Part shown: piece by piece, positions 1 through 57,280 of the stretch | Layout of the letters: each line of letters starts with the position of its first letter | Position numbering within the stretch: the stretch's first letter is position 1 | Sequence record: PP627281.1 | Reading direction: 5' to 3' (one strand) | DNA: 57,280 nt | DNA from: Escherichia phage KS_W4 | Notes under the pieces: model-generated | What the model saw: the letters and a program-made list of their open reading frames with translations, nothing else | Databases searched by the model: none | Told to the model about the DNA's origin: nothing | Position numbers and translations under genes: made by a program

Positions 1-12
1 AGGGGAGCTTCC

Positions 13-570
13 ATGAACGGGGCAAGTCAAGAGCAATATGATCGTGACTGGACGAACTATATCCAGTATGCAAATAGCTTGTCCGCTGACGAGATGGCAA
101 TACGTGACAAAGTTGTTGCTGAGTATATGTTCGACTACAATTGGACTAACGCTTGCATGAGATGCGGGTTCAATGCTATGTTTGCACAGGAGCTTGGCCA
201 ACGCTTTGCCACGGACTGTTACGTTCGATGGAAGCTCAAGGAGATTGAAAGATCCCGTGTTCAACGTACTTCTGAGCAAGCTAACATTGAAGCAGACCTA
301 GAGCGTCAGCATATCATTGAAGCATTAAAACGTGAAGCTCATTATACAGGACCGGGATCTTCTCAAGCTGCTAGAGTAGCCGCATTGGGCAAGCTTGCAC
401 AAATTTATGATTTGGATGCTCCCAAGAAGGCTAAAATTGATGTTACTAACAGAGGCGGCGTAATGATAGTCCCTGCTGTAGCAAATATTGACGAATGGGA
501 AAAAACTGCATCCGAGTCTCAACAACGACTAGTTAAAGAGACTGAAGATGGAGCTAAACCGACAACCTGA
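13..570 (+). CDS. putative terminase small subunit
   Basis: 185-aa ORF with RBS-like AGGGGAG upstream; directly precedes and overlaps the large terminase gene. Positional call only, no motif verified. Confidence 0.4.
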   Translation: MNGASQEQYDRDWTNYIQYANSLSADEMAIRDKVVAEYMFDYNWTNACMRCGFNAMFAQELGQRFATDCYVRWKLKEIERSRVQRTSEQANIEADLERQHIIEALKREAHYTGPGSSQAARVAALGKLAQIYDLDAPKKAKIDVTNRGGVMIVPAVANIDEWEKTASESQQRLVKETEDGAKPTT

Positions 571-2107
571 TAACATGCCGCGAGTAGTCTGGAAGCCACA
601 TCCAGGTTCACAGACACTCGCTCTATCCTGTCCTGCTGATATCATTTTATACCACGGTACTCGCGGTCCTGGAAAGACGGACTGCCAGCTTATGCGTTTC
701 CGTAAGAATGTTGGCGTAGGGTACGGTAAATTCTGGAAGGGTATTATATTCGATCGTGAATATAAAAACCTTGATGACCTTGTAACCAAATCACAGCGTT
801 GGTTCCCTGAATTTAAAGATGGTGCTAAATTCCTTAGCTCGAAGTCTGATTATAAATGGGTTTGGCCCACTGGGGAAGAATTGCTGTTCCGTGTTGCTTG
901 CAAAGAAAAGGATTATTGGTCTTATCATGGTCACGAATACCCGTTTATCGGATGGAACGAATTAACAAAGTATCCGGACGGGCGTTTGTTTGAAGCAATG
1001 ATGTCCTGTAACCGTTCATCCTTCCTACCCGAAGATAATCCAATTATCAATCCGGACGGTACTGTCACATATTTACCAGACATTCCTCTGGAAGTATTTG
1101 CTACCAGTAACCCGTTTGGTGCGGGGCATAACTGGGTTAAGAAACGCTTCATTGATGCTGCACCGATGGGTAAGATACTCAGGAAAACTACGCGAGTGTT
1201 TAACCCGCGGACGCAGAAAGAGGAAGATGTGGTTACGACGCAATGCCATATCTTCGGATCTTATCGTGAGAACAAAAACCTGAGCCCGAAATATATTGCA
1301 GAGCTTATGTCCATCACAGACCCGAACAAACGAGCTGCATGGTTAGGCGGTAGCTGGGATATCACCTCCGGCGGTATGTTCGATGATCTGTGGCGTAGCA
1401 CTGTTCATAAAATACGCCCATTCCCAATCCCATCAAGCTGGAAGATTACACGTTCTTTCGACTGGGGTTCTTCAAAACCATTCTCTGTTGGCTGGTGGGC
1501 TATTAGTGACGGTTCGGATGTTGTACGTGAGGACGGTACTACATTCTCTACTGTACGCGGTGACTTGTTCCGTATTAACGAATGGTACGGCACTAACGGT
1601 AAAACAAACGAAGGCCTACATTTGCTGGACTCAGAGATTGCAAGCGGTATACTGGAGCGGGAATTGGCCTGGGGTATACACGACCGTGTAGTTCCTGGAC
1701 CTGCGGATAATTCTATTTGGGATCTGGAGAACAATAACTCCACCGCTGCAACAATGGCGAAGAAAATCCGTCTCAACGGCAAGCTGTATAACGGCATCCA
1801 TTGGAAGAGAAGTGATAAATCTGCTGGGTCGCGTAAACGCGGATGGCAGAAAATGCGTGAGTTTCTTAAAGCCGCGTTGCGGGAAGATACAAACGGTAAA
1901 CCTTTGCCGGGACCACGTGAAAATCCAGCAATGTATGTTTTCGATAATTGCAATTATTTCTTTGAACTTGTTCCAAGTCTTCCTCGTGATGAAGTAGATC
2001 AGGACGACGTTGATACGGAATGTGAAGACCATATGGGCGATGAAGTACGTTATATGGTTCTGGATCAAGCTGTTTATACAGGTGTCGGTAAAACTATCGG
2101 TATTTAA
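548..2107 (+). CDS. terminase large subunit
   Basis: 519-aa ORF; N-terminal Walker A-like GTRGPGKTD; size and position upstream of portal gene. Alternative ATG at 575. Confidence 0.8.
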   Translation: MELNRQPDNMPRVVWKPHPGSQTLALSCPADIILYHGTRGPGKTDCQLMRFRKNVGVGYGKFWKGIIFDREYKNLDDLVTKSQRWFPEFKDGAKFLSSKSDYKWVWPTGEELLFRVACKEKDYWSYHGHEYPFIGWNELTKYPDGRLFEAMMSCNRSSFLPEDNPIINPDGTVTYLPDIPLEVFATSNPFGAGHNWVKKRFIDAAPMGKILRKTTRVFNPRTQKEEDVVTTQCHIFGSYRENKNLSPKYIAELMSITDPNKRAAWLGGSWDITSGGMFDDLWRSTVHKIRPFPIPSSWKITRSFDWGSSKPFSVGWWAISDGSDVVREDGTTFSTVRGDLFRINEWYGTNGKTNEGLHLLDSEIASGILERELAWGIHDRVVPGPADNSIWDLENNNSTAATMAKKIRLNGKLYNGIHWKRSDKSAGSRKRGWQKMREFLKAALREDTNGKPLPGPRENPAMYVFDNCNYFFELVPSLPRDEVDQDDVDTECEDHMGDEVRYMVLDQAVYTGVGKTIGI

Positions 2108-2118
2108 CTGGAGGGTAT

Positions 2119-3615
2119 ATGGGTATTGATGCAACTCACCCGCTATATGACAAGTGGAAGGATGCATGGGTTAAGTGCAACGACTGCTATGAGGGTGAAG
2201 ATAAAATTAAGGAAGAAGGTGTTAAATATCTGCCACCTTTAGCTTCCATGCTTATTGATGGGATGAATAATCCTAATGATTTGGGCTTTCAACGTTGGCT
2301 CGCTTATCGTCTGCGTGCTAACTTCCCTGACGATTATTCAAGTGCTGTCACAAACAATTTAGGTCTGTTGCACCAGAAGCCTCCTACAATCCAGCTTCCC
2401 CCTGAAATGGAATACATGCGGGAGCTGTGTACTGCGGATGGTGAAGACATTATTGCTCTGCTACGTCGCATCAACGAAATGCAGTTAAAAAATGGACGTT
2501 TGGGTCTGCTGCTGGACTTGCCAAAAGGTGAGGATGTAAATAACAGACCGTATATTAGCGTTTATGATGCTTTATCCATTATCAACTGGGATGATGGTAA
2601 AGATGAATTAGGCAATATTAACTTGAACATGGTTGTTCTGGATGAAAGTGGGCCTGTACGTGTCAATCAGTTTGACTGGAAAGAAGAGAAGCGTTATCGC
2701 GTCCTGCAATTAGGTCCGATGGACACAGATGAAGTTGCAGGTGGGGCGGTCTACTCCCAGCATTTATTTATCAACAATACCAATTATGATGAAGGGCAAA
2801 TGATTGCTCCTTATTATAAAGGTAAGACGCTGGACGAAATACCTTTCCAGTTTGTTAATACAACAGATATTACCCCAGCACCGGAAGCGCCTCCATTGTT
2901 GGGGCTAGCTAACATCTGCTTAAGCATGTACCGAAGTGACGCTGATTACCGTCAAAGTCTGCATATGCAAGGTCAGGACACGTTAGTTGTTGTTGGTGGC
3001 TCGGGCGAGAATGGGGATAAAGCCCCTCAACGTATTGGTCCTGGTGCGGTGATTAACGTTGCTCTTGGGGGTGACGCTAAATATGTAGGCGTTAGCGGCG
3101 ATGGTTTGTCCGAGCAACGCCTTGCATTGGCAGCGGATAAGCAGGAAGCTCAGATTAAAGCTGGGCAGATGGTAAACAACACCAAGAGCACGCAGGAATC
3201 AGGCGAAGCTATGAAAACGCGTATTGCTGCGCGTACCGCTAGCCTGATTCGAATTGCATATACTGGTGCGGCAGGTTTGGAAAACTTGCTGAAGGTCTGC
3301 GCTAAATGGATGGGCGCTGATCCAGAGAAAGTTGTGGTTAAGCCTAATCTTGAATTTACCAAGAGCATGTTTAACGGTCAGGATTTTGTTCAAATTATTA
3401 CTGCACGCAACCTTAAGGCTCCGATCAGCTTGCAGTCTATTCATGGCTGGCTTGTTGATCAGGGCTTAACCACACTCAGCTTTGAAGAAGAAATGGCAAT
3501 TCTTGAAGAAGAGCTTAAGAAGTGGCCTCTGCCCGATGATGCTAAAGCTGATTTAAACGCAGAGCAGCAAGTAAACAAAGATCCTAAGGAAGACGACGCT
3601 TCCGATAAAGAATAG
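2119..3615 (+). CDS. portal protein (putative)
   Basis: 498-aa ORF immediately after TerL with GGAGGG RBS; size and order typical of portal; no motif verified. Confidence 0.6.
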   Translation: MGIDATHPLYDKWKDAWVKCNDCYEGEDKIKEEGVKYLPPLASMLIDGMNNPNDLGFQRWLAYRLRANFPDDYSSAVTNNLGLLHQKPPTIQLPPEMEYMRELCTADGEDIIALLRRINEMQLKNGRLGLLLDLPKGEDVNNRPYISVYDALSIINWDDGKDELGNINLNMVVLDESGPVRVNQFDWKEEKRYRVLQLGPMDTDEVAGGAVYSQHLFINNTNYDEGQMIAPYYKGKTLDEIPFQFVNTTDITPAPEAPPLLGLANICLSMYRSDADYRQSLHMQGQDTLVVVGGSGENGDKAPQRIGPGAVINVALGGDAKYVGVSGDGLSEQRLALAADKQEAQIKAGQMVNNTKSTQESGEAMKTRIAARTASLIRIAYTGAAGLENLLKVCAKWMGADPEKVVVKPNLEFTKSMFNGQDFVQIITARNLKAPISLQSIHGWLVDQGLTTLSFEEEMAILEEELKKWPLPDDAKADLNAEQQVNKDPKEDDASDKE

Positions 3616-3710
3616 TTGCAACTTCCAAATTGATTGGTTTATATTAACGAACACGGGGTTGGGACGGCTCAGCCCCAAAAACGTCACACGGGTGACAACG
3701 GAGATAAGAA

Positions 3711-4583
3711 ATGAAAGAGAGTTCTGTAGCTATTAGTGTTGGTTTTGCTCTGATTAATCCACGCGCTCGCGGTGAAGGTGATGTGGAACTGGAATACGAA
3801 TATGCATCTGCGGAAGAGATCCCGGCAGAGTTTGCTGCCCTTTACGCAGAGCAGGGTGGTAAATACGTTCTTGCAAAAGTTAAAGGTGTAGCACCTGCTG
3901 ATAGCGTTCGTCGTCTGGAAAGTGCATTAGCAAAAGAACGTAACGATCATCGTCAGGTGAAGCAACAGATTAGCGCACTTGGACGTCCGGTTGAAGAAGT
4001 TCTTGCGGACCTTGATCGTATCCCTCAACTGGAAGCTGCCGCTAACGGTAAAGGTACTCCGGAAGACATCGAAAAGATGGTTAAAGCCCGTCTTGCGCCG
4101 CTTGAGCGCCAATTGCAAACTGTTATCACCGAGCGTGACACGGTTAAGCAGGAAATTGAAGGCTACCGCACTCGCGAAACTAAAGCGAAGATTAAAGATG
4201 CAGTTATTGCCGCTGCTTCTGGTGCCAAACTGCGTCCGTCTGCTATTGAAGATGCCGTAACTTATGCGCAGTTGCAAATGACTGTCGACGAGAACGGTAA
4301 TGTGGTTACGAAAGATGGGGCTGGTGTAACTCCTTACCTGACTCCGGCTGACTGGCTGAACGAAATCCTTCCGAAACGTCCGCACTGGGTTGAAGGATCT
4401 GCTGGTGGTGGTGCATCTGGTCAGGGCGCTGGTGGCCATCACGGTGAAGATCCATACAGCCACGACGGTTGGAACATCTCTAAGCAGATGAACCTCTGGA
4501 AAACTAACCAATCTTTAGCTAAACGTTTAGCTGAAAAGAATGGCGTAGACCCGCTGAAGCCTGTACGTCCTGCTAAGAAATAA
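3711..4583 (+). CDS. scaffolding-like protein
   Basis: 290-aa charged, coiled-coil-like protein between portal and major capsid genes; Gly-rich C-terminal region. Confidence 0.45.
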   Translation: MKESSVAISVGFALINPRARGEGDVELEYEYASAEEIPAEFAALYAEQGGKYVLAKVKGVAPADSVRRLESALAKERNDHRQVKQQISALGRPVEEVLADLDRIPQLEAAANGKGTPEDIEKMVKARLAPLERQLQTVITERDTVKQEIEGYRTRETKAKIKDAVIAAASGAKLRPSAIEDAVTYAQLQMTVDENGNVVTKDGAGVTPYLTPADWLNEILPKRPHWVEGSAGGGASGQGAGGHHGEDPYSHDGWNISKQMNLWKTNQSLAKRLAEKNGVDPLKPVRPAKK

Positions 4584-4705
4584 GTTGACATCCCGACGTC
4601 CCTGATGTTAAGTTTCAACACATCAGGGACACGGGTTCCTAAACAGCCTTCCACGGGGAAAGGCTACCAACAGTAAACAAATCAATCCTTTTCCTGGAGA
4701 CAAGT

Positions 4706-5767
4706 ATGTCTAAATCTAAAATTATTCTACCATTTGGTCGTGGTGAAACTGACCTGACTCGTTTGAAGGATGTCATTGTCCCTGAGATCTTCACTGGTTA
4801 TGTGCAGACGCAGACCGCTGAACTTTCTGCCCTGATCCAATCCGGTGCGGTTGTAATGGACGAGCGTTTATCTGCTAACCTTGCTGGTGCAGGTTTGACT
4901 TTTAACGAGCCGTTCTATAATGACCTGAAAGACGAAGACGAAGATATTGCGATCGATAAAGGTGCTCCGTCCAAACCGTCAAACATCACTACCGGATCTG
5001 AAGTTCAGGTTCGTATGAGTCGCTCAAAATCCTGGGGTTCTGCGGATCTGGTATCTGCTTTGATTGGTAACGACCCAATGACCGCTATCGGTAATCGCGT
5101 GTCTGCGTGGTGGGTTCGCCGTCTGCAAGCTGCATACATTGCAACCTGGAAAGGTGTATTTGCTAATGCCAAGAAATCCCATTCGGACGATCTGACGTTC
5201 GATATTTCCGGTTCTTCATTTGTAAACAACCAGACCAACTTTACCGCGTCTAACTTCATCAACGCAACTGCAACGATGGGTGATGCTGCTCGTGGTCTGA
5301 CCATGATTATGGTACACTCTACCGTTCGTAATCGTATGCGTCAGCTGAACCTGATCGACTTCATTCCGGATGCTCGCGGTGAAACTCAGTTCGAGTATTA
5401 TCAGGGTTTGCGTATTATTGAAGACGACTCCATGCCGCACAATCCGTCTACTGGTATCTTTGAAAGCTGGCTGTTCGGCCCGGGCGCGACTGCAATGGGT
5501 GCTGGTTCACCAAAAGTTCCGACCGCTGTGGTTCGTGACGAAGCTGCTAACAATGGCGCTGGTGAAGAAGTTCTTCACAACCGTGTTGAATGGATTCTGC
5601 ATCCGGTCGGTCATGCTTGGGCCGCTGCCCAAACTGCTAAAGGTGGTCCGTCTAACGCTGCTACCACTAACAACCTGGCCCATGAAGATTCCTGGCGTCG
5701 TGCGTTCCCTGAGCGCAAGCAGCTTAAAGTCGCACGCCTGATCACTCGTGAGTATCAGGGTTCCTAA
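4706..5767 (+). CDS. major capsid protein (putative)
   Basis: 353-aa ORF with RBS (CTGGAGA), followed by a strong rho-independent terminator; position after scaffold. Confidence 0.6.
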   Translation: MSKSKIILPFGRGETDLTRLKDVIVPEIFTGYVQTQTAELSALIQSGAVVMDERLSANLAGAGLTFNEPFYNDLKDEDEDIAIDKGAPSKPSNITTGSEVQVRMSRSKSWGSADLVSALIGNDPMTAIGNRVSAWWVRRLQAAYIATWKGVFANAKKSHSDDLTFDISGSSFVNNQTNFTASNFINATATMGDAARGLTMIMVHSTVRNRMRQLNLIDFIPDARGETQFEYYQGLRIIEDDSMPHNPSTGIFESWLFGPGATAMGAGSPKVPTAVVRDEAANNGAGEEVLHNRVEWILHPVGHAWAAAQTAKGGPSNAATTNNLAHEDSWRRAFPERKQLKVARLITREYQGS

Positions 5768-5798
5768 GGCTTCACTCAACGCCGCGCTGTAGTATTTT

Positions 5799-5825
5799 GG
5801 GGACATTTATGTCCCCTCTTTTTTA
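5799..5825 (+). terminator. rho-independent terminator after capsid gene
   Basis: GGGGAC-ATTTAT-GTCCCC stem-loop followed by TCTTTTTT. Confidence 0.7.
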
Positions 5826-5836
5826 GGAGAACAACC

Positions 5837-6160
5837 ATGCGTTATCAACGTTATGAACGACATGACTTGATGGAAAAATCGTTGCAGGTGGAGCCAATTT
5901 CGATTACTCTCGATCCTGCTAAGATTGACACCACAACTTCAGAAGTAAAGACGGTTACTGTTAAAATAAACTTTGTCCCAGGCGGAACTACAAACAAAGC
6001 GTATAGCGCGTCAGTTGACGGTTCCTCTGCTACAATTAAAGACAACGGGGACGGTACAATTACCGTGACCACAACCGCAAGCAGTGGTACTTCAAACTTG
6101 ACAGTAACGTCCAAGGCAAAGGATAGTGTTACTGGTACATGTGTTATTAATGTGACCTAA
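5837..6160 (+). CDS. Ig-like (Big_2-type) domain protein, possible capsid decoration
   Basis: 107-aa ORF with GGAG RBS; Thr/Ser/Gly/Val-rich beta-strand pattern typical of bacterial Ig-like domains; sits right after capsid gene. Confidence 0.5.
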   Translation: MRYQRYERHDLMEKSLQVEPISITLDPAKIDTTTSEVKTVTVKINFVPGGTTNKAYSASVDGSSATIKDNGDGTITVTTTASSGTSNLTVTSKAKDSVTGTCVINVT

Positions 6161-6177
6161 AAAATAAGGATTAAACA

Positions 6178-6831
6178 ATGAAGACATTAATTGAAGCATT
6201 GTTAGAACTTGATCCGGATAACCCGAATCATTGGACTAGCGACGGTCTACCTAAAGTTGACGCTCTGCGTTTCGCTACTGCTAACCCGTCTTTAACCCGC
6301 GACGATATTACAACTGCTGCTCCGCTGTTCACCCGCGATAACCGCGTGCTGGAAGAGCCAGAGCCAGTGGAACCTGTTAAATCTGCTGATCCAGTTTTAC
6401 ATGAAGCTGTCAAACAGGAGAAAGCTCATGAAGAACAAAAGAAAGTTGCGGTTGCAACGATGCAAATCGAAGTTAAGATTAGCGAAGCACTGCGTGCTCT
6501 TCTGGAGCCGGAAAAAATCGGTGACACTTCCAGCCTAAGCGATGAAGAGCTAAAAGCGAAGCGTGAAAAGCTTAGCGATGTGGTTAAAGAGATTGCCCAC
6601 ACTAAGCACGCGCTGGAGCTTGCTATTGCCGACGTTCAAGCGGATCTGGATAAGATTATCGTTGAGCAGGAAAGTCGTCGTCCTAAGTCCGGTCTTACTG
6701 CAACTCAGATGTATCTTGAAGCGCAGAAAAAACGTAAACCGGAAGACATGCTTTCTGACCATCGCTTCCAGAACCCTATTGACGATCCGGTCGCCCGTAT
6801 GGTTGCACGTAATATGATGCGTCGAGGTTAA
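6178..6831 (+). CDS. hypothetical protein (acidic, coiled-coil)
   Basis: 217-aa ORF with AAGGA RBS in head module. Confidence 0.5.
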   Translation: MKTLIEALLELDPDNPNHWTSDGLPKVDALRFATANPSLTRDDITTAAPLFTRDNRVLEEPEPVEPVKSADPVLHEAVKQEKAHEEQKKVAVATMQIEVKISEALRALLEPEKIGDTSSLSDEELKAKREKLSDVVKEIAHTKHALELAIADVQADLDKIIVEQESRRPKSGLTATQMYLEAQKKRKPEDMLSDHRFQNPIDDPVARMVARNMMRRG

Positions 6832-6833
6832 TC

Positions 6834-6989
6834 ATGGAAATGAGCCATAGACAATATGTGTTGTGGCTCCTCCGACGTAATAGAAAACGGCGTCAAGAAG
6901 ACGCCGTTTCTGTTCCTGAAGAAGAGCTCCCGCCACTTATCCCTACAACCATCGCAATGAGGAAGAAAGATGGAGATTCCACTGATAGT
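6834..6989 (+). CDS. small basic hypothetical protein
   Basis: 52-aa Arg/Lys-rich ORF (MEMSHRQYVLWLLRRNRKRR...) read by hand; below the ORF-track cutoff; overlaps the start of the next gene; contains a 10-bp-stem hairpin. Confidence 0.2.
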
Positions 6990-7476
6990 TGAAGATGGTA
7001 CTGGTGTACCGGATGCCAATAGCTACATCACCATTGAACAAGCTCGAACTTATGCAGCAATGCGAGGTATTGTTCTTCCAAGTGATGATGAAGATTTAAA
7101 GACAAAGATCTTCGACGCTATGGATTTTGTGGAAGGATACGGTCAACGGTTTAAGGGTTACAAAATGGACCCACAGCAACCGCTAAATTGGCCACGCTAC
7201 GGGGTGTTTGTGGATGGGTTCGAGCTACCCCAAAGCCCTTTGCCAAAGGCGCTTATAAACGCGGTTTGCCAGCTTACAGCGGACTCTGCATCTGGCGGTC
7301 CTCTTAACGGTAAAACTACAGCATATGCAGTCAAAAGAACTAAAGTAGAAGGTCTTGAGATTGAATATGCAACTGGTAGCACAGCACAGTCAGGTCCAGC
7401 AAAAACATATGATAAAGCTATGACGTTTTTATCACCTTTGCTGGGTTATCAAATGGGTAACAGATTAATACGGTGA
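6970..7476 (+). CDS. head-tail connector/adaptor (putative)
   Basis: 168-aa ORF with GAGGAAGAAAG RBS between head and tail genes; positional call. Confidence 0.4.
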   Translation: MEIPLIVEDGTGVPDANSYITIEQARTYAAMRGIVLPSDDEDLKTKIFDAMDFVEGYGQRFKGYKMDPQQPLNWPRYGVFVDGFELPQSPLPKALINAVCQLTADSASGGPLNGKTTAYAVKRTKVEGLEIEYATGSTAQSGPAKTYDKAMTFLSPLLGYQMGNRLIR

Positions 7477-7479
7477 TTT

Positions 7480-7860
7480 ATGAGCTTTCCTTATGAGCAG
7501 TTAGTTGAAGCTGCAAAGCAAATGATCAACGACGCTGGCGTGAACTGTACCCTTGTGGTCATGGAAAAAGGAGAAGGTCAAGATGAGTGGGACGATCCTA
7601 GTGTTGAAAAACGCTACCCATTTATCGGAGCTTTTCTTTCTCCGAAGGAAAAAATGATCGGTGGGAGCCTTGTTGCTACTGGCGAATTGAAAGTCTTAAC
7701 CTATCCAATGACTCCACCATTGACACGAGATAAAGCAATGACTGCACGCATTGAGCGTATGTCTCCTGATGGTGAGTTGGAAGTATGGACAATTAACGAG
7801 TTCGTTGATACAAGACCTGCTAATGTTTCTGTTCTTTATACTTTCAAGGTGACGCGATAA
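7480..7860 (+). CDS. head-tail joining protein (putative)
   Basis: 126-aa ORF translationally coupled to upstream gene; positional. Confidence 0.4.
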   Translation: MSFPYEQLVEAAKQMINDAGVNCTLVVMEKGEGQDEWDDPSVEKRYPFIGAFLSPKEKMIGGSLVATGELKVLTYPMTPPLTRDKAMTARIERMSPDGELEVWTINEFVDTRPANVSVLYTFKVTR

Positions 7861-8267
7861 TGGGATTCGGGGCGGATATACGGCGTGCAAGTCAAAAGGT
7901 GCTTGTCCAGACTGGGGAGCAAGCCAAAAAGGTTGTTGTCAAGTTCACGGAGAATGTAATTCAGGATACTCCTGTTAAGACCGGACGTACAAAAGGCGGT
8001 TGGCGTTCATCCATTGGTGCACCATATGCGACGGAAACTATCCGCCTCGATCCTACTGGAGAGTTAGCTAAAGCGGAAGCTAGGGTTATCGTAAGACAGT
8101 TGCCGGATGATAAAGACTGGACTTTCTACTTTAGCAACTTAACCCCGTATGCTCCGAAACTTGAATATCTTGGTTGGTCGCAGCAAGCGCCAAATGGCAT
8201 GGTGCGTATTAACGTAGCGAAGCTTCCAATGTTGATACGCCAAGCTATTGTAGAAGGAAAACTATAA
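7860..8267 (+). CDS. neck/head closure protein (putative)
   Basis: 135-aa ORF, start overlaps upstream stop; positional. Confidence 0.4.
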   Translation: MGFGADIRRASQKVLVQTGEQAKKVVVKFTENVIQDTPVKTGRTKGGWRSSIGAPYATETIRLDPTGELAKAEARVIVRQLPDDKDWTFYFSNLTPYAPKLEYLGWSQQAPNGMVRINVAKLPMLIRQAIVEGKL

Positions 8268-8716
8268 TGCTGGGATACGATTTTATTAATGACGCATTTA
8301 ATAAGATGCTACGCGAAGCGGTTGGACCGGATATAGGTATAGCGTGGAAGAACAAGAAGTTTACACCTAAAGCGAATCAGATGTGGTTAAAAGCAATCAA
8401 TGCACCTGCATCCACATACGCGGCAACGCTAGGTGACAACGGTCTGAATGAAATTCCAGGATTCTATCAAGTCACAGTGTACAGTCCGTTAAACACTGGA
8501 ACGTCTAAACAGAATCAAATCTTGGATTCCATTCGGAAAAAGTTTAAACTGGGCTTGCGTATCCCGTGCCCGGATGACCACACGATACGAATTGTCAGCT
8601 TAGACTTTTCGCAGGGTGGACAAACTTCGCTGAATGATTTTACCAGAGGCGGGGTTGAAGACAACTGGGACGTTAACTTTATTACAATCTATTGGTCGGC
8701 TCGTGAGCCGAGGTAA
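8267..8716 (+). CDS. tail completion protein (putative)
   Basis: 149-aa ORF, start overlaps upstream stop; precedes major tail gene. Confidence 0.4.
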   Translation: MLGYDFINDAFNKMLREAVGPDIGIAWKNKKFTPKANQMWLKAINAPASTYAATLGDNGLNEIPGFYQVTVYSPLNTGTSKQNQILDSIRKKFKLGLRIPCPDDHTIRIVSLDFSQGGQTSLNDFTRGGVEDNWDVNFITIYWSAREPR

Positions 8717-8730
8717 GAGAGGATCTAAAT

Positions 8731-9654
8731 ATGGCTACAGGTTCACGTTATTCGTGTTATTACGTCAAAGAAGATGTGAGCAACACAACTCCAGCAAGCG
8801 CGAAGTTTACCCCGTTTCGTGTAACGAGTTCCGGTCTGGATATTAACATTGCGACGCTGGAGTCTGAAGAACTGCGTGATGACGCAGAAACCGCAGACTT
8901 CCGTCTTGGCGCTCGAAGCGTTGAAGGTACGGTAACGGGCGAAATGTCCTTCGGTACGTTTGACGACCTCATTGCGGCAGCGCTGCGCGGTGAATGGCAG
9001 GAGAACGTCCTTAAAGGTGGTATTGTTCGCCAGTCATTTACTTTTGTAGACTATAACGCAGATCTGCCATCAGGTAAATACACAATCTATCGCGGTTGTG
9101 AAGTTAACAGCATGACTTTCGCATTGTCAGCTGAAAACATGACCACAGTAGAGTTTGGTATTGTTGGTCGTTCCATGGAAATTGCTGAATCACTTCCTGC
9201 CGGTGCTTCCATTAAACCTCGTACAACTTCTTCACCGATGGACGGCTTCTCCGGTCGCTTGCTGGAAGGCGGTCAGGAAATTAGCGTTATTACGGAAATC
9301 GGTCTTACCGTTGAAAACGATATCTCCCCGCGCTTCGTTGTTGGCTCGAAGTTCTCCATTGAACCGTCTGCTGGTCGCCGTGCTGTAACTGGTACAGCTA
9401 ACGTTTACTTCCTGGATAACAAACTGCGTAAGAAGTATCTGGATGAAGTGGAAACTTCAATCAAGTTTGATCTGATTGACCCAAGCAATCCGCAACAAAA
9501 ATACACTGTGGAAATCCCTCGCGTGAAATTCACTGAGGCTCCGCGTCCTATTGACGGTGAAGGCGATATCATGCTTAATATGGGCTACCGCGGATTGCTG
9601 GACCCAACAACCGCAAGTTCCATCAAAATTACCCGCGTTTTAGCGGGAGCATAA
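8731..9654 (+). CDS. major tail (tube) protein
   Basis: 307-aa ORF with GAGAGGA RBS, immediately upstream of the chaperone/tape-measure genes. Confidence 0.55.
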   Translation: MATGSRYSCYYVKEDVSNTTPASAKFTPFRVTSSGLDINIATLESEELRDDAETADFRLGARSVEGTVTGEMSFGTFDDLIAAALRGEWQENVLKGGIVRQSFTFVDYNADLPSGKYTIYRGCEVNSMTFALSAENMTTVEFGIVGRSMEIAESLPAGASIKPRTTSSPMDGFSGRLLEGGQEISVITEIGLTVENDISPRFVVGSKFSIEPSAGRRAVTGTANVYFLDNKLRKKYLDEVETSIKFDLIDPSNPQQKYTVEIPRVKFTEAPRPIDGEGDIMLNMGYRGLLDPTTASSIKITRVLAGA

Positions 9655-9663
9655 GGATAAGAA

Positions 9664-10071
9664 ATGACCGACACCAAAAAAGCCAAAGTTGCAGTAGCTA
9701 AAAGCTTCCGTGATTTTAAAACTGTGAGCCGGGCAAATGATCCGGCTAACACTAAGCCTATGAATGTGGTTATTCCTGGTGTAGGCGACACTGGCGAAAA
9801 ACTCTACATTCGTAGCCGCTACTGCACAGAGTACCGTGACGCTGAACTGAAAGCGCAACGTCAACTGTTGGCACTTATGCAGGGTAAAGACGGTGAAGTA
9901 ACAGATGCTATGAAGGAAGACATCCTTACCCGTTCACTGTGTAACCTTGTAGCAGGTTGGACTTTTGACGAGCCACCGACTGTTGACAACGTGTTTGAGT
10001 TCTTAACGGAGAACCCAACTGTCCGAGAAGACCTTAACGTGTTTGCCGCTAAAGATAGTAATTTTTTCTAA
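9664..10071 (+). CDS. tail assembly chaperone (G-like)
   Basis: 135-aa ORF between major tail and tape measure genes; ends ...KDSNFF with slippery TTTTTTC at 10062-10068. Confidence 0.6.
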   Translation: MTDTKKAKVAVAKSFRDFKTVSRANDPANTKPMNVVIPGVGDTGEKLYIRSRYCTEYRDAELKAQRQLLALMQGKDGEVTDAMKEDILTRSLCNLVAGWTFDEPPTVDNVFEFLTENPTVREDLNVFAAKDSNFF

Positions 10072-10469
10072 AAGCGCGCAGACAGTTAATTGATAAGAAG
10101 ATCCTCCAATGGGAACTAAATAGTAAAGTCCCCGGCGGGGGATCTTCTTTATTATCGCAACTGCAAAAGGTTGAGGAACAGTCTGGTAAGACGCCACCTA
10201 AGCTTAAAGAATATCGGGAAAAGGAAATACCGCTTTGCTTCGAATATCTATCTACTTTATTTGATGATATCTACACTGGAGGAGATTTTAGTTATACAGA
10301 ATTGCACAGCTATCAAGTGACAATGGGCTTACATCTTCAACCGTACGAATGCGAAATACTGCGGCAGCTATGGCTTGAAAAGCGCGTGTCAGAAGCTGAA
10401 CAAAATGCTAAACTCATGGAAAGTCAAATGCAAAATCAAAATAAAGGTAGAAGAAAAAGGAGAAGATAA
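9664..10469 (+). CDS. tail assembly chaperone -1 frameshift fusion product (GT-like), predicted
   Basis: The -1 frame is open from 10062 to a stop at 10467-10469 that overlaps the tape-measure ATG (TAATG); U UUU UUC heptamer at the chaperone 3' end; 10-bp inverted repeat AAGAAGATCC/GGATCTTCTT at 10095-10149 downstream. Confidence 0.5.
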
Positions 10470-13400
10470 TGGCCGAAACCGCTTCGCTAGTAATCAGAGT
10501 TGACGCGAGAGGGATTAGTACCGCGGACTCTATGTTGCGGAACTTAGCGCGTACAGGTGACACAGCGGAGCGGTCTGCTCAACGTGTTACCTCCAGCTAT
10601 AAAACATTGTCTAACACATCTAACGAACTTGCAACTGTCACAAGTCGTTTAGATGCTGCAATTGTAGGAATGATTAGCGTCGACACCATTAACCGTGTTA
10701 TTTCGCTATCGGACTCATGGACTATCCTCACCAACAAACTTGAACTGGCTCGTACGGGTAATGAAACCGTTGCGGATGCGCAGCAACGCGTGTTTGATAT
10801 TGCCCAGCGGTCACGTACAAGCTTGGAAGCAACTGCAACTCTGTACTCCCGTCTCCAGCGTGCGATGAAGAATACTGGTATGACTGGTATGGAGCTTGGA
10901 CGTATCACGGAAACAATTAACAAAGCAATGATTGTTTCCGGTGCAACATCCCATGAAGCAAGTGCTGCCCTTATTCAGTTTTCGCAAGCAATGGCATCCG
11001 GTGTTCTGCGTGGGGATGAATTCCGCTCTGTTGCAGAACAAGCGCCGCGCTTAACTCAAATCATGTCCGATTCGTTAGGCGTTACTATTGGACAATTGCG
11101 TGAGCTGGCGTACAGCGGCAAGTTAACAGCCGATGTGGTTATCAAATCGTTGTCTGGTGCTGCGGATACAATTGATAAAGAATTTAGCCGCACTATGCCA
11201 ACGTTCAACCAGCAATGGACAGTTGCAACAAACAACCTGACTAAGTTTATGGGCGAATCCCAAAAGACTCAAGGTGCTGTTGCTGCATTGGGACAGACGT
11301 TTGTTGCATTATCCGAAAACTTAGGAACGGTTGTAACGGTTGGTTCAGCTTTAGCCACAGTGATTACCGCCCGTATCATCACGGCAATGTTGGCCAAGAC
11401 TAAAGCGTCTATAGCTGCTGCAAAAGCATCACGGATGGAAGCTGCACAAACGGCGGCAACTACTGCGGTGATGCAAAGCTCTATTGGCGTTACCGCACAG
11501 AAAGCGGCTGCGGATCGTGCTGCTTCGCTTGCATCGTTGCAGGTGGCACGCGGTGCATTAGCAGTTGCTAAAGGTACGGCAGCGGAAGCCGGCGCACGTC
11601 TTGCTCTTATTAACGCTACCCGTGCGCATTCTGCGGCAATTATGGCGGACGTACAAGCGCGGCAAGCGCTCAATGCTGCGCTCAATGCAACCGTACCAGC
11701 CGCAAGCCGAGCCGCTACAGCAATGAGCGTGCTGCGCGGTGCTATGGGGTTAATTGGTGGTCCTGTTGGTGTAGCAATGCTGGCAGCGGGTGCAATTTAC
11801 TCCTATAAAGCGTCGCTGGAAGCTGGTCGTGCGGAAAACAATCAGTTTGCAGATAGTGTTGATAGTGTACGCGAAAAACTAATGCAGATGACGGAAGCTC
11901 AGCTGGCAGCTAACGCTGTCAAAGCTCGCGCAATACTTCCTGAACTTGAAGAGCAAATGAAGCGGGAACAGACCGCTCTAAAATCTGCAACAGAAACGCA
12001 AAAGTTCTACGAAGCACAATTAAAACGTCGAGCTGCATCCGGTCGAGATACTGCTAGTGCGGAAAAGAACTTACAGATTGCTACGGATAACGTCAAGCTA
12101 GCTGCTGAACGCGCGGAAGACGCACAACGTCGATATAACAATGTGCTTGAAATGACAAGCCCCGCTATAGAGAAAATAATCCCTCTAGCACGTCAGCTTG
12201 CTGCGGATATGAAGGCTGTCCTTAGCATTAAATCCGGTCCGTTAATTGACGAAAAAGTATTGGATCGCTTTAAAGGTCAACTCGGGGACGTTAACCGTGA
12301 GATTGATGTTAACACGGTTAAGGGCGCTGGTAATGCTCGCCAAGCTGCAATCCTTAGTGGACTGTACCAGACGCTGGGCAAGGATGCGGATACATACGGA
12401 AGTCTTATTCGCAAAGTGGCTATGGGTCAGGACGTTAGCTCAGAGGCAACAAGCGAATCCGCTAAAGAGCTTGTTAAATACGCTCAAGATTTGGCCCAAG
12501 CTCTTGGCAAAAACTACGATCTTGAAGAAGCAGAGAGGAACCGGACTAAAGCTACAAAAGACGCTATTAAGGCAGATCAACAAAACGCTAAGGTTATTGA
12601 CGATTTACGAAACAAGCTTAACGAAGTAACCACAGGGGTTAAGGAAAACGCCAAAGCGAAAGCGCAAGCGGTGGCACTTAATAAGCTCAATGCGTCTGCA
12701 ACGGCTGCGGAAAAAGCAGAAGTTGTTAGTCTTGCTGCTGCAATTTACGATGCAGAAGAAGCTCAAAAGAAACTGGACGAGCGTAAGAAGAACCGTAAGT
12801 TTGCTCAGGGTCTGTTAGATGAAGGTATGACAGACTATGAAAAAATCGCGTACGAGCAAAATACAAAGATTGCAGAGCTTAATGCAAAACAACGAGCCGA
12901 TGATCTAGCTTACTATCAGCTTTACGAAGATGCTAAAACCCAAGTCCTGAAGAAAGCGAGCATGGAAAGGGAAAATCTGGATAAAGTTCTTATGAACCGA
13001 ATGATATCCTTTTCTCAGGAATCCTTAGGCATTATAATGGATGGACTGTCACAGGCTGTAAGCCAGCAGAACTTCTTTTATAAAGCTATGTTTGCAGCAC
13101 AGAAAGCAATGCAAATCCCGTCAATCCTTGCTAACACGGAAACGGCAGCATCCGCGGCGCTTGCATGGGGTACACAGCAAGGCGGTGCTACAATGGGCGC
13201 AACAATGGCAGCTATAGTGAAAACTATGGGCTATGCGTCAGCAGCTACTGTGGGTGGCTTAGCAATTGCTGGTATGGCTCACGACGGTATTGATAACGTT
13301 CCGCGTGAAGGTACATGGTTGCTGGATAAGGGTGAACGTGTACTTAATGCTCCGTCTAATGACAAGTTAAATCGCTTTCTGGATAGCCAAGCTTCACAAC

Positions 13401-13585
13401 AAGGTGGCGTGAATATGTCCGGTGGTGTTAGCATTGTTCAGTATATCACGGTGCAAGGAAATGGCGATGCAGCACTCACACAAGCCATGCAAAAAGCAGC
13501 CCGTGATGGCGCTGAGCAGGGATATAATAAAGTTCTTAATGACTTTGCATCCCGAGGAACAATTCGTAGAACTGCAATGGGGTAA
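10469..13585 (+). CDS. tail tape measure protein
   Basis: 1038-aa Ala-rich, largely helical ORF directly after the chaperone frameshift region. Confidence 0.8.
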   Translation: MAETASLVIRVDARGISTADSMLRNLARTGDTAERSAQRVTSSYKTLSNTSNELATVTSRLDAAIVGMISVDTINRVISLSDSWTILTNKLELARTGNETVADAQQRVFDIAQRSRTSLEATATLYSRLQRAMKNTGMTGMELGRITETINKAMIVSGATSHEASAALIQFSQAMASGVLRGDEFRSVAEQAPRLTQIMSDSLGVTIGQLRELAYSGKLTADVVIKSLSGAADTIDKEFSRTMPTFNQQWTVATNNLTKFMGESQKTQGAVAALGQTFVALSENLGTVVTVGSALATVITARIITAMLAKTKASIAAAKASRMEAAQTAATTAVMQSSIGVTAQKAAADRAASLASLQVARGALAVAKGTAAEAGARLALINATRAHSAAIMADVQARQALNAALNATVPAASRAATAMSVLRGAMGLIGGPVGVAMLAAGAIYSYKASLEAGRAENNQFADSVDSVREKLMQMTEAQLAANAVKARAILPELEEQMKREQTALKSATETQKFYEAQLKRRAASGRDTASAEKNLQIATDNVKLAAERAEDAQRRYNNVLEMTSPAIEKIIPLARQLAADMKAVLSIKSGPLIDEKVLDRFKGQLGDVNREIDVNTVKGAGNARQAAILSGLYQTLGKDADTYGSLIRKVAMGQDVSSEATSESAKELVKYAQDLAQALGKNYDLEEAERNRTKATKDAIKADQQNAKVIDDLRNKLNEVTTGVKENAKAKAQAVALNKLNASATAAEKAEVVSLAAAIYDAEEAQKKLDERKKNRKFAQGLLDEGMTDYEKIAYEQNTKIAELNAKQRADDLAYYQLYEDAKTQVLKKASMERENLDKVLMNRMISFSQESLGIIMDGLSQAVSQQNFFYKAMFAAQKAMQIPSILANTETAASAALAWGTQQGGATMGATMAAIVKTMGYASAATVGGLAIAGMAHDGIDNVPREGTWLLDKGERVLNAPSNDKLNRFLDSQASQQGGVNMSGGVSIVQYITVQGNGDAALTQAMQKAARDGAEQGYNKVLNDFASRGTIRRTAMG

Positions 13586-13588
13586 TAT

Positions 13589-14173
13589 ATGCTCACTTGG
13601 CCCGAAGAAATTAGACCTTCCGAGATGGAATGGTATCTTGTTTCAAACTCTGTTGAATTTACAAGCCCCTTTAATGGGGCTTCACAAACTGTGTCCTATC
13701 CTGGGTCACGATGGGAAGCAACATTAACGTTCAGCAATTTAAATGACTGGCAATCCAGAAAGCTTGAATCAACGTTAGCTAAGCTTGACGGTAAAGCTGG
13801 TCGTATTATGCTTCAGGATTTTGGTCGCTGGGGTCGTGCACCGATTGGATCACCTGTGGTTAATGGCGCAAACAATACAGGGACAACTTTATCAACCAAA
13901 GGTTGGACTCCTAACAGAAAGGTTCTATGGGAAGGGGATTACATCGCAGTAAATAATGAATTAAAATTAATAACCGAAGATGCTTGGAGCGATTCTTCTG
14001 GTAACGTGATTTTAAATATTGCCCCAATGCTGAGGACTATTCCACCAAACGGGGCTAAAATCGAAACTCAAAAACCACAAGGGGCTTTCCGTTTAGCAGA
14101 AAACACTAACGGGGTTAAGCGTCAACCAGCTTTTAATAATTCATTCACTTTAAAATTCTCGGAGGCGTTCTAA
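13589..14173 (+). CDS. minor/distal tail protein
   Basis: 194-aa ORF immediately after tape measure; lambda-like order. Confidence 0.5.
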   Translation: MLTWPEEIRPSEMEWYLVSNSVEFTSPFNGASQTVSYPGSRWEATLTFSNLNDWQSRKLESTLAKLDGKAGRIMLQDFGRWGRAPIGSPVVNGANNTGTTLSTKGWTPNRKVLWEGDYIAVNNELKLITEDAWSDSSGNVILNIAPMLRTIPPNGAKIETQKPQGAFRLAENTNGVKRQPAFNNSFTLKFSEAF

Positions 14174-14757
14174 TGCTATTCAGTCCTTTCAGCGATACGC
14201 TTCTTAATGCAATGGAGCAGCCAAACGTTAGTTTGGTCCTTGCTGCGGAAATCGACTTTCCTTCTGGTGTAACGCGTGTACATACTGGGACAGGTGTTGT
14301 TGTTATTAACGGTCAAACGTTCCTGGGCGTTGGTACGCTTGGAGACGTAGGATCTGTAACAGAAGAAAACAGCACAAGCTCAAGCACAATGTCCATGGCA
14401 TTAAGCGGTCTGGATATGAGTCTTGTTGGAGAGACGTTAAACGAAGAAGTTATCGGGCGCAATGTTGTTTGCTATATTGCAGTGATGAACGATCAAGGTA
14501 ACGTCATTGCTGCTAATATTTTGTTTGAAGGTTTCATTACAGACACCGCATTACAAGCAGGTCAACAGAATGCATTGAGTTATGTTATTTCCAACGTGTT
14601 TGAGCGTTGGTCACAAGGTTTACCGGATCGCTATACGGATGAAAGTCAACAGCGTTTATATCCGGGCGACCGTTTCTTTAGATATATTGCACAAATGGCT
14701 GAACGTTCAATCTTCTGGGGGAGTAAAAAAGATGCGCCAGGGTTCTCCTATGAGTAA
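14173..14757 (+). CDS. minor tail protein
   Basis: 194-aa ORF with TAATG coupling to upstream gene. Confidence 0.5.
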   Translation: MLFSPFSDTLLNAMEQPNVSLVLAAEIDFPSGVTRVHTGTGVVVINGQTFLGVGTLGDVGSVTEENSTSSSTMSMALSGLDMSLVGETLNEEVIGRNVVCYIAVMNDQGNVIAANILFEGFITDTALQAGQQNALSYVISNVFERWSQGLPDRYTDESQQRLYPGDRFFRYIAQMAERSIFWGSKKDAPGFSYE

Positions 14758-15166
14758 GTTGCCAGGCTGGCAGACACGTTTATTAACCACAGTAAAGGAG
14801 TTGTCATCGACTCCTTTTTCTTGGGGTGAAAATGATTGCTGTACCTTTGCTGCTAAATGTGTTGATGCTCAATACGGTACAAATATCTACGAACAAGTCG
14901 CTGGAAAATATAGTACAGAGCTTGGAAGTAAAAAGTTCACTATTGAAAGAGTTGGAACCGCTTACCTTCCATTGTTATTGGATACTTACCTCAGCGAACG
15001 CGTTGACAAGAACTATGCGCAAAGAGGCGATGTGGTTACATTTGAGGGAGCATTGGGCTTAACTGCTGGCATATTATGGACTGGATATGTATGGGCTATG
15101 GGTCCGAACGGTGTGGAAACATTCCCGCTTAATAAGATCAAAATTACGGATATTTGGAGGGTCTAA
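14732..15166 (+). CDS. tail assembly protein (gpK-like, cysteine peptidase-type motif)
   Basis: GGGGGAG RBS before ATG at 14732; contains GENDCCTFAAKC motif; sits before the tip protein gene. Confidence 0.45.
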   Translation: MRQGSPMSKLPGWQTRLLTTVKELSSTPFSWGENDCCTFAAKCVDAQYGTNIYEQVAGKYSTELGSKKFTIERVGTAYLPLLLDTYLSERVDKNYAQRGDVVTFEGALGLTAGILWTGYVWAMGPNGVETFPLNKIKITDIWRV

Positions 15167-18100
15167 TGCCACCAGCAATAATTGGAGCAGCGATAGCTTT
15201 AGGTGCGTCGGCTGCTGCTGCGGCTAGTATTATTTCGGCTACTACCGCTCTCGTTATCGGTATTGCTGCAACCGCGGCAGGTGCTCTTTTGACTAAGACA
15301 CCAAATATGAACTTTGATGCTTACAAGGGGCAGCAAGAGCGTAAACAGGTTCTGCGTGCGGCTACAGCGTCACGTTCTGTTGTATATGGCACGACCGTAG
15401 CGTCCGGACTATTAGCATTTGCGGAGGAAGAAGCTGGAGATCAAGATGAAGGTGAATGGATGCATCTTGTTGTTGTTCTTGCTAGTCATAAATTGGAAGG
15501 TATTGAAACGATTTGGTTGGGTGATGACGGAATTGATTGGTTTGGTGAAAACGCTACTTGGGAGTTTCATAACGACCGTCAGACTGTTGACCCATTCATG
15601 TTAAGACATTGTCCTTCCTGGAAGGAGGATATGATTGGCAAGGGTATTGCATGGCTACGTTTAAGCTTAAAGTTTGATGCTGAAAAATTCCCATCTGGTT
15701 TGCCAAACGTCAAGGTGTTGAAAAAGGGACGTAGAGTCTATGACCCACGTTCCGGTCAAACTGTCTTTAGCGATAACGCTGCTCTTGTTATTCTTGATTA
15801 TTTCCGCACGTATTTAAAGCGCAAGGACGAGAATATTAACTGGGACCAATTCAAGGAAGCTGCTAACATCTGCGATGAGTTTGTTACTAACGCAGATAAC
15901 ACTACGGAAAGACGCTACCGCATTAACGGTGAGTTTGAAGTGGATGAAGCACCTGCCAAAATCCTTGATGCTATGCTTGAAGCTTGCGGTGGGGAACTAA
16001 CCTATATTGGCGGCAAGCATGGTCTGTTAGTTGGCGCTTATTATGGTCCTGCTACCATGACTTTGGACGAAAGCTGCATTGCTGGGGATATTAAAATTAT
16101 CCCTGAAACATCTTATAAAGAGCGCACCAATACCATTACAGGTACATTCGTTGACCCGAAGCAAACATACGCTGAAGCAGATTTTCCTCCAGTTGTGGTT
16201 AAGGAATGGGTGGAAAAAGATGGCGGCGAAATAACGCAGGACATGGATTTCCGCTTTGTTACAAGTGAATATCAAGCTCAACGTCTTGCTAATATTATTT
16301 TACGTCGTAAGCGTGTTGGTCGAACAATTGAAGTGCCGTGTAACATGAAGGGGTATAAATTCCGCCCGGGCATGTATGTCAACGTGACAATTTCAAATAT
16401 TGGAATGAAAAATGTTGAGATGCGCGTTACTAAATGGTCATTCGATCCTAAAGGTGGAATTAATCTTGTCCTTCGTCAAGACTTCCTGGAAATGTGGGAC
16501 GATGCTATTGGTAAACCAATGGAGCGTCCGGATCTGGTAGACCTTCCGTCTGGTGCTATTGCTCAACCGCAAAACCTTCAGTATCAGGTATTGCAGATCA
16601 GCGATGTTGTGCAAGGTGTTTTAACATGGAGCAATATTGGACAGGTAGCGTATAACCGCGTAGCCGTGCGACAGGGAGGTACAACGGTTTGGACTGCACA
16701 AGTCCCTGGCCAAAACGTTCGCGTTACTGGGTTGCTGCGTGGCGCGTATACAGCGCATGTTCAAGCGGTAGCTTATAGCGGGACAATATCACCGGAAGCG
16801 TATCTTGAATTTAATATTCAAGCGCCGCCTCCGCCAACGTCTATTGAAGTGCAACAGGGTTACTTTGCTATAAGTCTAATCCCTAAATCCGCAGATATTG
16901 CAAACGTTAGCACGCAGTATGATTTTTGGACCTCTGGTGAAACAAGATTGTCTTCCGTGTCTACGGATATTGTGGAACGCGAAGCAACTCGTAAAGGTAT
17001 GGGTACAACATGGACTTCAGAAGGTTTGAAGAATGACCACACTTATTACTGGTATGTTCGCACTATCAACGCTTTTGGATCGTCTGCATTTGTAGAGGTT
17101 GCTGCATTGTGCTTCACAACAGCTACAGACTTAATGCCACAGATTGATTCTGAGTTCAAGAAGACGGAGACTTATAAAGAGCTTACTGCTGAAATTACAG
17201 GTGTTAAAGACGGTGTTACCCAACTCAGCCAAACTGTAGTAGATACAGAAAAGCGTTTAAGCCAAAGTGTTAGCAACATTCAGCAGAGCGTTATTACTTT
17301 GGACGGTGTTGTTCAGGATCAAGGTGTTACTATCAATGAACAAGGACAACTTATTGATGCACAGGGCCGATTGATTGATACGCAAGGTAAAACTATTCAG
17401 CAAGTTAGCGCGACTGTACAGGAGACAAGTAAAGCAGTCGTAGATCTGGAAGGTAATGTTAACGCGCAATGGGGCGCTAAGGTACAGGTTGACAGTAAAG
17501 GGCAAAAATACGTCGCTGGTATCCAGTTAGGTATGGAAGGGTCCGGTGGAGCTGTCCAGTCTTACTTCATGGTGAGCGCTAACAACTTTGCTATCTATAA
17601 CCCGACAAACAGCGTAGCAGAACTGGCATTTGCTGTTAAGAACGGTCAAGTGTTCATGAAGGCTGCGTTTATTGAAAATGGTACTATCGACAGCGCCAAA
17701 ATTTCAAACCAGATTCAGTCAACTAACTACGCTAACAATAGCGCGGGTTGGATGATTAACAAGAACGGTAGCGCTCAGTTTAACAACGTAACGATAAGAG
17801 GTACTGTATACGCTAGCAACGGGTCTTTTACTGGTACAGTGAACGCAACAAGCGGTAAATTCAAGGGTACTGTGGAAGCCACCAGTTTTGTGGGTGATGT
17901 TGCGAATATGTGTGTCATTGCTGAGTCTGCAATACCAAACACACAAACTACAAGTTCAAGAACCTGGACAAAAACTTTCAAAGACTCATCCGGTTCAACA
18001 TTATCTAAAGACTTTGTGTTGTTATTAAGTTATAGTTTAACTGCATATACATCAAAGCAGTCAAGTCGTATAATTGTGACTGCTAACATAGGTGGAACAT

Positions 18101-18288
18101 CAATAACAAGGAGGATTGAGCGAGCTGCCAATGGACCTGCCATGGATGTAACCGTACCTTTAGCAGTGAAAGGAAAGACAGCGTCGAGCGTGACAATAAC
18201 CGTTAAGGAGGAGTATACGAACGTCTATGGGAGCTACTTGCGCCCGTCTGTAATATTAATGACTCGCGGAACTGGTAGTTGGTCGTAA
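15166..18288 (+). CDS. tail tip / host specificity protein (J-like)
   Basis: about 1040 aa; GGAGGG RBS and TAATG coupling; hydrophobic Ala-rich N-terminus, large beta-rich body; followed by terminator. Confidence 0.65.
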   Translation: MPPAIIGAAIALGASAAAAASIISATTALVIGIAATAAGALLTKTPNMNFDAYKGQQERKQVLRAATASRSVVYGTTVASGLLAFAEEEAGDQDEGEWMHLVVVLASHKLEGIETIWLGDDGIDWFGENATWEFHNDRQTVDPFMLRHCPSWKEDMIGKGIAWLRLSLKFDAEKFPSGLPNVKVLKKGRRVYDPRSGQTVFSDNAALVILDYFRTYLKRKDENINWDQFKEAANICDEFVTNADNTTERRYRINGEFEVDEAPAKILDAMLEACGGELTYIGGKHGLLVGAYYGPATMTLDESCIAGDIKIIPETSYKERTNTITGTFVDPKQTYAEADFPPVVVKEWVEKDGGEITQDMDFRFVTSEYQAQRLANIILRRKRVGRTIEVPCNMKGYKFRPGMYVNVTISNIGMKNVEMRVTKWSFDPKGGINLVLRQDFLEMWDDAIGKPMERPDLVDLPSGAIAQPQNLQYQVLQISDVVQGVLTWSNIGQVAYNRVAVRQGGTTVWTAQVPGQNVRVTGLLRGAYTAHVQAVAYSGTISPEAYLEFNIQAPPPPTSIEVQQGYFAISLIPKSADIANVSTQYDFWTSGETRLSSVSTDIVEREATRKGMGTTWTSEGLKNDHTYYWYVRTINAFGSSAFVEVAALCFTTATDLMPQIDSEFKKTETYKELTAEITGVKDGVTQLSQTVVDTEKRLSQSVSNIQQSVITLDGVVQDQGVTINEQGQLIDAQGRLIDTQGKTIQQVSATVQETSKAVVDLEGNVNAQWGAKVQVDSKGQKYVAGIQLGMEGSGGAVQSYFMVSANNFAIYNPTNSVAELAFAVKNGQVFMKAAFIENGTIDSAKISNQIQSTNYANNSAGWMINKNGSAQFNNVTIRGTVYASNGSFTGTVNATSGKFKGTVEATSFVGDVANMCVIAESAIPNTQTTSSRTWTKTFKDSSGSTLSKDFVLLLSYSLTAYTSKQSSRIIVTANIGGTSITRRIERAANGPAMDVTVPLAVKGKTASSVTITVKEEYTNVYGSYLRPSVILMTRGTGSWS

Positions 18289-18295
18289 TAAATAA

Positions 18296-18324
18296 TTAAC
18301 CCCTCAAACGAGGGGTTAATTTTC
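18296..18324. terminator. bidirectional rho-independent terminator
   Basis: TTAACCCCTC-AAAC-GAGGGGTTAA followed by TTTTC; lies between the + tip gene and the - lipoprotein gene. Confidence 0.7.
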
Positions 18325-18556
18325 AATAATCAATTACACAGTTTGAAGGTGAACCAATTCTTCGGTATTCATGATCAATCTCATGGCACCATTGTCCAGT
18401 CATTGGAAGCTTTTCGGTATCATAAATTAAAGAACCGTTACCATCACGGTCTAACGGTTTTGGAATAACGCCGGAATTAGGTTTACCCGTATTTAGACCG
18501 TTACCACATGCAGTGAGGGATAAAGTTAATGCCAGCATAATTAAAGCGCGTTTCAT
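18323..18556 (-). CDS. Cor-like lipoprotein (putative superinfection exclusion)
   Basis: 77-aa ORF with signal peptide and lipobox LTAC-G; opposite strand inside the tail module, as in T1/phi80-type cor genes. Confidence 0.5.
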   Translation of the reverse strand: MKRALIMLALTLSLTACGNGLNTGKPNSGVIPKPLDRDGNGSLIYDTEKLPMTGQWCHEIDHEYRRIGSPSNCVIDY

Positions 18557-18638
18557 TGGGACTCCTTTGTGTTGTTGTCAAGGTTCAATTCTAATATACT
18601 TGTTGTGTTGAGTAAGTCAAATAAATGTGGGAGATATT

Positions 18639-19799
18639 ATGGCAACTCGTTTACGTGGTACTTTAGTTGATGGTTTAAATAAACCAATTGTCAACGCTAC
18701 AGTTGCGCTTTTAGCAAAAGGGAATAGCTTATTGGTATTGTCCGGCAGTGAAGCTATCTTTAAAACAAGCGCAACCGGAACATATGATATTACAGTCCAA
18801 ACAGGCTATTACAAGGTTATTATCGGTCCGCAAGGTAGCGAGCCTTATAAAGCTGGTGAAATTGCTATTTACGCGGACAGTAAAGAAGGTACGCTGAATA
18901 ACTATTTAACTTCCTGGGCACCGGAAGAGTTAACTCCGGAAGTTATTGCACAGGTTAAAGATTTAGTTTCACAAGCTGAGACAGCTAAGAATGCTTCAGC
19001 TTCGTCAGCTACTAAATCCGAGCAGGAACGAGTTAAAGCAGAAGCTGCTGCTAAAAAGGCGGAAGATACTGCTAACGGTATGAAAGATTCTATTGGTCTA
19101 GCTAACAGACCTCGTCATATTGAAGATATCACTGGAAATCCTGCAAGCTTCCTTGGGTTTATACGCATTCTAAGAGCCACTACCGTAGGATATCCGTCTA
19201 TTGCCAGCGCAGATAACACTTTAGCTGGTTTTATTTCCCCAATGGATGGAACGCCAGGCTATATTGGTTTATTTGTTGGCGATGTGACTGGAACAGTTTA
19301 TAGTTACCGATGGGTACAAACGAAGGGTGCTTCATGGTGGAAAAGTGCTCTTTACAGTCAAATTGATAGATATATTCAGCTGGCTAGCGGTGAGACTCAG
19401 ATGAAGAGCGGTAATGCTAATTACCATCTATACATTAACGATCTGCAAGGATGGGGAGCCTATGATAATATTAATAAGCGGTTTATACCCCTGCCAGTTG
19501 CCAAAGGCGGTACAGGGGCGCTCACAGACGCGGATGCTCGTACAAACTTACGCCTCGGTGCTAATGATACACCGCAGTTCAGAAACCTTAATCTTGTTAA
19601 CGTAGCAGACACAGCTCAAGCCCCTTCCGGTATTGTGAGCGGTTATTTAAATAATAGTTCTGGAGTTCAAAGATGTCGCTACCGCATATATTCTGAGATA
19701 CGCGGAGATAACAAAGCGTGGTTAACCTTACACCTTCAATCAGACACAGCAACAAATAAATATGCTGGTTTAAGTGTGGATGGTAAATTTCATTGGTAA
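18639..19799 (+). CDS. tail fibre protein
   Basis: RBS GGGAGAT before ATG at 18639 (ORF track starts at GTG 18627); contains WGAYD...IPLP...GGTGA...TNL motif also found in the next ORF. Confidence 0.55.
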   Translation: MATRLRGTLVDGLNKPIVNATVALLAKGNSLLVLSGSEAIFKTSATGTYDITVQTGYYKVIIGPQGSEPYKAGEIAIYADSKEGTLNNYLTSWAPEELTPEVIAQVKDLVSQAETAKNASASSATKSEQERVKAEAAAKKAEDTANGMKDSIGLANRPRHIEDITGNPASFLGFIRILRATTVGYPSIASADNTLAGFISPMDGTPGYIGLFVGDVTGTVYSYRWVQTKGASWWKSALYSQIDRYIQLASGETQMKSGNANYHLYINDLQGWGAYDNINKRFIPLPVAKGGTGALTDADARTNLRLGANDTPQFRNLNLVNVADTAQAPSGIVSGYLNNSSGVQRCRYRIYSEIRGDNKAWLTLHLQSDTATNKYAGLSVDGKFHW

Positions 19800-21333
19800 C
19801 GCTATAAGTCTATCAGATGTACAAACGTCCAAAGTAAACCTACAGGTAAATAGATTCCTGCAAGCTACAGGCGAAACTGATGTGGTTAACCATGCAGGGA
19901 CAGCTCAAATTTTTATCACTGATAATAAAAATTGGGGGGCTTACGATAAAGAATTAAAGCGTCATATCCCTTTGCCCATTTCACAGGGTGGGACTGGAGC
20001 GGTTACTATTGGTGACGCTAAGACAAATTTACAAATACCTTCTGTTGGTGCTGGAGACTGGTTGGAGATTGCTGCTCCTTCTGGCGTTGAAGCGGGGAAA
20101 TATTATCCAATTGTAATCAAAGCTCAATATGCCTCTTTATATGCTTCTGGTTTCTTTATAGATATACAAACTAGAAGCTCTAGAGGTTCAGATCCTATGA
20201 ACTGTTGTACATTTAACGGATTCATACGAACAGGTGGTTGGTCGGATAGGAAAGACGCTGGCTATGGATACTATAACCGATATGGTTCTAATGAGCTTGC
20301 TTTAAAATGCATATTGGTATCCGCTAAGAATGCTGAAGACAATATAGCTGTATATGTAGAAGGTAGAGCATTCCCAGTGAAAATGCGCATACCTCAATTT
20401 TGCACAGCTACGGCAGTCGCTTCAGCTTCTACATATGGTGAAGTGACATTTGCTTGGGGTACATCCAATCCTGCTACAGATTCAGTTGGGGTAAATACCC
20501 TATTTGATTTCTCTTTAAATAGAGTTGGTTTTTATCAAGCATCTACTGAAGGAAACTATTATATTGGTAACGGCCAACGTATAGTTCTTTCTAATGGGAT
20601 GTCCGTAGGGGATGAATTAACCTTAACCACACCTAAGATTACTTTCAGTGGCACAGTAGCAGCGGGTAACGGTTTTATTGCGGATGGGACGTCTGTATCC
20701 AATGCTACTTTTTATAGTCGTTATCGTGTCGGTGATACTGTTTACGGTGCGGAGTTCCGGGCTAGTGAGAATGCAGCCCAAGTTATTGTCGGAGACCCAG
20801 CAGGAACTAATCATCAATTCTTCAACTTTAATCTTAATGGTACATTTAGCGCGCCAAACGGTTTATTAAGCTCCACTGGTGTTGATTGGACGTTACGTCG
20901 GGACGCTACCGATTCAACTACCATGTTCCCACACCAGAAGGTTAGCTGGCTTAATGCTGGCTGTGAACCTATGGGCGATGGAAGGGTTCATTACTGTTGG
21001 ATTATGGGAGTGATACCGCCTACGCCTGGCACTATCGAACGACCCGTGAATGTGATGTATGTCGGCTTCCACCAGTTTAAAATCACGATCGCTCCAAACT
21101 CCATTAGTCAGTCTGATCTTGATCGTATGCACGTTTACGTCAGCGATGGTACAGACTTTGCAGGTGATTTTATTAATAAGTTTCTTGGTATGCAACCTGA
21201 GCAACCTGTAGAAGCTCGCGAGCACATTAGCCCGTGGCCGCCAATGATTGATCAGGAAGTGTTACAGCCAAAGACCGCTCAAACGGCCCCTCAGAAACCG
21301 GAGCAGAAGGTGAAACCAAATGACGAAGAATGA
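19780..21333 (+). CDS. tail fibre protein 2 / receptor-binding candidate
   Basis: about 517 aa; starts (GTG 19774 or ATG 19780) in a different frame overlapping the upstream fibre stop; N-terminus repeats the WGAYD...GGTGA...TNL motif. Confidence 0.5.
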   Translation: MVNFIGNAISLSDVQTSKVNLQVNRFLQATGETDVVNHAGTAQIFITDNKNWGAYDKELKRHIPLPISQGGTGAVTIGDAKTNLQIPSVGAGDWLEIAAPSGVEAGKYYPIVIKAQYASLYASGFFIDIQTRSSRGSDPMNCCTFNGFIRTGGWSDRKDAGYGYYNRYGSNELALKCILVSAKNAEDNIAVYVEGRAFPVKMRIPQFCTATAVASASTYGEVTFAWGTSNPATDSVGVNTLFDFSLNRVGFYQASTEGNYYIGNGQRIVLSNGMSVGDELTLTTPKITFSGTVAAGNGFIADGTSVSNATFYSRYRVGDTVYGAEFRASENAAQVIVGDPAGTNHQFFNFNLNGTFSAPNGLLSSTGVDWTLRRDATDSTTMFPHQKVSWLNAGCEPMGDGRVHYCWIMGVIPPTPGTIERPVNVMYVGFHQFKITIAPNSISQSDLDRMHVYVSDGTDFAGDFINKFLGMQPEQPVEAREHISPWPPMIDQEVLQPKTAQTAPQKPEQKVKPNDEE

Positions 21334-21604
21334 AGGTATTGATAAAGTTGTTGAAGGGCTTTCTATTCGCGCTCATGTTATAGCAGATGAAGGTCATGAT
21401 CAACTTACTATTATGAAATCCGCATTCAGCGATTTCAAGTCGCTTGGAAACTTAAGCGGGTTAATGACTGTGATGTCGACCGGAAAATTAACCCAGCAGC
21501 AAATCAGTCTAGCGCAACGTATTGCTGTTAAAGTTATTGCGGTACTTGGGATGATTGAAGCCGAAAAGCCCAGTTCCAAGCAGGATAACGAAAGCGACCT
21601 TTAA
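21320..21604 (+). CDS. hypothetical protein (possible fibre assembly factor)
   Basis: 94-aa ORF overlapping the end of the fibre gene; RBS AAGGTGAAA. Confidence 0.4.
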   Translation: MTKNEGIDKVVEGLSIRAHVIADEGHDQLTIMKSAFSDFKSLGNLSGLMTVMSTGKLTQQQISLAQRIAVKVIAVLGMIEAEKPSSKQDNESDL

Positions 21605-21615
21605 GGAGGTCTACT

Positions 21616-21819
21616 ATGTGTGGTAATACTAACCGTTGCTGTTTAGGCAGTCCTGCAACACAAGCAGGTATACTTCAGGGGCAATTGGCTCAAGCAGCGT
21701 GTAATTGCAAGACGTTTCAACCAGTAGCGCCAACTCCGTTGTTTGTGAATGCTTTTGCACCGCCTGTTTTCAATACTTTTGGCGTATACCCATACGGTGC
21801 TTTCTTTCGTATATTCTAA
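21616..21819 (+). CDS. hypothetical Cys-rich small protein
   Basis: 67-aa ORF with GGAGG RBS; last gene of the + block. Confidence 0.45.
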   Translation: MCGNTNRCCLGSPATQAGILQGQLAQAACNCKTFQPVAPTPLFVNAFAPPVFNTFGVYPYGAFFRIF

Positions 21820-21826
21820 GAAGAGA

Positions 21827-21850
21827 AAAGGGGCAAACGCCCCTTTCTTT
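21827..21850. terminator. bidirectional terminator between convergent blocks
   Basis: AAAGGGGC-AAAC-GCCCCTTTC hairpin between the end of the + block (21819) and the end of the - block (21849). Confidence 0.65.
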
Positions 21851-22127
21851 AACGCTTATGAAAAGCTGACAGGATTGCAAGTGTTACAGCACCCAATCCG
21901 ACGACGGTAGCATAAGTGAGTTGATGTTGAACTTTAACAAAACCGTAATAGGTGCTAGGGATCTCCACAATCCCAAACGCCATAGCAAAGCTGGTTCCAA
22001 GCAGTGCGACAGCAAGGGCGCGTAATAACGCCCTGCTCATTGCTGTGAAACCTTTCTCGTTACTGTCTCCGGTCATTATAACCACAATAATAAGAAACAG
22101 AGCAACAATTACTAGCAAGTATCCCAT
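21849..22127 (-). CDS. hypothetical membrane protein
   Basis: 92-aa hydrophobic ORF (ATG 22127; track begins at TTG 22130). Confidence 0.4.
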   Translation of the reverse strand: MGYLLVIVALFLIIVVIMTGDSNEKGFTAMSRALLRALAVALLGTSFAMAFGIVEIPSTYYGFVKVQHQLTYATVVGLGAVTLAILSAFHKR

Positions 22128-22333
22128 CAACGTCTTCTCCTGTACATGTATTGATCATAAGTAGTCGCAATAATAGTGACTGGCCAGCAAACAAGTATGC
22201 ATAGAAGACTCACAATTTTCTCCCAACGTTTCTTATGAGCTAGCGCATAATCATAATTATTCCAACAAAAGAAATAAGTCATTGCTGCAATCACAGCACC
22301 AATAATGAAATAAATAACTACATATTCATTCAT
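22127..22333 (-). CDS. hypothetical membrane protein
   Basis: 68 aa from ATG 22333 with GGGAG RBS; two hydrophobic segments; C-terminal RRRR. Confidence 0.4.
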   Translation of the reverse strand: MNEYVVIYFIIGAVIAAMTYFFCWNNYDYALAHKKRWEKIVSLLCILVCWPVTIIATTYDQYMYRRRR

Positions 22334-22515
22334 TAAGTAAACTCCCATTCTAAAGTATTACGATAGCTTGATGGTACATAACGCCCAGGACGAGGATCAA
22401 AACTTTTAACGGAAAATTCCAAAGTTCCTGCGCTATATAGTTGTACTTTTTGCCCGTCCCACGGTCCGCCAATTAGCTTAAAAGTCTGTCTGTAACCTTT
22501 TGCTGCTCTAGCCAT
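22333..22515 (-). CDS. hypothetical protein
   Basis: 60 aa from ATG 22515 with AAGGAG RBS; preceded by a terminator-like hairpin ACCCGCG-CGAA-CGCGGGT. Confidence 0.4.
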   Translation of the reverse strand: MARAAKGYRQTFKLIGGPWDGQKVQLYSAGTLEFSVKSFDPRPGRYVPSSYRNTLEWEFT

Positions 22516-22558
22516 ATTCACTCCTTAAAATACCCGCGCGAACGCGGGTATTATTTTA

Positions 22559-22765
22559 TTACGCTTCCGGTGATTCCGGAGTTGGCTCATCTGGAACAAC
22601 AATAACGTCGGCTAAAACTTTCAACGCTTCTTGCTGCTCAGCGGTCATATTATTCCAGTAATAGACGTGAATGTAAACTACTGGTTTATCCCCATGTTGC
22701 CACGGTTCGCGACTTACTACATCCACACCTAAATCACTTGCTACGCTCTTTTCTTTACCAGCCAT
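22559..22765 (-). CDS. hypothetical acidic protein
   Basis: 68-aa ORF with AAAGGGG RBS. Confidence 0.45.
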   Translation of the reverse strand: MAGKEKSVASDLGVDVVSREPWQHGDKPVVYIHVYYWNNMTAEQQEALKVLADVIVVPDEPTPESPEA

Positions 22766-22797
22766 GCTAATATACCCCTTTAAGGTTTTACACGCAG

Positions 22798-23091
22798 CTA
22801 GCCCCCAAAAGTACCCCTATGATCAAGGGTTCTAATGCGCTGCTCCAGCCAACGTGCGTTCTTTTCAAAATGTTTATTGGTACGAGCTGCTTTGCACGCA
22901 TCAATAATACCTAACTCACATCCAAGCTGCGTTTGTCCCATCACGTAAGAATGAGTTAACATGCTGGATACAAGGTCTTCACATTGTAACTTAATAGGAT
23001 GGTCTTGGCATAGTTTCTTTGCTGCATCTTTTAAATCCACAGCTTGGACACCAGGCGCTATCAGCAAAGTTACGAGTAATAAACGTTTCAT
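22798..23091 (-). CDS. hypothetical secreted/periplasmic protein
   Basis: 97-aa ORF with N-terminal signal peptide (MKRLLLVTLLIAPGVQA) and several Cys. Confidence 0.45.
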   Translation of the reverse strand: MKRLLLVTLLIAPGVQAVDLKDAAKKLCQDHPIKLQCEDLVSSMLTHSYVMGQTQLGCELGIIDACKAARTNKHFEKNARWLEQRIRTLDHRGTFGG

Positions 23092-23375
23092 TATGCTTTC
23101 CCTTTACGACATAAGGCTTGAAGTTCAAGAAGCGCATCAATGTCTTCCTGTGGAGTTACACCAACGTGAATTGGATATTTAGCGCGACATTCGTAGCCAA
23201 CGTCAACAGTGTGGTTAATGTAGCCGTAAACACATCCACCAATAACAGTGAAGATAAGCGCAACAATCATTGTAAGGTATTTACCTTGTTTGCGTTCTTC
23301 ATTTTGTTTATTAAGCTGACGGTTAAGTTCCACCGCGTCAATTTTACCTTTATTGTAATCGTCTACTAAGCTCAT
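23091..23375 (-). CDS. hypothetical membrane protein
   Basis: 94 aa from ATG 23375 with GAGGAG RBS; one hydrophobic segment; sits just after the polymerase terminator. Confidence 0.45.
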   Translation of the reverse strand: MSLVDDYNKGKIDAVELNRQLNKQNEERKQGKYLTMIVALIFTVIGGCVYGYINHTVDVGYECRAKYPIHVGVTPQEDIDALLELQALCRKGKA

Positions 23376-23400
23376 TTTGCATCTCCTCTTGTTGTATGCA

Positions 23401-23429
23401 TATATTAAAACAGACCCGCGAAGGGTCTG
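23401..23429 (-). terminator. rho-independent terminator after DNA polymerase gene
   Basis: On the minus strand: CAGACCC-TTCGC-GGGTCTG followed by TTTTAATAT. Confidence 0.6.
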
Positions 23430-23439
23430 CAAGTAGAAT

Positions 23440-25425
23440 TTAGGCATATCCCATGTCTTCGAGATACTTCTCTGCTTTAGCTATATAAGCATCATAATCT
23501 ATGTCGTCCGGTATTTTATCCGGTAGCGTCATGATTGGGACACCTCCCGCGCTACCAGCTACACGGTTGCCCGAGTTAGCATAGATTATTTCGGGAGTTT
23601 CTTCATTGGTGCTTAAATACCAGCGTACAACCTTACCCAAAAATTCGCCATTCCATACCGCGCCACCTTTCACCGCACGTAGGATAATGAATTTTCTAAT
23701 ATCGTTGCAATTGCGTATAGTACGAGAAACAGGCGTACCGTGGGCCAAACATTCACATACAGCTTCCATAATAATTTCACCAGTACAGTTCTTTTGAAGC
23801 CCTGTTTTCGCGAACCAGCCTTTACGTTTAATTTCAACATTTCCTTCCTCATCAGGTTCTTTTACTGCAACATAGTTATTGACGTTAGCACTGTACAGCT
23901 TGTCATAGTAGTTGGATTCCATTTCAAAGCCTGTCACAGACTCCCACCACTTGATCATGTCATCAACGAAGTCCTGCATGTGGTCAGGATACTTAACCAC
24001 AATACCATCCGTGTTAGCTGAAATTACTTTAACACCGTTCAGCTCAAACGCTTCAATGAGCATTAACAGCGATAGCTGTCCGGTGATAGTTACCTGTATC
24101 AATAATTGCGGCGCGTACAATACAGACCACATTGAACCCAATTTACCGAACGATCCGTTGATTACGATCTTCAGCGTATTGGCTGTGTTCTTGTCCCCTG
24201 AGTGCTTGGCCGCAATACGACGGTCTACAATGCTTTTATAAACACGAAGAAACGCTGGTCCCAACTGCTCAGGGTATAAGCCCTGATTAAGAATAATTGA
24301 AGGGTAATAGGACGTTACGTCAATGTCCCGCTTCTTAATACCTGGCTCTTTACCGTGACCAGCACACTCTTCGGAGCTATGCAAACCGCCAATACCCATA
24401 CGGTAGACACCGTCCGCAATCTTGATCTCAAGACCTGTTAACGCTGGAGGCAAGCTAACGCCACCGTTATCGCTAACAACAAAACGGCAGTCCCGAACAA
24501 TATCCAAAACACTATTCATCAGAGGTGTTTGAAAACGAATAAAGTCCGGTATGTTATATGCATACTTAGTTCCAGGATAAACTTGGGGACGCTGGGGGCG
24601 CACACCAGTTAACGCTTGAATTTCGTGTTTAATTACGTCTTCGGCAATCTGCGCATCAGAACGTGAACGCAGATCCACACCGTATTCTTGCGACATAATT
24701 TCACGAAGGTGCAAAGGCTCTTGCAATGCAATAAAACATTCTTCCGTCTGTACAAGGTCGTTAATACAGTACCAGCGTACAATTAACATCTGGTCCTGCG
24801 TCAACATTGTATTTGGCTTAAATGGTAAATCCTGCATACGGCGAGTATGTACACGTCCGCCATATTGTTTCAAACCACCAGATCCAGGCAGAACTTCCAT
24901 AATATCAATGTGGTTAACGTTCTGCATACGCTTAAGGCGGTAACTCTTCAACACATCGGAAGGACGCCAATCTTCCACGATTATCTTATCGGTTGCGTCT
25001 TTAAGCTGCGCATTAGAACAGCCGTTAAGCGCAAGCGTAGCAATGGGCATATCGTACCCGTTACCGTTAAAGCTTACGATAAGGAAGTTTGTCATTACCC
25101 AGTTAAGTAACAAGCAATTTAAACTACAACCGTGATACATTTCGAAGTAGACAACTTTCTTAGTTCGCACTCCGCGAAATGCAATTAAGAAATAGTTTGG
25201 ATAACATTCAATATCGTACACAAGCGGTTCGCGGTTAATCCATGCTTGAATAAGTTCGTCCTGCGTATACAGGTTGTATTGGAAGTTCCGCGCTTCTTCA
25301 AGGTTAGGCAGATAATCCGGGCGCTCCCAAGTGCGCTCCGGCGGTAAACGTTTAACCTTTTCTTTCTTTGCTTTTGGCTCAGGCGGTAAGTCCTGCCAAA
25401 AGAAACCAATAGCATCTGTCCGCAT
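23440..25425 (-). CDS. DNA polymerase, family B
   Basis: 661 aa from ATG 25425; exonuclease motifs YDIECY and FNGNGYD; polymerase motifs DVTSYYPSII (A), KIVINGSFGK (B), NTDG (C). Confidence 0.8.
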   Translation of the reverse strand: MRTDAIGFFWQDLPPEPKAKKEKVKRLPPERTWERPDYLPNLEEARNFQYNLYTQDELIQAWINREPLVYDIECYPNYFLIAFRGVRTKKVVYFEMYHGCSLNCLLLNWVMTNFLIVSFNGNGYDMPIATLALNGCSNAQLKDATDKIIVEDWRPSDVLKSYRLKRMQNVNHIDIMEVLPGSGGLKQYGGRVHTRRMQDLPFKPNTMLTQDQMLIVRWYCINDLVQTEECFIALQEPLHLREIMSQEYGVDLRSRSDAQIAEDVIKHEIQALTGVRPQRPQVYPGTKYAYNIPDFIRFQTPLMNSVLDIVRDCRFVVSDNGGVSLPPALTGLEIKIADGVYRMGIGGLHSSEECAGHGKEPGIKKRDIDVTSYYPSIILNQGLYPEQLGPAFLRVYKSIVDRRIAAKHSGDKNTANTLKIVINGSFGKLGSMWSVLYAPQLLIQVTITGQLSLLMLIEAFELNGVKVISANTDGIVVKYPDHMQDFVDDMIKWWESVTGFEMESNYYDKLYSANVNNYVAVKEPDEEGNVEIKRKGWFAKTGLQKNCTGEIIMEAVCECLAHGTPVSRTIRNCNDIRKFIILRAVKGGAVWNGEFLGKVVRWYLSTNEETPEIIYANSGNRVAGSAGGVPIMTLPDKIPDDIDYDAYIAKAEKYLEDMGYA

Positions 25426-26378
25426 TAGACACGTTCTCCAATTAATACACCGCGAAGATTTTCCCCAAAGAATGCGCAAGGTTGCGGATACAAACTAAAG
25501 TCCGCAGTCTTAACCACATTTTCAAGCAATAGCAGGATATCAATATTGTACACTCCCGTAATTGTCCGGTCCTGCAATACGAAGCTTGCACCTTCTGCAT
25601 CGTCGTAATGAGTACGGGCTAGACCGTTTTCAATATATACGCGAGGACGGTCTTCTGCAAACGGTTTAATTTTATGCAAGCCCTCAAATAGACCTGGATC
25701 AACAGGATGCGCATTGCATTGAACATTTAAAATACGACGTATATCTGGCCACTCCGCATCAATAAGCTGTGTCCGCAACCAGCGACCTTCCGGATAATGA
25801 AACGTCACATTGTTCTTGCTAACCTGAATATGTGTAGGGTTAGCTTTAATGCGCAATATTTCTTTGATAGCAACAGACGGTATTATGCAGTCTATAGGGA
25901 ACTGATTGCCAAACCAGTATTCCGCAATAGTCACGTTATTTGTAGCAAACAGGCTACCGTTATTAATCAGGATACCGCAAGCCCACGGACGGGAAGCATC
26001 GGAGCCTACAAACGGAGCAACGGACTTCACACCATGTACGAAGCGAGCACCGTCTATTTCATACAGATCCCCTTCAGGGGATACATGCGGAGTTTCTTTA
26101 TCGATGCAGCGTATAGCAACACGAAACGGGCCTGACTTGATATTCAGCTTACCGTTAGCCATCATTGTTAGCTGCACTGTTTCATCACAGTTTGAAATAG
26201 CTTTAATCATTGGACCAGCTTCAGGCTTGCAATCAATATCCAGCTCAATGGGGCTGCCCAGTGCAATAACACCGTTAAAGCCTTGTACCTGCCCGTCACG
26301 AATAAGAAAACTGGTAAGCCCTTCTACCAGTTCCTTTTTAGCGACGGAGCCTTGAACAAATTTAAGAGCGTCTAACAT
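25425..26378 (-). CDS. sliding clamp-like protein (beta-clamp fold, putative)
   Basis: 317 aa; three-part repeat architecture and sequence pattern reminiscent of DnaN-type clamps; translationally coupled to the polymerase gene. By-eye inference only. Confidence 0.4.
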   Translation of the reverse strand: MLDALKFVQGSVAKKELVEGLTSFLIRDGQVQGFNGVIALGSPIELDIDCKPEAGPMIKAISNCDETVQLTMMANGKLNIKSGPFRVAIRCIDKETPHVSPEGDLYEIDGARFVHGVKSVAPFVGSDASRPWACGILINNGSLFATNNVTIAEYWFGNQFPIDCIIPSVAIKEILRIKANPTHIQVSKNNVTFHYPEGRWLRTQLIDAEWPDIRRILNVQCNAHPVDPGLFEGLHKIKPFAEDRPRVYIENGLARTHYDDAEGASFVLQDRTITGVYNIDILLLLENVVKTADFSLYPQPCAFFGENLRGVLIGERV

Positions 26379-26605
26379 TAGCGATCCTCGATTGCTCTAA
26401 TTGTGGTTAAATCTAATTCACAGGTTGGAGGGTATCCATAAAGTCCCATTTGTTTTCCTTGTGCATTAAACCATGTGCCTGACGGATCCTGCCACTGCTT
26501 AGGTGTCTTGTGGAGAAATACTACTCTGTTTTCACCGTAATAATTAATTCTTACGCCTGTGTGAGTATATTTACGTTTACCTTTTGGTCTTCTTAAGTTA
26601 GCCAT
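26378..26605 (-). CDS. hypothetical protein
   Basis: 75-aa ORF coupled between the DpdA and clamp-like genes. Confidence 0.4.
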   Translation of the reverse strand: MANLRRPKGKRKYTHTGVRINYYGENRVVFLHKTPKQWQDPSGTWFNAQGKQMGLYGYPPTCELDLTTIRAIEDR

Positions 26606-27525
26606 CAGAACAACTCCATTACACGATCACGGAATGTGCCGTCATGGGTGGCGTTAATGTTTGCAGCAATTACACCATACGCCCATAAGTTGAAAGCAGC
26701 ACGTGATTCATAGATTGTTGACAAACGTTCGTAAGTGAAACCGTTTTGCTCAAGGTATTTAAGGACAGCGTCTTGTTCAATTTCAGTTAATGTTGAAACA
26801 TGCTTACCAAAATGATGGCGGTCCGGTGACTTATCTGATACGCGCATTGGTCCCCACGGAGGAGTAACTACACTTCCAAACGCTGCCGCTTGAATCCAGG
26901 AGGATGAGTCACAGCTATACCACGGGTAACGTTCCATAATGGTAGTGGACGTAATACCAAATGCATGAAGCTTAATCTTAGGACGACCGCTACCATCGCA
27001 AATATATTTGTCCCACATACGATCAAGCCAAGTTTTAAGTGTGTCCGTTGAACGCCCTACCATGCCACCAATCGTGATATATTCGTAGTTCTTCATGTAA
27101 TATTCAAGATAGCGGAAGTCTTCACCGAAGTGAAAGCAGGGTAACGGTTTGGCGCCTCGTGCTTCCATTTCAAGCTGGTTACGGTATGTCTGCAACGGAT
27201 CACCGATGCCATCGAGCACCGACGCCATTACTGCACCATCTTCTACGCGAAGGATGTCTTTGTTGCGCTTAATGTATTCGCAGTATTCAACAATATCAAT
27301 GTGAGCACCCAAAGAGTGCGCGGAGAATGCACCGGAGTCGAGAAACACTTTAGCCCCGTCCGCACGCATTTGATCAACATACTTCTGACGCCCAACGTAG
27401 TGGTACGATTCCAAAATATGGGGCAGGTTGCGAGTGATATTTTTCTCATGCTCGGATAGCTTTTCGTAACGCTGCTGTCCAGGCATATATCCGTTCGTGT
27501 AAACTGCTGCCATAAAAACGTTCAT
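26605..27525 (-). CDS. dpdA: DpdA-like DNA-guanine transglycosylase (TGT family)
   Basis: 306 aa; GGAGGA RBS; FLDSGAF motif and TGT-like length; adjacent to the preQ0 synthesis genes. Confidence 0.65.
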   Translation of the reverse strand: MNVFMAAVYTNGYMPGQQRYEKLSEHEKNITRNLPHILESYHYVGRQKYVDQMRADGAKVFLDSGAFSAHSLGAHIDIVEYCEYIKRNKDILRVEDGAVMASVLDGIGDPLQTYRNQLEMEARGAKPLPCFHFGEDFRYLEYYMKNYEYITIGGMVGRSTDTLKTWLDRMWDKYICDGSGRPKIKLHAFGITSTTIMERYPWYSCDSSSWIQAAAFGSVVTPPWGPMRVSDKSPDRHHFGKHVSTLTEIEQDAVLKYLEQNGFTYERLSTIYESRAAFNLWAYGVIAANINATHDGTFRDRVMELF

Positions 27526-27728
27526 TTTTGGAACGGTCCTCCAAACTGATCAATTAGTTCTAAAGTACGCCACGCTTCATTAAATGCTTCGTCCGCGCGA
27601 TGTTTAGCGTCAATAAGCTGCTGCTTTAAGACATCTGTAGGCGCATCATTCTGTATTGCAGAACAAGCATCCGCAGTACCTGCTTTAAGCTGGTAGAATG
27701 CTGTCTCTAAGATTAGTTGTCTTGACAT
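27522..27728 (-). CDS. hypothetical protein
   Basis: 68 aa from ATG 27728 with GGAGGA RBS, just after a terminator. Confidence 0.4.
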   Translation of the reverse strand: MSRQLILETAFYQLKAGTADACSAIQNDAPTDVLKQQLIDAKHRADEAFNEAWRTLELIDQFGGPFQK

Positions 27729-27742
27729 ATTTCCTCCAATGA

Positions 27743-27780
27743 CTAAAAAGCCCATACCAGTATTATGACCGATATGGGCT
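27743..27780 (-). terminator. putative terminator after folE
   Basis: AGCCCATA ... TATGGGCT stem (16-nt loop) followed on the minus strand by CTTTTTAG. Confidence 0.45.
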
Positions 27781-27799
27781 TGATCTGTAAAGCTATCTA

Positions 27800-28408
27800 T
27801 TATTTACAAGCTTCAAGGAACTCCCGGCGCCATTCTTTACCAATATTGCTACCATGCTCCAGTTCTGTAGCGCCCCGGAACGCTTTGGTAATAGTAGAGC
27901 TGCCACATACCTGCTTAACCCCGCGCGATTCCATGCACATATGCTTAGCATCGATATAAACACATACAGCTTTCGGATTTAGGTGCTCCTGGATAGCGTC
28001 TGCAATCTGGTTAGTTAGACGCTCTTGCACTTGCAAGCGACGGCTAAAAGCATCAACCACGCGAGACAGTTTACTGAGCCCCACAATGCGACCGTTAGGA
28101 ACATACCCCACGACAGCGCGACCGATAATAGGGGCCATATGGTGTTCACAATGACTGTAAACAGGAATATCACGAACAATAACCATTTCATTAGTATCTT
28201 CCGCCCCGTCCTCAAAGGTCTTAAACAGACCAGCAATATCTACATCGTAACCGCCGAACCATGTAGCATAAGCTTTTGCTACACGCTCCGGAGTTTCCTC
28301 CAGCCCTGGGCGCAGAACCGCGCTAACTTCAATTTGAGATAGTAAAGTACGCACAGCGTTAGCAATACGGAATTGAACACCTTCACTATTAATACTATAT
28401 TTAGACAT
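27800..28408 (-). CDS. folE: GTP cyclohydrolase I
   Basis: about 202 aa from ATG 28408 (AAGGAAA RBS); conserved CEHHMAPI segment typical of FolE. Confidence 0.75.
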   Translation of the reverse strand: MSKYSINSEGVQFRIANAVRTLLSQIEVSAVLRPGLEETPERVAKAYATWFGGYDVDIAGLFKTFEDGAEDTNEMVIVRDIPVYSHCEHHMAPIIGRAVVGYVPNGRIVGLSKLSRVVDAFSRRLQVQERLTNQIADAIQEHLNPKAVCVYIDAKHMCMESRGVKQVCGSSTITKAFRGATELEHGSNIGKEWRREFLEACK

Positions 28409-28442
28409 GGTTTGCAGTTTCCTTGTTGTTAATGTGGTCATA

Positions 28443-28979
28443 TTACAGGCTATAGTTTACGTGACATTTCGAAGTTTCTTCGATGGTGCATTCTACAAGT
28501 TGAACACCATGTTCGTCAAGCAGTTGCGGCCCAATTACTTCAACCATGTACGCAGCCAGATTTTCAGCAGTAGGATTGAACGGTAAAGACACCAGTGAAT
28601 CGTTAAAAGCTTTAAGATCTTCATCCCCTTCACCGAAAGTAGGCCAACCGCGTTCAGATTGAGTATCCGTTTCAATACAACATTGCAGTCCGTTGATCAA
28701 CATATCCTTTTCCCAATGTAGAAACTTATGATCCCAGTTATCTTCTAGCCACTGGCAGAGCGTAGTTTTAACCACACTAAAGTCAATCACGCGCCCAACG
28801 CTGTCCAGACCGTCCTCAATCAGCTTTCCTCGTGTCACTACTTTTCCGCATCCATGCTTCGGAGCAACCTTAAAGTGAAACTTATAGTTGTGACCGTGGA
28901 GGTGGCGACATTTGCTTTCGTGACCTACAACACGATGTCCGGCGCAAATTTCATGTGAACGAATTACTGTATAGCTCAT
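28443..28979 (-). CDS. queD: 6-carboxy-5,6,7,8-tetrahydropterin synthase
   Basis: 178 aa; CxxxHGH-type signature (CAGHRVVGHESKCRHLHGHNY). Confidence 0.7.
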   Translation of the reverse strand: MSYTVIRSHEICAGHRVVGHESKCRHLHGHNYKFHFKVAPKHGCGKVVTRGKLIEDGLDSVGRVIDFSVVKTTLCQWLEDNWDHKFLHWEKDMLINGLQCCIETDTQSERGWPTFGEGDEDLKAFNDSLVSLPFNPTAENLAAYMVEVIGPQLLDEHGVQLVECTIEETSKCHVNYSL

Positions 28980-29566
28980 TTTAATACCTCTTTAGACTGT
29001 TCAATTTCTAATGCACGCTGTGCGGATGCAATAATATCTTTCAAGTCTTCTACCAGACTTTTATGACCGCGTTCGCCCGGCTGCAACGCCTTTTTAATTA
29101 AATGTTGTAAAGCTGGGTTAGTTGTTTTCCAAGCTTCCAAGACATCATACACGTCCACGATGCATTTTACAACATTGCCGTTTTGATCTTTACCATAAAT
29201 AATTTTCTGATATTTATTCATGGGAATTTTAGATGGTTCATATTTGGTAAAAACTGCACCATTAAATGTATTACTTATGCTTATTCCAGAAGAAGGTTGA
29301 TGGTACACTCCGGAGCGAGTGTTTTCGCTGGCTTGTTTGACGTAATCATCCGCAACGATATATCGCCAGGCTATAATATCTTGAACTTTATAAGGGCTAT
29401 TTTCATCCATAGCTGAACGCCCTTCTATAGCCCAATCCCATCCATGTAATAGATTCTTAACGTGTGTGCCGTTGCGCAAACGAACTTCAAACTTTTCATT
29501 GCGAAGAAAGATTGGCATTCCTTTCCCATCGTGCTGGTGCCAAATTTTATTAAGATTATCTTTCAT
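28976..29566 (-). CDS. hypothetical protein within the 7-deazaguanine cluster
   Basis: about 196 aa from ATG 29566 (track starts at TTG 29605); no motif recognised. Confidence 0.45.
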   Translation of the reverse strand: MKDNLNKIWHQHDGKGMPIFLRNEKFEVRLRNGTHVKNLLHGWDWAIEGRSAMDENSPYKVQDIIAWRYIVADDYVKQASENTRSGVYHQPSSGISISNTFNGAVFTKYEPSKIPMNKYQKIIYGKDQNGNVVKCIVDVYDVLEAWKTTNPALQHLIKKALQPGERGHKSLVEDLKDIIASAQRALEIEQSKEVLK

Positions 29567-29567
29567 T

Positions 29568-30047
29568 TTACGCTCTCGCTGTACGTGATTGAACTTCGTA
29601 AACAATCCAAAGGATAGCGGATGCTGTGAACTTACTTAAGCTCATTGCTACCATTGATCCCGGATTAACAATACCTATAATACTTAAGAACACAATGGAG
29701 TCAATCGGTACAGCTACCAAAGAGCTAATAAATACACGTTGATGAAACGGCTTCTTAGTAATCGTGTATACCGCATAGTCCGCAAACTCGCTAAGAGCAA
29801 AGGATGCAACGGATGCAACTACAACAGCAGGATCCCCAAATACCCAGCTAAGGATGCAACCAACAATCATTGCAGGGATAACGCCTTTACCAGCGTTACG
29901 CTGTGCGTAGTCACGCAACACAAAGATAATACCTACAAAGAAAGCCATCATGGGGACTACGCCAAGAGGCGTGTTAAGCATCGGAAGGTAGGAAAAGCCA
30001 AGGTTTACGAATGTAATTGCAGCCAGATAAGCAACGATAAATTTCAT
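29568..30047 (-). CDS. YhhQ/DUF165-like membrane protein (putative queuosine-precursor transporter)
   Basis: about 159 aa from ATG 30047 (GGAGAA RBS); six hydrophobic segments; pattern resembles YhhQ-family transporters. Confidence 0.45.
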   Translation of the reverse strand: MKFIVAYLAAITFVNLGFSYLPMLNTPLGVVPMMAFFVGIIFVLRDYAQRNAGKGVIPAMIVGCILSWVFGDPAVVVASVASFALSEFADYAVYTITKKPFHQRVFISSLVAVPIDSIVFLSIIGIVNPGSMVAMSLSKFTASAILWIVYEVQSRTARA

Positions 30048-30167
30048 ACTTTTGTTCTCCAGTTTTAACAGCGTTATTCGCTGGTTGTTGGGTTTAAAAG
30101 CTTTAGTAGTATAGTTGGGTCCCCGCACCCTAAACAATGCGCTAGCGGTGCGGTTTTCGCGGTAAGA

Positions 30168-30875
30168 TCAAGCTTTGCTAATAAATTCGCTGTACCCTTT
30201 AGCACGCAGTTTGCACGCAGGACATTCACCGCAACCATATCCCCAGTCATGCAGAGTGCGACGGACGCCGTTATAACACGTATGGGACTGCTCAATTACT
30301 GTGGTTAAGAAACCAACCTTATCCGCCAGCTCAAACGTTTCAGCTTTATTTAAACGCATAAGCGGAGTAACAAAATGGATATCTGTTTCATATCCAACGT
30401 TTAATGTAGCTTCAAGCAGGTCTACAAACTGCTGGCGGCAATCCGGATAACCGCTATAGTCTGTTTCACAAACGCCTGTAACCACATATCGGGCTCCAAC
30501 CTTCTGCGCGTAGGCGTGAGCGGTAGTCAGAAAAAGCGCATTACGGTTTGGCACAAAGCTTGCCGGAAGGTTGTTGTGCTGTTCGTGATGTTCGTTAACA
30601 TCACCTTCGTTCCCGATTAAAGCACTATTGCCAATCTGTTTTAAAGCAGGTAATTCAAAGACAACAAATGGGACATCGTGCTCTTTACAAATTTGATTAG
30701 CACAAGCCAGCTCAATGTTATGACGTTGACCGTATGCAAAACCAATAGCGTAGACCTTATCATAGTTATTAAGGGCAAGACCCAAACAGGTCACGCTGTC
30801 CTGGCCGCCAGACAGGACGACAACGGCGGAGTTATGATTTTTTACAGGGAATACCAGTTTATCTAATTTATTCAT
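30168..30875 (-). CDS. queC: 7-cyano-7-deazaguanine synthase
   Basis: about 235 aa from ATG 30875; PP-loop SGGQDS motif; C-terminal Cys cluster (CGECPAC). Confidence 0.8.
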   Translation of the reverse strand: MNKLDKLVFPVKNHNSAVVVLSGGQDSVTCLGLALNNYDKVYAIGFAYGQRHNIELACANQICKEHDVPFVVFELPALKQIGNSALIGNEGDVNEHHEQHNNLPASFVPNRNALFLTTAHAYAQKVGARYVVTGVCETDYSGYPDCRQQFVDLLEATLNVGYETDIHFVTPLMRLNKAETFELADKVGFLTTVIEQSHTCYNGVRRTLHDWGYGCGECPACKLRAKGYSEFISKA

Positions 30876-30876
30876 T

Positions 30877-31065
30877 TTAGAACCCTTTAAGGCTAATATT
30901 AAGATTAACGACCACTTGTTCAACTACATCATCAGATGTCATCTGACGCTTATGAATTTCAAGCTCCGAATGTATGTTCTTGGATGCAGCACGACAGATA
31001 GCGTCATTCAGCTCGTCTTGTAAACGTTGCATCTTCTGCATAAGAATTACAGTTTCTTCATTCAT
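30877..31065 (-). CDS. hypothetical small protein
   Basis: 62-aa ORF; appears paralogous to the next upstream 70-aa ORF. Confidence 0.35.
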   Translation of the reverse strand: MNEETVILMQKMQRLQDELNDAICRAASKNIHSELEIHKRQMTSDDVVEQVVVNLNISLKGF

Positions 31066-31270
31066 CTTCTACACCTTTAATATCACAAGGGTTGATTGTT
31101 ACGTTTGACATCACAATCGGATGATTGCGTGCTCCGATTGTACTAACGTGGTTAATATCTAATTCAACATGCACACCCTGCATAGTAGCGTGAGCAATTG
31201 CAGAATTAAGTTTTTCTACCAGCTCAGTGATCATTTCCTGATGCTGTTTCGCTTCTTCCAAAGTGATCAT
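31058..31270 (-). CDS. hypothetical small protein
   Basis: 70-aa ORF in the que cluster. Confidence 0.35.
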   Translation of the reverse strand: MITLEEAKQHQEMITELVEKLNSAIAHATMQGVHVELDINHVSTIGARNHPIVMSNVTINPCDIKGVEDE

Positions 31271-31525
31271 TTAAACCTCCGTTAATGTTTGAGTCCAGTC
31301 TAAGCCTTCAAGGTCTACATCAGCTATTTCATCGTACTCGTAAGCTCCCGGATCTGCTGGCAGCCATCTATCAAATCGATGGCTGAGTTCTGGAGGAATT
31401 GCTTCATACCCCCAAACCTTCCCATCCTTGTCGGCTGCCAGATAATCAACTCGACTTGGAACGGTTAAAGTGACACCACAAAAATTAACATCTTTAGTAT
31501 GCACAACCTGACTTAATACACGCAT
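31271..31525 (-). CDS. hypothetical protein (VDLEGxDW family)
   Basis: 84 aa; C-terminal ADVDLEGLDWTQTLTEV shared with the ORF at 52069-52374. Confidence 0.45.
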   Translation of the reverse strand: MRVLSQVVHTKDVNFCGVTLTVPSRVDYLAADKDGKVWGYEAIPPELSHRFDRWLPADPGAYEYDEIADVDLEGLDWTQTLTEV

Positions 31526-32232
31526 TATTCCACCCCGATATATTTGTGAACCTGAAGCTGCAACGTGTACCCGTGTTTCATACAGCTTTTGACAACCGCT
31601 TGGATGTTACTGTGGTTAAGATCTTCATCCTGCTCGTCCATTGGCTGTAAATATATCTTACCCTTGAACCCCTTCGGAGGTCTAGCGATAAATGGCGTAG
31701 CTTGATGATCTAATGCCTGAAGCGGTAAACCGTCTTCCACGTTTACACAGCACGCTTTAAGCACATATTTAAATGCGTTTGCTCGGTACAGCACAGTAGG
31801 ATGAATTTTTGAAGTCTTAGGACTGCATACAATGACAGGCAGCTGGGAAAAGTTCTTAGGTAAAGGCATAGACCCATTCGTTTCAATTTGTACAAGATAC
31901 CCGCGCGATAAGAGTTGTTCGACAAACGGGTTAATTTGCTGACGGAACGGTTCACCCCCAGTAATAACCACAAGTGAGGTGCTATTGCCTGATTCCAGCT
32001 TACGGCTTTCGATTAAACGCATGATATCAACAATGTGATAAAGAGAACGACCTACAGTATAGTCAGTATCACAGCCCGGACATTGCAGGTTACACCCAGC
32101 AAGTCGCACAAATACAGCAGGTTGGCCGCAGAATGGCCCTTCACCCTGAATGGTAGAGAATACCGAATGCACGTCTAAATACATATCGTTTTCTTTAGAA
32201 CGAGACTCGGGAGCTTGTTGATTAATATTCAT
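31525..32232 (-). CDS. queE: 7-carboxy-7-deazaguanine synthase (radical SAM)
   Basis: 235 aa; CNLQCPGC (Cx3Cx2C-type) cluster; GGEP motif; RBS AGAGGA. Confidence 0.75.
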   Translation of the reverse strand: MNINQQAPESRSKENDMYLDVHSVFSTIQGEGPFCGQPAVFVRLAGCNLQCPGCDTDYTVGRSLYHIVDIMRLIESRKLESGNSTSLVVITGGEPFRQQINPFVEQLLSRGYLVQIETNGSMPLPKNFSQLPVIVCSPKTSKIHPTVLYRANAFKYVLKACCVNVEDGLPLQALDHQATPFIARPPKGFKGKIYLQPMDEQDEDLNHSNIQAVVKSCMKHGYTLQLQVHKYIGVE

Positions 32233-32246
32233 CTTAAATCCTCTAG

Positions 32247-32276
32247 TGAAAAAGAAAGCGCCTCATTGGGCGCTTT
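32247..32276 (-). terminator. rho-independent terminator
   Basis: AAAGCGCC-CAATGA-GGCGCTTT followed by CTTTTTC on the minus strand. Confidence 0.65.
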
Positions 32277-32301
32277 CATTATAACGTGATATGTTTTGAT
32301 A

Positions 32302-33114
32302 TTACAAGCCGTTCAGGGCTTCCGGTACTGGTACAGGTACGCGACCAGTCACACCATTAAATTTCTTCCAGCGTGCATACTGGGTTTTAACGGTATCTTC
32401 GTTCAGCCCATGGCGACCGGCCAGATTCAGAACATAAGAGATCGGAGCAGGTTGGCCCAGCGTAGCGCTAATCTGGTCCATCAGAGCCCAAGCACGACCG
32501 CAGGAAGTTTCCGGTTGCGGACGGCGAACACCGTTCTGTTCCGGCATACGATTAGCTTCTTTTTCTTTCTCGCGGAGTTCTTTAGCGCGTGCTTTTTCCG
32601 CTTCTTTTTCTGCCTGTTTTGCAGCACGGATCTTGTCTTTGAAGCCTTTAATAGTAGCTTCCAGACCATCCACCAGACCCTGGGCAGAAGTTACAGCACC
32701 GGACAGGTCTTCACCTTTAGACTTCTTAACGACAGCTTTCAGCTCTTTCAGAGCTTCTTTAATGGTCTTCAGGTTTGCAGATCCCTGAGTTTCTGCTTCC
32801 GTGATCTGTTCAACAGTGCTTTCGTCGGTGACGGTAGCCAAAGAGTTTTTCAGGATTTCAGCAGCGTTAGCAATCGCATTAAATTTGTTTTCCGCTTCAG
32901 TGCGGATTTCAGCTTGTTTCTTTTCAGCGGCAGCTTTTTTCTCTGCTTCTTTTTTCTCTTTTGCTACGCGTGCAGCTTCAGCAGCAGCGGCTTTCTTAGC
33001 TTCTGCATCATTCACAGTAGCTTCTTTCTTTGCAGGTTTAGCAGATTTTGCAGCGGCAGCAGCGGCAGCAGCGGCAGCGGCTTTTTTATCTTCAATGTTG
33101 CTCATTCTCTTCAC
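32302..33114 (-). CDS. Ala/Lys/Glu-rich protein with conserved C-terminal domain
   Basis: 270 aa; poly-Ala tract encoded by GCN repeats at 33050-33082; C-terminal about 45 aa shared with the ORF at 48588-49202. Confidence 0.5.
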   Translation of the reverse strand: MKRMSNIEDKKAAAAAAAAAAAKSAKPAKKEATVNDAEAKKAAAAEAARVAKEKKEAEKKAAAEKKQAEIRTEAENKFNAIANAAEILKNSLATVTDESTVEQITEAETQGSANLKTIKEALKELKAVVKKSKGEDLSGAVTSAQGLVDGLEATIKGFKDKIRAAKQAEKEAEKARAKELREKEKEANRMPEQNGVRRPQPETSCGRAWALMDQISATLGQPAPISYVLNLAGRHGLNEDTVKTQYARWKKFNGVTGRVPVPVPEALNGL

Positions 33115-33232
33115 TCCGAATTGTTATGGGTTCGTTTGTTACCAACGGGGTTAAATGTACCAAAGGATTTTGTGACACGCAACCCCTTATCTGAATATTT
33201 TTAAAAATATTTTTGATCAAGCTTAGAACTTA

Positions 33233-33727
33233 CTAACTCTTTGCCCCTCTGCCCGGTGTCCATGCGGCTTGCAATGCGGGTTGCTCACAAACGACCCTGG
33301 CACCGGAAATAATACCACCCTCCCGTTCAGCATCGTATTTGACACGGGCAGGTTTCCAAAGTCCTTCATCCATTGACGGAACGTATTGCCCAATTTGAGG
33401 TGAGCAAAAGCCTTGGATATCGTATTCCACACAGAATTCGGCTTGTGCGCTGATTTGGGCGTGATCCAGGATTGTTTCTGGAAGTTGCGTAAAGTAATCA
33501 AACAAAATGCGCTCAACGATTTCCCGTTCATAAGGTGCAGCTCCTAAGTTTTCTGTCAAGTTAATATAAAGCATTTGAAGATCAACATCTTCAAGATCAT
33601 GTAAATCGTCTACTGGTGTCACCAGTGTTGACTCAGGGCAACAAATAATTCCAAGTTGGTGTAGTGTCAGCCAATTGGGATGCTTTGCCAAGAGTTCAAA
33701 TTTATCTGTATCAATCAGGACGTACAT
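33233..33727 (-). CDS. hypothetical protein
   Basis: 164-aa acidic ORF. Confidence 0.4.
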   Translation of the reverse strand: MYVLIDTDKFELLAKHPNWLTLHQLGIICCPESTLVTPVDDLHDLEDVDLQMLYINLTENLGAAPYEREIVERILFDYFTQLPETILDHAQISAQAEFCVEYDIQGFCSPQIGQYVPSMDEGLWKPARVKYDAEREGGIISGARVVCEQPALQAAWTPGRGAKS

Positions 33728-33740
33728 TGCAATCCCCTAT

Positions 33741-33771
33741 AAATAAGTAATGCCCCAATAGTAGGGGCATT
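33741..33771 (-). terminator. putative terminator after helicase gene
   Basis: AATGCCCC-TACTATT-GGGGCATT followed by ACTTATTTAT on the minus strand. Confidence 0.4.
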
Positions 33772-33786
33772 AGATGTTGAAGTCAA

Positions 33787-35769
33787 TTAGAACGGAACGT
33801 AATCTGGATCATCTACTTGTACAGGATTAACCACATTGTTCACTGTTATACCTTGCGTATTCTGCGAAACAATATCATCCCAGCTCACATCATCGTTATA
33901 GCTCGGACCTTCGGTTGTTCCATCTTGCCCGTATACTTTAACTTGAATAGCTTCGTCGTCCTGTGGAGCTTCAAACTTACCGAAACACGTACCATCATAA
34001 TCATAGTTCAATATCTCAGGCCATTTCTTATTGGTATGAACTTTGATGTATTTCGGTGTTTTAAGCATTGCAGCAACATCAAGAGCTTCTTCAATAGTTT
34101 GTGGTAAAGGAAGATGCGTCCTTTTCTTCCACCATGCAACCGCTTTACGACCTGCCCAGTCACCATGAAGCAGAGCTACCCATTCGCTGAATATTTTACT
34201 ACCGCAATAATAAGTCACCTTCATTGTTGGTGGTTTAGAGCTGTCATTGCGTTTAGTGTGCTTCGCATAAGTAACATGCGTAACTTTAAAGTCTTCAACT
34301 ACAGGAATGTCCTGCTTGATCAATGCTTCGGTACTTGCTGCCTTTTTAAGTTTCGTTTGGAACTTAAACTCATGACCGCAAAATCCTTCTTTAACATAAT
34401 CCGTTCCACGTAGTCTAAATCCCTTCAAATATAATTGTTGAACTTGTTCCTGTGTAACGCTGTCCATAGGAATTGGTGCAAAGCCACCACAATAGCGAGC
34501 AGATGCATGATTATACGACCCGCACACATCGCATTCTTTAACCGGAGCAGTACCAGCACCTTTTTCGCCCGGGCGCTTGGGTTTAACAGGGTCGTTAATA
34601 GGGCCCAAACGACGCGTATTACCGCTGAAATCCAGTACAAGGCAGTTCTGCTTAGGGCTTGCTGCAATAGCTTGCAAGCGGCCTTCCTGCGTGGAAAGAT
34701 CAAAGCCCTCCGCATATACCGGACGCGTACCGCGACCCAACATCTGAACCCATAGCACCGCCGAGGCAGTTGGGCGAAGCATGATAATCAGATCAAGCAT
34801 TGGATGGTCGAAACCTGTGGTTAAGACGTTGTTATTTGTCAGCGCTCGAAACTCTCCACGCTTGAACTTTTCAATAATCTCGTCACGCTCTTTTGCATCG
34901 AGCTTTGAGTGAATACATCCGCAACTAATACCCATATCGTTCAGCATATCGCACGCATCTTTAGCGTGTTCAATACCAGAACAAAATATAAGCCAACTTT
35001 GACGGTCTTCACCACATTCAATGGCTTCCTCAAGTGCTCGGAGTGTTGCGTCGTCGCGGTTCACCGCACTTTGCAGCTCACTCTGGATAAACTCACCGCC
35101 GCGTTTCCCTACCCCGTTGAGGTCCAGTTCCATCTTTGTACGCTTTGGCACAACCGGAAGTAAATAACCTTGCTCCAGGAACCAGTTAAAGGCTTCAGGG
35201 GTAGTTGCATCAAACGTTACTTTATCAAATAAAGCATCATCGTCTTCGTTTTCCTTAACAATTGAGCCGTAACCCAGTCGGTAAGGTGTAGCGGTAAGAC
35301 CGATGATTTTTAAATACGGGTTAACTTCACGCAATGCTGCAAAGAACTTCTTATACATTGTTGCATCACGCGGACTAATAAGGTGCGCTTCATCCACAAA
35401 GATTAGATCAACCTTGCCAAACTTTTTAGGATGCTTAGCAACAGATGCAATCCCCGCAAATGTGATAAGATTATAAACTTCTTTACGCTTCAAACCTGCG
35501 CTGTAAATACCTGCTGGCGCTTCCGGCCAGACTTTCATTAATTTATCATAGTTTTGTGCAATTAACTCTTTGACGTGAGTTAACATCATTACGCGCTGGT
35601 TTGGATACCATTTATAAAGCAGATCGAGGAACCCAGCGATAACGAGCGATTTTCCTGTCCCTGTTGGTAACAGGATCAAAGGGTTCCCCGCGTTACCCTT
35701 TTCAGCATCAAAATAGCGGAATACGCTATAAACTGCTTCCTGTTGATAATCGCGGAGCTGCATAATCAA
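33787..35769 (-). CDS. SF2 DNA helicase (DEAH-type)
   Basis: 660 aa; Walker A LPTGTGKS; Walker B/DEAH in LIFVDEAHLI; C-terminal Cys-rich segment. Confidence 0.75.
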   Translation of the reverse strand: MIMQLRDYQQEAVYSVFRYFDAEKGNAGNPLILLPTGTGKSLVIAGFLDLLYKWYPNQRVMMLTHVKELIAQNYDKLMKVWPEAPAGIYSAGLKRKEVYNLITFAGIASVAKHPKKFGKVDLIFVDEAHLISPRDATMYKKFFAALREVNPYLKIIGLTATPYRLGYGSIVKENEDDDALFDKVTFDATTPEAFNWFLEQGYLLPVVPKRTKMELDLNGVGKRGGEFIQSELQSAVNRDDATLRALEEAIECGEDRQSWLIFCSGIEHAKDACDMLNDMGISCGCIHSKLDAKERDEIIEKFKRGEFRALTNNNVLTTGFDHPMLDLIIMLRPTASAVLWVQMLGRGTRPVYAEGFDLSTQEGRLQAIAASPKQNCLVLDFSGNTRRLGPINDPVKPKRPGEKGAGTAPVKECDVCGSYNHASARYCGGFAPIPMDSVTQEQVQQLYLKGFRLRGTDYVKEGFCGHEFKFQTKLKKAASTEALIKQDIPVVEDFKVTHVTYAKHTKRNDSSKPPTMKVTYYCGSKIFSEWVALLHGDWAGRKAVAWWKKRTHLPLPQTIEEALDVAAMLKTPKYIKVHTNKKWPEILNYDYDGTCFGKFEAPQDDEAIQVKVYGQDGTTEGPSYNDDVSWDDIVSQNTQGITVNNVVNPVQVDDPDYVPF

Positions 35770-36674
35770 TCTTTCCCGTAATAGTTAGCTACTTGATAGT
35801 TTTGACAACCAACTTTTTGACCCTGAGTATCTACTGCAACGGAATGGAAATTGCAATACCATGTTCCATCATCTTTTGGCTCAAGAAATTGACATGTGCG
35901 ACAGTTTACCTCCGGCATAGTTTTACGCCAGCACAATGAGGAATGGTCGCACCATTTGCATTCGAAGAAGGTAGAGTCTTTGAATGCACGGTCAGGAATA
36001 TCCGTAGCAATAGCAATCTGCACACCACGATCAATATACATGTCCGCAGTGACCGGATCAAACGGAATAATTTCTGCGTAAACTTCATCATCGTTCTTGT
36101 TTACCGCAAGATATAACGCTGCGCCAAGTCCAAGCTTGCGCATGTACACGTTCATCTGTACATAGTGCTCAGGTTTAGCTTCTTTGACACCTTTAGCTTT
36201 CAGCTTCTTGAACGACTTATCGTTGTGAGTCTTCATTTCAGTAAGCACGGGCATTCCAGGCTGAACGTCCGGACAACCTATAACCACACCATCGCAGGAA
36301 CCGCCAAAGTGTCCGCCAGCTTCGCTGATACGGAACTGGTGTCCGTTTTCATCCTGCTGGTACACCTGCATACCTGCCGCAAGAAGCATAGCAATGAAAC
36401 GCGCTTCTTCCAGATGCCCGCGGTTAAATAAGCGGAGCTGGCGTCCATCAAACTCTTTACGCGTAGCCCAGCGATACCCGTAGAACAGCTTGCGAGCACA
36501 TTGTTGTCCAATAAGGGAAGCACCTAAGTGACTGCGGTTGCCGCTTTCGGGGCGATATGCGTCTTCAATTGTGGGAATGACTACGCCAAGATACTTACGG
36601 TAAGTCCCACCCTGATCTTTTTGCACACCGTCATTGATTGCTTGAAGTGTTTTTTCTGCAATATAAATAGCCAT
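35766..36674 (-). CDS. PD-(D/E)xK-type exonuclease (putative recombination nuclease)
   Basis: 302 aa; D...E.K-like arrangement (GSCDGVV, LTEMKTH) and C-terminal Cys cluster. Confidence 0.45.
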   Translation of the reverse strand: MAIYIAEKTLQAINDGVQKDQGGTYRKYLGVVIPTIEDAYRPESGNRSHLGASLIGQQCARKLFYGYRWATRKEFDGRQLRLFNRGHLEEARFIAMLLAAGMQVYQQDENGHQFRISEAGGHFGGSCDGVVIGCPDVQPGMPVLTEMKTHNDKSFKKLKAKGVKEAKPEHYVQMNVYMRKLGLGAALYLAVNKNDDEVYAEIIPFDPVTADMYIDRGVQIAIATDIPDRAFKDSTFFECKWCDHSSLCWRKTMPEVNCRTCQFLEPKDDGTWYCNFHSVAVDTQGQKVGCQNYQVANYYGKD

Positions 36675-36685
36675 TGGAGTACCTT

Positions 36686-36713
36686 AGAAAAATAAGCCGT
36701 CTTTCGACGGCTT
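36686..36713 (-). terminator. rho-independent terminator
   Basis: AAGCCGTC-GAAA-GACGGCTT followed by ATTTTTCT on the minus strand. Confidence 0.6.
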
Positions 36714-36739
36714 AGGGACACTACAGAGGGAGGATTAAC

Positions 36740-37609
36740 TTACTGCTGCCACGGCGGGACGGCTGCTTGTGCCGGATGCGGTTCAGCTTGCTGCTGTGGC
36801 TGCGCTTGCTGCTGCGGTGCCGCTGCCTGACCCGGCTGCGCTAACTGCTGCGCCCACGGTTGCTGAGCTGCTTCCGGTGCTACTGGCTGTTGTACCGGAG
36901 CTTGCTGAACTGGCTGCTGTGGCGCTGCGTTTTGAGCAGGGTTATCCCACGGCTGCGGTGCGGCATTCTGCCACGGTTGAGCTGCTGCGCCCTGCTGCGG
37001 TGCTGGTTGCTGAACAGTCTGCTGTTGCTGTACCGGAGCTTGCTGCTGTACAGGTGCTTGCTGTTGCTGAGCAAACGGGTTAGCTGCTGGCTGCTGCGGT
37101 GCTGCGCCCGGGAATGCTGGCTGCTGTGCTGGCGCACCTGCACCGAACGGGTTAGCTACTGCTGGAGCGCCCATTGATGGAGCCTCTGCTGCTTTTTCTG
37201 CATACTTAACCGGATCGTTAATGTTAGCGTAACCGTTAGGCTCGTTGCTGTCTTCATAACCTTCCTGAGAACGAACTTTCAGACGCAGGTTCAGCGGAAT
37301 GTTATGCAGTTGAGCAGGAGTATCCCAGCGAATTACACCAACTGCATGAGACAGAGCGCCCAGTTGCTCGTAAGCGATACGCACAGTATCTTCGTTGTCA
37401 TTGATGACGTTATAACGAGCAAAGATTTTACGCCCTTTAGCAAAACCGTCAATGATGCTAAACGTTACCTGGATCGCCATACCGCCATTTTTGGTCGGTT
37501 TAAATTCAGATGCTTCAATTACTGCTTTATACCAACCTTTCGGCAATGCGCCGTAAGAAGGTGCTTGATAGCTGCTCGCGTCAAAGTGGAAATTAGTTGG
37601 CATAGTCAT
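36740..37609 (-). CDS. ssDNA-binding/annealing-associated protein with Q/P/A-rich tail (putative)
   Basis: 289 aa; globular N-terminal about 150 aa followed by a low-complexity Gln/Pro/Ala-rich C-terminus; beside a Sak4-like ATPase. Confidence 0.35.
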   Translation of the reverse strand: MTMPTNFHFDASSYQAPSYGALPKGWYKAVIEASEFKPTKNGGMAIQVTFSIIDGFAKGRKIFARYNVINDNEDTVRIAYEQLGALSHAVGVIRWDTPAQLHNIPLNLRLKVRSQEGYEDSNEPNGYANINDPVKYAEKAAEAPSMGAPAVANPFGAGAPAQQPAFPGAAPQQPAANPFAQQQQAPVQQQAPVQQQQTVQQPAPQQGAAAQPWQNAAPQPWDNPAQNAAPQQPVQQAPVQQPVAPEAAQQPWAQQLAQPGQAAAPQQQAQPQQQAEPHPAQAAVPPWQQ

Positions 37610-38337
37610 TAGTTGATACCTTTCATTTTGTTGATAACAGAACCTAAGTGTGGGACTTCAACCGCATCTAAACGTCCCGAACGATCCTTAGCGATTGTAT
37701 TAAAGTCCGGTTGAGTTTGCAAGTAACGATATGAGTTACCTTGCTGATCCTTATTTACATTCAGACGAAACACTTCGTCGAAGAAGTAAGGGAGCATTTG
37801 CCCCAATTTGGACCCAGGCATAGATGGAGCATACGCGGTAACACCGGAGACTTCATCTTTGTCTTTGCCCATTTTAGCAGACATATAAACATGTTTGCCA
37901 GGAATATCGCGAAATTTACGGATCAGATCTTGCATCTTTTCAAGCAAAGTACCATAAGCTTGACGAGGATCTTTTGTTCCTTTTTTCGCATTGTTTAAAC
38001 ATTGTTCAGCAATTTCGCTCAAGCTGTCAAGCGCAATAGAATCGAAATACTGCTGGTTAGCTGGAGTTACGCACCACTGATAAGCAGCTTCAACGTCCTC
38101 CAGACATTTAACTTCGATAACAGGAATGTCATAAACGATCGGCAATCCCATGTTACCATAAACGCGATTAAGGTTTTCCGCTGCAATAGATAACAGACCG
38201 GACTCTGCGCTGATCAAAATTGGTTTAGGTAGTGTGGCTACAAGGCTGGTTTTACCCATACCAGCTTCACCGTAAACCAGAATTTTAACGCCTGTGTCTT
38301 GCACTACTTGTGAAGACATTTTAATTTCAATGGCCAT
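37609..38337 (-). CDS. RecA-like ATPase (Sak4-like, putative)
   Basis: 242 aa; Walker A GEAGMGKTS near N-terminus; small size typical of phage Sak4-type ATPases. Confidence 0.5.
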   Translation of the reverse strand: MAIEIKMSSQVVQDTGVKILVYGEAGMGKTSLVATLPKPILISAESGLLSIAAENLNRVYGNMGLPIVYDIPVIEVKCLEDVEAAYQWCVTPANQQYFDSIALDSLSEIAEQCLNNAKKGTKDPRQAYGTLLEKMQDLIRKFRDIPGKHVYMSAKMGKDKDEVSGVTAYAPSMPGSKLGQMLPYFFDEVFRLNVNKDQQGNSYRYLQTQPDFNTIAKDRSGRLDAVEVPHLGSVINKMKGIN

Positions 38338-38402
38338 TTAACGCCTCTCTTTTAAGTTCGTGCTCATTGTAACGTAATATACTTTGAACCCTCAATTACT
38401 TT

Positions 38403-39329
38403 TTAATCTAAAGCCTGATCAGTTTCATCGCGGAAATGCATAAAGTTAGCAAAACGCGGTTTATCTTTAACGCCATGAGGAAAGTGTTTATATGAAATAG
38501 TCCGACCTTTAATCTTGTCAGGGTTATTCCAATAATAAATCTTATCCTCTTGCGTTAATTTACCAGGACTAACGTTGATTGTATTGCCCGTCTTAACGTC
38601 TTTACAAACAAGCGTCCCGATCATACCATTAGGAACTTTATTTTCCTGATGTGAAGATCGTGTAGTCCTTCCCAGCTCGTTAACGGTAGCTTCATTAAGA
38701 TTAGTTTCACCCTCAATAATATCGAGGACAATAGCGTCTTCCTGAATAAAGCGTTTAATACGAAGATATCCACCTTCGCGAACTGTACCGCGCCCATGCT
38801 TATAAGGCTTTTCAGGATCGCGGATAATAATACCTTCATAACCCATATCAAGCCAAATGTTTTCCCAGTAGAGCAGCTCTTGCAAAGACTTAACCACATA
38901 CATTGGCACAACTTGCAGGTCGAGCAATTCGCCTTTAGCGTGCTGTGTGGTTATAAAATCTTTCATCATGTTGTAGCGTGCTTCATAGCCCAGGTCTGCA
39001 ACACTTTCAGCGCACAGATCAAAGATGTGCCATTTCAGGAACGGTTCACCTTCAATTGTGTTTACCGCACTGGTTGTTTTACGGCACAGGTCTGGATCTG
39101 TTTCTACACCTGCTGCGAGTTCACCGTCATAGCCCATGTATTGAGGACCGCTGAAAATCGCGCTTGTATGGCGGTTTTTAAACAGCTTTAAGCTGCGCCC
39201 TACTATCTGCCCGTCCGGATTTAAACCGCGCACACCGTCGATTTTAGGCAGTATGCAGCACGGAAACTTAATCTTTTCTTCAACAGCGTCAGTCGCTAAA
39301 TGTGGTTTGAATGCCATTGTTAACCTCAT
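38403..39329 (-). CDS. ATP-dependent DNA ligase
   Basis: about 305 aa; nucleotidyltransferase motif I KIDGVR (KxDG); alternative ATG at 39317. Confidence 0.7.
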   Translation of the reverse strand: MRLTMAFKPHLATDAVEEKIKFPCCILPKIDGVRGLNPDGQIVGRSLKLFKNRHTSAIFSGPQYMGYDGELAAGVETDPDLCRKTTSAVNTIEGEPFLKWHIFDLCAESVADLGYEARYNMMKDFITTQHAKGELLDLQVVPMYVVKSLQELLYWENIWLDMGYEGIIIRDPEKPYKHGRGTVREGGYLRIKRFIQEDAIVLDIIEGETNLNEATVNELGRTTRSSHQENKVPNGMIGTLVCKDVKTGNTINVSPGKLTQEDKIYYWNNPDKIKGRTISYKHFPHGVKDKPRFANFMHFRDETDQALD

Positions 39330-39949
39330 TCATAATAATCATGTTGATGGGAACTGCTGCGTATACCGCAACGTTCTAAAAGTATTGCAGCTTTTTGAGC
39401 TTTCTCTTTCATACGAGTATTACGGCGTAAATGTCCGCTACCCTTTTTAGGTCTGTTTTCCTTTTTCTTTGCTTCGGAAATAAGCTCTTTGCATTCCTGC
39501 AAACGGATCTTGCTTCTTTCCAATCGCATAGCAGAACGCGCACGTTCATCACAAAATCTTTGAGCTTTGCTACGCTGGTCCTGATTACTTGTATGACCTT
39601 TAACGTGGCGAAACTCAATAGTAAGGTTATATTTACGAAGTTGATCGTTCAACCATTTGAAAGCTGTACCTTCCTGTTCGCTTTTCCAGCTTGCCTCTTT
39701 ATACACTTTAATAGCTGTTGAACAATCTGTTTGCACAATTAAATGATCACCCGATTGAATTAAATTAGCTTTCAATCCTTCCCAAATGACATTACAAATT
39801 GCCATCGTTTCAGCGGCATTGTTATCCGGAGCACCTCGTAATGGGCCACCATTAGCATTATTTCCACGGTTACAGACTACCCATCCACCATATCCCGCGG
39901 CTTTTGTATTTGGGCAAAAACTTGCATCAGAAATAATTGTTACTCTCAT
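39326..39949 (-). CDS. RNase H-like protein
   Basis: 207 aa; acidic residue pattern (IISDAS ... AETMAI ... QTDCS ... KGHTSN) resembling RNase HI; basic C-terminal tail. Confidence 0.5.
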   Translation of the reverse strand: MRVTIISDASFCPNTKAAGYGGWVVCNRGNNANGGPLRGAPDNNAAETMAICNVIWEGLKANLIQSGDHLIVQTDCSTAIKVYKEASWKSEQEGTAFKWLNDQLRKYNLTIEFRHVKGHTSNQDQRSKAQRFCDERARSAMRLERSKIRLQECKELISEAKKKENRPKKGSGHLRRNTRMKEKAQKAAILLERCGIRSSSHQHDYYE

Positions 39950-39960
39950 TGTTTTTCCTT

Positions 39961-39988
39961 AATAAAAAAGGGGTCGAAAGACCCCCTT
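39961..39988 (-). terminator. rho-independent terminator
   Basis: AAGGGGGTC-TTTC-GACCCCTT followed by TTTTTTATT on the minus strand. Confidence 0.7.
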
Positions 39989-39993
39989 GTAAG

Positions 39994-40224
39994 TTATGCA
40001 GGAATAGATTCTTCCGGTTCTTCAGGGATCACGATTTCAATCTCTTCTTCATTTTGGAAGGTTAGACGGAAACCATCTCCTGGGCGCCCGAAAGCAAAGG
40101 TAAGGGCTATCGTATTATCCTGCTCGTAATGACAGATACTTTCTACTTTCATTTCGTTACCGTAAAAGTCACGGTAAATCATTCCAGGAAGTGCATCTGT
40201 TGCCTTGATCTTTCTTACAGCCAT
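39994..40224 (-). CDS. hypothetical protein
   Basis: 76-aa ORF with GGGGGAA RBS. Confidence 0.45.
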   Translation of the reverse strand: MAVRKIKATDALPGMIYRDFYGNEMKVESICHYEQDNTIALTFAFGRPGDGFRLTFQNEEEIEIVIPEEPEESIPA

Positions 40225-40235
40225 TATTCCCCCGT

Positions 40236-41138
40236 TTACAGTTTGTCTTTGAACTCTTCGATATATTGCTCGATCGGATACTGCTTGCGCTTGAAACGAT
40301 CAAACAAGATTTTAGCAGATTCTACGTCTTCGTCGCTCTCTTTACTTGCGCCCGGTGCCATAAAATCACGCCATGTAAAACCGTTCAGATTATGCATCTT
40401 AGCGATGTGTTTATTGTAACGACTTTCCCAGTCCACACGCGGACCTTCCATCTTGCGTAAACCGCGCCCAAGCACCTGTACATATAAATCTTTCTGACGT
40501 TGTACAGCTTCGCCATTATAAGGTCCGGTTTTAAACTCAACAACACTACCGTTAAGATCTGCACCATCCGCAAAGTTGTGTAGCATAGTTTCAATAACGT
40601 CATTCAATGTTGGAACCGTCACTTTACCCTGGGCAATACCTGCCAAATAACCGACATTTTCTTCACCGTACAACTCGATCAGTTCTTTCTTGGTCGCTTC
40701 TGCTTCTTTATTTGCAGACAGAGCTAACATCTGTTGTTCGAACATGTGTTCCTGTTCCAGGAAGTGGGCATAGCGTTCTTCGTCCACTTTGCACACAATC
40801 CATTTATATTCAACATCCTTGCTGAAGTCCGGATACTGATCCACTTCTACTACTTCCGTAGTAAAGAACTTGCCGTTATATTGAATAACAACAGTATCGT
40901 TGCACACAATCCATTTATATTCAACATCCTTGCTGAAGTCCGGATACTGATCCACTTCTACTACTTCCGTAGTAAAGAACTTGCCGTTATATTGAATAAC
41001 AACAGTATCGCCCGGTTGTAATTCGTCGCTTTCCAGGGCACGGTAGGTATAAAGACGACCACCTGCTTCAAACTTAACTTTGACAGTTACAACACCTTTT
41101 AACAGGGCATGATAAGCTTTCTGAAATTCTTTACGCAT
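40236..41138 (-). CDS. hypothetical protein with internal 37-aa tandem duplication
   Basis: 300 aa; AGAGGAAA RBS; contains two adjacent copies of DTVVIQYNGKFFTTEVVEVDQYPDFSKDVEYKWIVC. Confidence 0.5.
   Translation of the reverse strand: MRKEFQKAYHALLKGVVTVKVKFEAGGRLYTYRALESDELQPGDTVVIQYNGKFFTTEVVEVDQYPDFSKDVEYKWIVCNDTVVIQYNGKFFTTEVVEVDQYPDFSKDVEYKWIVCKVDEERYAHFLEQEHMFEQQMLALSANKEAEATKKELIELYGEENVGYLAGIAQGKVTVPTLNDVIETMLHNFADGADLNGSVVEFKTGPYNGEAVQRQKDLYVQVLGRGLRKMEGPRVDWESRYNKHIAKMHNLNGFTWRDFMAPGASKESDEDVESAKILFDRFKRKQYPIEQYIEEFKDKL
40789..41010. repeat. perfect 111-bp tandem direct repeat (2 copies) inside CDS
   Basis: Copies at 40789-40899 and 40900-41010 are identical by eye; period 111 bp (37 codons), in frame. 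Confidence 0.85.
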
Positions 41139-41179
41139 TTTAGTTTCCTCTTGGGCGGATTGACCGCCCGTTAATGTGG

Positions 41180-41590
41180 TTAAGCTTTATTTGGAACGAT
41201 TTCCAGTGACGCAGATCCAACTTTAGATTCAACGCACTGGTTGAAGACTGCGGCTTGCTCCGCTGTAAGTTTACGCCAAGCCGCAACTTTCAATACAGGT
41301 TTATTTTCCACAAGCTGATCAACGTTAACACCAACTTTAATCAGATCGCCCAGGATTCCGTTAAGACTTGGAAGATCAATTTTACGATCAATCTTGTGGG
41401 TCATTTTCATAACCCCGCCAGTAATCTCAACTTTATTAGTCCCTTCAGACGGCGCTGGGAAATAGGACTTAATAATCTTATCACGGAGTGCTCGCTCACG
41501 AGCTTGCAGCTTCTGCAATTCCGCTTTAGTTTTATACCACTCAATTACATCTGCTTCTGTTGCTTGTACTGCTTTATCTGCGTCGAACAT
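41180..41590 (-). CDS. hypothetical protein
   Basis: about 136 aa from ATG 41590 with AGAGGA RBS. Confidence 0.4.
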   Translation of the reverse strand: MFDADKAVQATEADVIEWYKTKAELQKLQARERALRDKIIKSYFPAPSEGTNKVEITGGVMKMTHKIDRKIDLPSLNGILGDLIKVGVNVDQLVENKPVLKVAAWRKLTAEQAAVFNQCVESKVGSASLEIVPNKA

Positions 41591-41653
41591 TTTTCTGTCC
41601 TCTGTTGTGTTTCGATGTATGTATAGTAACACATCCATGTGCTTAAGCAAGAC

Positions 41654-42244
41654 TTATTTTTTATCTAAATGACGTGAAGTCATGATCGGATGCGTAGCAG
41701 CTTCTTCCTCTGCTGTAACCACATTGGCAGATGTACCAGTGGACCCAAAGCCATTGGCACCGCGCTCAGTAGTTTTGAGCTCGTCTACTTCTACCAGTTG
41801 CACGCAAGGCACCTTAATAAGCATAGCTTGCGCGACACGGCTACCGTGCTCAACAATGAAGCCTTCTTCATTATCAATGGTAAGCTTAATCTTAACTTCC
41901 CCAGTGTAATCGCTGTCAATAACGCCCACGCAGTTAGCTAGTCGCACGTCATTTTTAAATCCGTGCCCGCTGCGGGAATAGATCATAAGCGCGTAGCCTT
42001 CAGGGATATCAAATGCTAATCCTGTGCGAATAACTTCACTTTCTCTGAAGTACACCTGATTATACCCATCCGCACGTAGATCCGCGTGCAGGTCAAAGCA
42101 AGCTGCCCCGGCAGTAGCGAACGCTGGTAGAATTGCGGTGTCTGTTAAGCGCTTCACACCGACCGGAATTGTGCTTAATGATGCGGCAAATTTTTCAACA
42201 TCAATTGCAAAAGAATTTTTTGTGATATTTAATACGTCAGTCAT
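41654..42244 (-). CDS. dut: dUTP diphosphatase
   Basis: 196 aa; dUTPase motifs AGAACFDL, SRSG, GVIDSDYTGE, RGANGFGSTG. Confidence 0.8.
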   Translation of the reverse strand: MTDVLNITKNSFAIDVEKFAASLSTIPVGVKRLTDTAILPAFATAGAACFDLHADLRADGYNQVYFRESEVIRTGLAFDIPEGYALMIYSRSGHGFKNDVRLANCVGVIDSDYTGEVKIKLTIDNEEGFIVEHGSRVAQAMLIKVPCVQLVEVDELKTTERGANGFGSTGTSANVVTAEEEAATHPIMTSRHLDKK

Positions 42245-42253
42245 AATTTCACC

Positions 42254-42721
42254 TTATTGAATTGAACCGCGATCAATTAACCATTGTTTCGCGTGCGCTT
42301 TAAAAATAATGCGATAGTCGTCAAGACTAATCTCCGCGCGGATGGAATCTTTAACTTCGTACCACTGCCACTCACCATTGCTAAAGACAACTGGATTGAG
42401 TGGTAGAACAACCTTCCATCCTTTACGTTCTATTTTATACATCAGAACTGGATATCTGCCAAGCTCTTTAGCGGATTGAACAGTCTGCTTCCACCATGTG
42501 TTCACCTGTGGCGTAGCATGGTTTTTTACTTCAACCGCATGGTGGCATGTATTGCTAATATCGCAACCACCGACCGCACTTTGATTCTGGTTACGCTGAG
42601 CAATAGGTTTCTCCGGTAACTGCATCCCCAGCTCTGCGTAGATTTCGGCATAAATTGCATTAAAGAAATCGCATACTTCCCGCTCACCGCGTTGACCTTT
42701 AGCGCGAATATTTACTGCCAT
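42254..42721 (-). CDS. Holliday junction resolvase-like nuclease (Hjc-type, putative)
   Basis: about 155 aa from ATG 42721 (GGAGA RBS); KGQRGEREV ... D ... EVK arrangement reminiscent of Hjc-type PD-(D/E)xK resolvases. Confidence 0.4.
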   Translation of the reverse strand: MAVNIRAKGQRGEREVCDFFNAIYAEIYAELGMQLPEKPIAQRNQNQSAVGGCDISNTCHHAVEVKNHATPQVNTWWKQTVQSAKELGRYPVLMYKIERKGWKVVLPLNPVVFSNGEWQWYEVKDSIRAEISLDDYRIIFKAHAKQWLIDRGSIQ

Positions 42722-42792
42722 GTTTGTCTCCATAACTTTAATGTAAAACACTTCATAAAGAATTTTATATTGAAGTTCTGTTGATCTCAAGG

Positions 42793-42826
42793 AACAAAAA
42801 AGCCCAGGCATAAGGATTCCTGGGCT
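42793..42826 (-). terminator. rho-independent terminator
   Basis: AGCCCAGG-(loop)-CCTGGGCT followed by TTTTTTG on the minus strand. Confidence 0.6.
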
Positions 42827-43138
42827 CTCTTGATTGTCGGATAGCTTACTTTGACTGCCGTCTTCGTCTATCCTGGCCTACTTGTACAGCCTCGCCAAAG
42901 GCTGGTGACGGTTTGGTACATCTGGCGCCGTCGAGTTAAACATCGTTCACGTCGTTCAGTAAGTTGCGGGTTTATCCTGTCCGCTCCAGGAAGCCCAGCG
43001 AAAGTAGTTGCTGTAAGGAGGTACAGCTACCGCTTTCAAGGGCTTGAGTTAAGCATCGTTCACTAAGTTAATGTTGTTAAATTGTTAAACCTCGTTAACT
43101 GTGGTTATCTTAAAGGATGCAGTCTTGAATGGCAAGCT

Positions 43139-43456
43139 TCAATTTTGCGCGGTTCCCTTTGCCGCTTTTGGTGCTAAAGTACCATCATTTAACATCAACT
43201 CAAAACCTGTTACTTGATCGGTTGGAACAATAGGGTAATTCATGATAGCCATGTGGATACAACACCCTCCATCACATTCGTCGATGTATTCACTACCCCA
43301 ATAGTATAAATGACCATCTCTTCGAATATCCATTGCTGTAGGGAAATCTACAAGAATTCTTTTGATTTCTTTTCGTCCTTCTTTATGCAGATTAGTTTCA
43401 ATACGGATAAGCTCCGCATAAATTGCTTCACAAATAGTGTTTACAATTCCCATCAT
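43139..43456 (-). CDS. hypothetical protein
   Basis: 105-aa ORF; Cys-rich segment CDGGCC. Confidence 0.4.
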   Translation of the reverse strand: MMGIVNTICEAIYAELIRIETNLHKEGRKEIKRILVDFPTAMDIRRDGHLYYWGSEYIDECDGGCCIHMAIMNYPIVPTDQVTGFELMLNDGTLAPKAAKGTAQN

Positions 43457-43650
43457 TTACCCCTTAAGTTTTGAATCATTCTATCACAGGCAGCTTTTAC
43501 AGAAGAGTTCTGCCACTCTTCCTCAATTTGTGAAGGTTCTTCAGGCGAATAAGCAGCACTAATCAAGCACTGATTATAACCTTCAATATAAGCTTGCTTT
43601 GCGGTATCTATTATTGCTTGTAAAGCAACATTAAATAATTGTTGATCCAT
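43453..43650 (-). CDS. hypothetical protein
   Basis: about 65 aa from ATG 43650 with GAGGTG RBS. Confidence 0.35.
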   Translation of the reverse strand: MDQQLFNVALQAIIDTAKQAYIEGYNQCLISAAYSPEEPSQIEEEWQNSSVKAACDRMIQNLRGK

Positions 43651-43833
43651 CTCACACCTCACAGAATGTACATAAACCAGAAATAACCAGCTACGAAAAT
43701 AGCACCCGCGAATAATTTTAAAAGCTCGAACATTGTTCCCTCCGTTAACTTTATGATGTAAGTATAGCAGGACTTGCGATGTATGCAACAACTTTAGACT
43801 TGAAATGCATCTATAAAATAGCACGATTTGCCT

Positions 43834-43862
43834 TTACATCTGATCAGTCTAACTGTACTATT
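43834..43862 (+). promoter_or_regulatory. putative sigma70-type promoter (TTTACA-N17-TACTAT)
   Basis: Hexamers with 17-bp spacing about 30 bp upstream of the ATG at 43892. Confidence 0.35.
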
Positions 43863-43891
43863 AACTCATAAGCAAAACGGAGGATTACAAA

Positions 43892-44116
43892 ATGGTCATG
43901 CTGAATAAAGTATATAGCACAATGGGCGCGGATTATAAAGTTGTACGTCACCCGCGTACTGGCAAATTTGAAGCATATATCCGTCCAATGGGTGAAGGTT
44001 GGATGTATTACGGTACTTATGACGACGCTGAGCAAGCTTATGAAGAAGCGGAAAGTGCAGCGGAAGCATCCGAAATTATGGCAAGGTACGACGTCGATGA
44101 TTACTATCTCAACTAA
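43892..44116 (+). CDS. hypothetical acidic protein (orphan plus-strand gene)
   Basis: 74-aa ORF with strong RBS (ACGGAGGA); own promoter-like element upstream and terminator downstream; opposite orientation to all neighbours. Confidence 0.5.
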   Translation: MVMLNKVYSTMGADYKVVRHPRTGKFEAYIRPMGEGWMYYGTYDDAEQAYEEAESAAEASEIMARYDVDDYYLN

Positions 44117-44118
44117 CA

Positions 44119-44148
44119 ATAAAGGGCCGAAAGGCCCTTTATTTATTT
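44119..44148. terminator. bidirectional rho-independent terminator
   Basis: AAAGGGCC-GAAA-GGCCCTTT followed by ATTTATTTG. Confidence 0.7.
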
Positions 44149-46479
44149 GCTTAAGTCTTTGAAAACACTCTCAATTGACTCGTCTATATACCATCCCAAC
44201 CCCCTGAAATTACGCTTCAATGCATCCTCACGCGTAACCGGAACAAGCGCGCCCATGTCTACAAGTTGTTTGATAGTCAGGTCTGTCGCAGTACCTGCCC
44301 CCATCCTGTGATTCTTGAATGCTGCTAACCCGTAGGTTCTGCGTGTGATAGTTGCCTTCGGAATAATACCGTCAACTCGCAGCTCCTTACGATCACATGC
44401 AATTTTACCGCCAAGATAATCTTTGCAGACCTGGCAAATAGCCTTCACGCGCGTTTCATCATCACCGCCAATAGTACCTTTTTCCCATGCGTTGATCATG
44501 ATGTCTTGCCCATGCGTGACAAAATCTACCGCCCATTGCATGTGATTGGGCTGAACGACAGGATTGATCCAGTTTTCCCCCACTGCTAACAGGGAAGCAA
44601 GACGCAGAGCTTTAAGGTGCGCACGGTTCCACGGCTGACGGATAGCTTCGTCTTTTGTTGCGTTAATGTGTTCATCGCACAACAAGTTAAACTCCCGCTC
44701 GATCCTTGCAGCTTCAGGGCTTAACTGGACGGTAACGGTCTGGAACTTTGCCATTGTCACTAACGTGTGGTTAACAAGATGGCACACCATGTCCTTTAAT
44801 TGCTGTGGCATTGTAATTTCAGGATTCTCGTTTGCAGGAACACGATCCCCTTCATATTGCACAATGTGGAAACGGGACAAGAAACCGTCTTCCATCATTT
44901 CACGTGTTAACGCTTCAAAGAATGTGTCCGGTGTTGTTTCGCCCAAAATGCTGAACGCTACCCCTTCCATCGTTTTGGTATTATTAGCCTTATCAGAATA
45001 TCCGATACCGCCAACAACATCCATCGCACCAGATTTTTGATACACATCTGTAATAGTTTGCTTCAAGGTGTAGTTCGCAGTGCCTGGCTGAGCTGTCGCC
45101 ATACCTTTAATGGTTTTACCAAACTCACCGTTAATATTCACAAACGAAGTATGATCCGCAAAACTTTTACGCAAGGCAGGACCGGAAGCATAGTTAGTCA
45201 TGTCTACAAATTCATGCACTTGCGGCAATTGCTCGCCTACCTGCTTACAAATATAGCTGGGCCCAGCGTGAAGCATTTCTTTACCCACACCTGATCGGGC
45301 AATGAGCACAAAGTAACCGTTCAGCCCTGTGTTGGTGATAGTATTCCATACCTTACCGCATACACCTGACAAGAATGCTAACGATGCAGTGATTGCAATT
45401 TCTTTCACCGGACGCTGCGATGCTTTGTAGATATACTTCGCAAGCTCACCAGCAAGTCCCGGCGGCCATTCAATAGCTGTTGCATCAATGGACGTGCTTT
45501 CTGCAACTACTATTTCACCGGACGGGCTGACTGTGGTTACAGGCATTTCCGTTACCTGCTGCATTGCACTGTGTGCGGCTTGCATACGGGCAGCGTAATC
45601 CCGCGCCAGTGCCGCTACGTTTTCCTGGGCAATGCGTTCACGCTCCATACGACCGCGGCACATGCGCAAACAACGGTCAATATGAACATTGTTCTTATTA
45701 GCCTTCTCACGTTTGCCCAGTGCGCTGTAACGGAACAGACGACGACATTGCTCATTACTTTCTGTGTAGAATGCATACATAGAAATAAGAGCAAGATCTG
45801 CTTCAGACTGGGAAGGGAATCCCATTTCAACCCATTCGCCATTGAATAGGCGTGCATACTTATCCCCGTTGTCCGCTTCAAGTGCGCGCTGGTGAATAGT
45901 TGCATCGTCTTCTACCGGATCTTTTTCTACCAGTTCAATTTCATATGTCTTGCGCTGAAGATCAATTTCATTCACAAGCATAGTAAGGTAATGATCACGT
46001 TCTGCAACTGGTTTGTTATAGACAGGATTACCCGTGCAGATAATAAAACGCTCCTGACTATAAACCTCGACACCATCACGTCGACGTCCTTTGCCGATGT
46101 TTCCTCTTAACCACAGGTGGACGCCCAAGCCTGAGCGACTTACTTCGGTGTAAGTATCGAACGCGGTCATGATCTGTTCAAAGCGGCGCAACTGTTCCGG
46201 CGTCGTGTGCTTCTTGGGATCAGGTTCATTGGTTGCGTTCTTCACATCCAGGTCGATGCAGGTGAACGGGTCTTGCGCAGTAAGCACGAAGCCGATGTAA
46301 GGTTTATTGAAATGAGCGGCGCAACCTTTGGCAGCTTCAAACGTCATTAGCATATCCGGATCGGTAACGTCCGCAGCCATCAAACGTCCAATATCGTTAT
46401 CCCATACAAGCGGCTTTTTATCAGCATCGGCGATCGCCCATTGTGGGAAAGCTTTAATTTCAGCGGGAAACAGTTCCAT
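44143..46479 (-). CDS. primase-polymerase (AEP-type) / helicase replication protein
   Basis: 778 aa; N-terminal AEP-like motifs (CIDLDVKN; SRSGLGVHLW); central P-loop-like ARSGVGKE; large size typical of primase-helicase fusions. Confidence 0.55.
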   Translation of the reverse strand: MELFPAEIKAFPQWAIADADKKPLVWDNDIGRLMAADVTDPDMLMTFEAAKGCAAHFNKPYIGFVLTAQDPFTCIDLDVKNATNEPDPKKHTTPEQLRRFEQIMTAFDTYTEVSRSGLGVHLWLRGNIGKGRRRDGVEVYSQERFIICTGNPVYNKPVAERDHYLTMLVNEIDLQRKTYEIELVEKDPVEDDATIHQRALEADNGDKYARLFNGEWVEMGFPSQSEADLALISMYAFYTESNEQCRRLFRYSALGKREKANKNNVHIDRCLRMCRGRMERERIAQENVAALARDYAARMQAAHSAMQQVTEMPVTTVSPSGEIVVAESTSIDATAIEWPPGLAGELAKYIYKASQRPVKEIAITASLAFLSGVCGKVWNTITNTGLNGYFVLIARSGVGKEMLHAGPSYICKQVGEQLPQVHEFVDMTNYASGPALRKSFADHTSFVNINGEFGKTIKGMATAQPGTANYTLKQTITDVYQKSGAMDVVGGIGYSDKANNTKTMEGVAFSILGETTPDTFFEALTREMMEDGFLSRFHIVQYEGDRVPANENPEITMPQQLKDMVCHLVNHTLVTMAKFQTVTVQLSPEAARIEREFNLLCDEHINATKDEAIRQPWNRAHLKALRLASLLAVGENWINPVVQPNHMQWAVDFVTHGQDIMINAWEKGTIGGDDETRVKAICQVCKDYLGGKIACDRKELRVDGIIPKATITRRTYGLAAFKNHRMGAGTATDLTIKQLVDMGALVPVTREDALKRNFRGLGWYIDESIESVFKDLSK

Positions 46480-46488
46480 TGCAAATCC

Positions 46489-46734
46489 TTACTTAGAAGC
46501 TAGTTTTAACATGGATATAATTGCCGCCTTAATAGTATCAACTGTGTCCTGGACTTCTTGCTTGGACGCAAATGTGTTAACATATTCCACGCTATCCAAA
46601 ACTTTAACGTATAAGCGATAGCCTTCACCTTCCACATGTTCAACAACATAACCGTTGATGTCTAAAGACTTGCCAAAATAGCAACATGAAGATTTTGAAT
46701 TAACCTGTTTCATGAAAGGATCAATTGTAGCCAT
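46489..46734 (-). CDS. hypothetical protein
   Basis: about 81 aa from ATG 46734 with GGAGGA RBS. Confidence 0.4.
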   Translation of the reverse strand: MATIDPFMKQVNSKSSCCYFGKSLDINGYVVEHVEGEGYRLYVKVLDSVEYVNTFASKQEVQDTVDTIKAAIISMLKLASK

Positions 46735-47008
46735 AAATCTGTTTCCTCCGCCATTCTTCATATGCTGAATTATTTGCATCATATACTTCGCAAGCGTCTT
46801 TCATGCTGTCATACAGTCCAAGGAACGTTCGCCTTGTTTCCCCGCTTGCATCTACCCATGTTAATCGGGCGAGCCATTTACCCGTTTTGTAATCGAAAGT
46901 AACGCCCTCACGCCCGCTCACATTCTCCCGAGGCACTCGCGGTTTCCGGCGTGCAAGCCCGCGCCCTTTGAAGTTGCTCCCCGGCACCGTGCGACACTTA
47001 CGACCCAT
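46721..47008 (-). CDS. AP2-like DNA-binding domain protein (putative)
   Basis: about 95 aa from ATG 47008 (AGGAG RBS); basic N-terminus; GVTFDYKTGKWLARL...LGLYDS..A...Y pattern resembling AP2 domains. Confidence 0.4.
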   Translation of the reverse strand: MGRKCRTVPGSNFKGRGLARRKPRVPRENVSGREGVTFDYKTGKWLARLTWVDASGETRRTFLGLYDSMKDACEVYDANNSAYEEWRRKQIYGYN

Positions 47009-47198
47009 AAACCGCTCCTGCATACTGCTTTAAGACAGGCTCTGCAACTTCGCGCACGTAAACGTACACGTTAGCAATTTTAACTTCGCCCGGCAGCTTA
47101 CCGCGTAGCGAACACAACTTGCGACGGCTAAGACCGAAGCGCTTCTCAATTTCTGATGTGGTTATGTATTTAAGATCAAATTCTTTTTGATGGTTCAT
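46998..47198 (-). CDS. putative HTH DNA-binding protein
   Basis: 66-aa ORF with GGAGG RBS; ITTSEIEKRFGLSRRKL resembles a helix-turn-helix; first gene downstream of the repeat-rich non-coding region. Confidence 0.45.
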   Translation of the reverse strand: MNHQKEFDLKYITTSEIEKRFGLSRRKLCSLRGKLPGEVKIANVYVYVREVAEPVLKQYAGAVYGS

Positions 47199-47357
47199 AC
47201 CTACCTCCTAACAGCACTATACACAATCCATAGTAATGCAGCCACAATTATTCCACATGAAGTTATGATGTGAGAGGATTGTTAATATATAACCACATGT
47301 GATGGAAAGTTTTGGGTAGGAATAGTTGGTGCTCCACAGTTTGCGCAATGTGACCGA

Positions 47358-47394
47358 AAGTTTTGTGAGTTTTGCAAAGTTTTGCGAAGTTTTG
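47358..47394. repeat. tandem iteron-like repeats (RAGTTTTG x4, about 10-bp period)
   Basis: Copies begin at 47358, 47367, 47377 and 47387; additional copies at 47307 and about 47445; inverted copy CAAAACT near 47796. Confidence 0.7.
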
Positions 47395-47585
47395 TGGTGC
47401 CACTGTTGCTAAAAACTTTAATAAAAACAATAAGTTGGTGCAGTAAGTTTTTGCGTTTTGGGGTAAAACGCATTTTTTACCCTAACACCCAAATCCCGAC
47501 TGTTAGTAAAAAACGTATATAAATCAATAGCATAGATACTAAATGAATAGTGAATGGAATGGGTAGAAATCCAAATGATGGAAGT

Positions 47586-47600
47586 GGAATAAATTATTCC
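47586..47600. repeat. palindromic operator-like site GGAATAA-A-TTATTCC
   Basis: 15-bp near-perfect palindrome; surrounded by several TGGAAT(A) repeats between 47550 and 47630. Confidence 0.55.
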
Positions 47601-47866
47601 TACTTGATAGAATAATGGAATCGGTACTCCAGAGCGCAAAAACCTAAAACTTTCAGTCAACAGACTAAAAACGGATAGAAACTAAAAGTTAATAAGTAAT
47701 ACCATAAATATATATAAAATAAGGATTTATTAGTAATGTATATAGTACCTATTGGTATTATTTGAATGTTTTTGGGTCATTGTTAAAAAGTCCCAAAACT
47801 CACAAAAAGTGAAAGAATACAAATCGTGACAGGATTGTTAATGGAATATGGTGTATGGATATACAG

Positions 47867-47913
47867 TATTATTCCAGATTCCGGAATAATTGGAATAATG
47901 GAATAAATTATTG
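47867..47913. repeat. second cluster of GGAATAAT/ATTATTCC palindromic sites
   Basis: ATTATTCC (47868-47875) and GGAATAAT (47883-47890) are inverted; followed by GGAATAATGGAATAAATTATTG. Confidence 0.55.
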
Positions 47914-48026
47914 AACTATTGTGATCGGAAGGTATATCAAGCTATAATGCGCTTAATCGCGGGATATTGGAGGAGGACTTTATTGCGCGGTTAACCGGAC
48001 CAGTAGGAGGGCTGGCCCGGAGTAGT

Positions 48027-48353
48027 TTAAAGCTGTACAGGTATGAAGTGGGCTAGCGTATCGTCGGACATAATACCCGACAGTTTTTCGCTTACCCAGT
48101 CGGACCAAATGCTATCCGGTTCCTGGCGATGCACAAACCAGATTTCGGATGTGCCTTCTTTGCGCATCGGTTGCACTTCTGCAAGGAACTTGTCCTGCAT
48201 AAGACGGGTGAAGCATACGCTGGTCATTGGAACCGGCTTTTCGTCTTTATTGTAATAAGGGATTAATATTTTATTTCCGAAGTCGGCAACTTCATAAACT
48301 GTTCCTTTTCGCAAGCCTTGGATGTCAGTGTAAGAGCGAATGAACTTTTTCAT
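48027..48353 (-). CDS. hypothetical protein
   Basis: 108-aa ORF. Confidence 0.4.
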   Translation of the reverse strand: MKKFIRSYTDIQGLRKGTVYEVADFGNKILIPYYNKDEKPVPMTSVCFTRLMQDKFLAEVQPMRKEGTSEIWFVHRQEPDSIWSDWVSEKLSGIMSDDTLAHFIPVQL

Positions 48354-48355
48354 AT

Positions 48356-48532
48356 TTATTTCCTTACGAACACAGAGCCGACGAATAACGTTGATTGAGT
48401 AGCAGCTTGCTCGATTAATTCTCCAACAAGCTGGGACTGGTTTAGAGGTTTAAGGCCTTCTTTGGCGCGTGCTTCATTTACACGACGTTGAAGGTCTTTT
48501 AAGTATTGAGTTGCAAAGCTATCTAATTGCAT
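48356..48532 (-). CDS. hypothetical small protein
   Basis: 58-aa ORF (MQLDSFATQYLKDLQRR...) found by manual translation; stop lies 3 nt before the downstream gene start; below the ORF-track cutoff. Confidence 0.35.
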   Translation of the reverse strand: MQLDSFATQYLKDLQRRVNEARAKEGLKPLNQSQLVGELIEQAATQSTLFVGSVFVRK

Positions 48533-48587
48533 TTTCTTATCCTTAGGGCTCCCGCAGAAGCCCGTTAGTGAACAGTGTGGTTATAGA

Positions 48588-49202
48588 TTATGCGTCCAGT
48601 CCGTTGTATTTGCGCCAGGCGTAGAACTGAATGGCTACCGTTGTCCCGTTGTAAGAAGGCATTGCAGCTTTCATCTCTTTCAGCTCCGGCGTGCGGCCCA
48701 GTTCGGCCAAAAGTTTGTCGCCCATTGCCCACACTTCGGCAGTTTTTCCTTTCAGGGGCTTGCGAGCGCCATTTTTGAAATCACAGCGAGCAGCTTTTAC
48801 ATCCTGTTTTGGCGCGGCAGCTTTTGGCTCTTCAATTTTGATTTCAGAAACCTGCGTGGCAGCTTTTGCGTGTTTCATATCTTTCTCTTCCTCCTGCTCC
48901 AGAGCTTCGAGGCAGCTTTTGACGATTTCCGGATTTACCATCGGGCGCAGTACCGAGGCGCTAGCAGCTGGCGCGGCGGTCGGTGCCGGGACTTTCTGCT
49001 CCGGCTTTTGAGCTTTTTCGTGCTCGCGCAGCACCTGAAGGACTTCCTTTTCAACAATGTAAAAACCAATATCGTCCTGATGGATTAACTGTTCATGTGC
49101 GTCGCGTGCAACCTGACCCCAGCGAGTTTTCAGAGCGCGGCGTGCATTCGTTTTCATGGTGTAGCGCATTTTGTCCTGTTCGCGGTGAGTTACTTTAGAC
49201 AT
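48588..49202 (-). CDS. hypothetical protein, paralog of the 32302-33114 product (shared C-terminal domain)
   Basis: about 204 aa from ATG 49202 (AAAGGAG RBS); C-terminus VWAMGDKLLAELG...TVAIQFYAWRKYNG aligns with the C-terminus of the A/K-rich protein. Confidence 0.5.
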   Translation of the reverse strand: MSKVTHREQDKMRYTMKTNARRALKTRWGQVARDAHEQLIHQDDIGFYIVEKEVLQVLREHEKAQKPEQKVPAPTAAPAASASVLRPMVNPEIVKSCLEALEQEEEKDMKHAKAATQVSEIKIEEPKAAAPKQDVKAARCDFKNGARKPLKGKTAEVWAMGDKLLAELGRTPELKEMKAAMPSYNGTTVAIQFYAWRKYNGLDA

Positions 49203-49232
49203 GGTATAGCTCCTTTCGTTAAAGTTAGTTTG

Positions 49233-49262
49233 CTTATTATTGCCCACCGTGATAGTAGGCAA
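49233..49262 (-). promoter_or_regulatory. putative minus-strand promoter (TTGCCT ... GGGCAATAATAAG)
   Basis: Minus-strand TTGCCTA-N14-GGGCAATAATAAG just upstream of the gene starting at 49202; same motif repeated at 49553-49585. Confidence 0.35.
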
Positions 49263-49275
49263 TGTATAAGAAAAC

Positions 49276-49524
49276 TTACTGGACGATAGCAACGAAATCC
49301 GCGTTTGCGATGTCCATGCTTGCGAAAGCAACGATGCTATAGTCTGTGTCGTTTTCGGCGTTAAACGCTTTGAGGAACTGCTGTACCGCTGCTTTATGGT
49401 TAAGCGTTACGTCGATAGCATAGTCCCAGCTATAGACTTTGCGCTTGCCAAAACCTTTAACTGCAATGCGTGCGCCTTTGGTGTTAGTTGGTGCCAAAAA
49501 TTTAGTGATGATAGAAGTAGCCAT
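49276..49524 (-). CDS. hypothetical protein
   Basis: 82-aa ORF with GAGGA RBS downstream of a promoter-like motif. Confidence 0.45.
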   Translation of the reverse strand: MATSIITKFLAPTNTKGARIAVKGFGKRKVYSWDYAIDVTLNHKAAVQQFLKAFNAENDTDYSIVAFASMDIANADFVAIVQ

Positions 49525-49552
49525 GATGTAATCCTCGTTTTGTTTAAGTTGA

Positions 49553-49585
49553 CTTATTATTGCCCAGTCAGATCAACTAGGCAAG
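49553..49585 (-). promoter_or_regulatory. putative minus-strand promoter (TTGCCT-N17-AATAAT)
   Basis: Minus-strand TTGCCTAGTTGATCTGACTGGGCAATAATAAG upstream of the gene starting at 49524. Confidence 0.4.
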
Positions 49586-49591
49586 ATATAA

Positions 49592-49755
49592 ATCAACTAT
49601 TTTCGCTCACATAATCCAGTGCAGCTTCGAGGAAATAAAATTCTTCCTGCTTATATAAGCTGATTGCCCACTCCAGCTGAGCGCGAGTAAGGTGGCGGTA
49701 TTTGTTGTCGATGCTATAGCTGCGACCGAAGTAAATGATATTGAAGTAGTTGAAC
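49592..49755 (-). CDS. hypothetical small protein
   Basis: 53-aa ORF (MFNYFNIIYFGRSYSIDNKYRHL...) with GGAGG RBS, found by manual translation; first gene of the minus early block. Confidence 0.35.
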
Positions 49756-50073
49756 ATAACGCGCCTCCAAGTGTGGTTAAGAAGTAGTACCGTGTTGCTA
49801 TGGGTACATAATAGCGATGCATTGTGATATTGAATAGGCCAAACGTGCTATTTTGATCTTGTTTTGCATCTAGTGAAAATTATGCTTGCCCTGCATGTTT
49901 AGCACTAATGGCCTAACTAACATCACACGATCTTGTCTACGCGCGTGCATACATACATATAAGGAGCGCCGGACCGGATCGGACCGACCAGGGACACACA
50001 ACCGTCCCTATCTGCCCTGTAAACTGGTCCACGGACCGGTCCAAAATATTTTTATAAAAGATGCAAAAAGGTG

Positions 50074-50102
50074 TAGACATATGATCAATCTAACCCTACT
50101 AT
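50074..50102 (+). promoter_or_regulatory. putative sigma70-type rightward promoter (TAGACA-N17-TACTAT)
   Basis: Hexamers with 17-bp spacing about 50 bp upstream of the first plus-strand early gene (50152). Confidence 0.4.
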
Positions 50103-50151
50103 ATACACATACCGCAAGGGTACTACAAATTAACTTAAAGGGGTTTACATC

Positions 50152-50355
50152 ATGTCTATTCGTAACGTTATCTGTGTAATGGTTGCAAACAATAATTTTG
50201 GTTTCGTAGAAGGTGCAGAGTATAAAATGGATCTTAAGACTCGTTGCATTATTAAAGGTGAAGAGGAATGGCGTGCAGTGGTAGAAGATCGCGGCGATAT
50301 CTACATCTATAGTTCTGATACAATGAAAACTATTGCCGTCTTCGAATTTAACTAA
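50152..50355 (+). CDS. hypothetical early protein
   Basis: 67-aa ORF with AAAGGGG RBS. Confidence 0.45.
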   Translation: MSIRNVICVMVANNNFGFVEGAEYKMDLKTRCIIKGEEEWRAVVEDRGDIYIYSSDTMKTIAVFEFN

Positions 50356-50423
50356 GCTAACTTATACAATGGGCATTAGTACAGTGCCCATTAATAAGCT
50401 AACTAATTATAACGAGGTGTATT

Positions 50424-50609
50424 ATGTCTACGAACACTGTGAAGTCTGTAAATAATAGCAACAGAACATTTAAAGTTATGTACTATGGCGAATATATCGG
50501 AGACGTTACAGCTCCCAGCCGCATCGCTGCGGAAGACTTCGTCCGCGCAGAGATGCAACTTGGAATTGCCGATTTTGCAGCCATTATCGAACTGGTAGAG
50601 GTGTACTAA
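50424..50609 (+). CDS. hypothetical early protein
   Basis: 61-aa ORF with GAGGTG RBS. Confidence 0.45.
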   Translation: MSTNTVKSVNNSNRTFKVMYYGEYIGDVTAPSRIAAEDFVRAEMQLGIADFAAIIELVEVY

Positions 50610-50610
50610 T

Positions 50611-50754
50611 ATGTCACGTAAATACACGCTTACACGCGCACAGCACGCGCTATTATTGCAGGTTATGCGCATGGAGTACGAAGAGACTACATGGGCGCAG
50701 GCCATGCAGACAGGGCGCGAGTTCTACGCGCAACTAATAGCACAAAATGCCTAG
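50611..50754 (+). CDS. hypothetical small protein
   Basis: 47-aa ORF coupled to the upstream stop (TAATATG); manual translation. Confidence 0.3.
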   Translation: MSRKYTLTRAQHALLLQVMRMEYEETTWAQAMQTGREFYAQLIAQNA

Positions 50755-51052
50755 ACAACATGATCGGTCTGGTGGATACTACACACATCAACCAAACAAC
50801 GGGGTAAACAAAATGCGTAGTTTCAAATGTGTAAGCGTAAACGATAATGCTAAGGCTAGTGCAAAGGGTCTGTTCACAGTAGGTAATGTGTATGACTTCA
50901 ACATGGAAAGTTATATACACATGACCCTCACGGGCGTAATGTTCGGCGACGTTGGTGCGGTGCGCTGCGAATTAAACAAGTACACGGAAAAGGAATATGC
51001 TCTTATCAGCCGCTACACGGGCGAGCCGTTAGCTGTGTTCCATGCAGCTTAA
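50747..51052 (+). CDS. hypothetical protein
   Basis: 101-aa ORF; alternative ATG at 50813. Confidence 0.35.
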   Translation: MPRQHDRSGGYYTHQPNNGVNKMRSFKCVSVNDNAKASAKGLFTVGNVYDFNMESYIHMTLTGVMFGDVGAVRCELNKYTEKEYALISRYTGEPLAVFHAA

Positions 51053-51485
51053 GCTATAACGCACACAGCGCCACGCTAGCGAGCTAATGCACAAAGGCAA
51101 TGGTAATGCATTAGCTCGGGCGAAACAGGCGCACAGCGTCGCGCACAGCTCACACAGCTCACACAGACCCACGCAGGCCCAGCCGCGCGACCCCACCCAT
51201 CCTTTTCCAGGTACTTGGAGCGCCGGGGCGTGCCCGTCCATCCTGATAGTAAGTGCTTGTCTAAATCTCACCCATCACATAGCCTATCCACCTACATCCA
51301 TGACCCCACCTACCTTCTTTTTGAATATATTGCGCTCATCCTTTCTAAATATATGGATTTTGGTAGTAAATTCTGAGTCGTCAACGTATAATTCGTCTTG
51401 TAGCTGCTCCATAGCTACCATCTTTAAGCGGATGCAACCAATTTCTATCAATTCTTACCAGTTTTACAGCATCAAGGAGGTATTT

Positions 51486-51713
51486 ATGTGCGACTCCAGT
51501 GCAAGCGCTACACCCAGCACCTCCAGCAATGTGGTTACAGAGGTAAATGCAATGCGATTAGGTCCATATCGCGGCTATTATGGTCGTGCTGCATGGAATG
51601 ACGCTACTCAACGTTTTGAAGGCTGGATTATCTGCCCGGAACGTGTTAAATTTCACTCCGTAAAGAGAAAAATATCGTTCTTAATTTTCAAAAATGTGTC
51701 ACTAAATATGTAG
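51486..51713 (+). CDS. hypothetical protein
   Basis: 75 aa from ATG 51486 with strong RBS AAGGAGG; the longer tracked ORF (51087-) runs through a non-coding-looking region and was trimmed. Confidence 0.45.
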   Translation: MCDSSASATPSTSSNVVTEVNAMRLGPYRGYYGRAAWNDATQRFEGWIICPERVKFHSVKRKISFLIFKNVSLNM

Positions 51714-51726
51714 AGGAGCAAGAAGA

Positions 51727-52017
51727 ATGCGTGTAGAAGAGATTGTTGAAGGTAAAGAGTATCGTCTGCTGACTGACATTGGTGGTGTTGGGTATACTCC
51801 GGATGATGCAGCTTGTTTTAACGTCCTTCCGCAAGGTGCTATCGTGACAGTTAACAAGGTCGTTACCGATTTATACAGCGTTCATGACGGCAGATGGCCA
51901 CATGCAGTTATTGTCACCTTCGGTAAAGATGGATATGTGGATCTTGACGGCGAAGATGACGCTTACGAAGTTGCTTATACAGGTCTTGTAAGCCCCAATT
52001 TCCTGGAAGAAGTATAA
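51727..52017 (+). CDS. hypothetical protein
   Basis: 96-aa ORF with GAGGAG RBS; followed by a GGGCTC-TACG-GAGCCC hairpin. Confidence 0.45.
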   Translation: MRVEEIVEGKEYRLLTDIGGVGYTPDDAACFNVLPQGAIVTVNKVVTDLYSVHDGRWPHAVIVTFGKDGYVDLDGEDDAYEVAYTGLVSPNFLEEV

Positions 52018-52068
52018 TTATCAATCTATAATGGGCTCTACGGAGCCCTTAATTATCTGGAGATTGTT

Positions 52069-52374
52069 ATGCTGTATTTAGGAATGGATTTAAATCGAGA
52101 AAAACCGGATATCCCTGCGGTCGATTCTAAAACTGCAATCAAAGTCCTGTTTTTCGATCAGGAAATCCCTGTAGAGCCGGACGCTACTCACATAGCGGTA
52201 GATGCTAATGGTGTTGTTCATTGCTACTGGGCAAAACCTATCAGGTATAAACGCGGTAACGAATGGCTTATGGGTCATGGTAATATACGTGTTCGCTACT
52301 GCGGCGAAGTTGACCTTGAAGGTATGGACTGGCGCGATACGTTGAAGGAGATTACTACATATGTCCACAGCTGA
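52069..52374 (+). CDS. hypothetical protein (VDLEGxDW family)
   Basis: 101 aa; C-terminal GEVDLEGMDWRDTLKEI matches the ORF at 31271-31525. Confidence 0.5.
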   Translation: MLYLGMDLNREKPDIPAVDSKTAIKVLFFDQEIPVEPDATHIAVDANGVVHCYWAKPIRYKRGNEWLMGHGNIRVRYCGEVDLEGMDWRDTLKEITTYVHS

Positions 52375-52450
52375 AGTTACCACATTCATAATAGCTTTTG
52401 CGGTTGCTTTATTTCTTCTAGCTAAGTTAGATTTATTTATTGGGTAACTT

Positions 52451-52675
52451 ATGCGACTACTTATGGTTCTTGGTGTTATGATTGCCGCTTTCGTTGTATT
52501 TGCAATTGTGGACTCCAAAGAAATGGAGCGGCAAAACTGCCAGCGTACTGGTAACAGCCGGGAGGATATTATTTGGCAATATATTTACGATGCAAAAGGT
52601 AATGTTATGTCAATGTATCCTCAGGTTATTACTGAGTATGAATATAAATGTGATGACCGTAACAGGTGGAGATAA
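52451..52675 (+). CDS. hypothetical membrane-anchored protein
   Basis: 74 aa; N-terminal hydrophobic helix. Confidence 0.4.
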   Translation: MRLLMVLGVMIAAFVVFAIVDSKEMERQNCQRTGNSREDIIWQYIYDAKGNVMSMYPQVITEYEYKCDDRNRWR

Positions 52676-52677
52676 TA

Positions 52678-53157
52678 ATGGAAGTTACTGAAGCTGCTAA
52701 ACGCATGGTGAAATTCTATGTTGGTTCTGATTCACCTTTAATTCGCGCTTTTGGTCAGGAGCTTTATGTTTTCCAGGGTAATCGAGAGGAGGCTGAAGAG
52801 GTCGCTCAGAAGATTCTTGATTTACAAGAAAAAGCTAAACGGGCGGATGCCCTGGAAGCTGAATGGCGAGCTCAGGAAGAACGTGCCGAAAATGCTGAAA
52901 CTAACCTTGTCGACATGCGTGCTGCTGAACACGCTTTATCCGATTCTTATATTCGTTTGCGTCAAATTGTTGGTGCAATGAATCCGCCGGGTGTGACCAG
53001 CGAAGAGGTGTGGGCGCATACCGAGAAGAAGGCTCAAGAGTTGCGTGATCGCTGCGAAGCTCTGGAAGCTGTAGCAAAGGACTTCCTGCGTCGTAATAAA
53101 TATGGTCCTTTGTTCTATCGTGATTTGTATAATCGTTTTAAGGAGATTGTGGAATGA
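52678..53157 (+). CDS. hypothetical protein
   Basis: 159 aa from ATG 52678 (AGGTGGAG RBS); acidic and helical. Confidence 0.45.
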   Translation: MEVTEAAKRMVKFYVGSDSPLIRAFGQELYVFQGNREEAEEVAQKILDLQEKAKRADALEAEWRAQEERAENAETNLVDMRAAEHALSDSYIRLRQIVGAMNPPGVTSEEVWAHTEKKAQELRDRCEALEAVAKDFLRRNKYGPLFYRDLYNRFKEIVE

Positions 53158-53423
53158 TTACTGCTCAAGAAGCTCGTGAATTGAGTGATAAGCTGGATAT
53201 TAGCGAAGATATTGAATTTATCAGTGATAGCATTCGCGTAGCTGCTACAAAGGGGTACAATAAAGTATCACTTGTAACTAAATACGGGGCTGTTGGCAAT
53301 CCTGACACTCAAGACCCAACCACTATGAAGATTGCTAAATGGTTAGCAGATTCAGGTTTTACTGTCCTATACTATCCTTCAATGGACCAACGTGATAATG
53401 AGCGTACTGAGGTAGCATGGTGA
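53154..53423 (+). CDS. hypothetical protein
   Basis: 89-aa ORF with AAGGAG RBS. Confidence 0.45.
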   Translation: MITAQEARELSDKLDISEDIEFISDSIRVAATKGYNKVSLVTKYGAVGNPDTQDPTTMKIAKWLADSGFTVLYYPSMDQRDNERTEVAW

Positions 53424-53490
53424 TTGAAGAAAATATCAAGTATTGGAAAGGTTTTATTGACGAAATGCTCAAACCATTGGAGAAGAAATA

Positions 53491-53883
53491 ATGCTATTAG
53501 TCGTCACCGGAGGGCGTAATTTTAAACATGTAGAGTATATTTATGCTCAACTGGATAAGTTGCATACGCAAAGAAGGATAACCACACTTCGCCACGGTGA
53601 CGCTGACGGTGTTGACCGGATTTGCGCACATTGGGCAGAGCGCAACGGTATTAAGACAGAAGCGTTCCCTGCCCCGTGGGACAATCTTTCCTTACCAAAT
53701 ACCAAGATACGGTATAACGCCAAGGGTGCTTATAATGCACAAGCTGGTGCTTACCGCAATCAATTAATGCTGGATACTGATCCTAAACCAGATCACGCTA
53801 TTGTGTTTCCTGGCGGAGCTGGTACTATGGACATGTACAGACGGATTAAAGCATCCGGTATTCCTTACACATTAGCGGAGTAA
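53491..53883 (+). CDS. SLOG/LOG-like Rossmann-fold protein (putative)
   Basis: 130 aa; VVTGGR, GDADGVD and VFPGGAGTMDM motifs resemble the LOG/SLOG superfamily. Confidence 0.35.
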   Translation: MLLVVTGGRNFKHVEYIYAQLDKLHTQRRITTLRHGDADGVDRICAHWAERNGIKTEAFPAPWDNLSLPNTKIRYNAKGAYNAQAGAYRNQLMLDTDPKPDHAIVFPGGAGTMDMYRRIKASGIPYTLAE

Positions 53884-53886
53884 ATA

Positions 53887-54357
53887 ATGGCTGACGTTAA
53901 AACTATTGTTGATGCAATGGACGAATCCAAAGACTGCCAACTGAAGAAGTCGTTTGAAGTAAAACAGGTTACAGAGACTCAGTTAATAGCAAGATTCGCA
54001 CGTCATTGCGGCTTGGGGCGCGGGAAAGACTGGAACGGGCTTATTGTTATGCCTACATCACAGATCCTTGTCTATGTCCGTAATGTTGTAGAAGATGTTC
54101 TGCGTCTTCAGGTTGAAATCGGTGATGTAGAAATTAACATGACCGCGAGCTCTACTATTGTGGTTAAATGGCAGTCGGGCGAGACACTTCGTTTGGAAGC
54201 GTGTCATTGTGCTAAGAGCTTGCACCACCTGCGCGGTTGTCACTACCAGTTTGTTGGCTTTGTGCATCTACAAGGGTTAAGCGGGCGTACGGCGATGGTA
54301 GCGCGTTTGCTGCTGCGTCCTTATAATAACGAGCCGGAAGTCATATACGAGGCATAA
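53887..54357 (+). CDS. hypothetical protein
   Basis: 156-aa ORF with GGAG RBS. Confidence 0.4.
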   Translation: MADVKTIVDAMDESKDCQLKKSFEVKQVTETQLIARFARHCGLGRGKDWNGLIVMPTSQILVYVRNVVEDVLRLQVEIGDVEINMTASSTIVVKWQSGETLRLEACHCAKSLHHLRGCHYQFVGFVHLQGLSGRTAMVARLLLRPYNNEPEVIYEA

Positions 54358-54358
54358 G

Positions 54359-54781
54359 ATGATTAAACATGTCAAACAGCCAACTTTAAATACATGCGTT
54401 TCTGCGTGTTTGGCAATGATCCTTAATAGACCTGTAGAAGAAGTAATTGCGGAATTTCATGATCGATATTACAACAACTGGGAAATAACAATTTCCGAAT
54501 ATTTAGTACAAAACAATGTTGACCACATCTGTTCTGTAGGCGGTGGGCGTGAGACTATATACATGGGTGGTTTGTTTTTGTGCACTGTCCCAAGTCTCAA
54601 TGTTCCTGGAGCACTGCATCAGGTTGTGATCGATACAACTAATCACAAGTTTATTGTACATGACCCAATTAAAGGTTGGGAAGGTAAAAAGTTCTACGTT
54701 GGCCCGGATCAAGATCCTGAACAGCCAGGAGCATTTATCATTCATACTTGGGTTAAAGACGTTGAGATTGTGCTTAATTAA
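54359..54781 (+). CDS. C39-like papain-fold cysteine peptidase (putative)
   Basis: 140 aa; QPTLNTCVSACLAMIL (Gln/Cys pair) and later LHQVVID (His) resemble the C39 peptidase catalytic arrangement. Confidence 0.4.
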   Translation: MIKHVKQPTLNTCVSACLAMILNRPVEEVIAEFHDRYYNNWEITISEYLVQNNVDHICSVGGGRETIYMGGLFLCTVPSLNVPGALHQVVIDTTNHKFIVHDPIKGWEGKKFYVGPDQDPEQPGAFIIHTWVKDVEIVLN

Positions 54782-54843
54782 AAACCTTGCTATCAGATAA
54801 CCCTTCATTGTATTGTGTACCCATCGAATAAGAGGGGTACACA

Positions 54844-55029
54844 ATGACCAAACTATACGCCGGATTGTTTTTATTTGCGACGTTAATGTTCGCTGGGCTT
54901 TATACCTATACAGTAGTCGAACAACCTTCCACGGTTATCCGAATCTTTGCAAGTACAGGGCTTTGTATCTGTCTTATTCTATTTGTTTTATGCATTGTTA
55001 TTATCCAAGACCAAAGGAAAATTAAATGA
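54844..55029 (+). CDS. small membrane protein (2 TM)
   Basis: 61 aa with two hydrophobic helices; RBS AGAGGGG. Confidence 0.4.
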   Translation: MTKLYAGLFLFATLMFAGLYTYTVVEQPSTVIRIFASTGLCICLILFVLCIVIIQDQRKIK

Positions 55030-55490
55030 CCACAATTGCGTTTGATGGAAAAGTATTAGCTGCGGACCGTGGAGTTATGCGCGGGGAAGCTGTGACTGCT
55101 TATAAGAAAGTTCATAGCGTAAATGGACATCGTGGACGGTTTTTACTGGGATTGTGCGGCCTTACAGCATTTACCGATCAGGTGTTGCGTTATTTTAATA
55201 GCGCGGAACCTGTTAAGTTCCCTGATATTAAACTTTACAGCAAAGATGACGATTACGGGCAAACTTGCGGTCTTGCGGTTACTCCGGAAGGTACTTGCCA
55301 TTTTATTTATAATGATGGTACTTTGAGCGAACCCATGCTGGATGGATGGGGATCTGAGGGTAGCGGTTGTGTGTTTGCTGCTGGCGCGTTAGCTGCTGGT
55401 GCAAGTGCGAGCGAAGCTATTGAGTTAGCAATTAAACACACCACATGCGCATTCCTGGGAGTTGATACAATATCATTTGAGGGTTTTTAA
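55026..55490 (+). CDS. HslV/proteasome-like Ntn-hydrolase (putative threonine peptidase)
   Basis: 154 aa beginning MTTIAFDGK (compare HslV MTTIVSV...); GLCGLTAF and GSEGSGCVFAAGALAAG segments align by eye with HslV GFAGGTADAF and GSGG regions. Confidence 0.4.
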   Translation: MTTIAFDGKVLAADRGVMRGEAVTAYKKVHSVNGHRGRFLLGLCGLTAFTDQVLRYFNSAEPVKFPDIKLYSKDDDYGQTCGLAVTPEGTCHFIYNDGTLSEPMLDGWGSEGSGCVFAAGALAAGASASEAIELAIKHTTCAFLGVDTISFEGF

Positions 55491-55751
55491 ATGACTACAT
55501 TCAGTCACCTGATCCCACCTGCTTATCACAGCAAGGTAGTTGACCACGGGACGCATGTTGTAATTGGTGGCGAAATCTTTATCACAGATAACGAGGAAAT
55601 CGCCATTGCAATTATTGACAGCACTCAGCATGACTTTATGGTTATCCTGCAACACGAACCCGATAACTTCACTTTTTACTCCAGCTACGGGGTCGATAAA
55701 GGTGGAAAAGGTCTTGTTAGCTGGTACATTAGCGAGTGGTTTGACGGGTAA
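55491..55751 (+). CDS. hypothetical protein
   Basis: 86-aa ORF with GAGGG RBS. Confidence 0.4.
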   Translation: MTTFSHLIPPAYHSKVVDHGTHVVIGGEIFITDNEEIAIAIIDSTQHDFMVILQHEPDNFTFYSSYGVDKGGKGLVSWYISEWFDG

Positions 55752-55833
55752 TCTCCTTAGATCAATTCTCCTTGCGCCGTATCAAGTTTCTCTGTTACCC
55801 TTCAGTGGTTCATGTCAAGCGGAGGAACTCGAT

Positions 55834-56271
55834 ATGGCGCTTCAACCTCGTGGTATTCGTAACAACAATCCAGGTAACATTCGCTGGGGTGATAATTGGC
55901 AGGGATTGGTCCCTGTTGATAAGCGGACCGACAAATCTTTTGCACAATTTACGCAACCGATCTACGGCATCCGCGCTCTGGCGAAAGTCCTGACCAACTA
56001 CACCAAACGTGAAGGCTTGCCCAATGTGGGTAAGAAAAACATCGACACTGTACGTGAAATTATCGCTCGCTGGGCCCCGCCTAACGAAAACGATACGGAA
56101 GCGTATATTCGTTCTGTTGCCAAAGCAATTGGTGTTGAACCTAACGATCCAATCAATGTCTTCGACAAGACGATAATGTCAGGTTTGGTAAAAGCAATCA
56201 TTCGTCATGAAAATGGCATGATGCCTTACACGGACGACGTAATCAACCGCGCTATTGCAATGGTAATTTAA
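55834..56271 (+). CDS. putative endolysin / cell-wall hydrolase (family not recognised)
   Basis: 145 aa from ATG 55834 (GGAGGA RBS); immediately upstream of the holin and spanins; motif GIRNNNPGNIRW; functional call is positional. Confidence 0.3.
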   Translation: MALQPRGIRNNNPGNIRWGDNWQGLVPVDKRTDKSFAQFTQPIYGIRALAKVLTNYTKREGLPNVGKKNIDTVREIIARWAPPNENDTEAYIRSVAKAIGVEPNDPINVFDKTIMSGLVKAIIRHENGMMPYTDDVINRAIAMVI

Positions 56272-56307
56272 CTGATGGGGCGTCAGCCCCTTTTTATTGG
56301 AGGGAAC

Positions 56308-56652
56308 ATGTTCAACTCATCAAACGAACATTGGGCAGTTCTAGCGGGGTTTGCTCTGATTTCCCTCATTGGGGGAGCTCTCGGTTACGTCATGCGTACA
56401 ATTGACGCTGGTAAGAAGGTACGGATAAGCATTGCATGTCTTGAAGGTTTATCCGCCGCGTTCTTCGGCGTTATAATGTACGCGATCTACAGGGAGTTTA
56501 ATATCAGCCTTTGGTTCGCTTTTGGCCTTGCTGGCCTATTCGCTTGGGCGGGTTCACGTGCTACGCTAAAAGCTCTAAAGTCGCTTCTAGCATCGCGGAC
56601 AGGGATCAAACTCGACTCAGAGGACTGCAAACATGAAAATGATTCTAAATAA
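56308..56652 (+). CDS. holin (class I-like, 3 TM)
   Basis: about 114 aa from ATG 56308 (GGAGGGA RBS); three hydrophobic segments and a charged C-terminus; directly precedes the spanins. Confidence 0.5.
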   Translation: MFNSSNEHWAVLAGFALISLIGGALGYVMRTIDAGKKVRISIACLEGLSAAFFGVIMYAIYREFNISLWFAFGLAGLFAWAGSRATLKALKSLLASRTGIKLDSEDCKHENDSK

Positions 56653-57109
56653 CTTCTTCAGCTTCATAAAAGCTAAGCCCCGTCTGTTTATCGAGTACCT
56701 GATGATCGGCGCGGTGGTGTTTTTATGCGGAGTGGCCGCTTACCTGTGGTCACAAAACGAGCTTAACAAATCAAATTTAAGCTTGGCTGAAGAACGTTTA
56801 ACCGTTGTGGAGAAGGACAATGCTAAGCTGAGCGAAGCTGTTGTATTTCTTGCTGCACAAAGGGAGAAAGATACGGACTCTTTCAAGAAACTAACTTCTG
56901 CAATTCAGGACGAACAACATAACCACAAGTTGCTTCAGGACAAGTTGCAGACACTGGAGAAAAGCAATGCTGACGTCAAAGCTTATCTTAACGAGCGTAT
57001 TCCTGATGATTTGCGCAGGTTGCTCGACGCAGACTCAACCTCCCCCAGCTCCACAGATAGTGAAGGTAAGACTACCCGCGCATCTACTGGTGGAATGTCG
57101 GGAAGTTGA
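56633..57109 (+). CDS. i-spanin (Rz-like)
   Basis: 158 aa; N-terminal TM helix followed by a coiled-coil periplasmic domain; overlaps the holin end and the o-spanin. Confidence 0.6.
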   Translation: MKMILNNFFSFIKAKPRLFIEYLMIGAVVFLCGVAAYLWSQNELNKSNLSLAEERLTVVEKDNAKLSEAVVFLAAQREKDTDSFKKLTSAIQDEQHNHKLLQDKLQTLEKSNADVKAYLNERIPDDLRRLLDADSTSPSSTDSEGKTTRASTGGMSGS

Positions 57110-57272
57110 GAAAATTCCTTTGGTTTACACAAGAGATATTATCCGACGTTTACAGGATACAGAAACTGCTCTGACTGAATGTAAGCTAAGGGTTAAGGAA
57201 ATCATACGCTATGAAGCTGAAAATGTTTCGCTTGATTTTGTAGGATCAAGCAATTATATTCAGCCTAAATAG
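56967..57272 (+). CDS. o-spanin (Rz1-like lipoprotein)
   Basis: 101 aa; signal peptide with lipobox ICAGC; Pro-rich segment TQTQPPPAPQ; starts inside the i-spanin gene in another frame and extends past it (overlapped architecture). Confidence 0.6.
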   Translation: MLTSKLILTSVFLMICAGCSTQTQPPPAPQIVKVRLPAHLLVECREVEKIPLVYTRDIIRRLQDTETALTECKLRVKEIIRYEAENVSLDFVGSSNYIQPK

Positions 57273-57280
57273 CAATAAGA

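What the first reader, a model, noticed from the sequence alone, without database searches (positions are those of the whole stretch)
32302..33114. Ala/Lys-rich protein with GCN trinucleotide repeat and a C-terminal domain shared with a second gene
The 270-aa protein has an 11-residue poly-Ala tract encoded by (GCN)11 at 33050-33082, a slippage-prone repeat. Its C-terminus (...AWALMDQISATLGQPAPISYVLNLAGRHGLNEDTVKTQYARWKKFNG) is homologous to the C-terminus of the 48588-49202 product (...VWAMGDKLLAELGRTPELKEMKAAMPSYNGTTVAIQFYAWRKYNG). The highly charged low-complexity N-termini suggest nucleic-acid-binding or nucleoid-associated proteins. The antisense ORFs in this region (32296-33204, 32801-33154) are probably low-complexity artifacts.
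Basis: seen in the sequence. Interest (0 to 1): 0.45.

Follow-up and report, generated by a model that had tools for sequence, protein, structure and literature searches.

The report
Phage helix-plus-winged-helix protein, polymorphic poly-alanine
This is a real but functionally unstudied gene of a Seurat-type E. coli phage: an alanine/lysine-rich helical protein ending in a small, very conserved, probably DNA-binding domain that a second gene of the phage also carries, and that occurs in the same phages as the genes that put 7-deazaguanine into phage DNA.

Summary
The gene is on the minus strand. Its likely start is ATG 33105 (267 aa), not GTG 33114.

- **Window:** a Seuratvirus (Queuovirinae) genome.
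- **Gene:** equals CPT_Seurat44 and the CAjan gene mislabelled 'FtrA domain'.
- **Poly-Ala:** 10, 11, 15 or 16 residues among sequenced relatives, always in frame. This is slippage polymorphism, not a switch.
- **Shared domain:** the C-terminal ~75 aa are homologous to the end of the 48588-49202 product (BLASTP E=1e-6; a profile built without that gene gives E=1.8e-7).
- **Family:** about 2,190 protein clusters carry the domain. It has no Pfam family and no studied member found.
- **Fold:** it models confidently as a three-helix winged-helix-like fold with seven near-invariant basic positions.
- **Context:** the gene sits between the helicase and queE in 78 of 78 related viral contigs. Its phage distribution matches that of DpdA rather than the much wider one of the helicase.
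- **Limit:** published work shows 9g DpdA modifies DNA without it.
- **Antisense ORFs:** artefacts.

Most likely it is a non-virion, nucleic-acid-binding accessory protein of the replication/deazaguanine module. Its function is unproven.

The parts
32302..33105 (-). Coding sequence of the 267-aa protein ('p1'; equals CPT_Seurat44 and CAjan AJT60531), stop codon included
   Evidence: ORF. Annotated as 804 nt in Seurat and CAjan. phrog_11298 at E=3e-112. 69% of substitutions fall on third codon positions.
33114..33117 (-). GGAG ribosome-binding site, 8 nt upstream of ATG 33105.
   Evidence: Sequence read. An RBS is annotated at the same place in Seurat.
33049..33081 (-). (GCN)11 tract encoding Ala9-Ala19. 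Its length is polymorphic among Seuratviruses.
   Evidence: Variants of 10, 11, 15 and 16 Ala plus one interrupted tract.
32908..33105 (-). N-terminal Ala/Lys/Glu-rich segment (residues 1-66), under strong purifying selection despite low complexity
   Evidence: Composition and net charge +5. 10-11 synonymous against 1-2 nonsynonymous changed codons versus Seurat, CAjan and a slur01-like phage. Helices 4-19 and from residue 32 in the model.
32557..32907 (-). Central helical region (residues 67-183). With the helix that starts at residue 32, it forms three long helices. It is the fastest-evolving part of the gene.
   Evidence: AlphaFold model: helices 32-90, 98-128 and 135-184, pLDDT mostly above 90. 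Only generic three-helix-bundle matches in the PDB, none with E<=0.001. 30-32 synonymous against 32-42 nonsynonymous changed codons.
32320..32556 (-). Conserved C-terminal domain (residues 184-262): beta-hairpin plus three helices, winged-helix-like
32254..32277 (-). Intrinsic-terminator-like hairpin (9-bp stem, 6 G-C pairs, T-run) directly after the gene and before queE
   Evidence: Terminators are annotated at the same place in Seurat and SA80RD.
33106..33232 (-). 127-bp spacer upstream of the gene, holding an AT-rich palindrome (33194-33214) and a hairpin (33147-33186). A promoter or regulatory role is not shown.
   Evidence: fold z = -2.15; palindrome unique in the window. SA80RD annotators called the hairpin a terminator.
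33233..33727 (-). Upstream neighbour (164 aa): the N-terminal domain of phrog_7864. In other phages this protein carries its own copy of the C-terminal domain or is fused to a p1-like protein.
   Evidence: phrog_7864 positions 1-163 of 242. Domain copies at the ends of the neighbours in L015, L016, L019, L020 and L123. Six single ORFs in which this N-terminal domain continues into the Ala/Lys/Glu stretch and the domain: P0089, P0200, P0204, P0208, P0251, P0257.
48588..49202 (-). Second gene ('p2', 204 aa, phrog_22313) carrying a divergent copy of the domain at its C-terminus
48597..48794 (-). Domain copy in p2 (about residues 137-202)
   Evidence: BLASTP alignment of residues 137-202. Profile match E=1.8e-7.

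Best explanation
The gene encodes a conserved, non-virion accessory protein of the replication/DNA-modification gene block of Seurat-type siphoviruses.

Shown:
- It is a real protein-coding gene on the minus strand.
- It is followed immediately by a terminator-like hairpin.
- It has four parts: (i) an Ala/Lys/Glu-rich N-terminal helix that includes a length-polymorphic poly-Ala tract; (ii) a long charged helix; (iii) a fast-evolving helical bundle; (iv) a strongly constrained ~75-aa C-terminal domain of beta-hairpin plus three helices.
- The C-terminal domain is a mobile module. A second gene of this phage has it. In other phages 2-3 genes carry it, or it occurs 2-3 times in one polypeptide.
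- The family occurs in the same phages as a DpdA/preQ0 (7-deazaguanine) cassette, and nearly always lies between the helicase and queE.

Inferred:
- The C-terminal domain binds nucleic acid, most likely phage DNA, through its conserved basic hairpin and third helix in the manner of a winged helix.
- The helical N-terminal part acts as a spacer and/or oligomerisation arm that makes binding multivalent. In some relatives this is achieved instead by tandem copies of the domain.
- The protein acts on DNA during replication and modification rather than as an enzyme.
- The poly-Ala tract is a slippage-generated, in-frame length polymorphism within the N-terminal helix, with no switching role.
For: - **Real gene:**
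- **Not reported in virions:** the main text of the Vid5 proteomics paper does not name the homologue gp42 among the virion proteins it lists (PMC6266253).
- **Architecture:** full-length model with mean pLDDT 87.6; domain model with pLDDT 89.4.
- **Basic surface:** in 255 distinct domain copies, K/R frequency is 94% at R195, 81% at position 197, 91% at K240, 81% at R245, 99% at K247, 91% at K248 and 92% at R255. Only one acidic position is conserved, D210.
- **Constraint:** the domain is the most conserved segment in every comparison, 58-99% identity against 29-97% for the rest. It shows 17-18 synonymous against 1 nonsynonymous changed codons within the genus.
- **Multivalency:** tandem copies in P0121, P0176, P0122, P0123, P0131, P0202 and P0256. 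Paralogues occur within one phage.
- **Arm composition:** the 60 aa before the domain are A 34%, K 24%, E 16%, with 6.7% large hydrophobics and median net charge +4. The same domain + Ala/Lys/Glu-helix pairing recurs in reversed order in Salmonella phage birk gp40.
- **Module membership:** the order helicase - (phrog_7864) - this gene - QueE-QueC-QueD-FolE-DpdA-clamp-PolA holds in 78 of 78 IMG/VR loci that have downstream sequence. It also holds in Rhizobium, Stenotrophomonas, Achromobacter and Microcystis phages.
- **Distribution:** record counts per host-genus word are nearly identical for this protein and DpdA. The helicase is in 614 records.
- **Natural absences:** 7 of 8 helicase-module phages without Que/DpdA lack the domain near the helicase.
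Against: - No member of the family has been tested. No Pfam, NCBIfam or PDB sequence match exists.
- The hairpin lies N-terminal to the helices, unlike the canonical C-terminal wing.
- The N-terminal helices contain nearly as much Glu as Lys. They are therefore not a histone-H1-like polycationic tail.
- The link to DpdA may be shared ancestry of one cassette rather than function. The positive lineages are related and the negative sample is only 8 genomes.
- Salmonella phage birk has a divergent copy of the domain without a Que/DpdA cassette.
- Phage 9g DpdA alone, or with Gat-QueC, modifies plasmid DNA in E. coli to 9-18% of G (PMC6884629).
Confidence: 0.5

Rival explanations
1. The C-terminal domain is a protein-protein docking module, like RPA32C or the cullin WHB winged helices. 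It would bring several phage proteins with different N-terminal parts (phrog_7864 N-domain, Ala/Lys/Glu helix, p2 N-terminus) to one conserved hub of the phage replisome or of the host: helicase, clamp, polymerase, DpdA or RNA polymerase.
For: - Several proteins of one phage share the domain behind different N-termini.
- Domain conservation (49-68% identity across hosts) is in the same range as the neighbouring enzymes: DpdA 57-74%, helicase 45-61%, PolA 41-65%. That would fit a partner that co-evolves slowly.
Against: - Seven near-invariant basic positions sit on the hairpin and third helix, with only one conserved acid. That is the usual signature of nucleic-acid contact.
- No partner has been identified.
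- Tandem triplication of the domain (P0121, P0176) is more typical of DNA-binding modules.
Confidence: 0.2
2. It is a sequence-specific transcription regulator, as the GenBank labels 'transcriptional activator' and 'FtrA domain' imply. It might, for example, control the que operon that starts just downstream, or middle/late genes in a phage that has no RNA polymerase of its own.
For: - The fold is wHTH-like.
- The gene lies directly upstream of queE, separated only by a terminator-like hairpin.
- I noticed no phage RNA polymerase gene in the parts of the window I annotated, so host polymerase presumably has to be redirected (inference; not systematically checked).
Against: - The FtrA/AraC label has no support: no AraC-type HTH or any other Pfam/NCBIfam match.
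- The domain is 50-68% identical across phages of gamma-, beta- and alpha-proteobacteria and cyanobacteria. This is unusual for a factor that reads phage-specific operators.
- The only palindrome near the gene is unique in the window, and no iterons were found.
- Paralogues and tandem copies are atypical for a dedicated activator.
Confidence: 0.15
3. It is an obligatory partner of DpdA for inserting 7-deazaguanine into DNA, a functional analogue of the bacterial DpdB.
For: - Near-perfect co-occurrence with the proteobacterial/cyanobacterial DpdA clade.
- The domain is absent near the helicase in 7 of 8 related phages that lack the cassette.
- In actinophages DpdA lies next to a ParB-like protein instead (annotation seen).
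Against: - Phage 9g DpdA expressed alone in E. coli puts dPreQ0 into plasmid DNA. With Gat-QueC it gives dG+ at 9-18% of G, without any protein of this family (PMC6884629).
- There is no ATPase or ParB-like domain.
- Phage birk has the domain without DpdA.
Confidence: 0.05
4. The ORF is a low-complexity artefact, or the true gene is the 302-aa antisense ORF on the plus strand.
For: Both strands have long open frames. Composition is biased: A 21%, K 14%, E 12%.
Against: - 389 of 563 substitutions fall on third positions of the minus-strand frame.
- The antisense frame is open only because the sense gene lacks TTA, CTA and TCA codons.
- The minus-strand product has homologues in thousands of clusters and folds confidently.
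Confidence: 0.01

Closest known systems
PHROG families 11298, 18634, 21588, 22313 and 7864 (all 'unknown function'); GenBank homologues CPT_Seurat44, CAjan AJT60531, Vid5 gp42
   Same: Direct sequence membership. phrog_11298 at E=3e-112 for the first protein and phrog_22313 at E=3e-141 for the second. Both also match phrog_21588. The domain links all five families.
   Different: Nothing differs. These are the same proteins, none studied. The GenBank names 'FtrA domain', 'plectin 1' and 'outer capsid protein' are not supported by any search here.
Winged-helix / three-helix HTH domains (RecX repeat, RPA32 C-terminal WH, MCM C-terminal WH, RecQ WH, Z-alpha, MarR/ArsR/PadR-type regulators)
   Different: - No sequence relationship is detectable.
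- The beta-hairpin precedes the helices instead of following them.
- A conserved tail (G-x-x-G-R-V..P) follows helix 3.
H-NS / MvaT / Lsr2-type nucleoid-associated proteins
   Same: The same logic of architecture: an N-terminal helical part that could oligomerise, plus a small basic C-terminal domain with a conserved loop (Q-N-G-V/I-R-R-P here) that could enter a groove.
   Different: - Oligomerisation is untested.
- The protein is phage-encoded and tied to one gene cassette.
KfrA of IncP plasmids (my own recollection, not checked with the tools): an alanine-rich protein with a small HTH-type DNA-binding domain and a long helical tail
   Same: An Ala-rich long helical region joined to a small helix-turn-helix-type domain.
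   Different: - Domain order is reversed: KfrA binds DNA with its N-terminus.
- No KfrA_N Pfam match.
- The context is plasmid partition, not a phage replication block.
Homing-endonuclease-associated repeat (Pfam PF18780, HNH_repeat)
   Same: A similar length and pattern: helix, 'LG+xP' turn, helix, then an aromatic-rich helix ending in G. Weak hits for p2 (E=0.043) and P0202 (E=0.008).
   Different: All hits are below the gathering score. Only 1 of 26 domain sequences hits at all. This is a lead only.
DpdB, the ParB-like ATPase partner of bacterial DpdA
   Same: Genomic association with a DpdA DNA transglycosylase.
   Different: No ParB or ATPase domain. Phage 9g DpdA works without it in E. 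coli (PMC6884629).

Membership tests
FtrA / AraC-type transcriptional activator (the GenBank label) | AraC-type HTH domain (and DJ-1/PfpI-like N-domain) detectable by profile | tested here: not met
   No such Pfam or NCBIfam match for either protein even at E<=1, nor for 26 domain sequences.
Phage protein family phrog_11298 and relatives sharing the ~75-aa C-terminal domain | Significant profile match over most of the protein | tested here: met
   phrog_11298 at E=3.1e-112, residues 16-267 against profile positions 1-260 of 273. 2,190 clusters match the domain profile at E<=1e-3.
Phage protein family phrog_11298 and relatives sharing the ~75-aa C-terminal domain | Position between the SF2 helicase and queE in a helicase...DpdA-clamp-PolA block | tested here: met
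   Window order. 78 of 78 IMG/VR loci that have downstream sequence.
Winged-helix / HTH fold | Three-helix core with helix-turn-helix geometry, superposable on known members | tested here: met
   [not shown]
Winged-helix / HTH fold | Beta-hairpin wing following the recognition helix | tested here: not met
   In the model the only hairpin (residues 189-194) precedes helix 1. After helix 3 there is an extended conserved tail.
Winged-helix / HTH fold | Binding of nucleic acid through helix 3 and the wing | not testable with these tools
   Indirect only: conserved K/R at positions 195, 197, 240, 245, 247, 248 and 255.
   [not shown]
   The monomer model shows long helices. No multimer prediction or experiment was available.
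Histone-H1-like / AlgP / PhaF-type Lys-Ala-Pro tails | Polycationic K/A/P repeats with few acidic residues | tested here: not met
   Whole protein: 12% Glu and 3% Asp. Residues 1-66 are net only +5. Family-wide, the 60 aa before the domain are K 24%, E 16%, P 1%.
Homing-endonuclease-associated repeat (PF18780) | Pfam match above the gathering score (26 bits) | tested here: not met
   14.6 bits for p2, 16.9 bits for P0202, none for p1.
DpdB-type partner of DpdA | ParB-like/ATPase domain, and a requirement for DNA transglycosylation | tested here: not met
   No such domain. Published result: 9g DpdA alone modifies plasmid DNA (PMC6884629).
Phase-variable (contingency) simple-sequence-repeat locus | Repeat-length changes switch expression by frameshift or promoter spacing | tested here: not met
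   The unit is a codon and the tract lies inside the reading frame. All natural variants are in frame: 10, 11, 15 and 16 Ala.
Virion structural protein ('outer capsid protein' and 'plectin' labels) | Detected in purified virions, or homologous to structural families | tested here: not met
   No structural PHROG or Pfam match. The main text of the Vid5 virion LC-MS/MS study does not name gp42. The gene lies in the replication block on the strand opposite to the structural genes.

The most novel reading that the evidence does not exclude
The domain family marks an unrecognised accessory component of phage 7-deazaguanine DNA modification. On this reading one to three winged-helix-like proteins travel with the DpdA/preQ0 cassette as a single insertable block between helicase and clamp. 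They would act on the modified DNA in one of several ways: coupling DpdA to replicating DNA, setting how much or where it modifies, reading or shielding modified DNA, or adapting DNA transactions to 7-deazaguanine. They would not be needed for base exchange itself.
Probability: 0.25. Interest if true: 0.7.

Novelty: new variant of a known kind. Interest (0 to 1): 0.42.

Why it matters
Phage 7-deazaguanine DNA modification is an active field (anti-restriction, anti-CRISPR, new defence nucleases that target modified G). Its gene clusters are described as DpdA plus preQ0-pathway and tailoring enzymes.

This work points to a large protein family, about 2,190 clusters at 50% identity. It has no Pfam model and I found no study of any member. 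In GenBank and IMG/VR it occurs in the same proteobacterial and cyanobacterial phages as DpdA, usually right next to queE and often in 2-3 paralogues. If the link is functional, it gives a concrete, testable candidate for how these phages handle or regulate modified DNA.

If the link is only shared ancestry, the result is still useful in three ways:
- It corrects misleading annotations ('FtrA domain', 'plectin', 'outer capsid protein').
- It defines a new domain boundary.
- It shows that the poly-Ala tract is harmless in-frame slippage rather than a switch.

Tried and rejected
- **Known-family searches.** Pfam, NCBIfam and PDB sequence searches of both proteins, of the domain profile and of the 164-aa neighbour gave nothing significant.
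- **Full-length fold search.** The full-length model against the PDB gave only generic three-helix-bundle, spectrin or BAG matches, none with E<=0.001. The BFVD search returned only uncharacterised members of the same family. The afdb50 library was unavailable.
- **p2 N-terminus.** I thought p2's N-terminus resembled the N-termini of the two-domain proteins P0131, P0202 and P0256. BLASTP and phmmer gave E>2, so I dropped the idea.
- **N-terminal 'TPEQ' motif.** It occurs in 88 of 221 homologues. I read it as a helix-capping box, not a binding motif. It is absent from the window protein.
- **Origin or iteron idea.** The direct repeats inside the gene are just low-complexity coding repeats.
- **Operator idea.** The AT-rich palindrome upstream is unique in the window.
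- **RNA element.** Rfam found nothing above threshold. The 5' hairpin folds only modestly better than shuffles, z = -2.15.
- **Bacterial homologues.** There were 8 hits in 185,579 species genomes. Most lie on contigs of about 55-57 kb or larger in metagenome bins, which look like phage contigs; two are short fragments.
- **Literature.** Searches on Seuratvirus/CAjan, FtrA, Queuovirinae transcriptomes, escape mutants, DpdA plus winged helix, and the BASEL phages Bas21-25 found no statement on this gene's function.
- **Obligatory DpdA cofactor.** Rejected on the published 9g experiment.
Full report
**Where the window comes from.** A 2.5-kb stretch around the finding is 97-98% identical to Escherichia phages PLYYY01, phiG7, CSP1 and several BASEL phages, and about 92% identical to Seurat and CAjan. 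All 34 matching records cover it fully. The window is therefore a Seuratvirus (Queuovirinae) genome. These are siphoviruses that replace part of their guanine with 7-deazaguanine derivatives (PMC6884629). The gene corresponds to CPT_Seurat44 ('hypothetical protein') and to CAjan AJT60531 ('transcriptional activator FtrA domain-containing protein'). Other records call it 'plectin 1' or 'outer capsid protein'.

**Checking the observation.** The minus-strand ORF 32302..33114 exists.
- The GTG at 33114 overlaps a GGAG at 33114-33117, which lies 8 nt upstream of ATG 33105.
- Most records annotate 804 nt, and relatives begin MSNIEDKK or MSTVEDKK. The protein is therefore most likely 267 aa.
Tandem Repeats Finder sees a perfect 9-nt unit x3.2.
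- The two C-termini align at 30% identity over 69 residues, E=1e-6, and both proteins match phrog_21588.
- To avoid circularity I built a profile from 25 homologues without the second gene. Among all six-frame ORFs of the window it finds the second gene at E=1.8e-7. Nothing else scores better than E about 1. The window holds exactly two copies of the domain.

**The antisense ORFs are artefacts.** The 302-aa plus-strand ORF is in codon register with the gene. The sense gene uses no TTA, CTA or TCA, so the antisense frame cannot contain a stop. Against five relatives, 389 of 563 substitutions fall on sense third positions.

**The poly-Ala tract.**
- A 241-nt probe across it matched all 34 relatives in one piece. 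26 records showed no net length change and 8 showed changes of -3, -4, -6 or +15 nt.
- I fetched six of those eight. In all six the tract itself differs in length: 10 Ala in WildeMaa, ECP2304, KS_A8 and Dru_SM1; 16 in Greed; 15 in KS_A3.
- KS_A3 (net -6 nt) also lacks a short stretch further downstream in the N-terminal region, so its net change is not from the tract alone.
- An IMG/VR relative has an interrupted tract, AEAAAAAAAA.
- The expansions duplicate a 15-nt block of the tract.
- More distant Seuratvirus-like proteins keep 7-11 Ala at this place. Relatives about 50% identical have none there.
Every variant is in frame and the tract lies inside the coding frame, so it is a length polymorphism, not a contingency switch.
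- The N-terminal 66 residues as a whole are under strong purifying selection: 10-11 synonymous against 1-2 nonsynonymous changed codons versus Seurat, CAjan and a slur01-like phage.

**Anatomy of the protein.** AlphaFold2 with a 93-sequence alignment gives mean pLDDT 87.6. The elements are a short helix 4-19 (which contains the poly-Ala), long helices 32-90, 98-128 and 135-184, a beta-hairpin around residues 189-194, and helices 201-216, 222-231 and 236-249.
- The long helices match only generic three-helix bundles in the PDB.
- The C-terminal 79 residues, modelled separately, reach pLDDT 89.4.
- This is fold-level resemblance. No sequence search links the domain to any Pfam, NCBIfam or PDB entry.
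- The hairpin lies before the helices rather than after them, so this is not a canonical winged helix.

**The family.**
- A profile of the domain finds 2,190 clusters (50% identity representatives) at E<=1e-3 and 1,030 at E<=1e-10.
- Typical members are 170-200 aa: about 100 residues rich in Ala/Lys/Glu, then the domain at the very C-terminus, with a median tail of 9 residues.
- The 60 residues before the domain are A 34%, K 24%, E 16%, with 6.7% large hydrophobic residues and median net charge +4. That composition suits a charged single helix or an Ala-rich coil better than a classical coiled coil or an H1-like tail.
- The enterobacterial versions, including this one, have an extra central helical region.
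- Seven of the 260 proteins collected carry two or three tandem copies of the domain.
- In 255 distinct copies, K/R is found at R195 (94%), position 197 (81%), K240 (91%), R245 (81%), K247 (99%), K248 (91%) and R255 (92%). N191, P196, W206 and W246 are near-invariant (98-100%), Y243 is 96% and G254 97%. D210 is the only conserved acid.
- The conserved basic residues sit on the hairpin and on helix 3. That is where wHTH proteins touch nucleic acid. This is my main reason for favouring nucleic-acid binding, and it is an inference.
- The domain is always the best-conserved part: 58-99% identity against 29-97% for the rest.
- Within the genus the central region takes nearly all the amino-acid change, with 32-42 nonsynonymous changed codons against 1-2 in each flank.

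**Genomic context.** In the window the minus-strand order is: DUF669, exonuclease, SF2 helicase, 164-aa ORF, this gene, terminator-like hairpin, QueE, QueC, a Vut-type transporter, QueD, FolE, a DpdA-like protein, a clamp-like protein, polymerase.
- The same order holds in 78 of 78 IMG/VR loci that have sequence downstream of the match, with queE starting directly after the gene.
- It also holds in two metagenomic phage contigs and in Stenotrophomonas, Achromobacter and Microcystis phages. Rhizobium phage RHEph05 has the same order, but several small ORFs lie between the gene and queE.
- The upstream neighbour belongs to phrog_7864. In the window it is only the N-terminal 164 residues of a 242-position profile.
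- In other phages that neighbour ends in its own copy of the domain. In six proteins the neighbour's N-terminal domain, the Ala/Lys/Glu stretch and the domain form a single ORF.
- Several phages thus carry two or three domain-bearing genes side by side. BcepGomr and Iggy show the same in BFVD.

**Is the family tied to replication or to the deazaguanine cassette?** tblastn against 50,697 phage records gives these counts.

| Query (call) | Total records | Esch. | Pseud. | Vibrio | Rhiz. | Enterobacteria | Provid. | Salm. | Klebs. | Stenotr. | Mycobact. |
|---|---|---|---|---|---|---|---|---|---|---|---|
| This protein (13) | 149 | 40 | 31 | 23 | 13 | 8 | 4 | 3 | 3 | 3 | not among the ten listed |
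| DpdA (103) | 224 | 40 | 31 | 23 | 14 | 8 | 4 | 3 | 3 | 3 | 56 |
| Helicase (92) | 614 | 60 | 98 | 52 | 19 | not listed | not listed | 51 | 19 | 24 | not listed |

- The helicase is also in 55 Xanthomonas records.
- I fetched eight helicase-module phages without Que/DpdA: Pseudomonas C1, Klebsiella Kmi2C, Stenotrophomonas Salva, Xanthomonas Pfeifenkraut, Sphingomonas Lucius, Vibrio 1.005.O, Alteromonas XX1924 and Salmonella birk.
- In seven of them the domain profile finds nothing within 8-9 kb of the helicase, and in several the helicase is followed almost directly by clamp and polymerase.
- Birk is the exception. Its gp40 has a divergent domain followed by an Ala/Lys/Glu tail, which is the same pairing in reverse order.
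- A metagenomic contig with a triple-domain protein has a DpdA-like gene (23% identity) but no preQ0 genes.
- Synechococcus phage Ssp-JY38 has the cassette and two domain genes, but they lie after the polymerase. Co-occurrence there survives a change of position.
- Bacillus phage Flasso, which has a distant DpdA, has no copy within 10 kb.
- Mycobacterium does not appear among the ten host-genus words listed for the tblastn hits of this protein, although 56 Mycobacterium phage records match DpdA.
- The family therefore follows one DpdA clade of proteobacterial and cyanobacterial siphoviruses, and the block [domain genes + queE...dpdA] behaves like one insertable unit between helicase and clamp.
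- Three caveats apply: the positive lineages are related, the negative sample is small, and record-level overlap could not be tabulated.

**What it is not.**
- It is not required for base exchange. Phage 9g DpdA alone puts dPreQ0 into plasmid DNA in E. coli, and with Gat-QueC it gives dG+ at 9-18% of G (PMC6884629).
- The main text of the Vid5 virion proteomics study does not name the homologue among the virion proteins it lists.
- It is essentially absent from bacterial genomes. There were 8 hits, most of them on large contigs in metagenome bins that look like phage.
- I found no paper that assigns it a function.

**Verdict.**
- **Best explanation (confidence 0.5):** a non-virion, nucleic-acid-binding accessory protein of the replication/deazaguanine block. 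A winged-helix-like basic domain is carried on a helical arm, and the poly-Ala tract is neutral in-frame slippage.
- **Rivals:** a protein-docking module (0.2), a sequence-specific regulator (0.15), an obligatory DpdA partner (0.05) and an artefact (0.01).
- **Novelty:** a new variant of a known kind. The fold class is familiar, but the family is undescribed and shows a distinctive association that I did not find reported.
- **Interest:** moderate, 0.42. The most novel reading still open is a dedicated accessory role in 7-deazaguanine DNA modification (probability about 0.25).

Noticed in passing
window 32557-32907 (codons 67-183 of the gene): Within the genus, amino-acid change is concentrated in the central helical region: 30-32 synonymous against 32-42 nonsynonymous changed codons. 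Each flank shows 10-18 synonymous against 1-2 nonsynonymous. This could be relaxed constraint, mosaic recombination, or diversifying pressure such as host sensors. It is not resolved.
   Followed up: partly
window 33233-33727 (-): The 164-aa upstream ORF is only the N-terminal domain of phrog_7864. In many other phages the same protein ends in its own copy of the winged-helix-like domain, or forms one ORF with the Ala/Lys/Glu stretch and the domain. The Seuratvirus version appears to have lost or split off that part.
   Followed up: partly
window 33106-33232 (-): The 127-bp spacer before the gene contains a perfect AT-rich palindrome (33194-33214, unique in the window) and a GGGGTT...AACCCC hairpin (33147-33186). 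One GenBank record annotates the hairpin as a terminator. Its RNA fold is only modestly better than shuffles (z = -2.15).
   Followed up: partly
window 23440-25479 (-) and 26605-27525 (-): The polymerase-like 679-aa ORF and the DpdA-like 306-aa ORF get no Pfam match at E<=0.001. Their homologues are annotated as DNA polymerase A and queuine tRNA-ribosyltransferase/DpdA in related phages. Both are too divergent for the standard profiles.
   Followed up: no
L118 10927-11454 (Salmonella phage birk gp40): A Rosemountvirus without Que/DpdA genes near its helicase has a divergent copy of the domain at the N-terminus, followed by an Ala/Lys/Glu-rich tail. This reverses the domain order seen in the window and is the one exception to the link with DpdA.
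   Followed up: partly
L101 2280-3170 (metagenomic contig, protein P0121): This protein consists of three tandem copies of the domain with no Ala/Lys/Glu helix. It lies between the helicase and a very divergent DpdA-like gene (23% identity), in a contig that lacks queE, queC, queD and folE.
   Followed up: partly
L124 13918-15165 (Synechococcus phage Ssp-JY38): Two adjacent domain-bearing genes lie after the polymerase instead of before queE. The family stays with the cassette-bearing genome even when its position changes.
   Followed up: no
H262 and related hits (Gordonia phage Sour, Mycobacterium phages): In actinophages the distant DpdA gene lies next to a 'ParB-like partition protein', reminiscent of bacterial DpdB. 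These phages show no tblastn hit to the domain studied here.
   Followed up: no
window 48588-49331 (-): The mechanical ORF for the second gene starts at a TTG (247 aa). Relatives annotate the ATG at 49202 (204 aa), and phrog_22313 matches residues 1-204 of 204. In CAjan, KS_S4 and probably WildeMaa the match stops at residue 202; in CAjan and KS_S4 an HNH homing endonuclease is annotated next to the gene.
   Followed up: no

What the first reader, a model, noticed from the sequence alone, without database searches (positions are those of the whole stretch)
40789..41010. Perfect 111-bp in-frame tandem duplication inside a 300-aa hypothetical gene
Positions 40789-40899 and 40900-41010 are identical by eye, duplicating a 37-aa segment (DTVVIQYNGKFFTTEVVEVDQYPDFSKDVEYKWIVC). 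Perfect identity implies a very recent duplication (possible copy-number variation) or an assembly artifact.
Basis: seen in the sequence. Interest (0 to 1): 0.55.

Follow-up and report, generated by a model that had tools for sequence, protein, structure and literature searches.

The report
Assembler k-mer overlap, not duplication
The perfect 111-bp "duplication" is almost certainly not biology: it is the assembler's 111-base end overlap, left in when the circular phage contig was rotated to a new start, so the gene is really an ordinary 263-aa gene.

Summary
Window 40789-40899 and 40900-41010 are identical (111 bp x2, 100%), in frame, inside a minus-strand CDS (40236-41138, 300 aa). The window is the whole GenBank genome of Escherichia phage KS_W4 (Seuratvirus). 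All 33 full-length phage relatives, all 31 homologous protein clusters and two Logan contigs have one copy (263 aa or similar). With one copy removed, the KS_W4 protein is identical to the Greed/slur01 allele.

Four other genomes deposited by the same laboratory each carry exactly one perfect tandem repeat of the same 111-bp length. They lie at four other unrelated sites in two unrelated genera: SHIN8, KS_S4, SM_S22 and KS_S9. Relatives lack each of them too. 111 is the final SPAdes k-mer that Shovill picks by default for 2x150-bp reads, and this laboratory reports that pipeline for phage genomes. The record was rotated to start at terS.

The repeat is therefore the k-length overlap between the two ends of a circular contig, left untrimmed on rotation. 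The true genome is 57,169 bp and the true protein 263 aa. 111 is divisible by 3, so the ORF stays open whatever the site. Not a real feature; low interest, except as a curation alert for five GenBank records.

The parts
40789..40899 (.). Copy 1 of the 111-bp unit. Inferred to be the last 111 nt (or, in reverse orientation, the first 111 nt) of the raw assembler contig.
   Evidence: TRF period 111, 100% identity; exact scan. Absent as a second copy in CSP1/CSP1C (alignment) and in all 33 full-length megablast relatives, which span 786-813 bp (mostly 792) against 903 bp here.
40900..41010 (.). Copy 2 of the 111-bp unit. Inferred to be the other end of the raw contig. One of the two copies should be deleted from the record.
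   Evidence: Identical to 40789-40899.
40899..40900 (.). Artificial junction ...AACAACAGTATCG|TTGCACACAATCC..., where the two ends of the linear contig were pasted together on rotation. No microhomology.
   Evidence: Junction and flanks printed: 0 extra matching bases on either side. On the coding strand it creates the codon AAC (N) in place of AAA (K).
40236..41138 (-). CDS annotated as a 300-aa hypothetical protein (WZL04407.1, QCMSULEJ_CDS0057). The real product is inferred to be 263 aa: PHROG 27666, with an N-terminal small beta-barrel weakly resembling the PriA 3'-DNA-binding or Tudor fold, then a long helix and a helical C-terminal domain. It sits in the replication/recombination module.
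   Evidence: ORF. Identity of the record. PHROG 27666, E 2.7e-208. Sub-threshold Pfam Tudor_4 and PriA_3primeBD matches. The collapsed protein is identical to the Greed/slur01 allele, seen on 27 contigs. AlphaFold model mean pLDDT 59, strands at 16-22, 29-35, 45-50, 53-63 and 76-78, then helix 83-120. Foldseek gives PriA 6dgd_A, prob 0.96 but E 0.55, and a BFVD 'putative primosomal protein', E 1.9e-5.
1..570 (+). Record start: 12 nt carrying the terS ribosome-binding site, then terS (13-570). Shows that the deposited sequence was re-oriented from the raw contig.
   Evidence: Sibling records start exactly at the terS ATG, and their 3' ends run on into the sequence that opens KS_W4. No terminal overlap remains at the record ends.

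Best explanation
The 111-bp tandem repeat is a genome-finishing artefact. Reads from a phage whose DNA behaves as circular in assembly (permuted or concatemer-derived) form a cycle in the de Bruijn graph. SPAdes, run through Shovill, writes that cycle out as a linear contig whose first and last k bases are the same sequence. With 2x150-bp reads, Shovill's default final k is 111. The submitters then rotated the contig so that the record begins at the small terminase gene, joining the old ends without trimming the overlap. That placed the two copies of the 111-mer side by side at 40899|40900, inside a replication-module gene. Because 111 = 3 x 37, the reading frame stays open, and the annotation pipeline called a plausible 300-aa protein instead of the real 263-aa one. 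The true genome length is 57,169 bp.

Shown: the repeat itself; its absence from every relative; recurrence of the identical length at unrelated sites in sibling records; the rotation; the Shovill k list; the laboratory's use of Shovill in a contemporaneous paper.

Inferred: that KS_W4 itself went through that pipeline, and that the overlap was left untrimmed.
For: (1) Same length, different places, one laboratory. Five of the eight genomes I examined from this laboratory each have exactly one perfect tandem repeat of period 111: KS_W4 40789-41010; SHIN8 PP627280 18051-18272 and KS_S4 PP627282 18120-18341, both in tail gene J but with breakpoints about 70 bp apart; and the Dhillonviruses SM_S22 PP627283 39478-39699 and KS_S9 PP920551 36217-36438. 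KS_A3, KS_A8 and Dru_SM1 have none. Apart from one 42-bp repeat in an SM_S22 tail fibre gene, the scan found no other perfect repeat of period 20-600 in any of the eight.
(2) Relatives are single-copy at the four sites tested. All 33 full-length phage records for the KS_W4 gene (alignment). All 31 protein clusters, 250-267 aa. For the SHIN8 site, 19 records from other laboratories plus KS_A3 and KS_A8 span 390 bp against 501, and KS_S4 is colinear with SHIN8 only because of its own offset repeat. For KS_S4's own site, siblings KS_A3 and KS_A8 have the 3,123-bp J gene and no repeat. All 29 other listed Dhillonviruses for SM_S22. SM_S22 and KS_S9 each lack the other's repeat.
(3) 111 is the expected k. 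Shovill with default parameters on 2x150-bp reads (mean 148 bp) ran SPAdes with k = 31, 51, 71, 91, 111 (PMC6776766). The same laboratory states that phage genomes were sequenced on NovaSeq 150-mer paired-end and assembled with Shovill v1.0.9/1.1.0 under default settings (PMC11074155).
(4) The record was rotated. It starts 12 nt before the terS ATG, and the siblings start at the ATG.
(5) The copies are 100% identical, with no microhomology at the junction.
(6) The 300-aa protein exists only in this one NCBI record. With one copy removed it equals the common allele, found on 27 contigs. Two Logan contigs with an identical neighbouring dUTPase carry the 263-aa gene.
(7) Precedent: Shovill short-read phage assemblies contained internal repeats, such as 79 bp in phage Tokugawa, that Sanger sequencing showed to be artefacts (PMC10438801).
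Against: No reads, assembly graph or methods text for KS_W4 itself were available; the preprint that mentions it has no methods in the held text. The link to Shovill at k = 111 therefore rests on another paper from the same group. Three of the eight genomes lack the repeat, so the pipeline does not always leave it. They may have been trimmed, not closed as a cycle, or assembled differently; PacBio sequencing was run on Dru_SM1, reported for methylation analysis. That SPAdes prints exactly k repeated bases for a cycle comes from my general knowledge of the assembler, not from a tool result. The repeat is in frame and inside a gene, which at first sight suits a tolerated real duplication, although any 111-bp insertion is in frame.
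Confidence: 0.94

Rival explanations
1. A genuine, very recent in-frame tandem duplication in the KS_W4 genome. It would have arisen by replication slippage or illegitimate recombination and would duplicate three beta-strands of the N-terminal barrel of a replication-module protein.
For: The sequence is in the deposited 'complete genome'. It is in frame and leaves an intact ORF. Perfect identity fits a very recent event. Phages do undergo tandem duplications (general knowledge).
Against: Five independent natural duplications in five phages of two genera would not all be exactly 111 bp, perfect, one per genome, and confined to one laboratory's records. No microhomology at the breakpoints. No second isolate or assembly has it. 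The segment is not a domain: it copies strands 3-5 of a five-strand barrel. The two-copy model is less confident than the single-copy one (mean pLDDT 50.5 against 59.1, second copy about 31-42), although both models are weak. In-frame status is automatic for 111 bp.
Confidence: 0.03
2. A technical artefact of fixed length from another step of the same laboratory's pipeline, not the Shovill k = 111 contig overlap. Examples would be a different assembler or k setting, or a circularisation or re-orientation script that adds a fixed overlap.
For: The fixed length and the restriction to one laboratory demand only a constant in the pipeline, not that particular one. KS_W4's own methods were not available.
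Against: 111 matches Shovill's documented default final k for 150-bp reads exactly, and the laboratory reports that tool and that read length for phages. No other common source of a 111-base constant is known to me.
Confidence: 0.03
3. The repeat reflects the physical genome ends: a 111-bp direct terminal repeat that the assembler joined internally.
For: Direct terminal repeats are perfect, and they appear as tandem copies when a linear genome is circularised in silico (general knowledge; direct terminal repeats of 180-183 bp are discussed in PMC10438801).
Against: Physical ends would lie at the same homologous site in close relatives. Here the sites differ: KS_W4 in the PHROG 27666 gene; SHIN8 and KS_S4 in gene J, 70 bp apart; two different sites in the two Dhillonviruses. 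All are inside coding sequence and far from the terminase and packaging region. Relatives from other laboratories show no such repeat.
Confidence: 0.005

Closest known systems
k-mer-length terminal overlap of circular contigs from de Bruijn assemblers (SPAdes, here through Shovill, final k = 111 for 2x150-bp reads)
   Same: The repeat length equals the final k. The copies are perfectly identical. There is exactly one repeat per genome. Its position is arbitrary with respect to genes. The same length appears in every affected genome from the pipeline.
   Different: The overlap normally sits at the two ends of the linear contig, where tools use it to detect circularity and then trim it. Here the contig was rotated to terS without trimming, so the overlap became an internal tandem repeat inside a CDS.
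Internal repeat artefacts in Shovill short-read assemblies of Klebsiella przondoviruses, such as the 79-bp repeat in phage Tokugawa (Elek et al. 2023, PMC10438801)
   Same: Short-read-only Shovill assembly of a phage genome; an internal repeat of tens of bases, outside any true terminal repeat; shown there to be an artefact by Sanger sequencing and hybrid assembly.
   Different: The length differs (79 bp), presumably because the read length and k list differ. In that study the artefact was caught before deposition; here it went into GenBank and into protein databases as WZL04407.1.
Genuine tandem or segmental duplications in phage genomes, such as the homing-endonuclease-driven segmental amplification of anti-defence loci in T6 (PMC13096335; abstract only, seen)
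   Same: Head-to-tail repeated DNA within a phage genome; perfect identity when recent.
   Different: Real events vary in length, are generally selected for gene dosage or function, and are supported by junction reads. Here the length is a pipeline constant, and the repeated unit is a fragment of a domain with no evident dosage logic.
PHROG 27666 / Seuratvirus protein family of 250-267 aa, mostly 263 (Seurat gp53, CAjan gp55)
   Same: After collapsing the repeat, the KS_W4 protein is 100% identical to the Greed/slur01 member. It has the same neighbours: RNase H, a 76-aa ORF, the DUF7173 (Gam-like) protein and dUTPase.
   Different: Only the deposited KS_W4 entry has the extra 37 residues. The family's function is unknown. 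'PriA', 'ASCH' and 'GpW' labels in some records are weak automated names that no above-threshold Pfam hit supports.

Membership tests
Assembler k-mer end-overlap artefact (circular contig rotated without trimming) | The repeat length equals the assembler's final k | tested here: met
   The repeat is exactly 111 bp. Shovill default on 2x150-bp reads gives SPAdes k = 31, 51, 71, 91, 111 (PMC6776766). The laboratory used Shovill default on 150-mer paired-end reads for phages (PMC11074155). That KS_W4 itself was assembled this way is inferred.
Assembler k-mer end-overlap artefact (circular contig rotated without trimming) | Two copies only, 100% identical, one such repeat per genome | tested here: met
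   2.0 copies, 100%. It is the only perfect repeat of period 20-600 in the window, and the affected siblings each have one 111-bp repeat.
Assembler k-mer end-overlap artefact (circular contig rotated without trimming) | The deposited record is re-oriented relative to the raw contig, so the old contig ends are internal | tested here: met
   The record starts 12 nt upstream of the terS ATG. Siblings start at the terS ATG. No overlap remains at the record ends.
Assembler k-mer end-overlap artefact (circular contig rotated without trimming) | The same length recurs at unrelated positions in other genomes from the same pipeline | tested here: met
   SHIN8 18051, KS_S4 18120, SM_S22 39478 and KS_S9 36217, all period 111 and perfect, in two genera and two submission batches.
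Assembler k-mer end-overlap artefact (circular contig rotated without trimming) | Absent from relatives and from independent assemblies | tested here: met
Assembler k-mer end-overlap artefact (circular contig rotated without trimming) | No sequencing read spans the copy1|copy2 junction | not testable with these tools
Natural tandem duplication | Independent events have independent, variable lengths | tested here: not met
   All five events are exactly 111 bp.
Natural tandem duplication | Breakpoints commonly show short microhomology (slippage or illegitimate recombination) | tested here: not met
   0, 2, 0, 1 and 0 extra matching bases at the five repeats, as expected by chance. This feature is typical rather than obligatory.
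Natural tandem duplication | Junction supported by reads, PCR or a second isolate | tested here: inconclusive
   No second isolate or assembly has it. Reads and PCR cannot be tested here.
Direct terminal repeat (physical genome ends) | Located at the same homologous site in close relatives, at the packaging start | tested here: not met
   Five different sites, all inside coding sequence. SHIN8 and KS_S4 differ by 70 bp within one gene.

The most novel reading that the evidence does not exclude
The duplication is real in phage KS_W4, and its length matches the assembler's k only by coincidence. In that case it would be a days-to-weeks-old in-frame partial-domain duplication (three of five strands of a PriA-3'BD/Tudor-like barrel) in a conserved Seuratvirus replication-module protein, perhaps a lab-passage variant.
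Probability: 0.03. Interest if true: 0.3.

Novelty: not a real feature. Interest (0 to 1): 0.06.

Why it matters
As biology it does not matter: the gene is an ordinary 263-aa member of a conserved Seuratvirus family of unknown function.

As data quality it matters somewhat. At least five GenBank 'complete genome' records from one laboratory (KS_W4, SHIN8, KS_S4, SM_S22, KS_S9) are each 111 bp too long. Each carries a protein with a spurious 37-aa insertion. Two of these are in the tail-tip J protein, which is used to infer host range.

111 is a multiple of 3, so this Shovill-specific artefact never breaks a reading frame and passes annotation checks. The wrong proteins have already reached NCBI protein collections (WZL04407.1).

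A simple screen would find more cases in public phage collections: look for perfect two-copy tandem repeats whose period equals a common final k. Shovill's documented 111 is one such value; from my recollection, other assembler defaults include 55, 77, 79, 99, 103 and 127.

Tried and rejected
A whole-word search then found PMC6776766.

(2) Methods for KS_W4 itself: the only paper naming it (bioRxiv 10.1101/2024.04.14.589459) has no methods or assembler in the held text, and the Dhillonvirus paper gives no assembly method either. KS_W4's own accession is not in the phage collection.

(3) Function of the gene: no Pfam hit above threshold, no sequence relative in the PDB, and only weak AlphaFold models, mean pLDDT 59 and 50.5. 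Foldseek against the PDB found nothing at E <= 0.001; the best plausible match is the PriA 3' DNA-binding domain. BFVD hits are mostly uncharacterised phage proteins. I therefore do not assign a function beyond 'replication-module protein with a small N-terminal beta-barrel'.

(4) Direct terminal repeat hypothesis: rejected because the positions differ between close relatives.

(5) Leftover overlap from the laboratory's in-vitro genome synthesis (PCR fragments joined by HiFi assembly): rejected. The affected phages are described as sewage isolates, the length is constant at 111, and it matches the assembler's k.

(6) Search for an independent assembly of KS_W4's own reads through the adjacent dUTPase: found only two 97-99% identical relatives, both single-copy.

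Full report
THE OBSERVATION. The window contains a perfect head-to-tail repeat. Tandem Repeats Finder gives 40789-41010, period 111, 2.0 copies, 100% matches and no indels. My own exact-offset scan of periods 20-600 finds it as the only long perfect tandem repeat in the 57,280 bases. Identity stops exactly at the edges of the 222 bases, with no extra matching base on either side. The repeat lies in a minus-strand ORF, 40236-41138, of 300 aa. It repeats a 37-residue unit whose last residue is N in the first copy (new junction codon AAC) and K in the second.

WHAT THE WINDOW IS. An exact-sequence look-up identifies the 300-aa protein as WZL04407.1 (QCMSULEJ_CDS0057) of Escherichia phage KS_W4, on a contig of 57,280 bp, so the window is the whole deposited genome. 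KS_W4 is a sewage isolate of the genus Seuratvirus (Queuovirinae) from the Kiga laboratory (bioRxiv 10.1101/2024.04.14.589459).

The gene sits in the replication/recombination module: RNase H (39326-39949), a 76-aa ORF, this gene, a DUF7173 protein (41180-41650), then dUTPase (41654-42244). It belongs to PHROG 27666, function unknown.

COMPARISON WITH RELATIVES.
- All 33 phage records that cover the gene span 786-813 bp, mostly 792, against 903 bp here. An alignment with CSP1 and CSP1C shows a clean 111-column gap.
- All 31 homologous protein clusters in a 5.8-billion-protein collection are 250-267 aa long.
- The 300-aa form occurs in one NCBI record only.
- With one copy deleted, the KS_W4 protein is residue-for-residue identical to the allele of phages Greed and slur01, seen on 27 contigs in NCBI, JGI, Logan and ENA.
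- Two Logan assemblies that encode an identical dUTPase (ERR14295341, SRR21034874; 97-99% DNA identity to the window) have the 263-aa gene.

THE DECISIVE TEST. 111 is odd and about the size of an assembler k-mer, so I asked whether the repeat could be the k-length overlap that a de Bruijn assembler leaves at the two ends of a circular contig, made internal by rotating the contig.

Rotation is demonstrable. The record begins 12 nt upstream of the terS start codon, at its ribosome-binding site. The sibling records begin exactly at that ATG and end with the sequence that opens KS_W4.

I then scanned the other genomes from the same laboratory.
- SHIN8 (PP627280) has one perfect period-111 repeat at 18051-18272, in tail gene J (alignment).
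- KS_S4 (PP627282) has one at 18120-18341, in the same gene but with breakpoints about 70 bp away.
- SM_S22 (PP627283), a Dhillonvirus and so an unrelated genus, has one at 39478-39699.
- KS_S9 (PP920551), a Dhillonvirus from a later submission, has one at 36217-36438.
- KS_A3, KS_A8 and Dru_SM1 have none.

For the SHIN8 repeat, 19 records from other laboratories plus KS_A3 and KS_A8 span 390 bp against 501. KS_S4 runs colinear with SHIN8 there only because it carries its own offset repeat. For KS_S4's own site, KS_A3 and KS_A8 have the 3,123-bp J gene and no repeat. For the SM_S22 repeat, all 29 other listed Dhillonviruses are single-copy. SM_S22 and KS_S9 each lack the other's repeat.

So five of eight genomes from one laboratory each carry exactly one perfect tandem repeat of exactly 111 bp, at five different places in two genera. 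At the four sites tested, nobody else's genomes have one. Independent natural duplications would not share a length to the base.

WHY 111. A genome announcement states that Shovill with default parameters, on 2x150-bp reads averaging 148 bp, ran SPAdes with 'k-mer sizes of 31, 51, 71, 91, and 111' (PMC6776766). [quoted passage not shown] The repeat length therefore equals the final k of the laboratory's documented pipeline.

That SPAdes prints a cycle as a linear contig with k bases repeated at both ends is established assembler behaviour that I cite from general knowledge. Elek et al. (PMC10438801) give an experimental precedent: Shovill short-read assemblies of phages contained internal repeats (79 bp in phage Tokugawa) that Sanger sequencing and hybrid assembly showed to be artefacts.

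MECHANISM.
1. Shown or documented: reads assembled at k = 111.
2. Inferred: the KS_W4 genome closed as a cycle and was written out as 57,169 + 111 nt.
3. Shown: the contig was rotated to start at terS.
4. Inferred: the overlap was not trimmed, so the two end copies were joined at 40899|40900.
5. Shown: because 111 = 3 x 37, the ORF stays open, and the annotator called a 300-aa protein.

The in-frame property, which looks like evidence of selection, is arithmetic and holds for all five cases.

THE GENE ITSELF. The single-copy protein has no Pfam hit above threshold. The weak matches are Tudor_4 and PriA_3primeBD over residues about 26-70. A family profile finds no relative in the PDB by sequence.

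An AlphaFold model built on 31 homologues is of low to moderate confidence (mean pLDDT 59). It shows five strands (16-22, 29-35, 45-50, 53-63, 76-78), a long helix (83-120), a poorly predicted middle, and a confident helical C-terminus. Foldseek finds the PriA 3'-DNA-binding domain (6dgd_A, 68 columns, rmsd 3.3, probability 0.96 but E 0.55) and Tudor domains. Among viral models it finds mostly uncharacterised proteins and one 'putative primosomal protein'.

The 37 repeated residues (44-80) cover strands 3-5 only, a fragment of the barrel rather than a domain. The two-copy model is worse (mean pLDDT 50.5; the second copy about 31-42). None of this supports a functional duplication, but the models are too weak to carry much weight.

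RIVALS.
- A real recent duplication remains formally possible, because I cannot see reads. It requires the length to match the pipeline constant by coincidence, in a record set where four other genomes show the same constant. I give it about 3%.
- Another fixed-length pipeline artefact is possible, but nothing else explains the number 111: about 3%.
- A direct terminal repeat is excluded, because the positions differ between near-identical relatives.

VERDICT. As a property of the phage it is almost certainly false. The correct genome is 57,169 bp and the correct protein 263 aa. Biological interest is very low. The practical value is a curation alert for at least five GenBank records, and a simple rule for finding more: a perfect two-copy tandem repeat whose period equals a common assembler k.

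Noticed in passing
L008 (SHIN8, PP627280.1) 18051-18272: Perfect 111-bp tandem repeat inside 'central tail fiber J' (CDS 15154-18387, 3,234 bp against 3,123 bp in KS_A8 and KS_A3; protein WZL04264.1). It is the same artefact as in KS_W4 and inserts 37 spurious residues into a host-range protein.
   Followed up: yes
L010 (KS_S4, PP627282.1) 18120-18341: Perfect 111-bp tandem repeat in the same J gene (WZL04467.1), with breakpoints about 70 bp from SHIN8's. The nearby but non-identical break sites may mark a branch point in the assembly graph, for example within-lysate polymorphism in the receptor-binding region. That idea is speculative and untested.
   Followed up: partly
L014 (SM_S22, PP627283.1) 39478-39699: Perfect 111-bp tandem repeat in a Dhillonvirus from the same GenBank batch, inside the hypothetical CDS 39374-39739 (WZL04598.1). 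All 29 other listed Dhillonviruses are single-copy there.
   Followed up: yes
L015 (KS_S9, PP920551.1) 36217-36438: Perfect 111-bp tandem repeat in a Dhillonvirus from a later submission batch, inside CDS 36112-36741 (XEC67322.1). SM_S22 is single-copy at this site.
   Followed up: yes
L014 39465-39750 and L015 11573-11746: The sequence around SM_S22's repeat also matches a second, distant place in KS_S9 at 94-96% identity. This is a dispersed repeat of about 125-160 bp within Dhillonvirus genomes. SM_S22's inferred contig break lies in it, which fits a cycle being opened at a repeat vertex.
   Followed up: partly
L014 (SM_S22) 22500-22582: A perfect tandem repeat of period 42 (about two copies) inside the tail fibre gene 21933-23549. 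The length is not a k value, so it is probably a natural in-frame repeat.
   Followed up: no
window 41180-41650 (minus strand): The neighbouring 156-aa gene is a DUF7173 protein (E 1.7e-31). By position it is the orthologue of Dru_SM1 'ORF58' (HHpred: Mu Gam-like). The preprint reports that ORF58 counteracts SIR2+HerA and DUF4297+HerA and triggers retron Ec86. The ORF-number mapping is my inference from locus-tag offsets. The duplicated gene's orthologue would be 'ORF57', which the text does not list among the defence-modulating genes.
   Followed up: partly
window 1-57280: Automated names given to this protein family in public records conflict: 'primosomal protein priA' (CSP1C), 'ASCH domain-containing protein' (UniRef, CSP1) and 'Head-to-tail joining protein W' (a TPA metagenome-assembled genome). 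No above-threshold Pfam hit supports any of them.
   Followed up: partly

What the first reader, a model, noticed from the sequence alone, without database searches (positions are those of the whole stretch)
42827..43138. About 300-nt transcribed but non-coding gap ending at a terminator: candidate small RNA
Between the minus-strand gene ending at 43139 and the terminator at 42793-42826 there is no convincing ORF. The region contains a direct repeat GAGTTAARCATCGTTCAC (about 42924 and 43046) and several short stems. Being co-directional and bounded by a terminator, it would be transcribed as a discrete 3' segment. That pattern fits an sRNA or a structured leader/regulatory element.
Basis: inference. 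Interest (0 to 1): 0.45.

Follow-up and report, generated by a model that had tools for sequence, protein, structure and literature searches.

The report
Structured non-coding RNA gene in phage
The gap is very probably a gene for a roughly 305-base, elaborately folded non-coding RNA of E. coli phages of the genus Seuratvirus; it belongs to no catalogued RNA family, one of its hairpin loops copies the last nine bases of the host's 16S ribosomal RNA, and its function is still unknown.

Summary
Window 42796-43138 (minus strand) has no conserved ORF, carries the reported 18-nt repeat (true positions 42933-42950 and 43046-43063) and ends in a strong intrinsic terminator.

The window is a Seuratvirus (Queuovirinae) phage. 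Among 17 distinct orthologues, a Salmonella phage and a five-phage variant group supply most of the compensatory base changes. These keep a long hairpin (HP1), an H-type pseudoknot and a third hairpin (HP3) paired: 98% of cells pair, against 21-41% in slid controls, and 12 pairs change on both sides. G-U pairs fit the minus strand only.

A sigma-70-like promoter begins 3 nt after the upstream stop codon. A second one follows the terminator. This looks like a discrete RNA gene of about 305 nt.

Features:
- phased U(U/G)AAC pentamers;
- two ~105-nt units, three in one metagenomic contig;
- an HP1 loop ACCUCCUUA identical to the 3' end of 16S rRNA;
- an invariant GAA/AGUA loop-E-like motif.

There is no Rfam, tRNA or literature match. 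The top of HP1 recurs in Nonagvirus at the same genomic position.

Function is inferred, not shown. My best guess is a trans-acting RNA that pairs with Shine-Dalgarno-like sequences. A cis-acting termination-control element and a protein decoy remain live rivals.

The parts
43107..43135 (-). Sigma-70-like promoter of the RNA: TTGCCA, 17-nt spacer, TAAGAT. The -35 hexamer starts 3 nt after the stop codon of the upstream gene (stop at 43139-43141).
   Evidence: 9 of 12 matches. In STP-SP5 the same position reads TTGACA-17-TAATAT, 10 of 12. The upstream gene itself is only 64% identical in DNA.
42796..43100 (-). Predicted primary transcript of about 305 nt. The start is inferred at about 7 nt past the -10 hexamer. 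The 3' end is the U tract of the terminator.
   Evidence: Promoter and terminator positions. Length and 48% G+C. The start site is inferred, not measured.
43045..43100 (-). A/U-rich 5' tract with six same-strand U(U/G)AAC pentamers spaced 8-10 nt apart. It contains UUUAACAAUUUA, which is identical to 12 nt of the E. coli rrnH leader overlapping the 3' part of boxA.
   Evidence: pentamers at 43094, 43084, 43076, 43067, 43058 and 43048. This is the densest cluster in the whole window (6 per 70 nt against 0.25 background). The phasing is kept in STP-SP5 despite an 8-nt deletion. The rrn match is (13 of 1000 shuffles score as high).
42992..43044 (-). HP1: a 53-nt irregular hairpin (19 counted pairs) capped by the loop ACCUCCUUA.
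   Evidence: 6 pairs changed on both sides with pairing kept, 99% of cells paired. The GGUAG segment and the loop do not vary while the stems do.
43014..43022 (-). Apical loop of HP1, ACCUCCUUA. It equals the last 9 nt of E. coli 16S rRNA (the anti-Shine-Dalgarno tail).
   Evidence: Searches give the loop sequence. One search shows that rrsH ends ...GGATCACCTCCTTA. The loop is invariant in all 17 orthologues.
42966..42990 (-). PK-A, a compact H-type pseudoknot: CCUG-GA-GCGG-A-CAGG-AUAAAC-CCGC. Stem 1 is CCUG:CAGG. Stem 2 is GCGG:CCGC.
   Evidence: Stem 2 has a C:G to U:A double change in STP-SP5. The paralogous unit X in L090 reads CCAG-GA-CUGU-A-CUGG-AUAAAC-ACAG, with both stems fully compensated. 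The motif occurs only once in the window.
42933..42965 (-). Linker between the two units, with tandem 9-nt UGAACGAYG repeats (three phased U(G/U)AAC pentamers).
   Evidence: Copy number varies: two in the window, three in Dru_SM1. The sequence is variable in L003, L088 and L090.
42907..42932 (-). HP2: a 5-bp stem (GACGG:CCGUC) with a 16-nt loop CGCCAGAUGUACCAAA.
   Evidence: Predicted. It is invariant in all 17 orthologues, so there is no covariation evidence. Its 27-nt block is unchanged in STP-SP5, where the neighbouring coding DNA is 84% identical.
42887..42904 (-). Hairpin CAGCCU-UUGGCG-AGGCUG. Its loop could pair with GCCA at 42874-42877 (a pseudoknot) or with the HP2 loop. Both are unproven.
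   Evidence: The stem is kept with two G-U changes (helix 6). The proposed pseudoknot stem (helix 7) is only 82% paired and fails in the SA80RD-type group.
42839..42873 (-). HP3: outer stem GGAUAG:CUAUCC, an internal loop with GAA (42863-42865) opposite AGUA (42847-42850), which is the sequence signature of a loop-E / bulged-G motif, then a 3-bp inner stem and a tetraloop.
   Evidence: helices 8 and 9: 5 pairs changed on both sides between window-type and SA80RD/Dru_SM1-type sequences. GAAG and AAGUA are invariant in all 17. Coordinates checked. The 3-D motif is inferred from sequence only.
42796..42827 (-). Intrinsic terminator: GC-rich stem of up to 11 pairs, 10-nt loop, U6.
   Evidence: -17.8 kcal/mol. 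The SA80RD-type phages carry an unrelated terminator sequence (GCGCAGCG-loop-CGUUGCGC, U7) at the same place.
42762..42790 (-). Second sigma-70-like promoter (TTGAGA-17-TAAAAT), immediately after the terminator, for the downstream PDDEXK nuclease and dUTPase genes.
   Evidence: 10 of 12, the best in the 7-kb scan. The same two hexamers with a different spacer occur in the SA80RD-type phages. The GenBank record of SA80RD annotates a promoter there.

Best explanation
The gap is a gene for a non-coding RNA of about 305 nt on the minus strand. Its own sigma-70-type promoter is at 43135-43107, and transcription ends at the intrinsic terminator at 42827-42796. A second promoter directly follows the terminator. 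The RNA would therefore be released as a discrete molecule, and it would also form the 3' end of read-through transcripts from the upstream genes.

The RNA is modular:
- a 5' A/U-rich tract of phased U(U/G)AAC pentamers;
- unit A, a long hairpin HP1 whose 9-nt loop ACCUCCUUA copies the 3' end of 16S rRNA, followed by a compact H-type pseudoknot with an A-rich third loop;
- a linker of UGAACGAYG repeats;
- unit B, made of hairpin HP2 with an invariant 16-nt loop, a second hairpin, and HP3 with a loop-E-like GAA/AGUA internal loop;
- the terminator.

My proposed mechanism is that the RNA acts in trans through its invariant exposed elements. The C-rich HP1 loop would pair with Shine-Dalgarno-like purine tracts and so occlude the ribosome-binding sites of selected phage or host mRNAs. 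The pseudoknots and the loop-E-like module would serve as stabilising or protein-binding scaffolds.

Shown: absence of conserved coding, conserved promoter and terminator signals, strand-specific conserved secondary structure, modularity, and the identity of the loop to the 16S tail.

Inferred: that the RNA is made and is stable, that it acts in trans, and what it binds.

My own split: about 0.85 that this is a functional structured RNA, and about 0.3 for the Shine-Dalgarno-pairing mechanism specifically.
For: Structure: on 17 distinct orthologues, 98.1% of pair cells are standard pairs, against 21-41% when partners are slid by 1-3 columns. Twelve pairs changed on both sides, against 1-2 in the slid controls. 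None of 500 shuffles reached the observed paired fraction, the counts of changes on both sides or the covariation score. One-sided changes give G-U on the minus-strand RNA, which would be A-C mismatches on the other strand.

Folding: z = -4.4 for the minus strand, -2.3 for the plus strand.

Promoter: conserved and closer to consensus in STP-SP5.

Terminators: two unrelated sequences at the same position in two variant groups.

Downstream promoter: hexamers conserved with a different spacer.

Non-coding: no ORF survives comparison between relatives.

Modularity: contig L090 carries a third unit with the same architecture, a long hairpin plus a pseudoknot with both stems compensated.

HP1 loop: identical to the 16S 3' end and invariant, while six of the stem's pairs change on both sides.

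Cross-genus: the motif GUAG-N3-4-ACC(U/C)CCUU sits at the top of a hairpin with a different, covarying basal stem, at the same position upstream of the nuclease gene, in Nonagvirus and in Klebsiella phage Kpn2-P2. The background rate of that motif is 6 per 1.3 Mb.

Sequence constraint: blocks of 27 and 44 nt are unchanged in STP-SP5, where adjacent coding DNA is 84% identical.
Against: No expression data exist, so transcription, the RNA ends and stability are all inferred.

The covariation comes from only three or four independent lineages. Most orthologues are 96-100% identical.

The Nonagvirus loop is ACCCCUUUU, not the 16S sequence, so strict 16S mimicry is not conserved.

No specific target with extended complementarity was found in the phage genome. 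Any Shine-Dalgarno sequence pairs with this loop by definition, so specificity is unexplained.

Pseudoknots and a loop-E-like motif are more typical of protein- or ligand-binding RNAs than of base-pairing sRNAs.

In Nonagvirus the homologous hairpin and terminator have no promoter-like site before or after them. There the element looks like an operon-internal leader, which favours a cis role.
Confidence: 0.5

Rival explanations
1. Cis-acting transcription control. The structured RNA would be a leader or intergenic element that sets how much transcription passes the terminator into the replication and nucleotide-metabolism genes. It could work as a binding site for a phage or host antitermination factor (nut-like), or by itself modifying RNA polymerase (put- or EAR-like). 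On this view the 305-nt terminated RNA is a by-product, like lambda 6S RNA from pR'.
For: The element lies inside a long run of co-directional genes, roughly 50.7 to 22.8 kb, all on the minus strand. It ends in a terminator just before the next gene.

In Nonagvirus 9g and Klebsiella phage Kpn2-P2, the homologous hairpin is followed by a terminator. The nuclease gene's ribosome-binding site starts a few bases after the U tract in 9g, and no promoter-like site was found in the scanned 9g interval. Downstream expression there must depend on read-through.

The 5' tract shares UUUAACAAUUUA with the rrn leader at boxA.
Against: In Seuratvirus a good promoter follows the terminator directly and is conserved in two variant groups. 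Downstream genes therefore need no read-through.

The boxA core GCUCUU is absent. Only 8 of the 13 boxA positions match, and 13 of 1000 shuffles score as high.

The RNA has its own promoter.

No alternative antiterminator pairing that is conserved across the groups was found (reading of the sequences).
Confidence: 0.22
2. Protein decoy or sponge. The RNA would act in trans by sequestering a host or phage protein rather than by base pairing. Candidates are a factor that recognises the 16S 3' tail or pyrimidine-rich RNA, Hfq or ribosomal protein S1 on the A/U-rich AAC tract, or a defence nuclease. The repeated units and pentamer arrays would provide multiple binding sites.
For: Repeated motifs vary in copy number: two or three 9-nt repeats and two or three ~105-nt units.

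Pentamers are phased.

Compact pseudoknots and an invariant GAA/AGUA internal loop are typical protein-binding modules.

GGUAG and the loop of HP1 are constrained in sequence, not only in structure.
Against: No known protein-binding consensus was demonstrated. By my reading of the sequence (no tool run), GGA (CsrA-type) motifs are not enriched and ARN (Hfq-type) runs are short.

No partner protein gene is linked to the locus. The flanking genes are a protein of unknown function and a PDDEXK nuclease.

Binding cannot be tested with these tools.
Confidence: 0.2
3. DNA-level element. The phased T(G/T)AAC repeats would be iterons of a replication origin or other protein-binding array near the primase-helicase gene, with the promoter providing transcriptional activation. 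The hairpins would be incidental, or would act as single-stranded DNA signals.
For: Nine same-orientation pentamers are spaced 8-10 bp apart in two arrays, the densest such cluster in the window. The first array is A/T-rich (sequence). The locus is about 1 kb from the prim-pol/helicase gene. Indels in relatives remove or add about one repeat (8-9 nt), which keeps the phase.
Against: Compensatory changes with strand-specific G-U pairs indicate selection on an RNA of the minus strand.

The promoter and the structurally conserved terminators bracket the element.

GC skew shows nothing special here. The cumulative minimum lies at about 46-50 kb.

The pentamers cover under a third of the element.
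Confidence: 0.07
4. RNA anti-CRISPR (Racr). The units would mimic the E. coli/Salmonella type I-E CRISPR repeat, a hairpin followed by the 5' handle AUAAACCG, and titrate Cas6e or Cascade subunits.
For: PK-A reads AGCGG-ACA-GGAUAAACC-C-G, against AGCGGGGAUAAACCG in the repeat. The repeat was confirmed from the MG1655 array. Each unit has a hairpin followed by AUAAAC or AUAGAC. Racrs are promoter-driven phage ncRNAs (PMC10651486).
Against: The match covers only 14 of 29 repeat positions. Its score is reached by 31 of 2000 shuffles. Equal or better matches occur in coding DNA elsewhere in the window, for example at about 22700.

The stem is 4 bp, against 6 GC pairs in the repeat. It is also locked into a pseudoknot, whose second stem covaries.
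Confidence: 0.03

Closest known systems
Base-pairing sRNAs with C-rich apical loops that occlude Shine-Dalgarno sequences (for example S. aureus RNAIII hairpins and RsaE, B. subtilis RoxS; named from my own knowledge)
   Same: A promoter-to-terminator RNA gene. A pyrimidine-rich apical loop complementary to GGAGG or GGGG. The loop is invariant while the stem covaries.
   Different: It is encoded by a lytic E. coli phage and is about 305 nt long, with pseudoknots, a loop-E-like motif and tandem ~105-nt units. No target has been identified. There is no sequence or Rfam relationship.
Antitermination and leader RNAs of phages and operons (lambda nut boxA/boxB, HK022 put, B. subtilis EAR, lambda 6S RNA from pR'; from my own knowledge)
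   Same: A structured RNA transcribed just upstream of a terminator inside a long operon. A short terminated transcript results. There is an 8-nt overlap with rrn boxA within a 12-nt identity to the rrn leader.
   Different: The boxA core GCUCUU is missing. A conserved promoter follows the terminator. The element is far larger than nut or put, and no antiterminator protein is known in these phages.
RNA anti-CRISPRs / solitary repeat units (Camara-Wilpert et al. 2023, PMC10651486)
   Same: A phage non-coding RNA with its own promoter. A hairpin is followed by AUAAACC, resembling the type I-E repeat and 5' handle.
   Different: The similarity to the host repeat is partial and not above chance at genome scale. 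The hairpin is part of a covarying pseudoknot.
Type III antitoxin RNAs and phage pseudo-ToxI (from my own knowledge)
   Same: Tandem pseudoknot-forming units lie between a promoter and a terminator, and unit number varies between genomes.
   Different: The units here are ~105 nt and unlike each other in their hairpins. ToxI-type units are near-identical and 34-45 nt. The downstream gene is a PDDEXK nuclease, not a ToxN/AbiQ-type RNase.
Compact H-type pseudoknots with an A-rich loop 3 (luteovirus frameshift pseudoknots, preQ1-I aptamers; from my own knowledge)
   Same: The topology and proportions of PK-A and PK-X match: 4-bp stems, a 2-nt loop 1, a 1-nt junction and a 6-nt AUAAAC loop 3.
   Different: There is no reading frame to shift. 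No preQ1 family was hit even at E <= 10. The 1-nt junction leaves no room for the ligand pocket of preQ1-I. The element is not upstream of the deazaguanine synthesis genes.

Membership tests
Any Rfam 15 family (4227 covariance models) | Score at or above the family's gathering threshold | tested here: not met
   There were 0 hits in the whole window at gathering thresholds. In 42600-43300 at E <= 10 there were only three chance-level hits, 10-14 bits against thresholds of 60-80. Related loci gave nothing except a tRNA in Vid5.
tRNA / tmRNA | Cloverleaf or tRNA-like domain detectable by ARAGORN | tested here: not met
   No gene was found in the window or in L002, L006 and L090.
Stand-alone bacterial/phage sRNA gene | Own promoter upstream and Rho-independent terminator downstream, with no conserved ORF | tested here: met
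   Promoter 43135-43107, conserved in STP-SP5. Terminator 42827-42796. ORFs are not conserved. These are sequence signals only; expression is not shown.
Stand-alone bacterial/phage sRNA gene | Detected as a discrete stable transcript | not testable with these tools
   No transcriptome data were available. Literature searches found none for Seuratvirus or Queuovirinae.
Hfq-dependent sRNA | Terminator with a U tail of at least 6 plus an Hfq-binding A/U-rich or (ARN)n site; Hfq binding | tested here: inconclusive
   A U6 tail is present. AACAAU and AACAACA give only two consecutive ARN triplets (my reading of the sequence). Binding cannot be tested.
preQ1 riboswitch (plausible in a phage that makes 7-deazaguanines) | Match to the preQ1-I, -II or -III models, and a location in the leader of queuosine-pathway or transporter genes | tested here: not met
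   There was no preQ1 hit at E <= 10. The downstream genes are a PDDEXK nuclease and dUTPase.
RNA anti-CRISPR (Racr) / solitary CRISPR repeat unit | Sequence and secondary-structure similarity to the CRISPR repeat of a host system | tested here: not met
   The best local alignment to the MG1655 type I-E repeat covers 14 of 29 nt. Its score of 22 is reached by 31 of 2000 shuffles. Coding DNA in the same window reaches scores of 22-25. The stem is 4 bp, against 6 in the repeat.
RNA anti-CRISPR (Racr) / solitary CRISPR repeat unit | Promoter within about 250 bp upstream (criterion used in PMC10651486) | tested here: met
   The promoter at 43135-43107 lies about 120 nt upstream of PK-A.
Type III toxin-antitoxin antitoxin RNA | Tandem near-identical repeats of about 34-45 nt, followed by a terminator and a ToxN/AbiQ-family toxin gene | tested here: not met
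   Tandem Repeats Finder finds only an 8-nt x2 repeat. The units are ~105 nt and diverged. The downstream protein is PDDEXK_15, PF24608.
nut/boxA-type antitermination site | A boxA consensus (rrn UGCUCUUUAACAA; lambda CGCUCUUA) followed by a hairpin, upstream of terminators | tested here: not met
   Only UUUAACAA (8 of 13 positions) matches, and the GCUC core is absent. The 12-nt identity to the rrnH leader is reached by 13 of 1000 shuffles. The position upstream of a terminator is met.
Iteron-type replication origin | Several same-orientation direct repeats at regular spacing next to an A/T-rich stretch, bound by the replication initiator | tested here: inconclusive
   Phased pentamers are present. 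Strand-specific RNA covariation, a promoter and a terminator argue for an RNA product. Initiator binding cannot be tested.
H-type pseudoknot | Two stems in which the loop of the first pairs downstream, supported by compensatory changes | tested here: met
   PK-A stem 2 changes C:G to U:A in STP-SP5. PK-X in L090 has all four stem-2 pairs and one stem-1 pair changed on both sides while the loops GA, A and AUAAAC are kept. This rests on few sequences.
Loop-E / bulged-G (sarcin-ricin-like) motif | AGUA opposite GAA in an internal loop flanked by helices | tested here: met
   GAA (42863-42865) and AGUA (42847-42850) are invariant in 17 orthologues while both flanking helices covary. The three-dimensional fold cannot be tested.

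The most novel reading that the evidence does not exclude
The RNA is a cassette-built phage decoy. Each ~105-nt unit (a long hairpin clamped by a compact pseudoknot) would display a different bait, and units can be gained, as in the three-unit form in contig L090. The bait of unit A is a copy of the 16S rRNA 3' tail, and the 5' tract echoes the rrn leader at boxA. On this reading the phage makes a partial mimic of pre-ribosomal RNA. The mimic would capture Shine-Dalgarno sequences, or a host factor or defence nuclease that acts on the 16S 3' end, and so reprogramme or protect translation during infection. That would be a mode of host takeover or counter-defence not described for phage RNAs.
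Probability: 0.12. Interest if true: 0.85.

Novelty: new variant of a known kind. Interest (0 to 1): 0.5.

Why it matters
Phage-encoded non-coding RNAs are few, and most well-understood cases come from temperate phages. This is a candidate structured RNA family in lytic E. coli phages that are already in a standard laboratory collection (BASEL Bas21 and Bas25, among others) and grow on K-12. Deletion, Northern and interactome experiments are therefore straightforward.

The RNA has features that usually mark specific molecular recognition: covarying pseudoknots, an invariant loop-E-like motif, and a loop identical to the anti-Shine-Dalgarno tail of 16S rRNA. It also shows modular gain of units.

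If it regulates translation or counters a defence system, it would add a new RNA tool to phage-host biology. If it controls termination, it would define the early/middle transcription switch of the Queuovirinae.

It also corrects database annotation. The 'hypothetical protein' called on the opposite strand in several records is spurious.

Tried and rejected
(1) Known RNA families. Rfam at gathering and at permissive thresholds, and ARAGORN, gave nothing.

(2) Protein coding. All ORFs of at least 25 aa on both strands were compared across variants. None is conserved.

(3) Wider homologues by sequence:
- blastn against phages found 34 records, all classified or evidently Seuratvirus.
- E. coli genomes and plasmids gave no match.
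- Four exact-pattern scans of IMG/VR and one of metagenomes found only close relatives plus chance hits.
- The variant 3' third and unit X have no other relatives among the phage records.

(4) 16S, 23S and 5S mimicry or complementarity beyond the 9-mer is at shuffle level.

(5) Mimicry of the type I-E CRISPR repeat is not above chance.

(6) rrn leader/boxA similarity consists of one 12-mer, 13 of 1000 shuffles. I kept it only as a weak note.

(7) Intra-phage targets. Neither blastn-short, duplex scanning with the HP1 loop in the window and in 9g, nor a search for the extended complement AAGGNGG...CTACC gave any convincing or orthologous target. The only full match is the antisense of the locus itself.

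(8) A closing helix for unit B (CUUACU:AGUAGG) and the second pseudoknot stem of unit B are not supported in L003 and in the SA80RD-type sequences.

(9) A K-turn in HP3 was rejected on reading the sequence, because no GA is adjacent to the stem.

(10) GC skew as an origin signal shows nothing at this locus.

(11) Flanking proteins as RNA partners gave nothing informative.

(12) Syntenic non-coding regions of Providencia phage PSTCR4 and Vibrio phage 83AMN show only marginal sequence matches. 83AMN has no relatives with which to test covariation.

(13) Literature: five searches found no description of this RNA.
Full report
WHAT THE WINDOW IS

The 551 bases around the finding are 100% identical to Cronobacter phage CSP1 and Escherichia phage CSP1C. 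They are 95-99.5% identical to 31 further records (including Seurat, CAjan, slur01 and BASEL phages) and 78% identical to Salmonella phage STP-SP5. Every record whose taxonomy I opened is filed under Queuovirinae, genus Seuratvirus.

The locus lies in a long block of minus-strand genes. Upstream are a prim-pol/helicase gene (NrS-1-like HBD domain plus DUF3987) and small genes of unknown function. Downstream are a PDDEXK-family nuclease (named 'RusA-like resolvase' in PHROGs), dUTPase and other replication genes.

CHECKING THE OBSERVATION

The gap between the stop codon at 43139-43141 and the terminator contains no credible ORF. The largest ORF is a 71-aa TTG ORF on the opposite strand, and several GenBank records annotate part of it as a hypothetical protein. 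It is truncated to 35 and 32 aa in two relatives and takes a different form in STP-SP5. No sense-strand ORF is conserved.

The 18-nt repeat is real and non-random. It occurs twice, with 0.06 matches expected by chance. Its coordinates are 42933-42950 and 43046-43063. There is also a third, weaker copy, and two further repeat pairs with 104-nt spacing.

The terminator (42796-42827, -17.8 kcal/mol, U6) is confirmed.

The minus-strand RNA folds much better than shuffles (z = -4.4). The plus strand gives z = -2.3.

IS IT A FUNCTIONAL RNA?

No Rfam family and no tRNA or tmRNA matches.

I collected 17 distinct orthologous sequences from phage records, IMG/VR and metagenomes. Most are nearly identical. 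Useful divergence comes from four sources:
- STP-SP5. Its 5' half of the element is 69% identical to the window, close to the 64% of the upstream gene DNA.
- A group of five phages (SA80RD, Dru_SM1, SA126VB, VogelGryff, OddieOddie), in which the 3' third of the element has a different sequence.
- Metagenomic contig L090, which has an extra unit.
- Scattered point changes in other orthologues.

On a structure of 59 pairs, 98.1% of cells are standard pairs, against 21-41% when the 3' partners are slid by 1-3 columns. Twelve pairs show changes on both sides, against 1-2 in the slid controls. No shuffle reached the observed paired fraction, the counts of changes on both sides or the covariation score (RNAalifold gave the same helices).

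Hairpin HP1 alone has six doubly changed pairs. Hairpin HP3 and its inner stem have five. Several one-sided changes give G-U on the minus-strand RNA, which would be A-C on the other strand. Selection therefore acts on an RNA of the minus strand. The caveat is that only three or four independent lineages carry this signal.

TRANSCRIPTION SIGNALS

A sigma-70-like promoter (TTGCCA-17-TAAGAT, 43135-43107) begins 3 nt after the upstream stop codon. In STP-SP5 the same site reads TTGACA-17-TAATAT, although the gene before it has only 42% amino-acid identity.

The five-phage variant group has a terminator of unrelated sequence at the same place.

Right after the terminator comes the best promoter match of the 7-kb neighbourhood (TTGAGA-17-TAAAAT, 42790-42762). 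Its hexamers are kept in the variant group while the spacer differs.

Promoter, about 305 nt of structured non-coding sequence, terminator, next promoter: this is the signature of a separate RNA gene. No expression data could be consulted.

ANATOMY (coordinates verified)

- 43100-43045: an A/U-rich tract with six same-strand U(U/G)AAC pentamers every 8-10 nt. This is the densest such cluster in the window.
- 43044-42992: HP1, with the loop ACCUCCUUA.
- 42990-42966: the pseudoknot PK-A, CCUG-GA-GCGG-A-CAGG-AUAAAC-CCGC.
- 42965-42933: a linker with 9-nt UGAACGAYG repeats. There are two copies here and three in Dru_SM1.
- 42932-42907: HP2, with an invariant 16-nt loop.
- 42904-42887: a further hairpin.
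- 42873-42839: HP3. Its internal loop keeps GAA opposite AGUA in all 17 sequences while both flanking helices covary. That is the sequence signature of a loop-E / bulged-G motif.
- 42827-42796: the terminator.

The element is built of units. Contig L090 has, between units A and B, a third unit with the same plan: a linker starting AACUUA, a long irregular hairpin, and a pseudoknot CCAG-GA-CUGU-A-CUGG-AUAAAC-ACAG. In that pseudoknot both stems differ from PK-A but remain complementary.

THE HP1 LOOP

ACCUCCUUA is exactly the 3' end of E. coli 16S rRNA (rrsH ends ...GGATCACCTCCTTA). Its complement, TAAGGAGGT, occurs perfectly only twice in the window. One copy is a real ribosome-binding site at 21602. 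The other is this loop, read on the other strand.

Beyond these nine bases there is no similarity or complementarity to 16S, 23S or 5S rRNA above shuffle level.

BEYOND THE GENUS

In Nonagvirus (9g and relatives) and in Klebsiella phage Kpn2-P2, the space just upstream of the orthologous nuclease gene holds a hairpin and a terminator. The top of that hairpin reads (G/A)GUAG-N3-4-ACCCCUUUU. This compares with GGUAG-N4-5-ACCUCCUUA in Seuratvirus. STP-SP5 and Kpn2-P2 share 15 of 17 positions there. The basal stems are unrelated but complementary: GCGAGAG/CUCUCGC in 9g and GACAGU/ACUGUC in Kpn2-P2.

The motif is rare in background DNA, at 6 per 1.3 Mb. It was absent upstream of the nuclease gene in the other 67 of 80 related loci fetched. 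In the four closest of those, which I folded, the DNA upstream of the gene shows no terminator-like hairpin and looks like coding sequence.

HP1 is therefore probably the conserved core. The pseudoknot units are a Seuratvirus elaboration.

Two points follow. First, the loop is C-rich and complementary to Shine-Dalgarno sequences in both genera, but it is not the 16S sequence in Nonagvirus. Second, in 9g no promoter-like site is found before or after the element, and the nuclease gene's ribosome-binding site follows the terminator within a few bases. This keeps a cis-regulatory reading alive.

Providencia phage PSTCR4 and Vibrio phage 83AMN have 370-450-nt non-coding stretches at the same position. 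Each ends in a terminator, is preceded by promoter-like hexamers (my reading), and has a hairpin loop containing CUCC or CCUCCC. Homology is unproven. Pantoea phage Vid5 has a tRNA-Ser there.

MECHANISM

What is shown:
- a conserved, strand-specific, modular RNA structure;
- its own transcription signals;
- several sequence-invariant exposed elements.

What is inferred is everything about its action.

I rank a trans-acting RNA first, because of the flanking promoters and terminator in Seuratvirus. Within that, I favour pairing of the C-rich HP1 loop with Shine-Dalgarno-like sequences, because that loop is the one feature kept across genera. I could not find a specific target.

Rivals:
- A cis-acting termination or antitermination element. 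This is supported by the Nonagvirus layout and by a 12-nt identity to the rrn leader at boxA that is only weakly significant.
- A protein decoy, suggested by the repeated motifs, variable copy number and protein-type RNA modules.
- A DNA-level iteron array, suggested by the phased pentamers, but contradicted by strand-specific covariation.
- A type I-E CRISPR-repeat mimic. The resemblance AGCGG..GGAUAAACC is real but not above chance, and the stem is unlike the repeat's.

NOVELTY AND VERDICT

Nothing in Rfam 15 or in the searchable literature describes this element. By kind, it is a phage-encoded small or medium non-coding RNA. Its architecture is unusual for that kind: tandem hairpin-pseudoknot units, a loop-E-like motif and an anti-Shine-Dalgarno loop.

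I rate it a real feature, a new variant of a known kind, and of moderate interest. The interest is raised by how easily it can be tested, because BASEL phages grow on E. coli K-12.

Noticed in passing
window 40789-41010 (inside minus-strand ORF 40236-41138): A perfect 111-bp tandem duplication (2.0 copies, 100% match) repeats 37 amino acids in a 300-aa protein of unknown function (phrog_27666). The orthologue annotated in GottfriedDienst is 263 aa, so the duplication seems specific to this genome or is an assembly artefact.
   Followed up: partly
L090:1130-1235 (metagenome contig ERZ1026901 NODE-154, 61 kb): A third ~100-nt unit (long hairpin plus pseudoknot CCAG..CUGG AUAAAC ACAG) is inserted between units A and B of the RNA. 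It has no match among the phage records.
   Followed up: partly
L006:2870-3480, L004:2900-3540 (SA80RD, Dru_SM1; also SA126VB, VogelGryff, OddieOddie): In five phages an HNH homing-endonuclease gene (HNH_3 plus a weak AP2 hit) sits right after the RNA. The 3' third of the RNA (HP3 and the terminator) has a different sequence, and in Dru_SM1 the following PDDEXK gene is only 61% identical in protein. This looks like co-conversion from an unsampled donor lineage that also carries this RNA.
   Followed up: partly
L005:3377-3480 (9g), L102:3875-3985 (Kpn2-P2), L099:3460-3830 (PSTCR4), L101:3545-3995 (83AMN), L100:3697-3784 (Vid5): The slot upstream of the PDDEXK nuclease gene holds non-coding, terminator-ended sequence in several related genera. 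In each, a hairpin loop is C/U-rich and complementary to Shine-Dalgarno sequences. In Vid5 the slot holds a tRNA-Ser(GCU) gene.
   Followed up: partly
window 43071-43082 (minus strand): UUUAACAAUUUA is identical to 12 nt of the E. coli rrnH leader (TGCTCTTTAACAATTTATCA) and overlaps the 3' part of boxA. Thirteen of 1000 shuffles score as high, and the boxA core GCUC is absent.
   Followed up: yes
window 42851-43066 (+); L001:3185-3346; L097:685-846: The plus-strand ORF annotated as 'hypothetical protein' (bas21_0062, bas25_0058) inside the RNA locus is not conserved and is almost certainly a false gene call.
   Followed up: yes
window 21602-21850: The only perfect TAAGGAGGT ribosome-binding site of the window precedes a 67-aa cysteine-rich ORF (21616-21819) at the end of the plus-strand (terminase-containing) gene block. 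A GC-rich hairpin with T runs on both sides follows (about 21826-21848), where the plus- and minus-strand gene blocks converge.
   Followed up: no
window 43892-44143: A lone plus-strand gene (74 aa, phrog_22269, weak AP2-domain hit) lies inside the minus-strand block between the primase gene and the RNA. The 9g record notes its orthologue as 'similar with transcription elongation factors'. It ends at a palindromic terminator-like hairpin at 44118-44143.
   Followed up: no
window 42254-42721: The gene downstream of the RNA is named 'RusA-like Holliday junction resolvase' in PHROGs and many records. Its Pfam match is to the phage PDDEXK endonuclease family PF24608 (E = 1.5e-13), not to RusA.
   Followed up: partly
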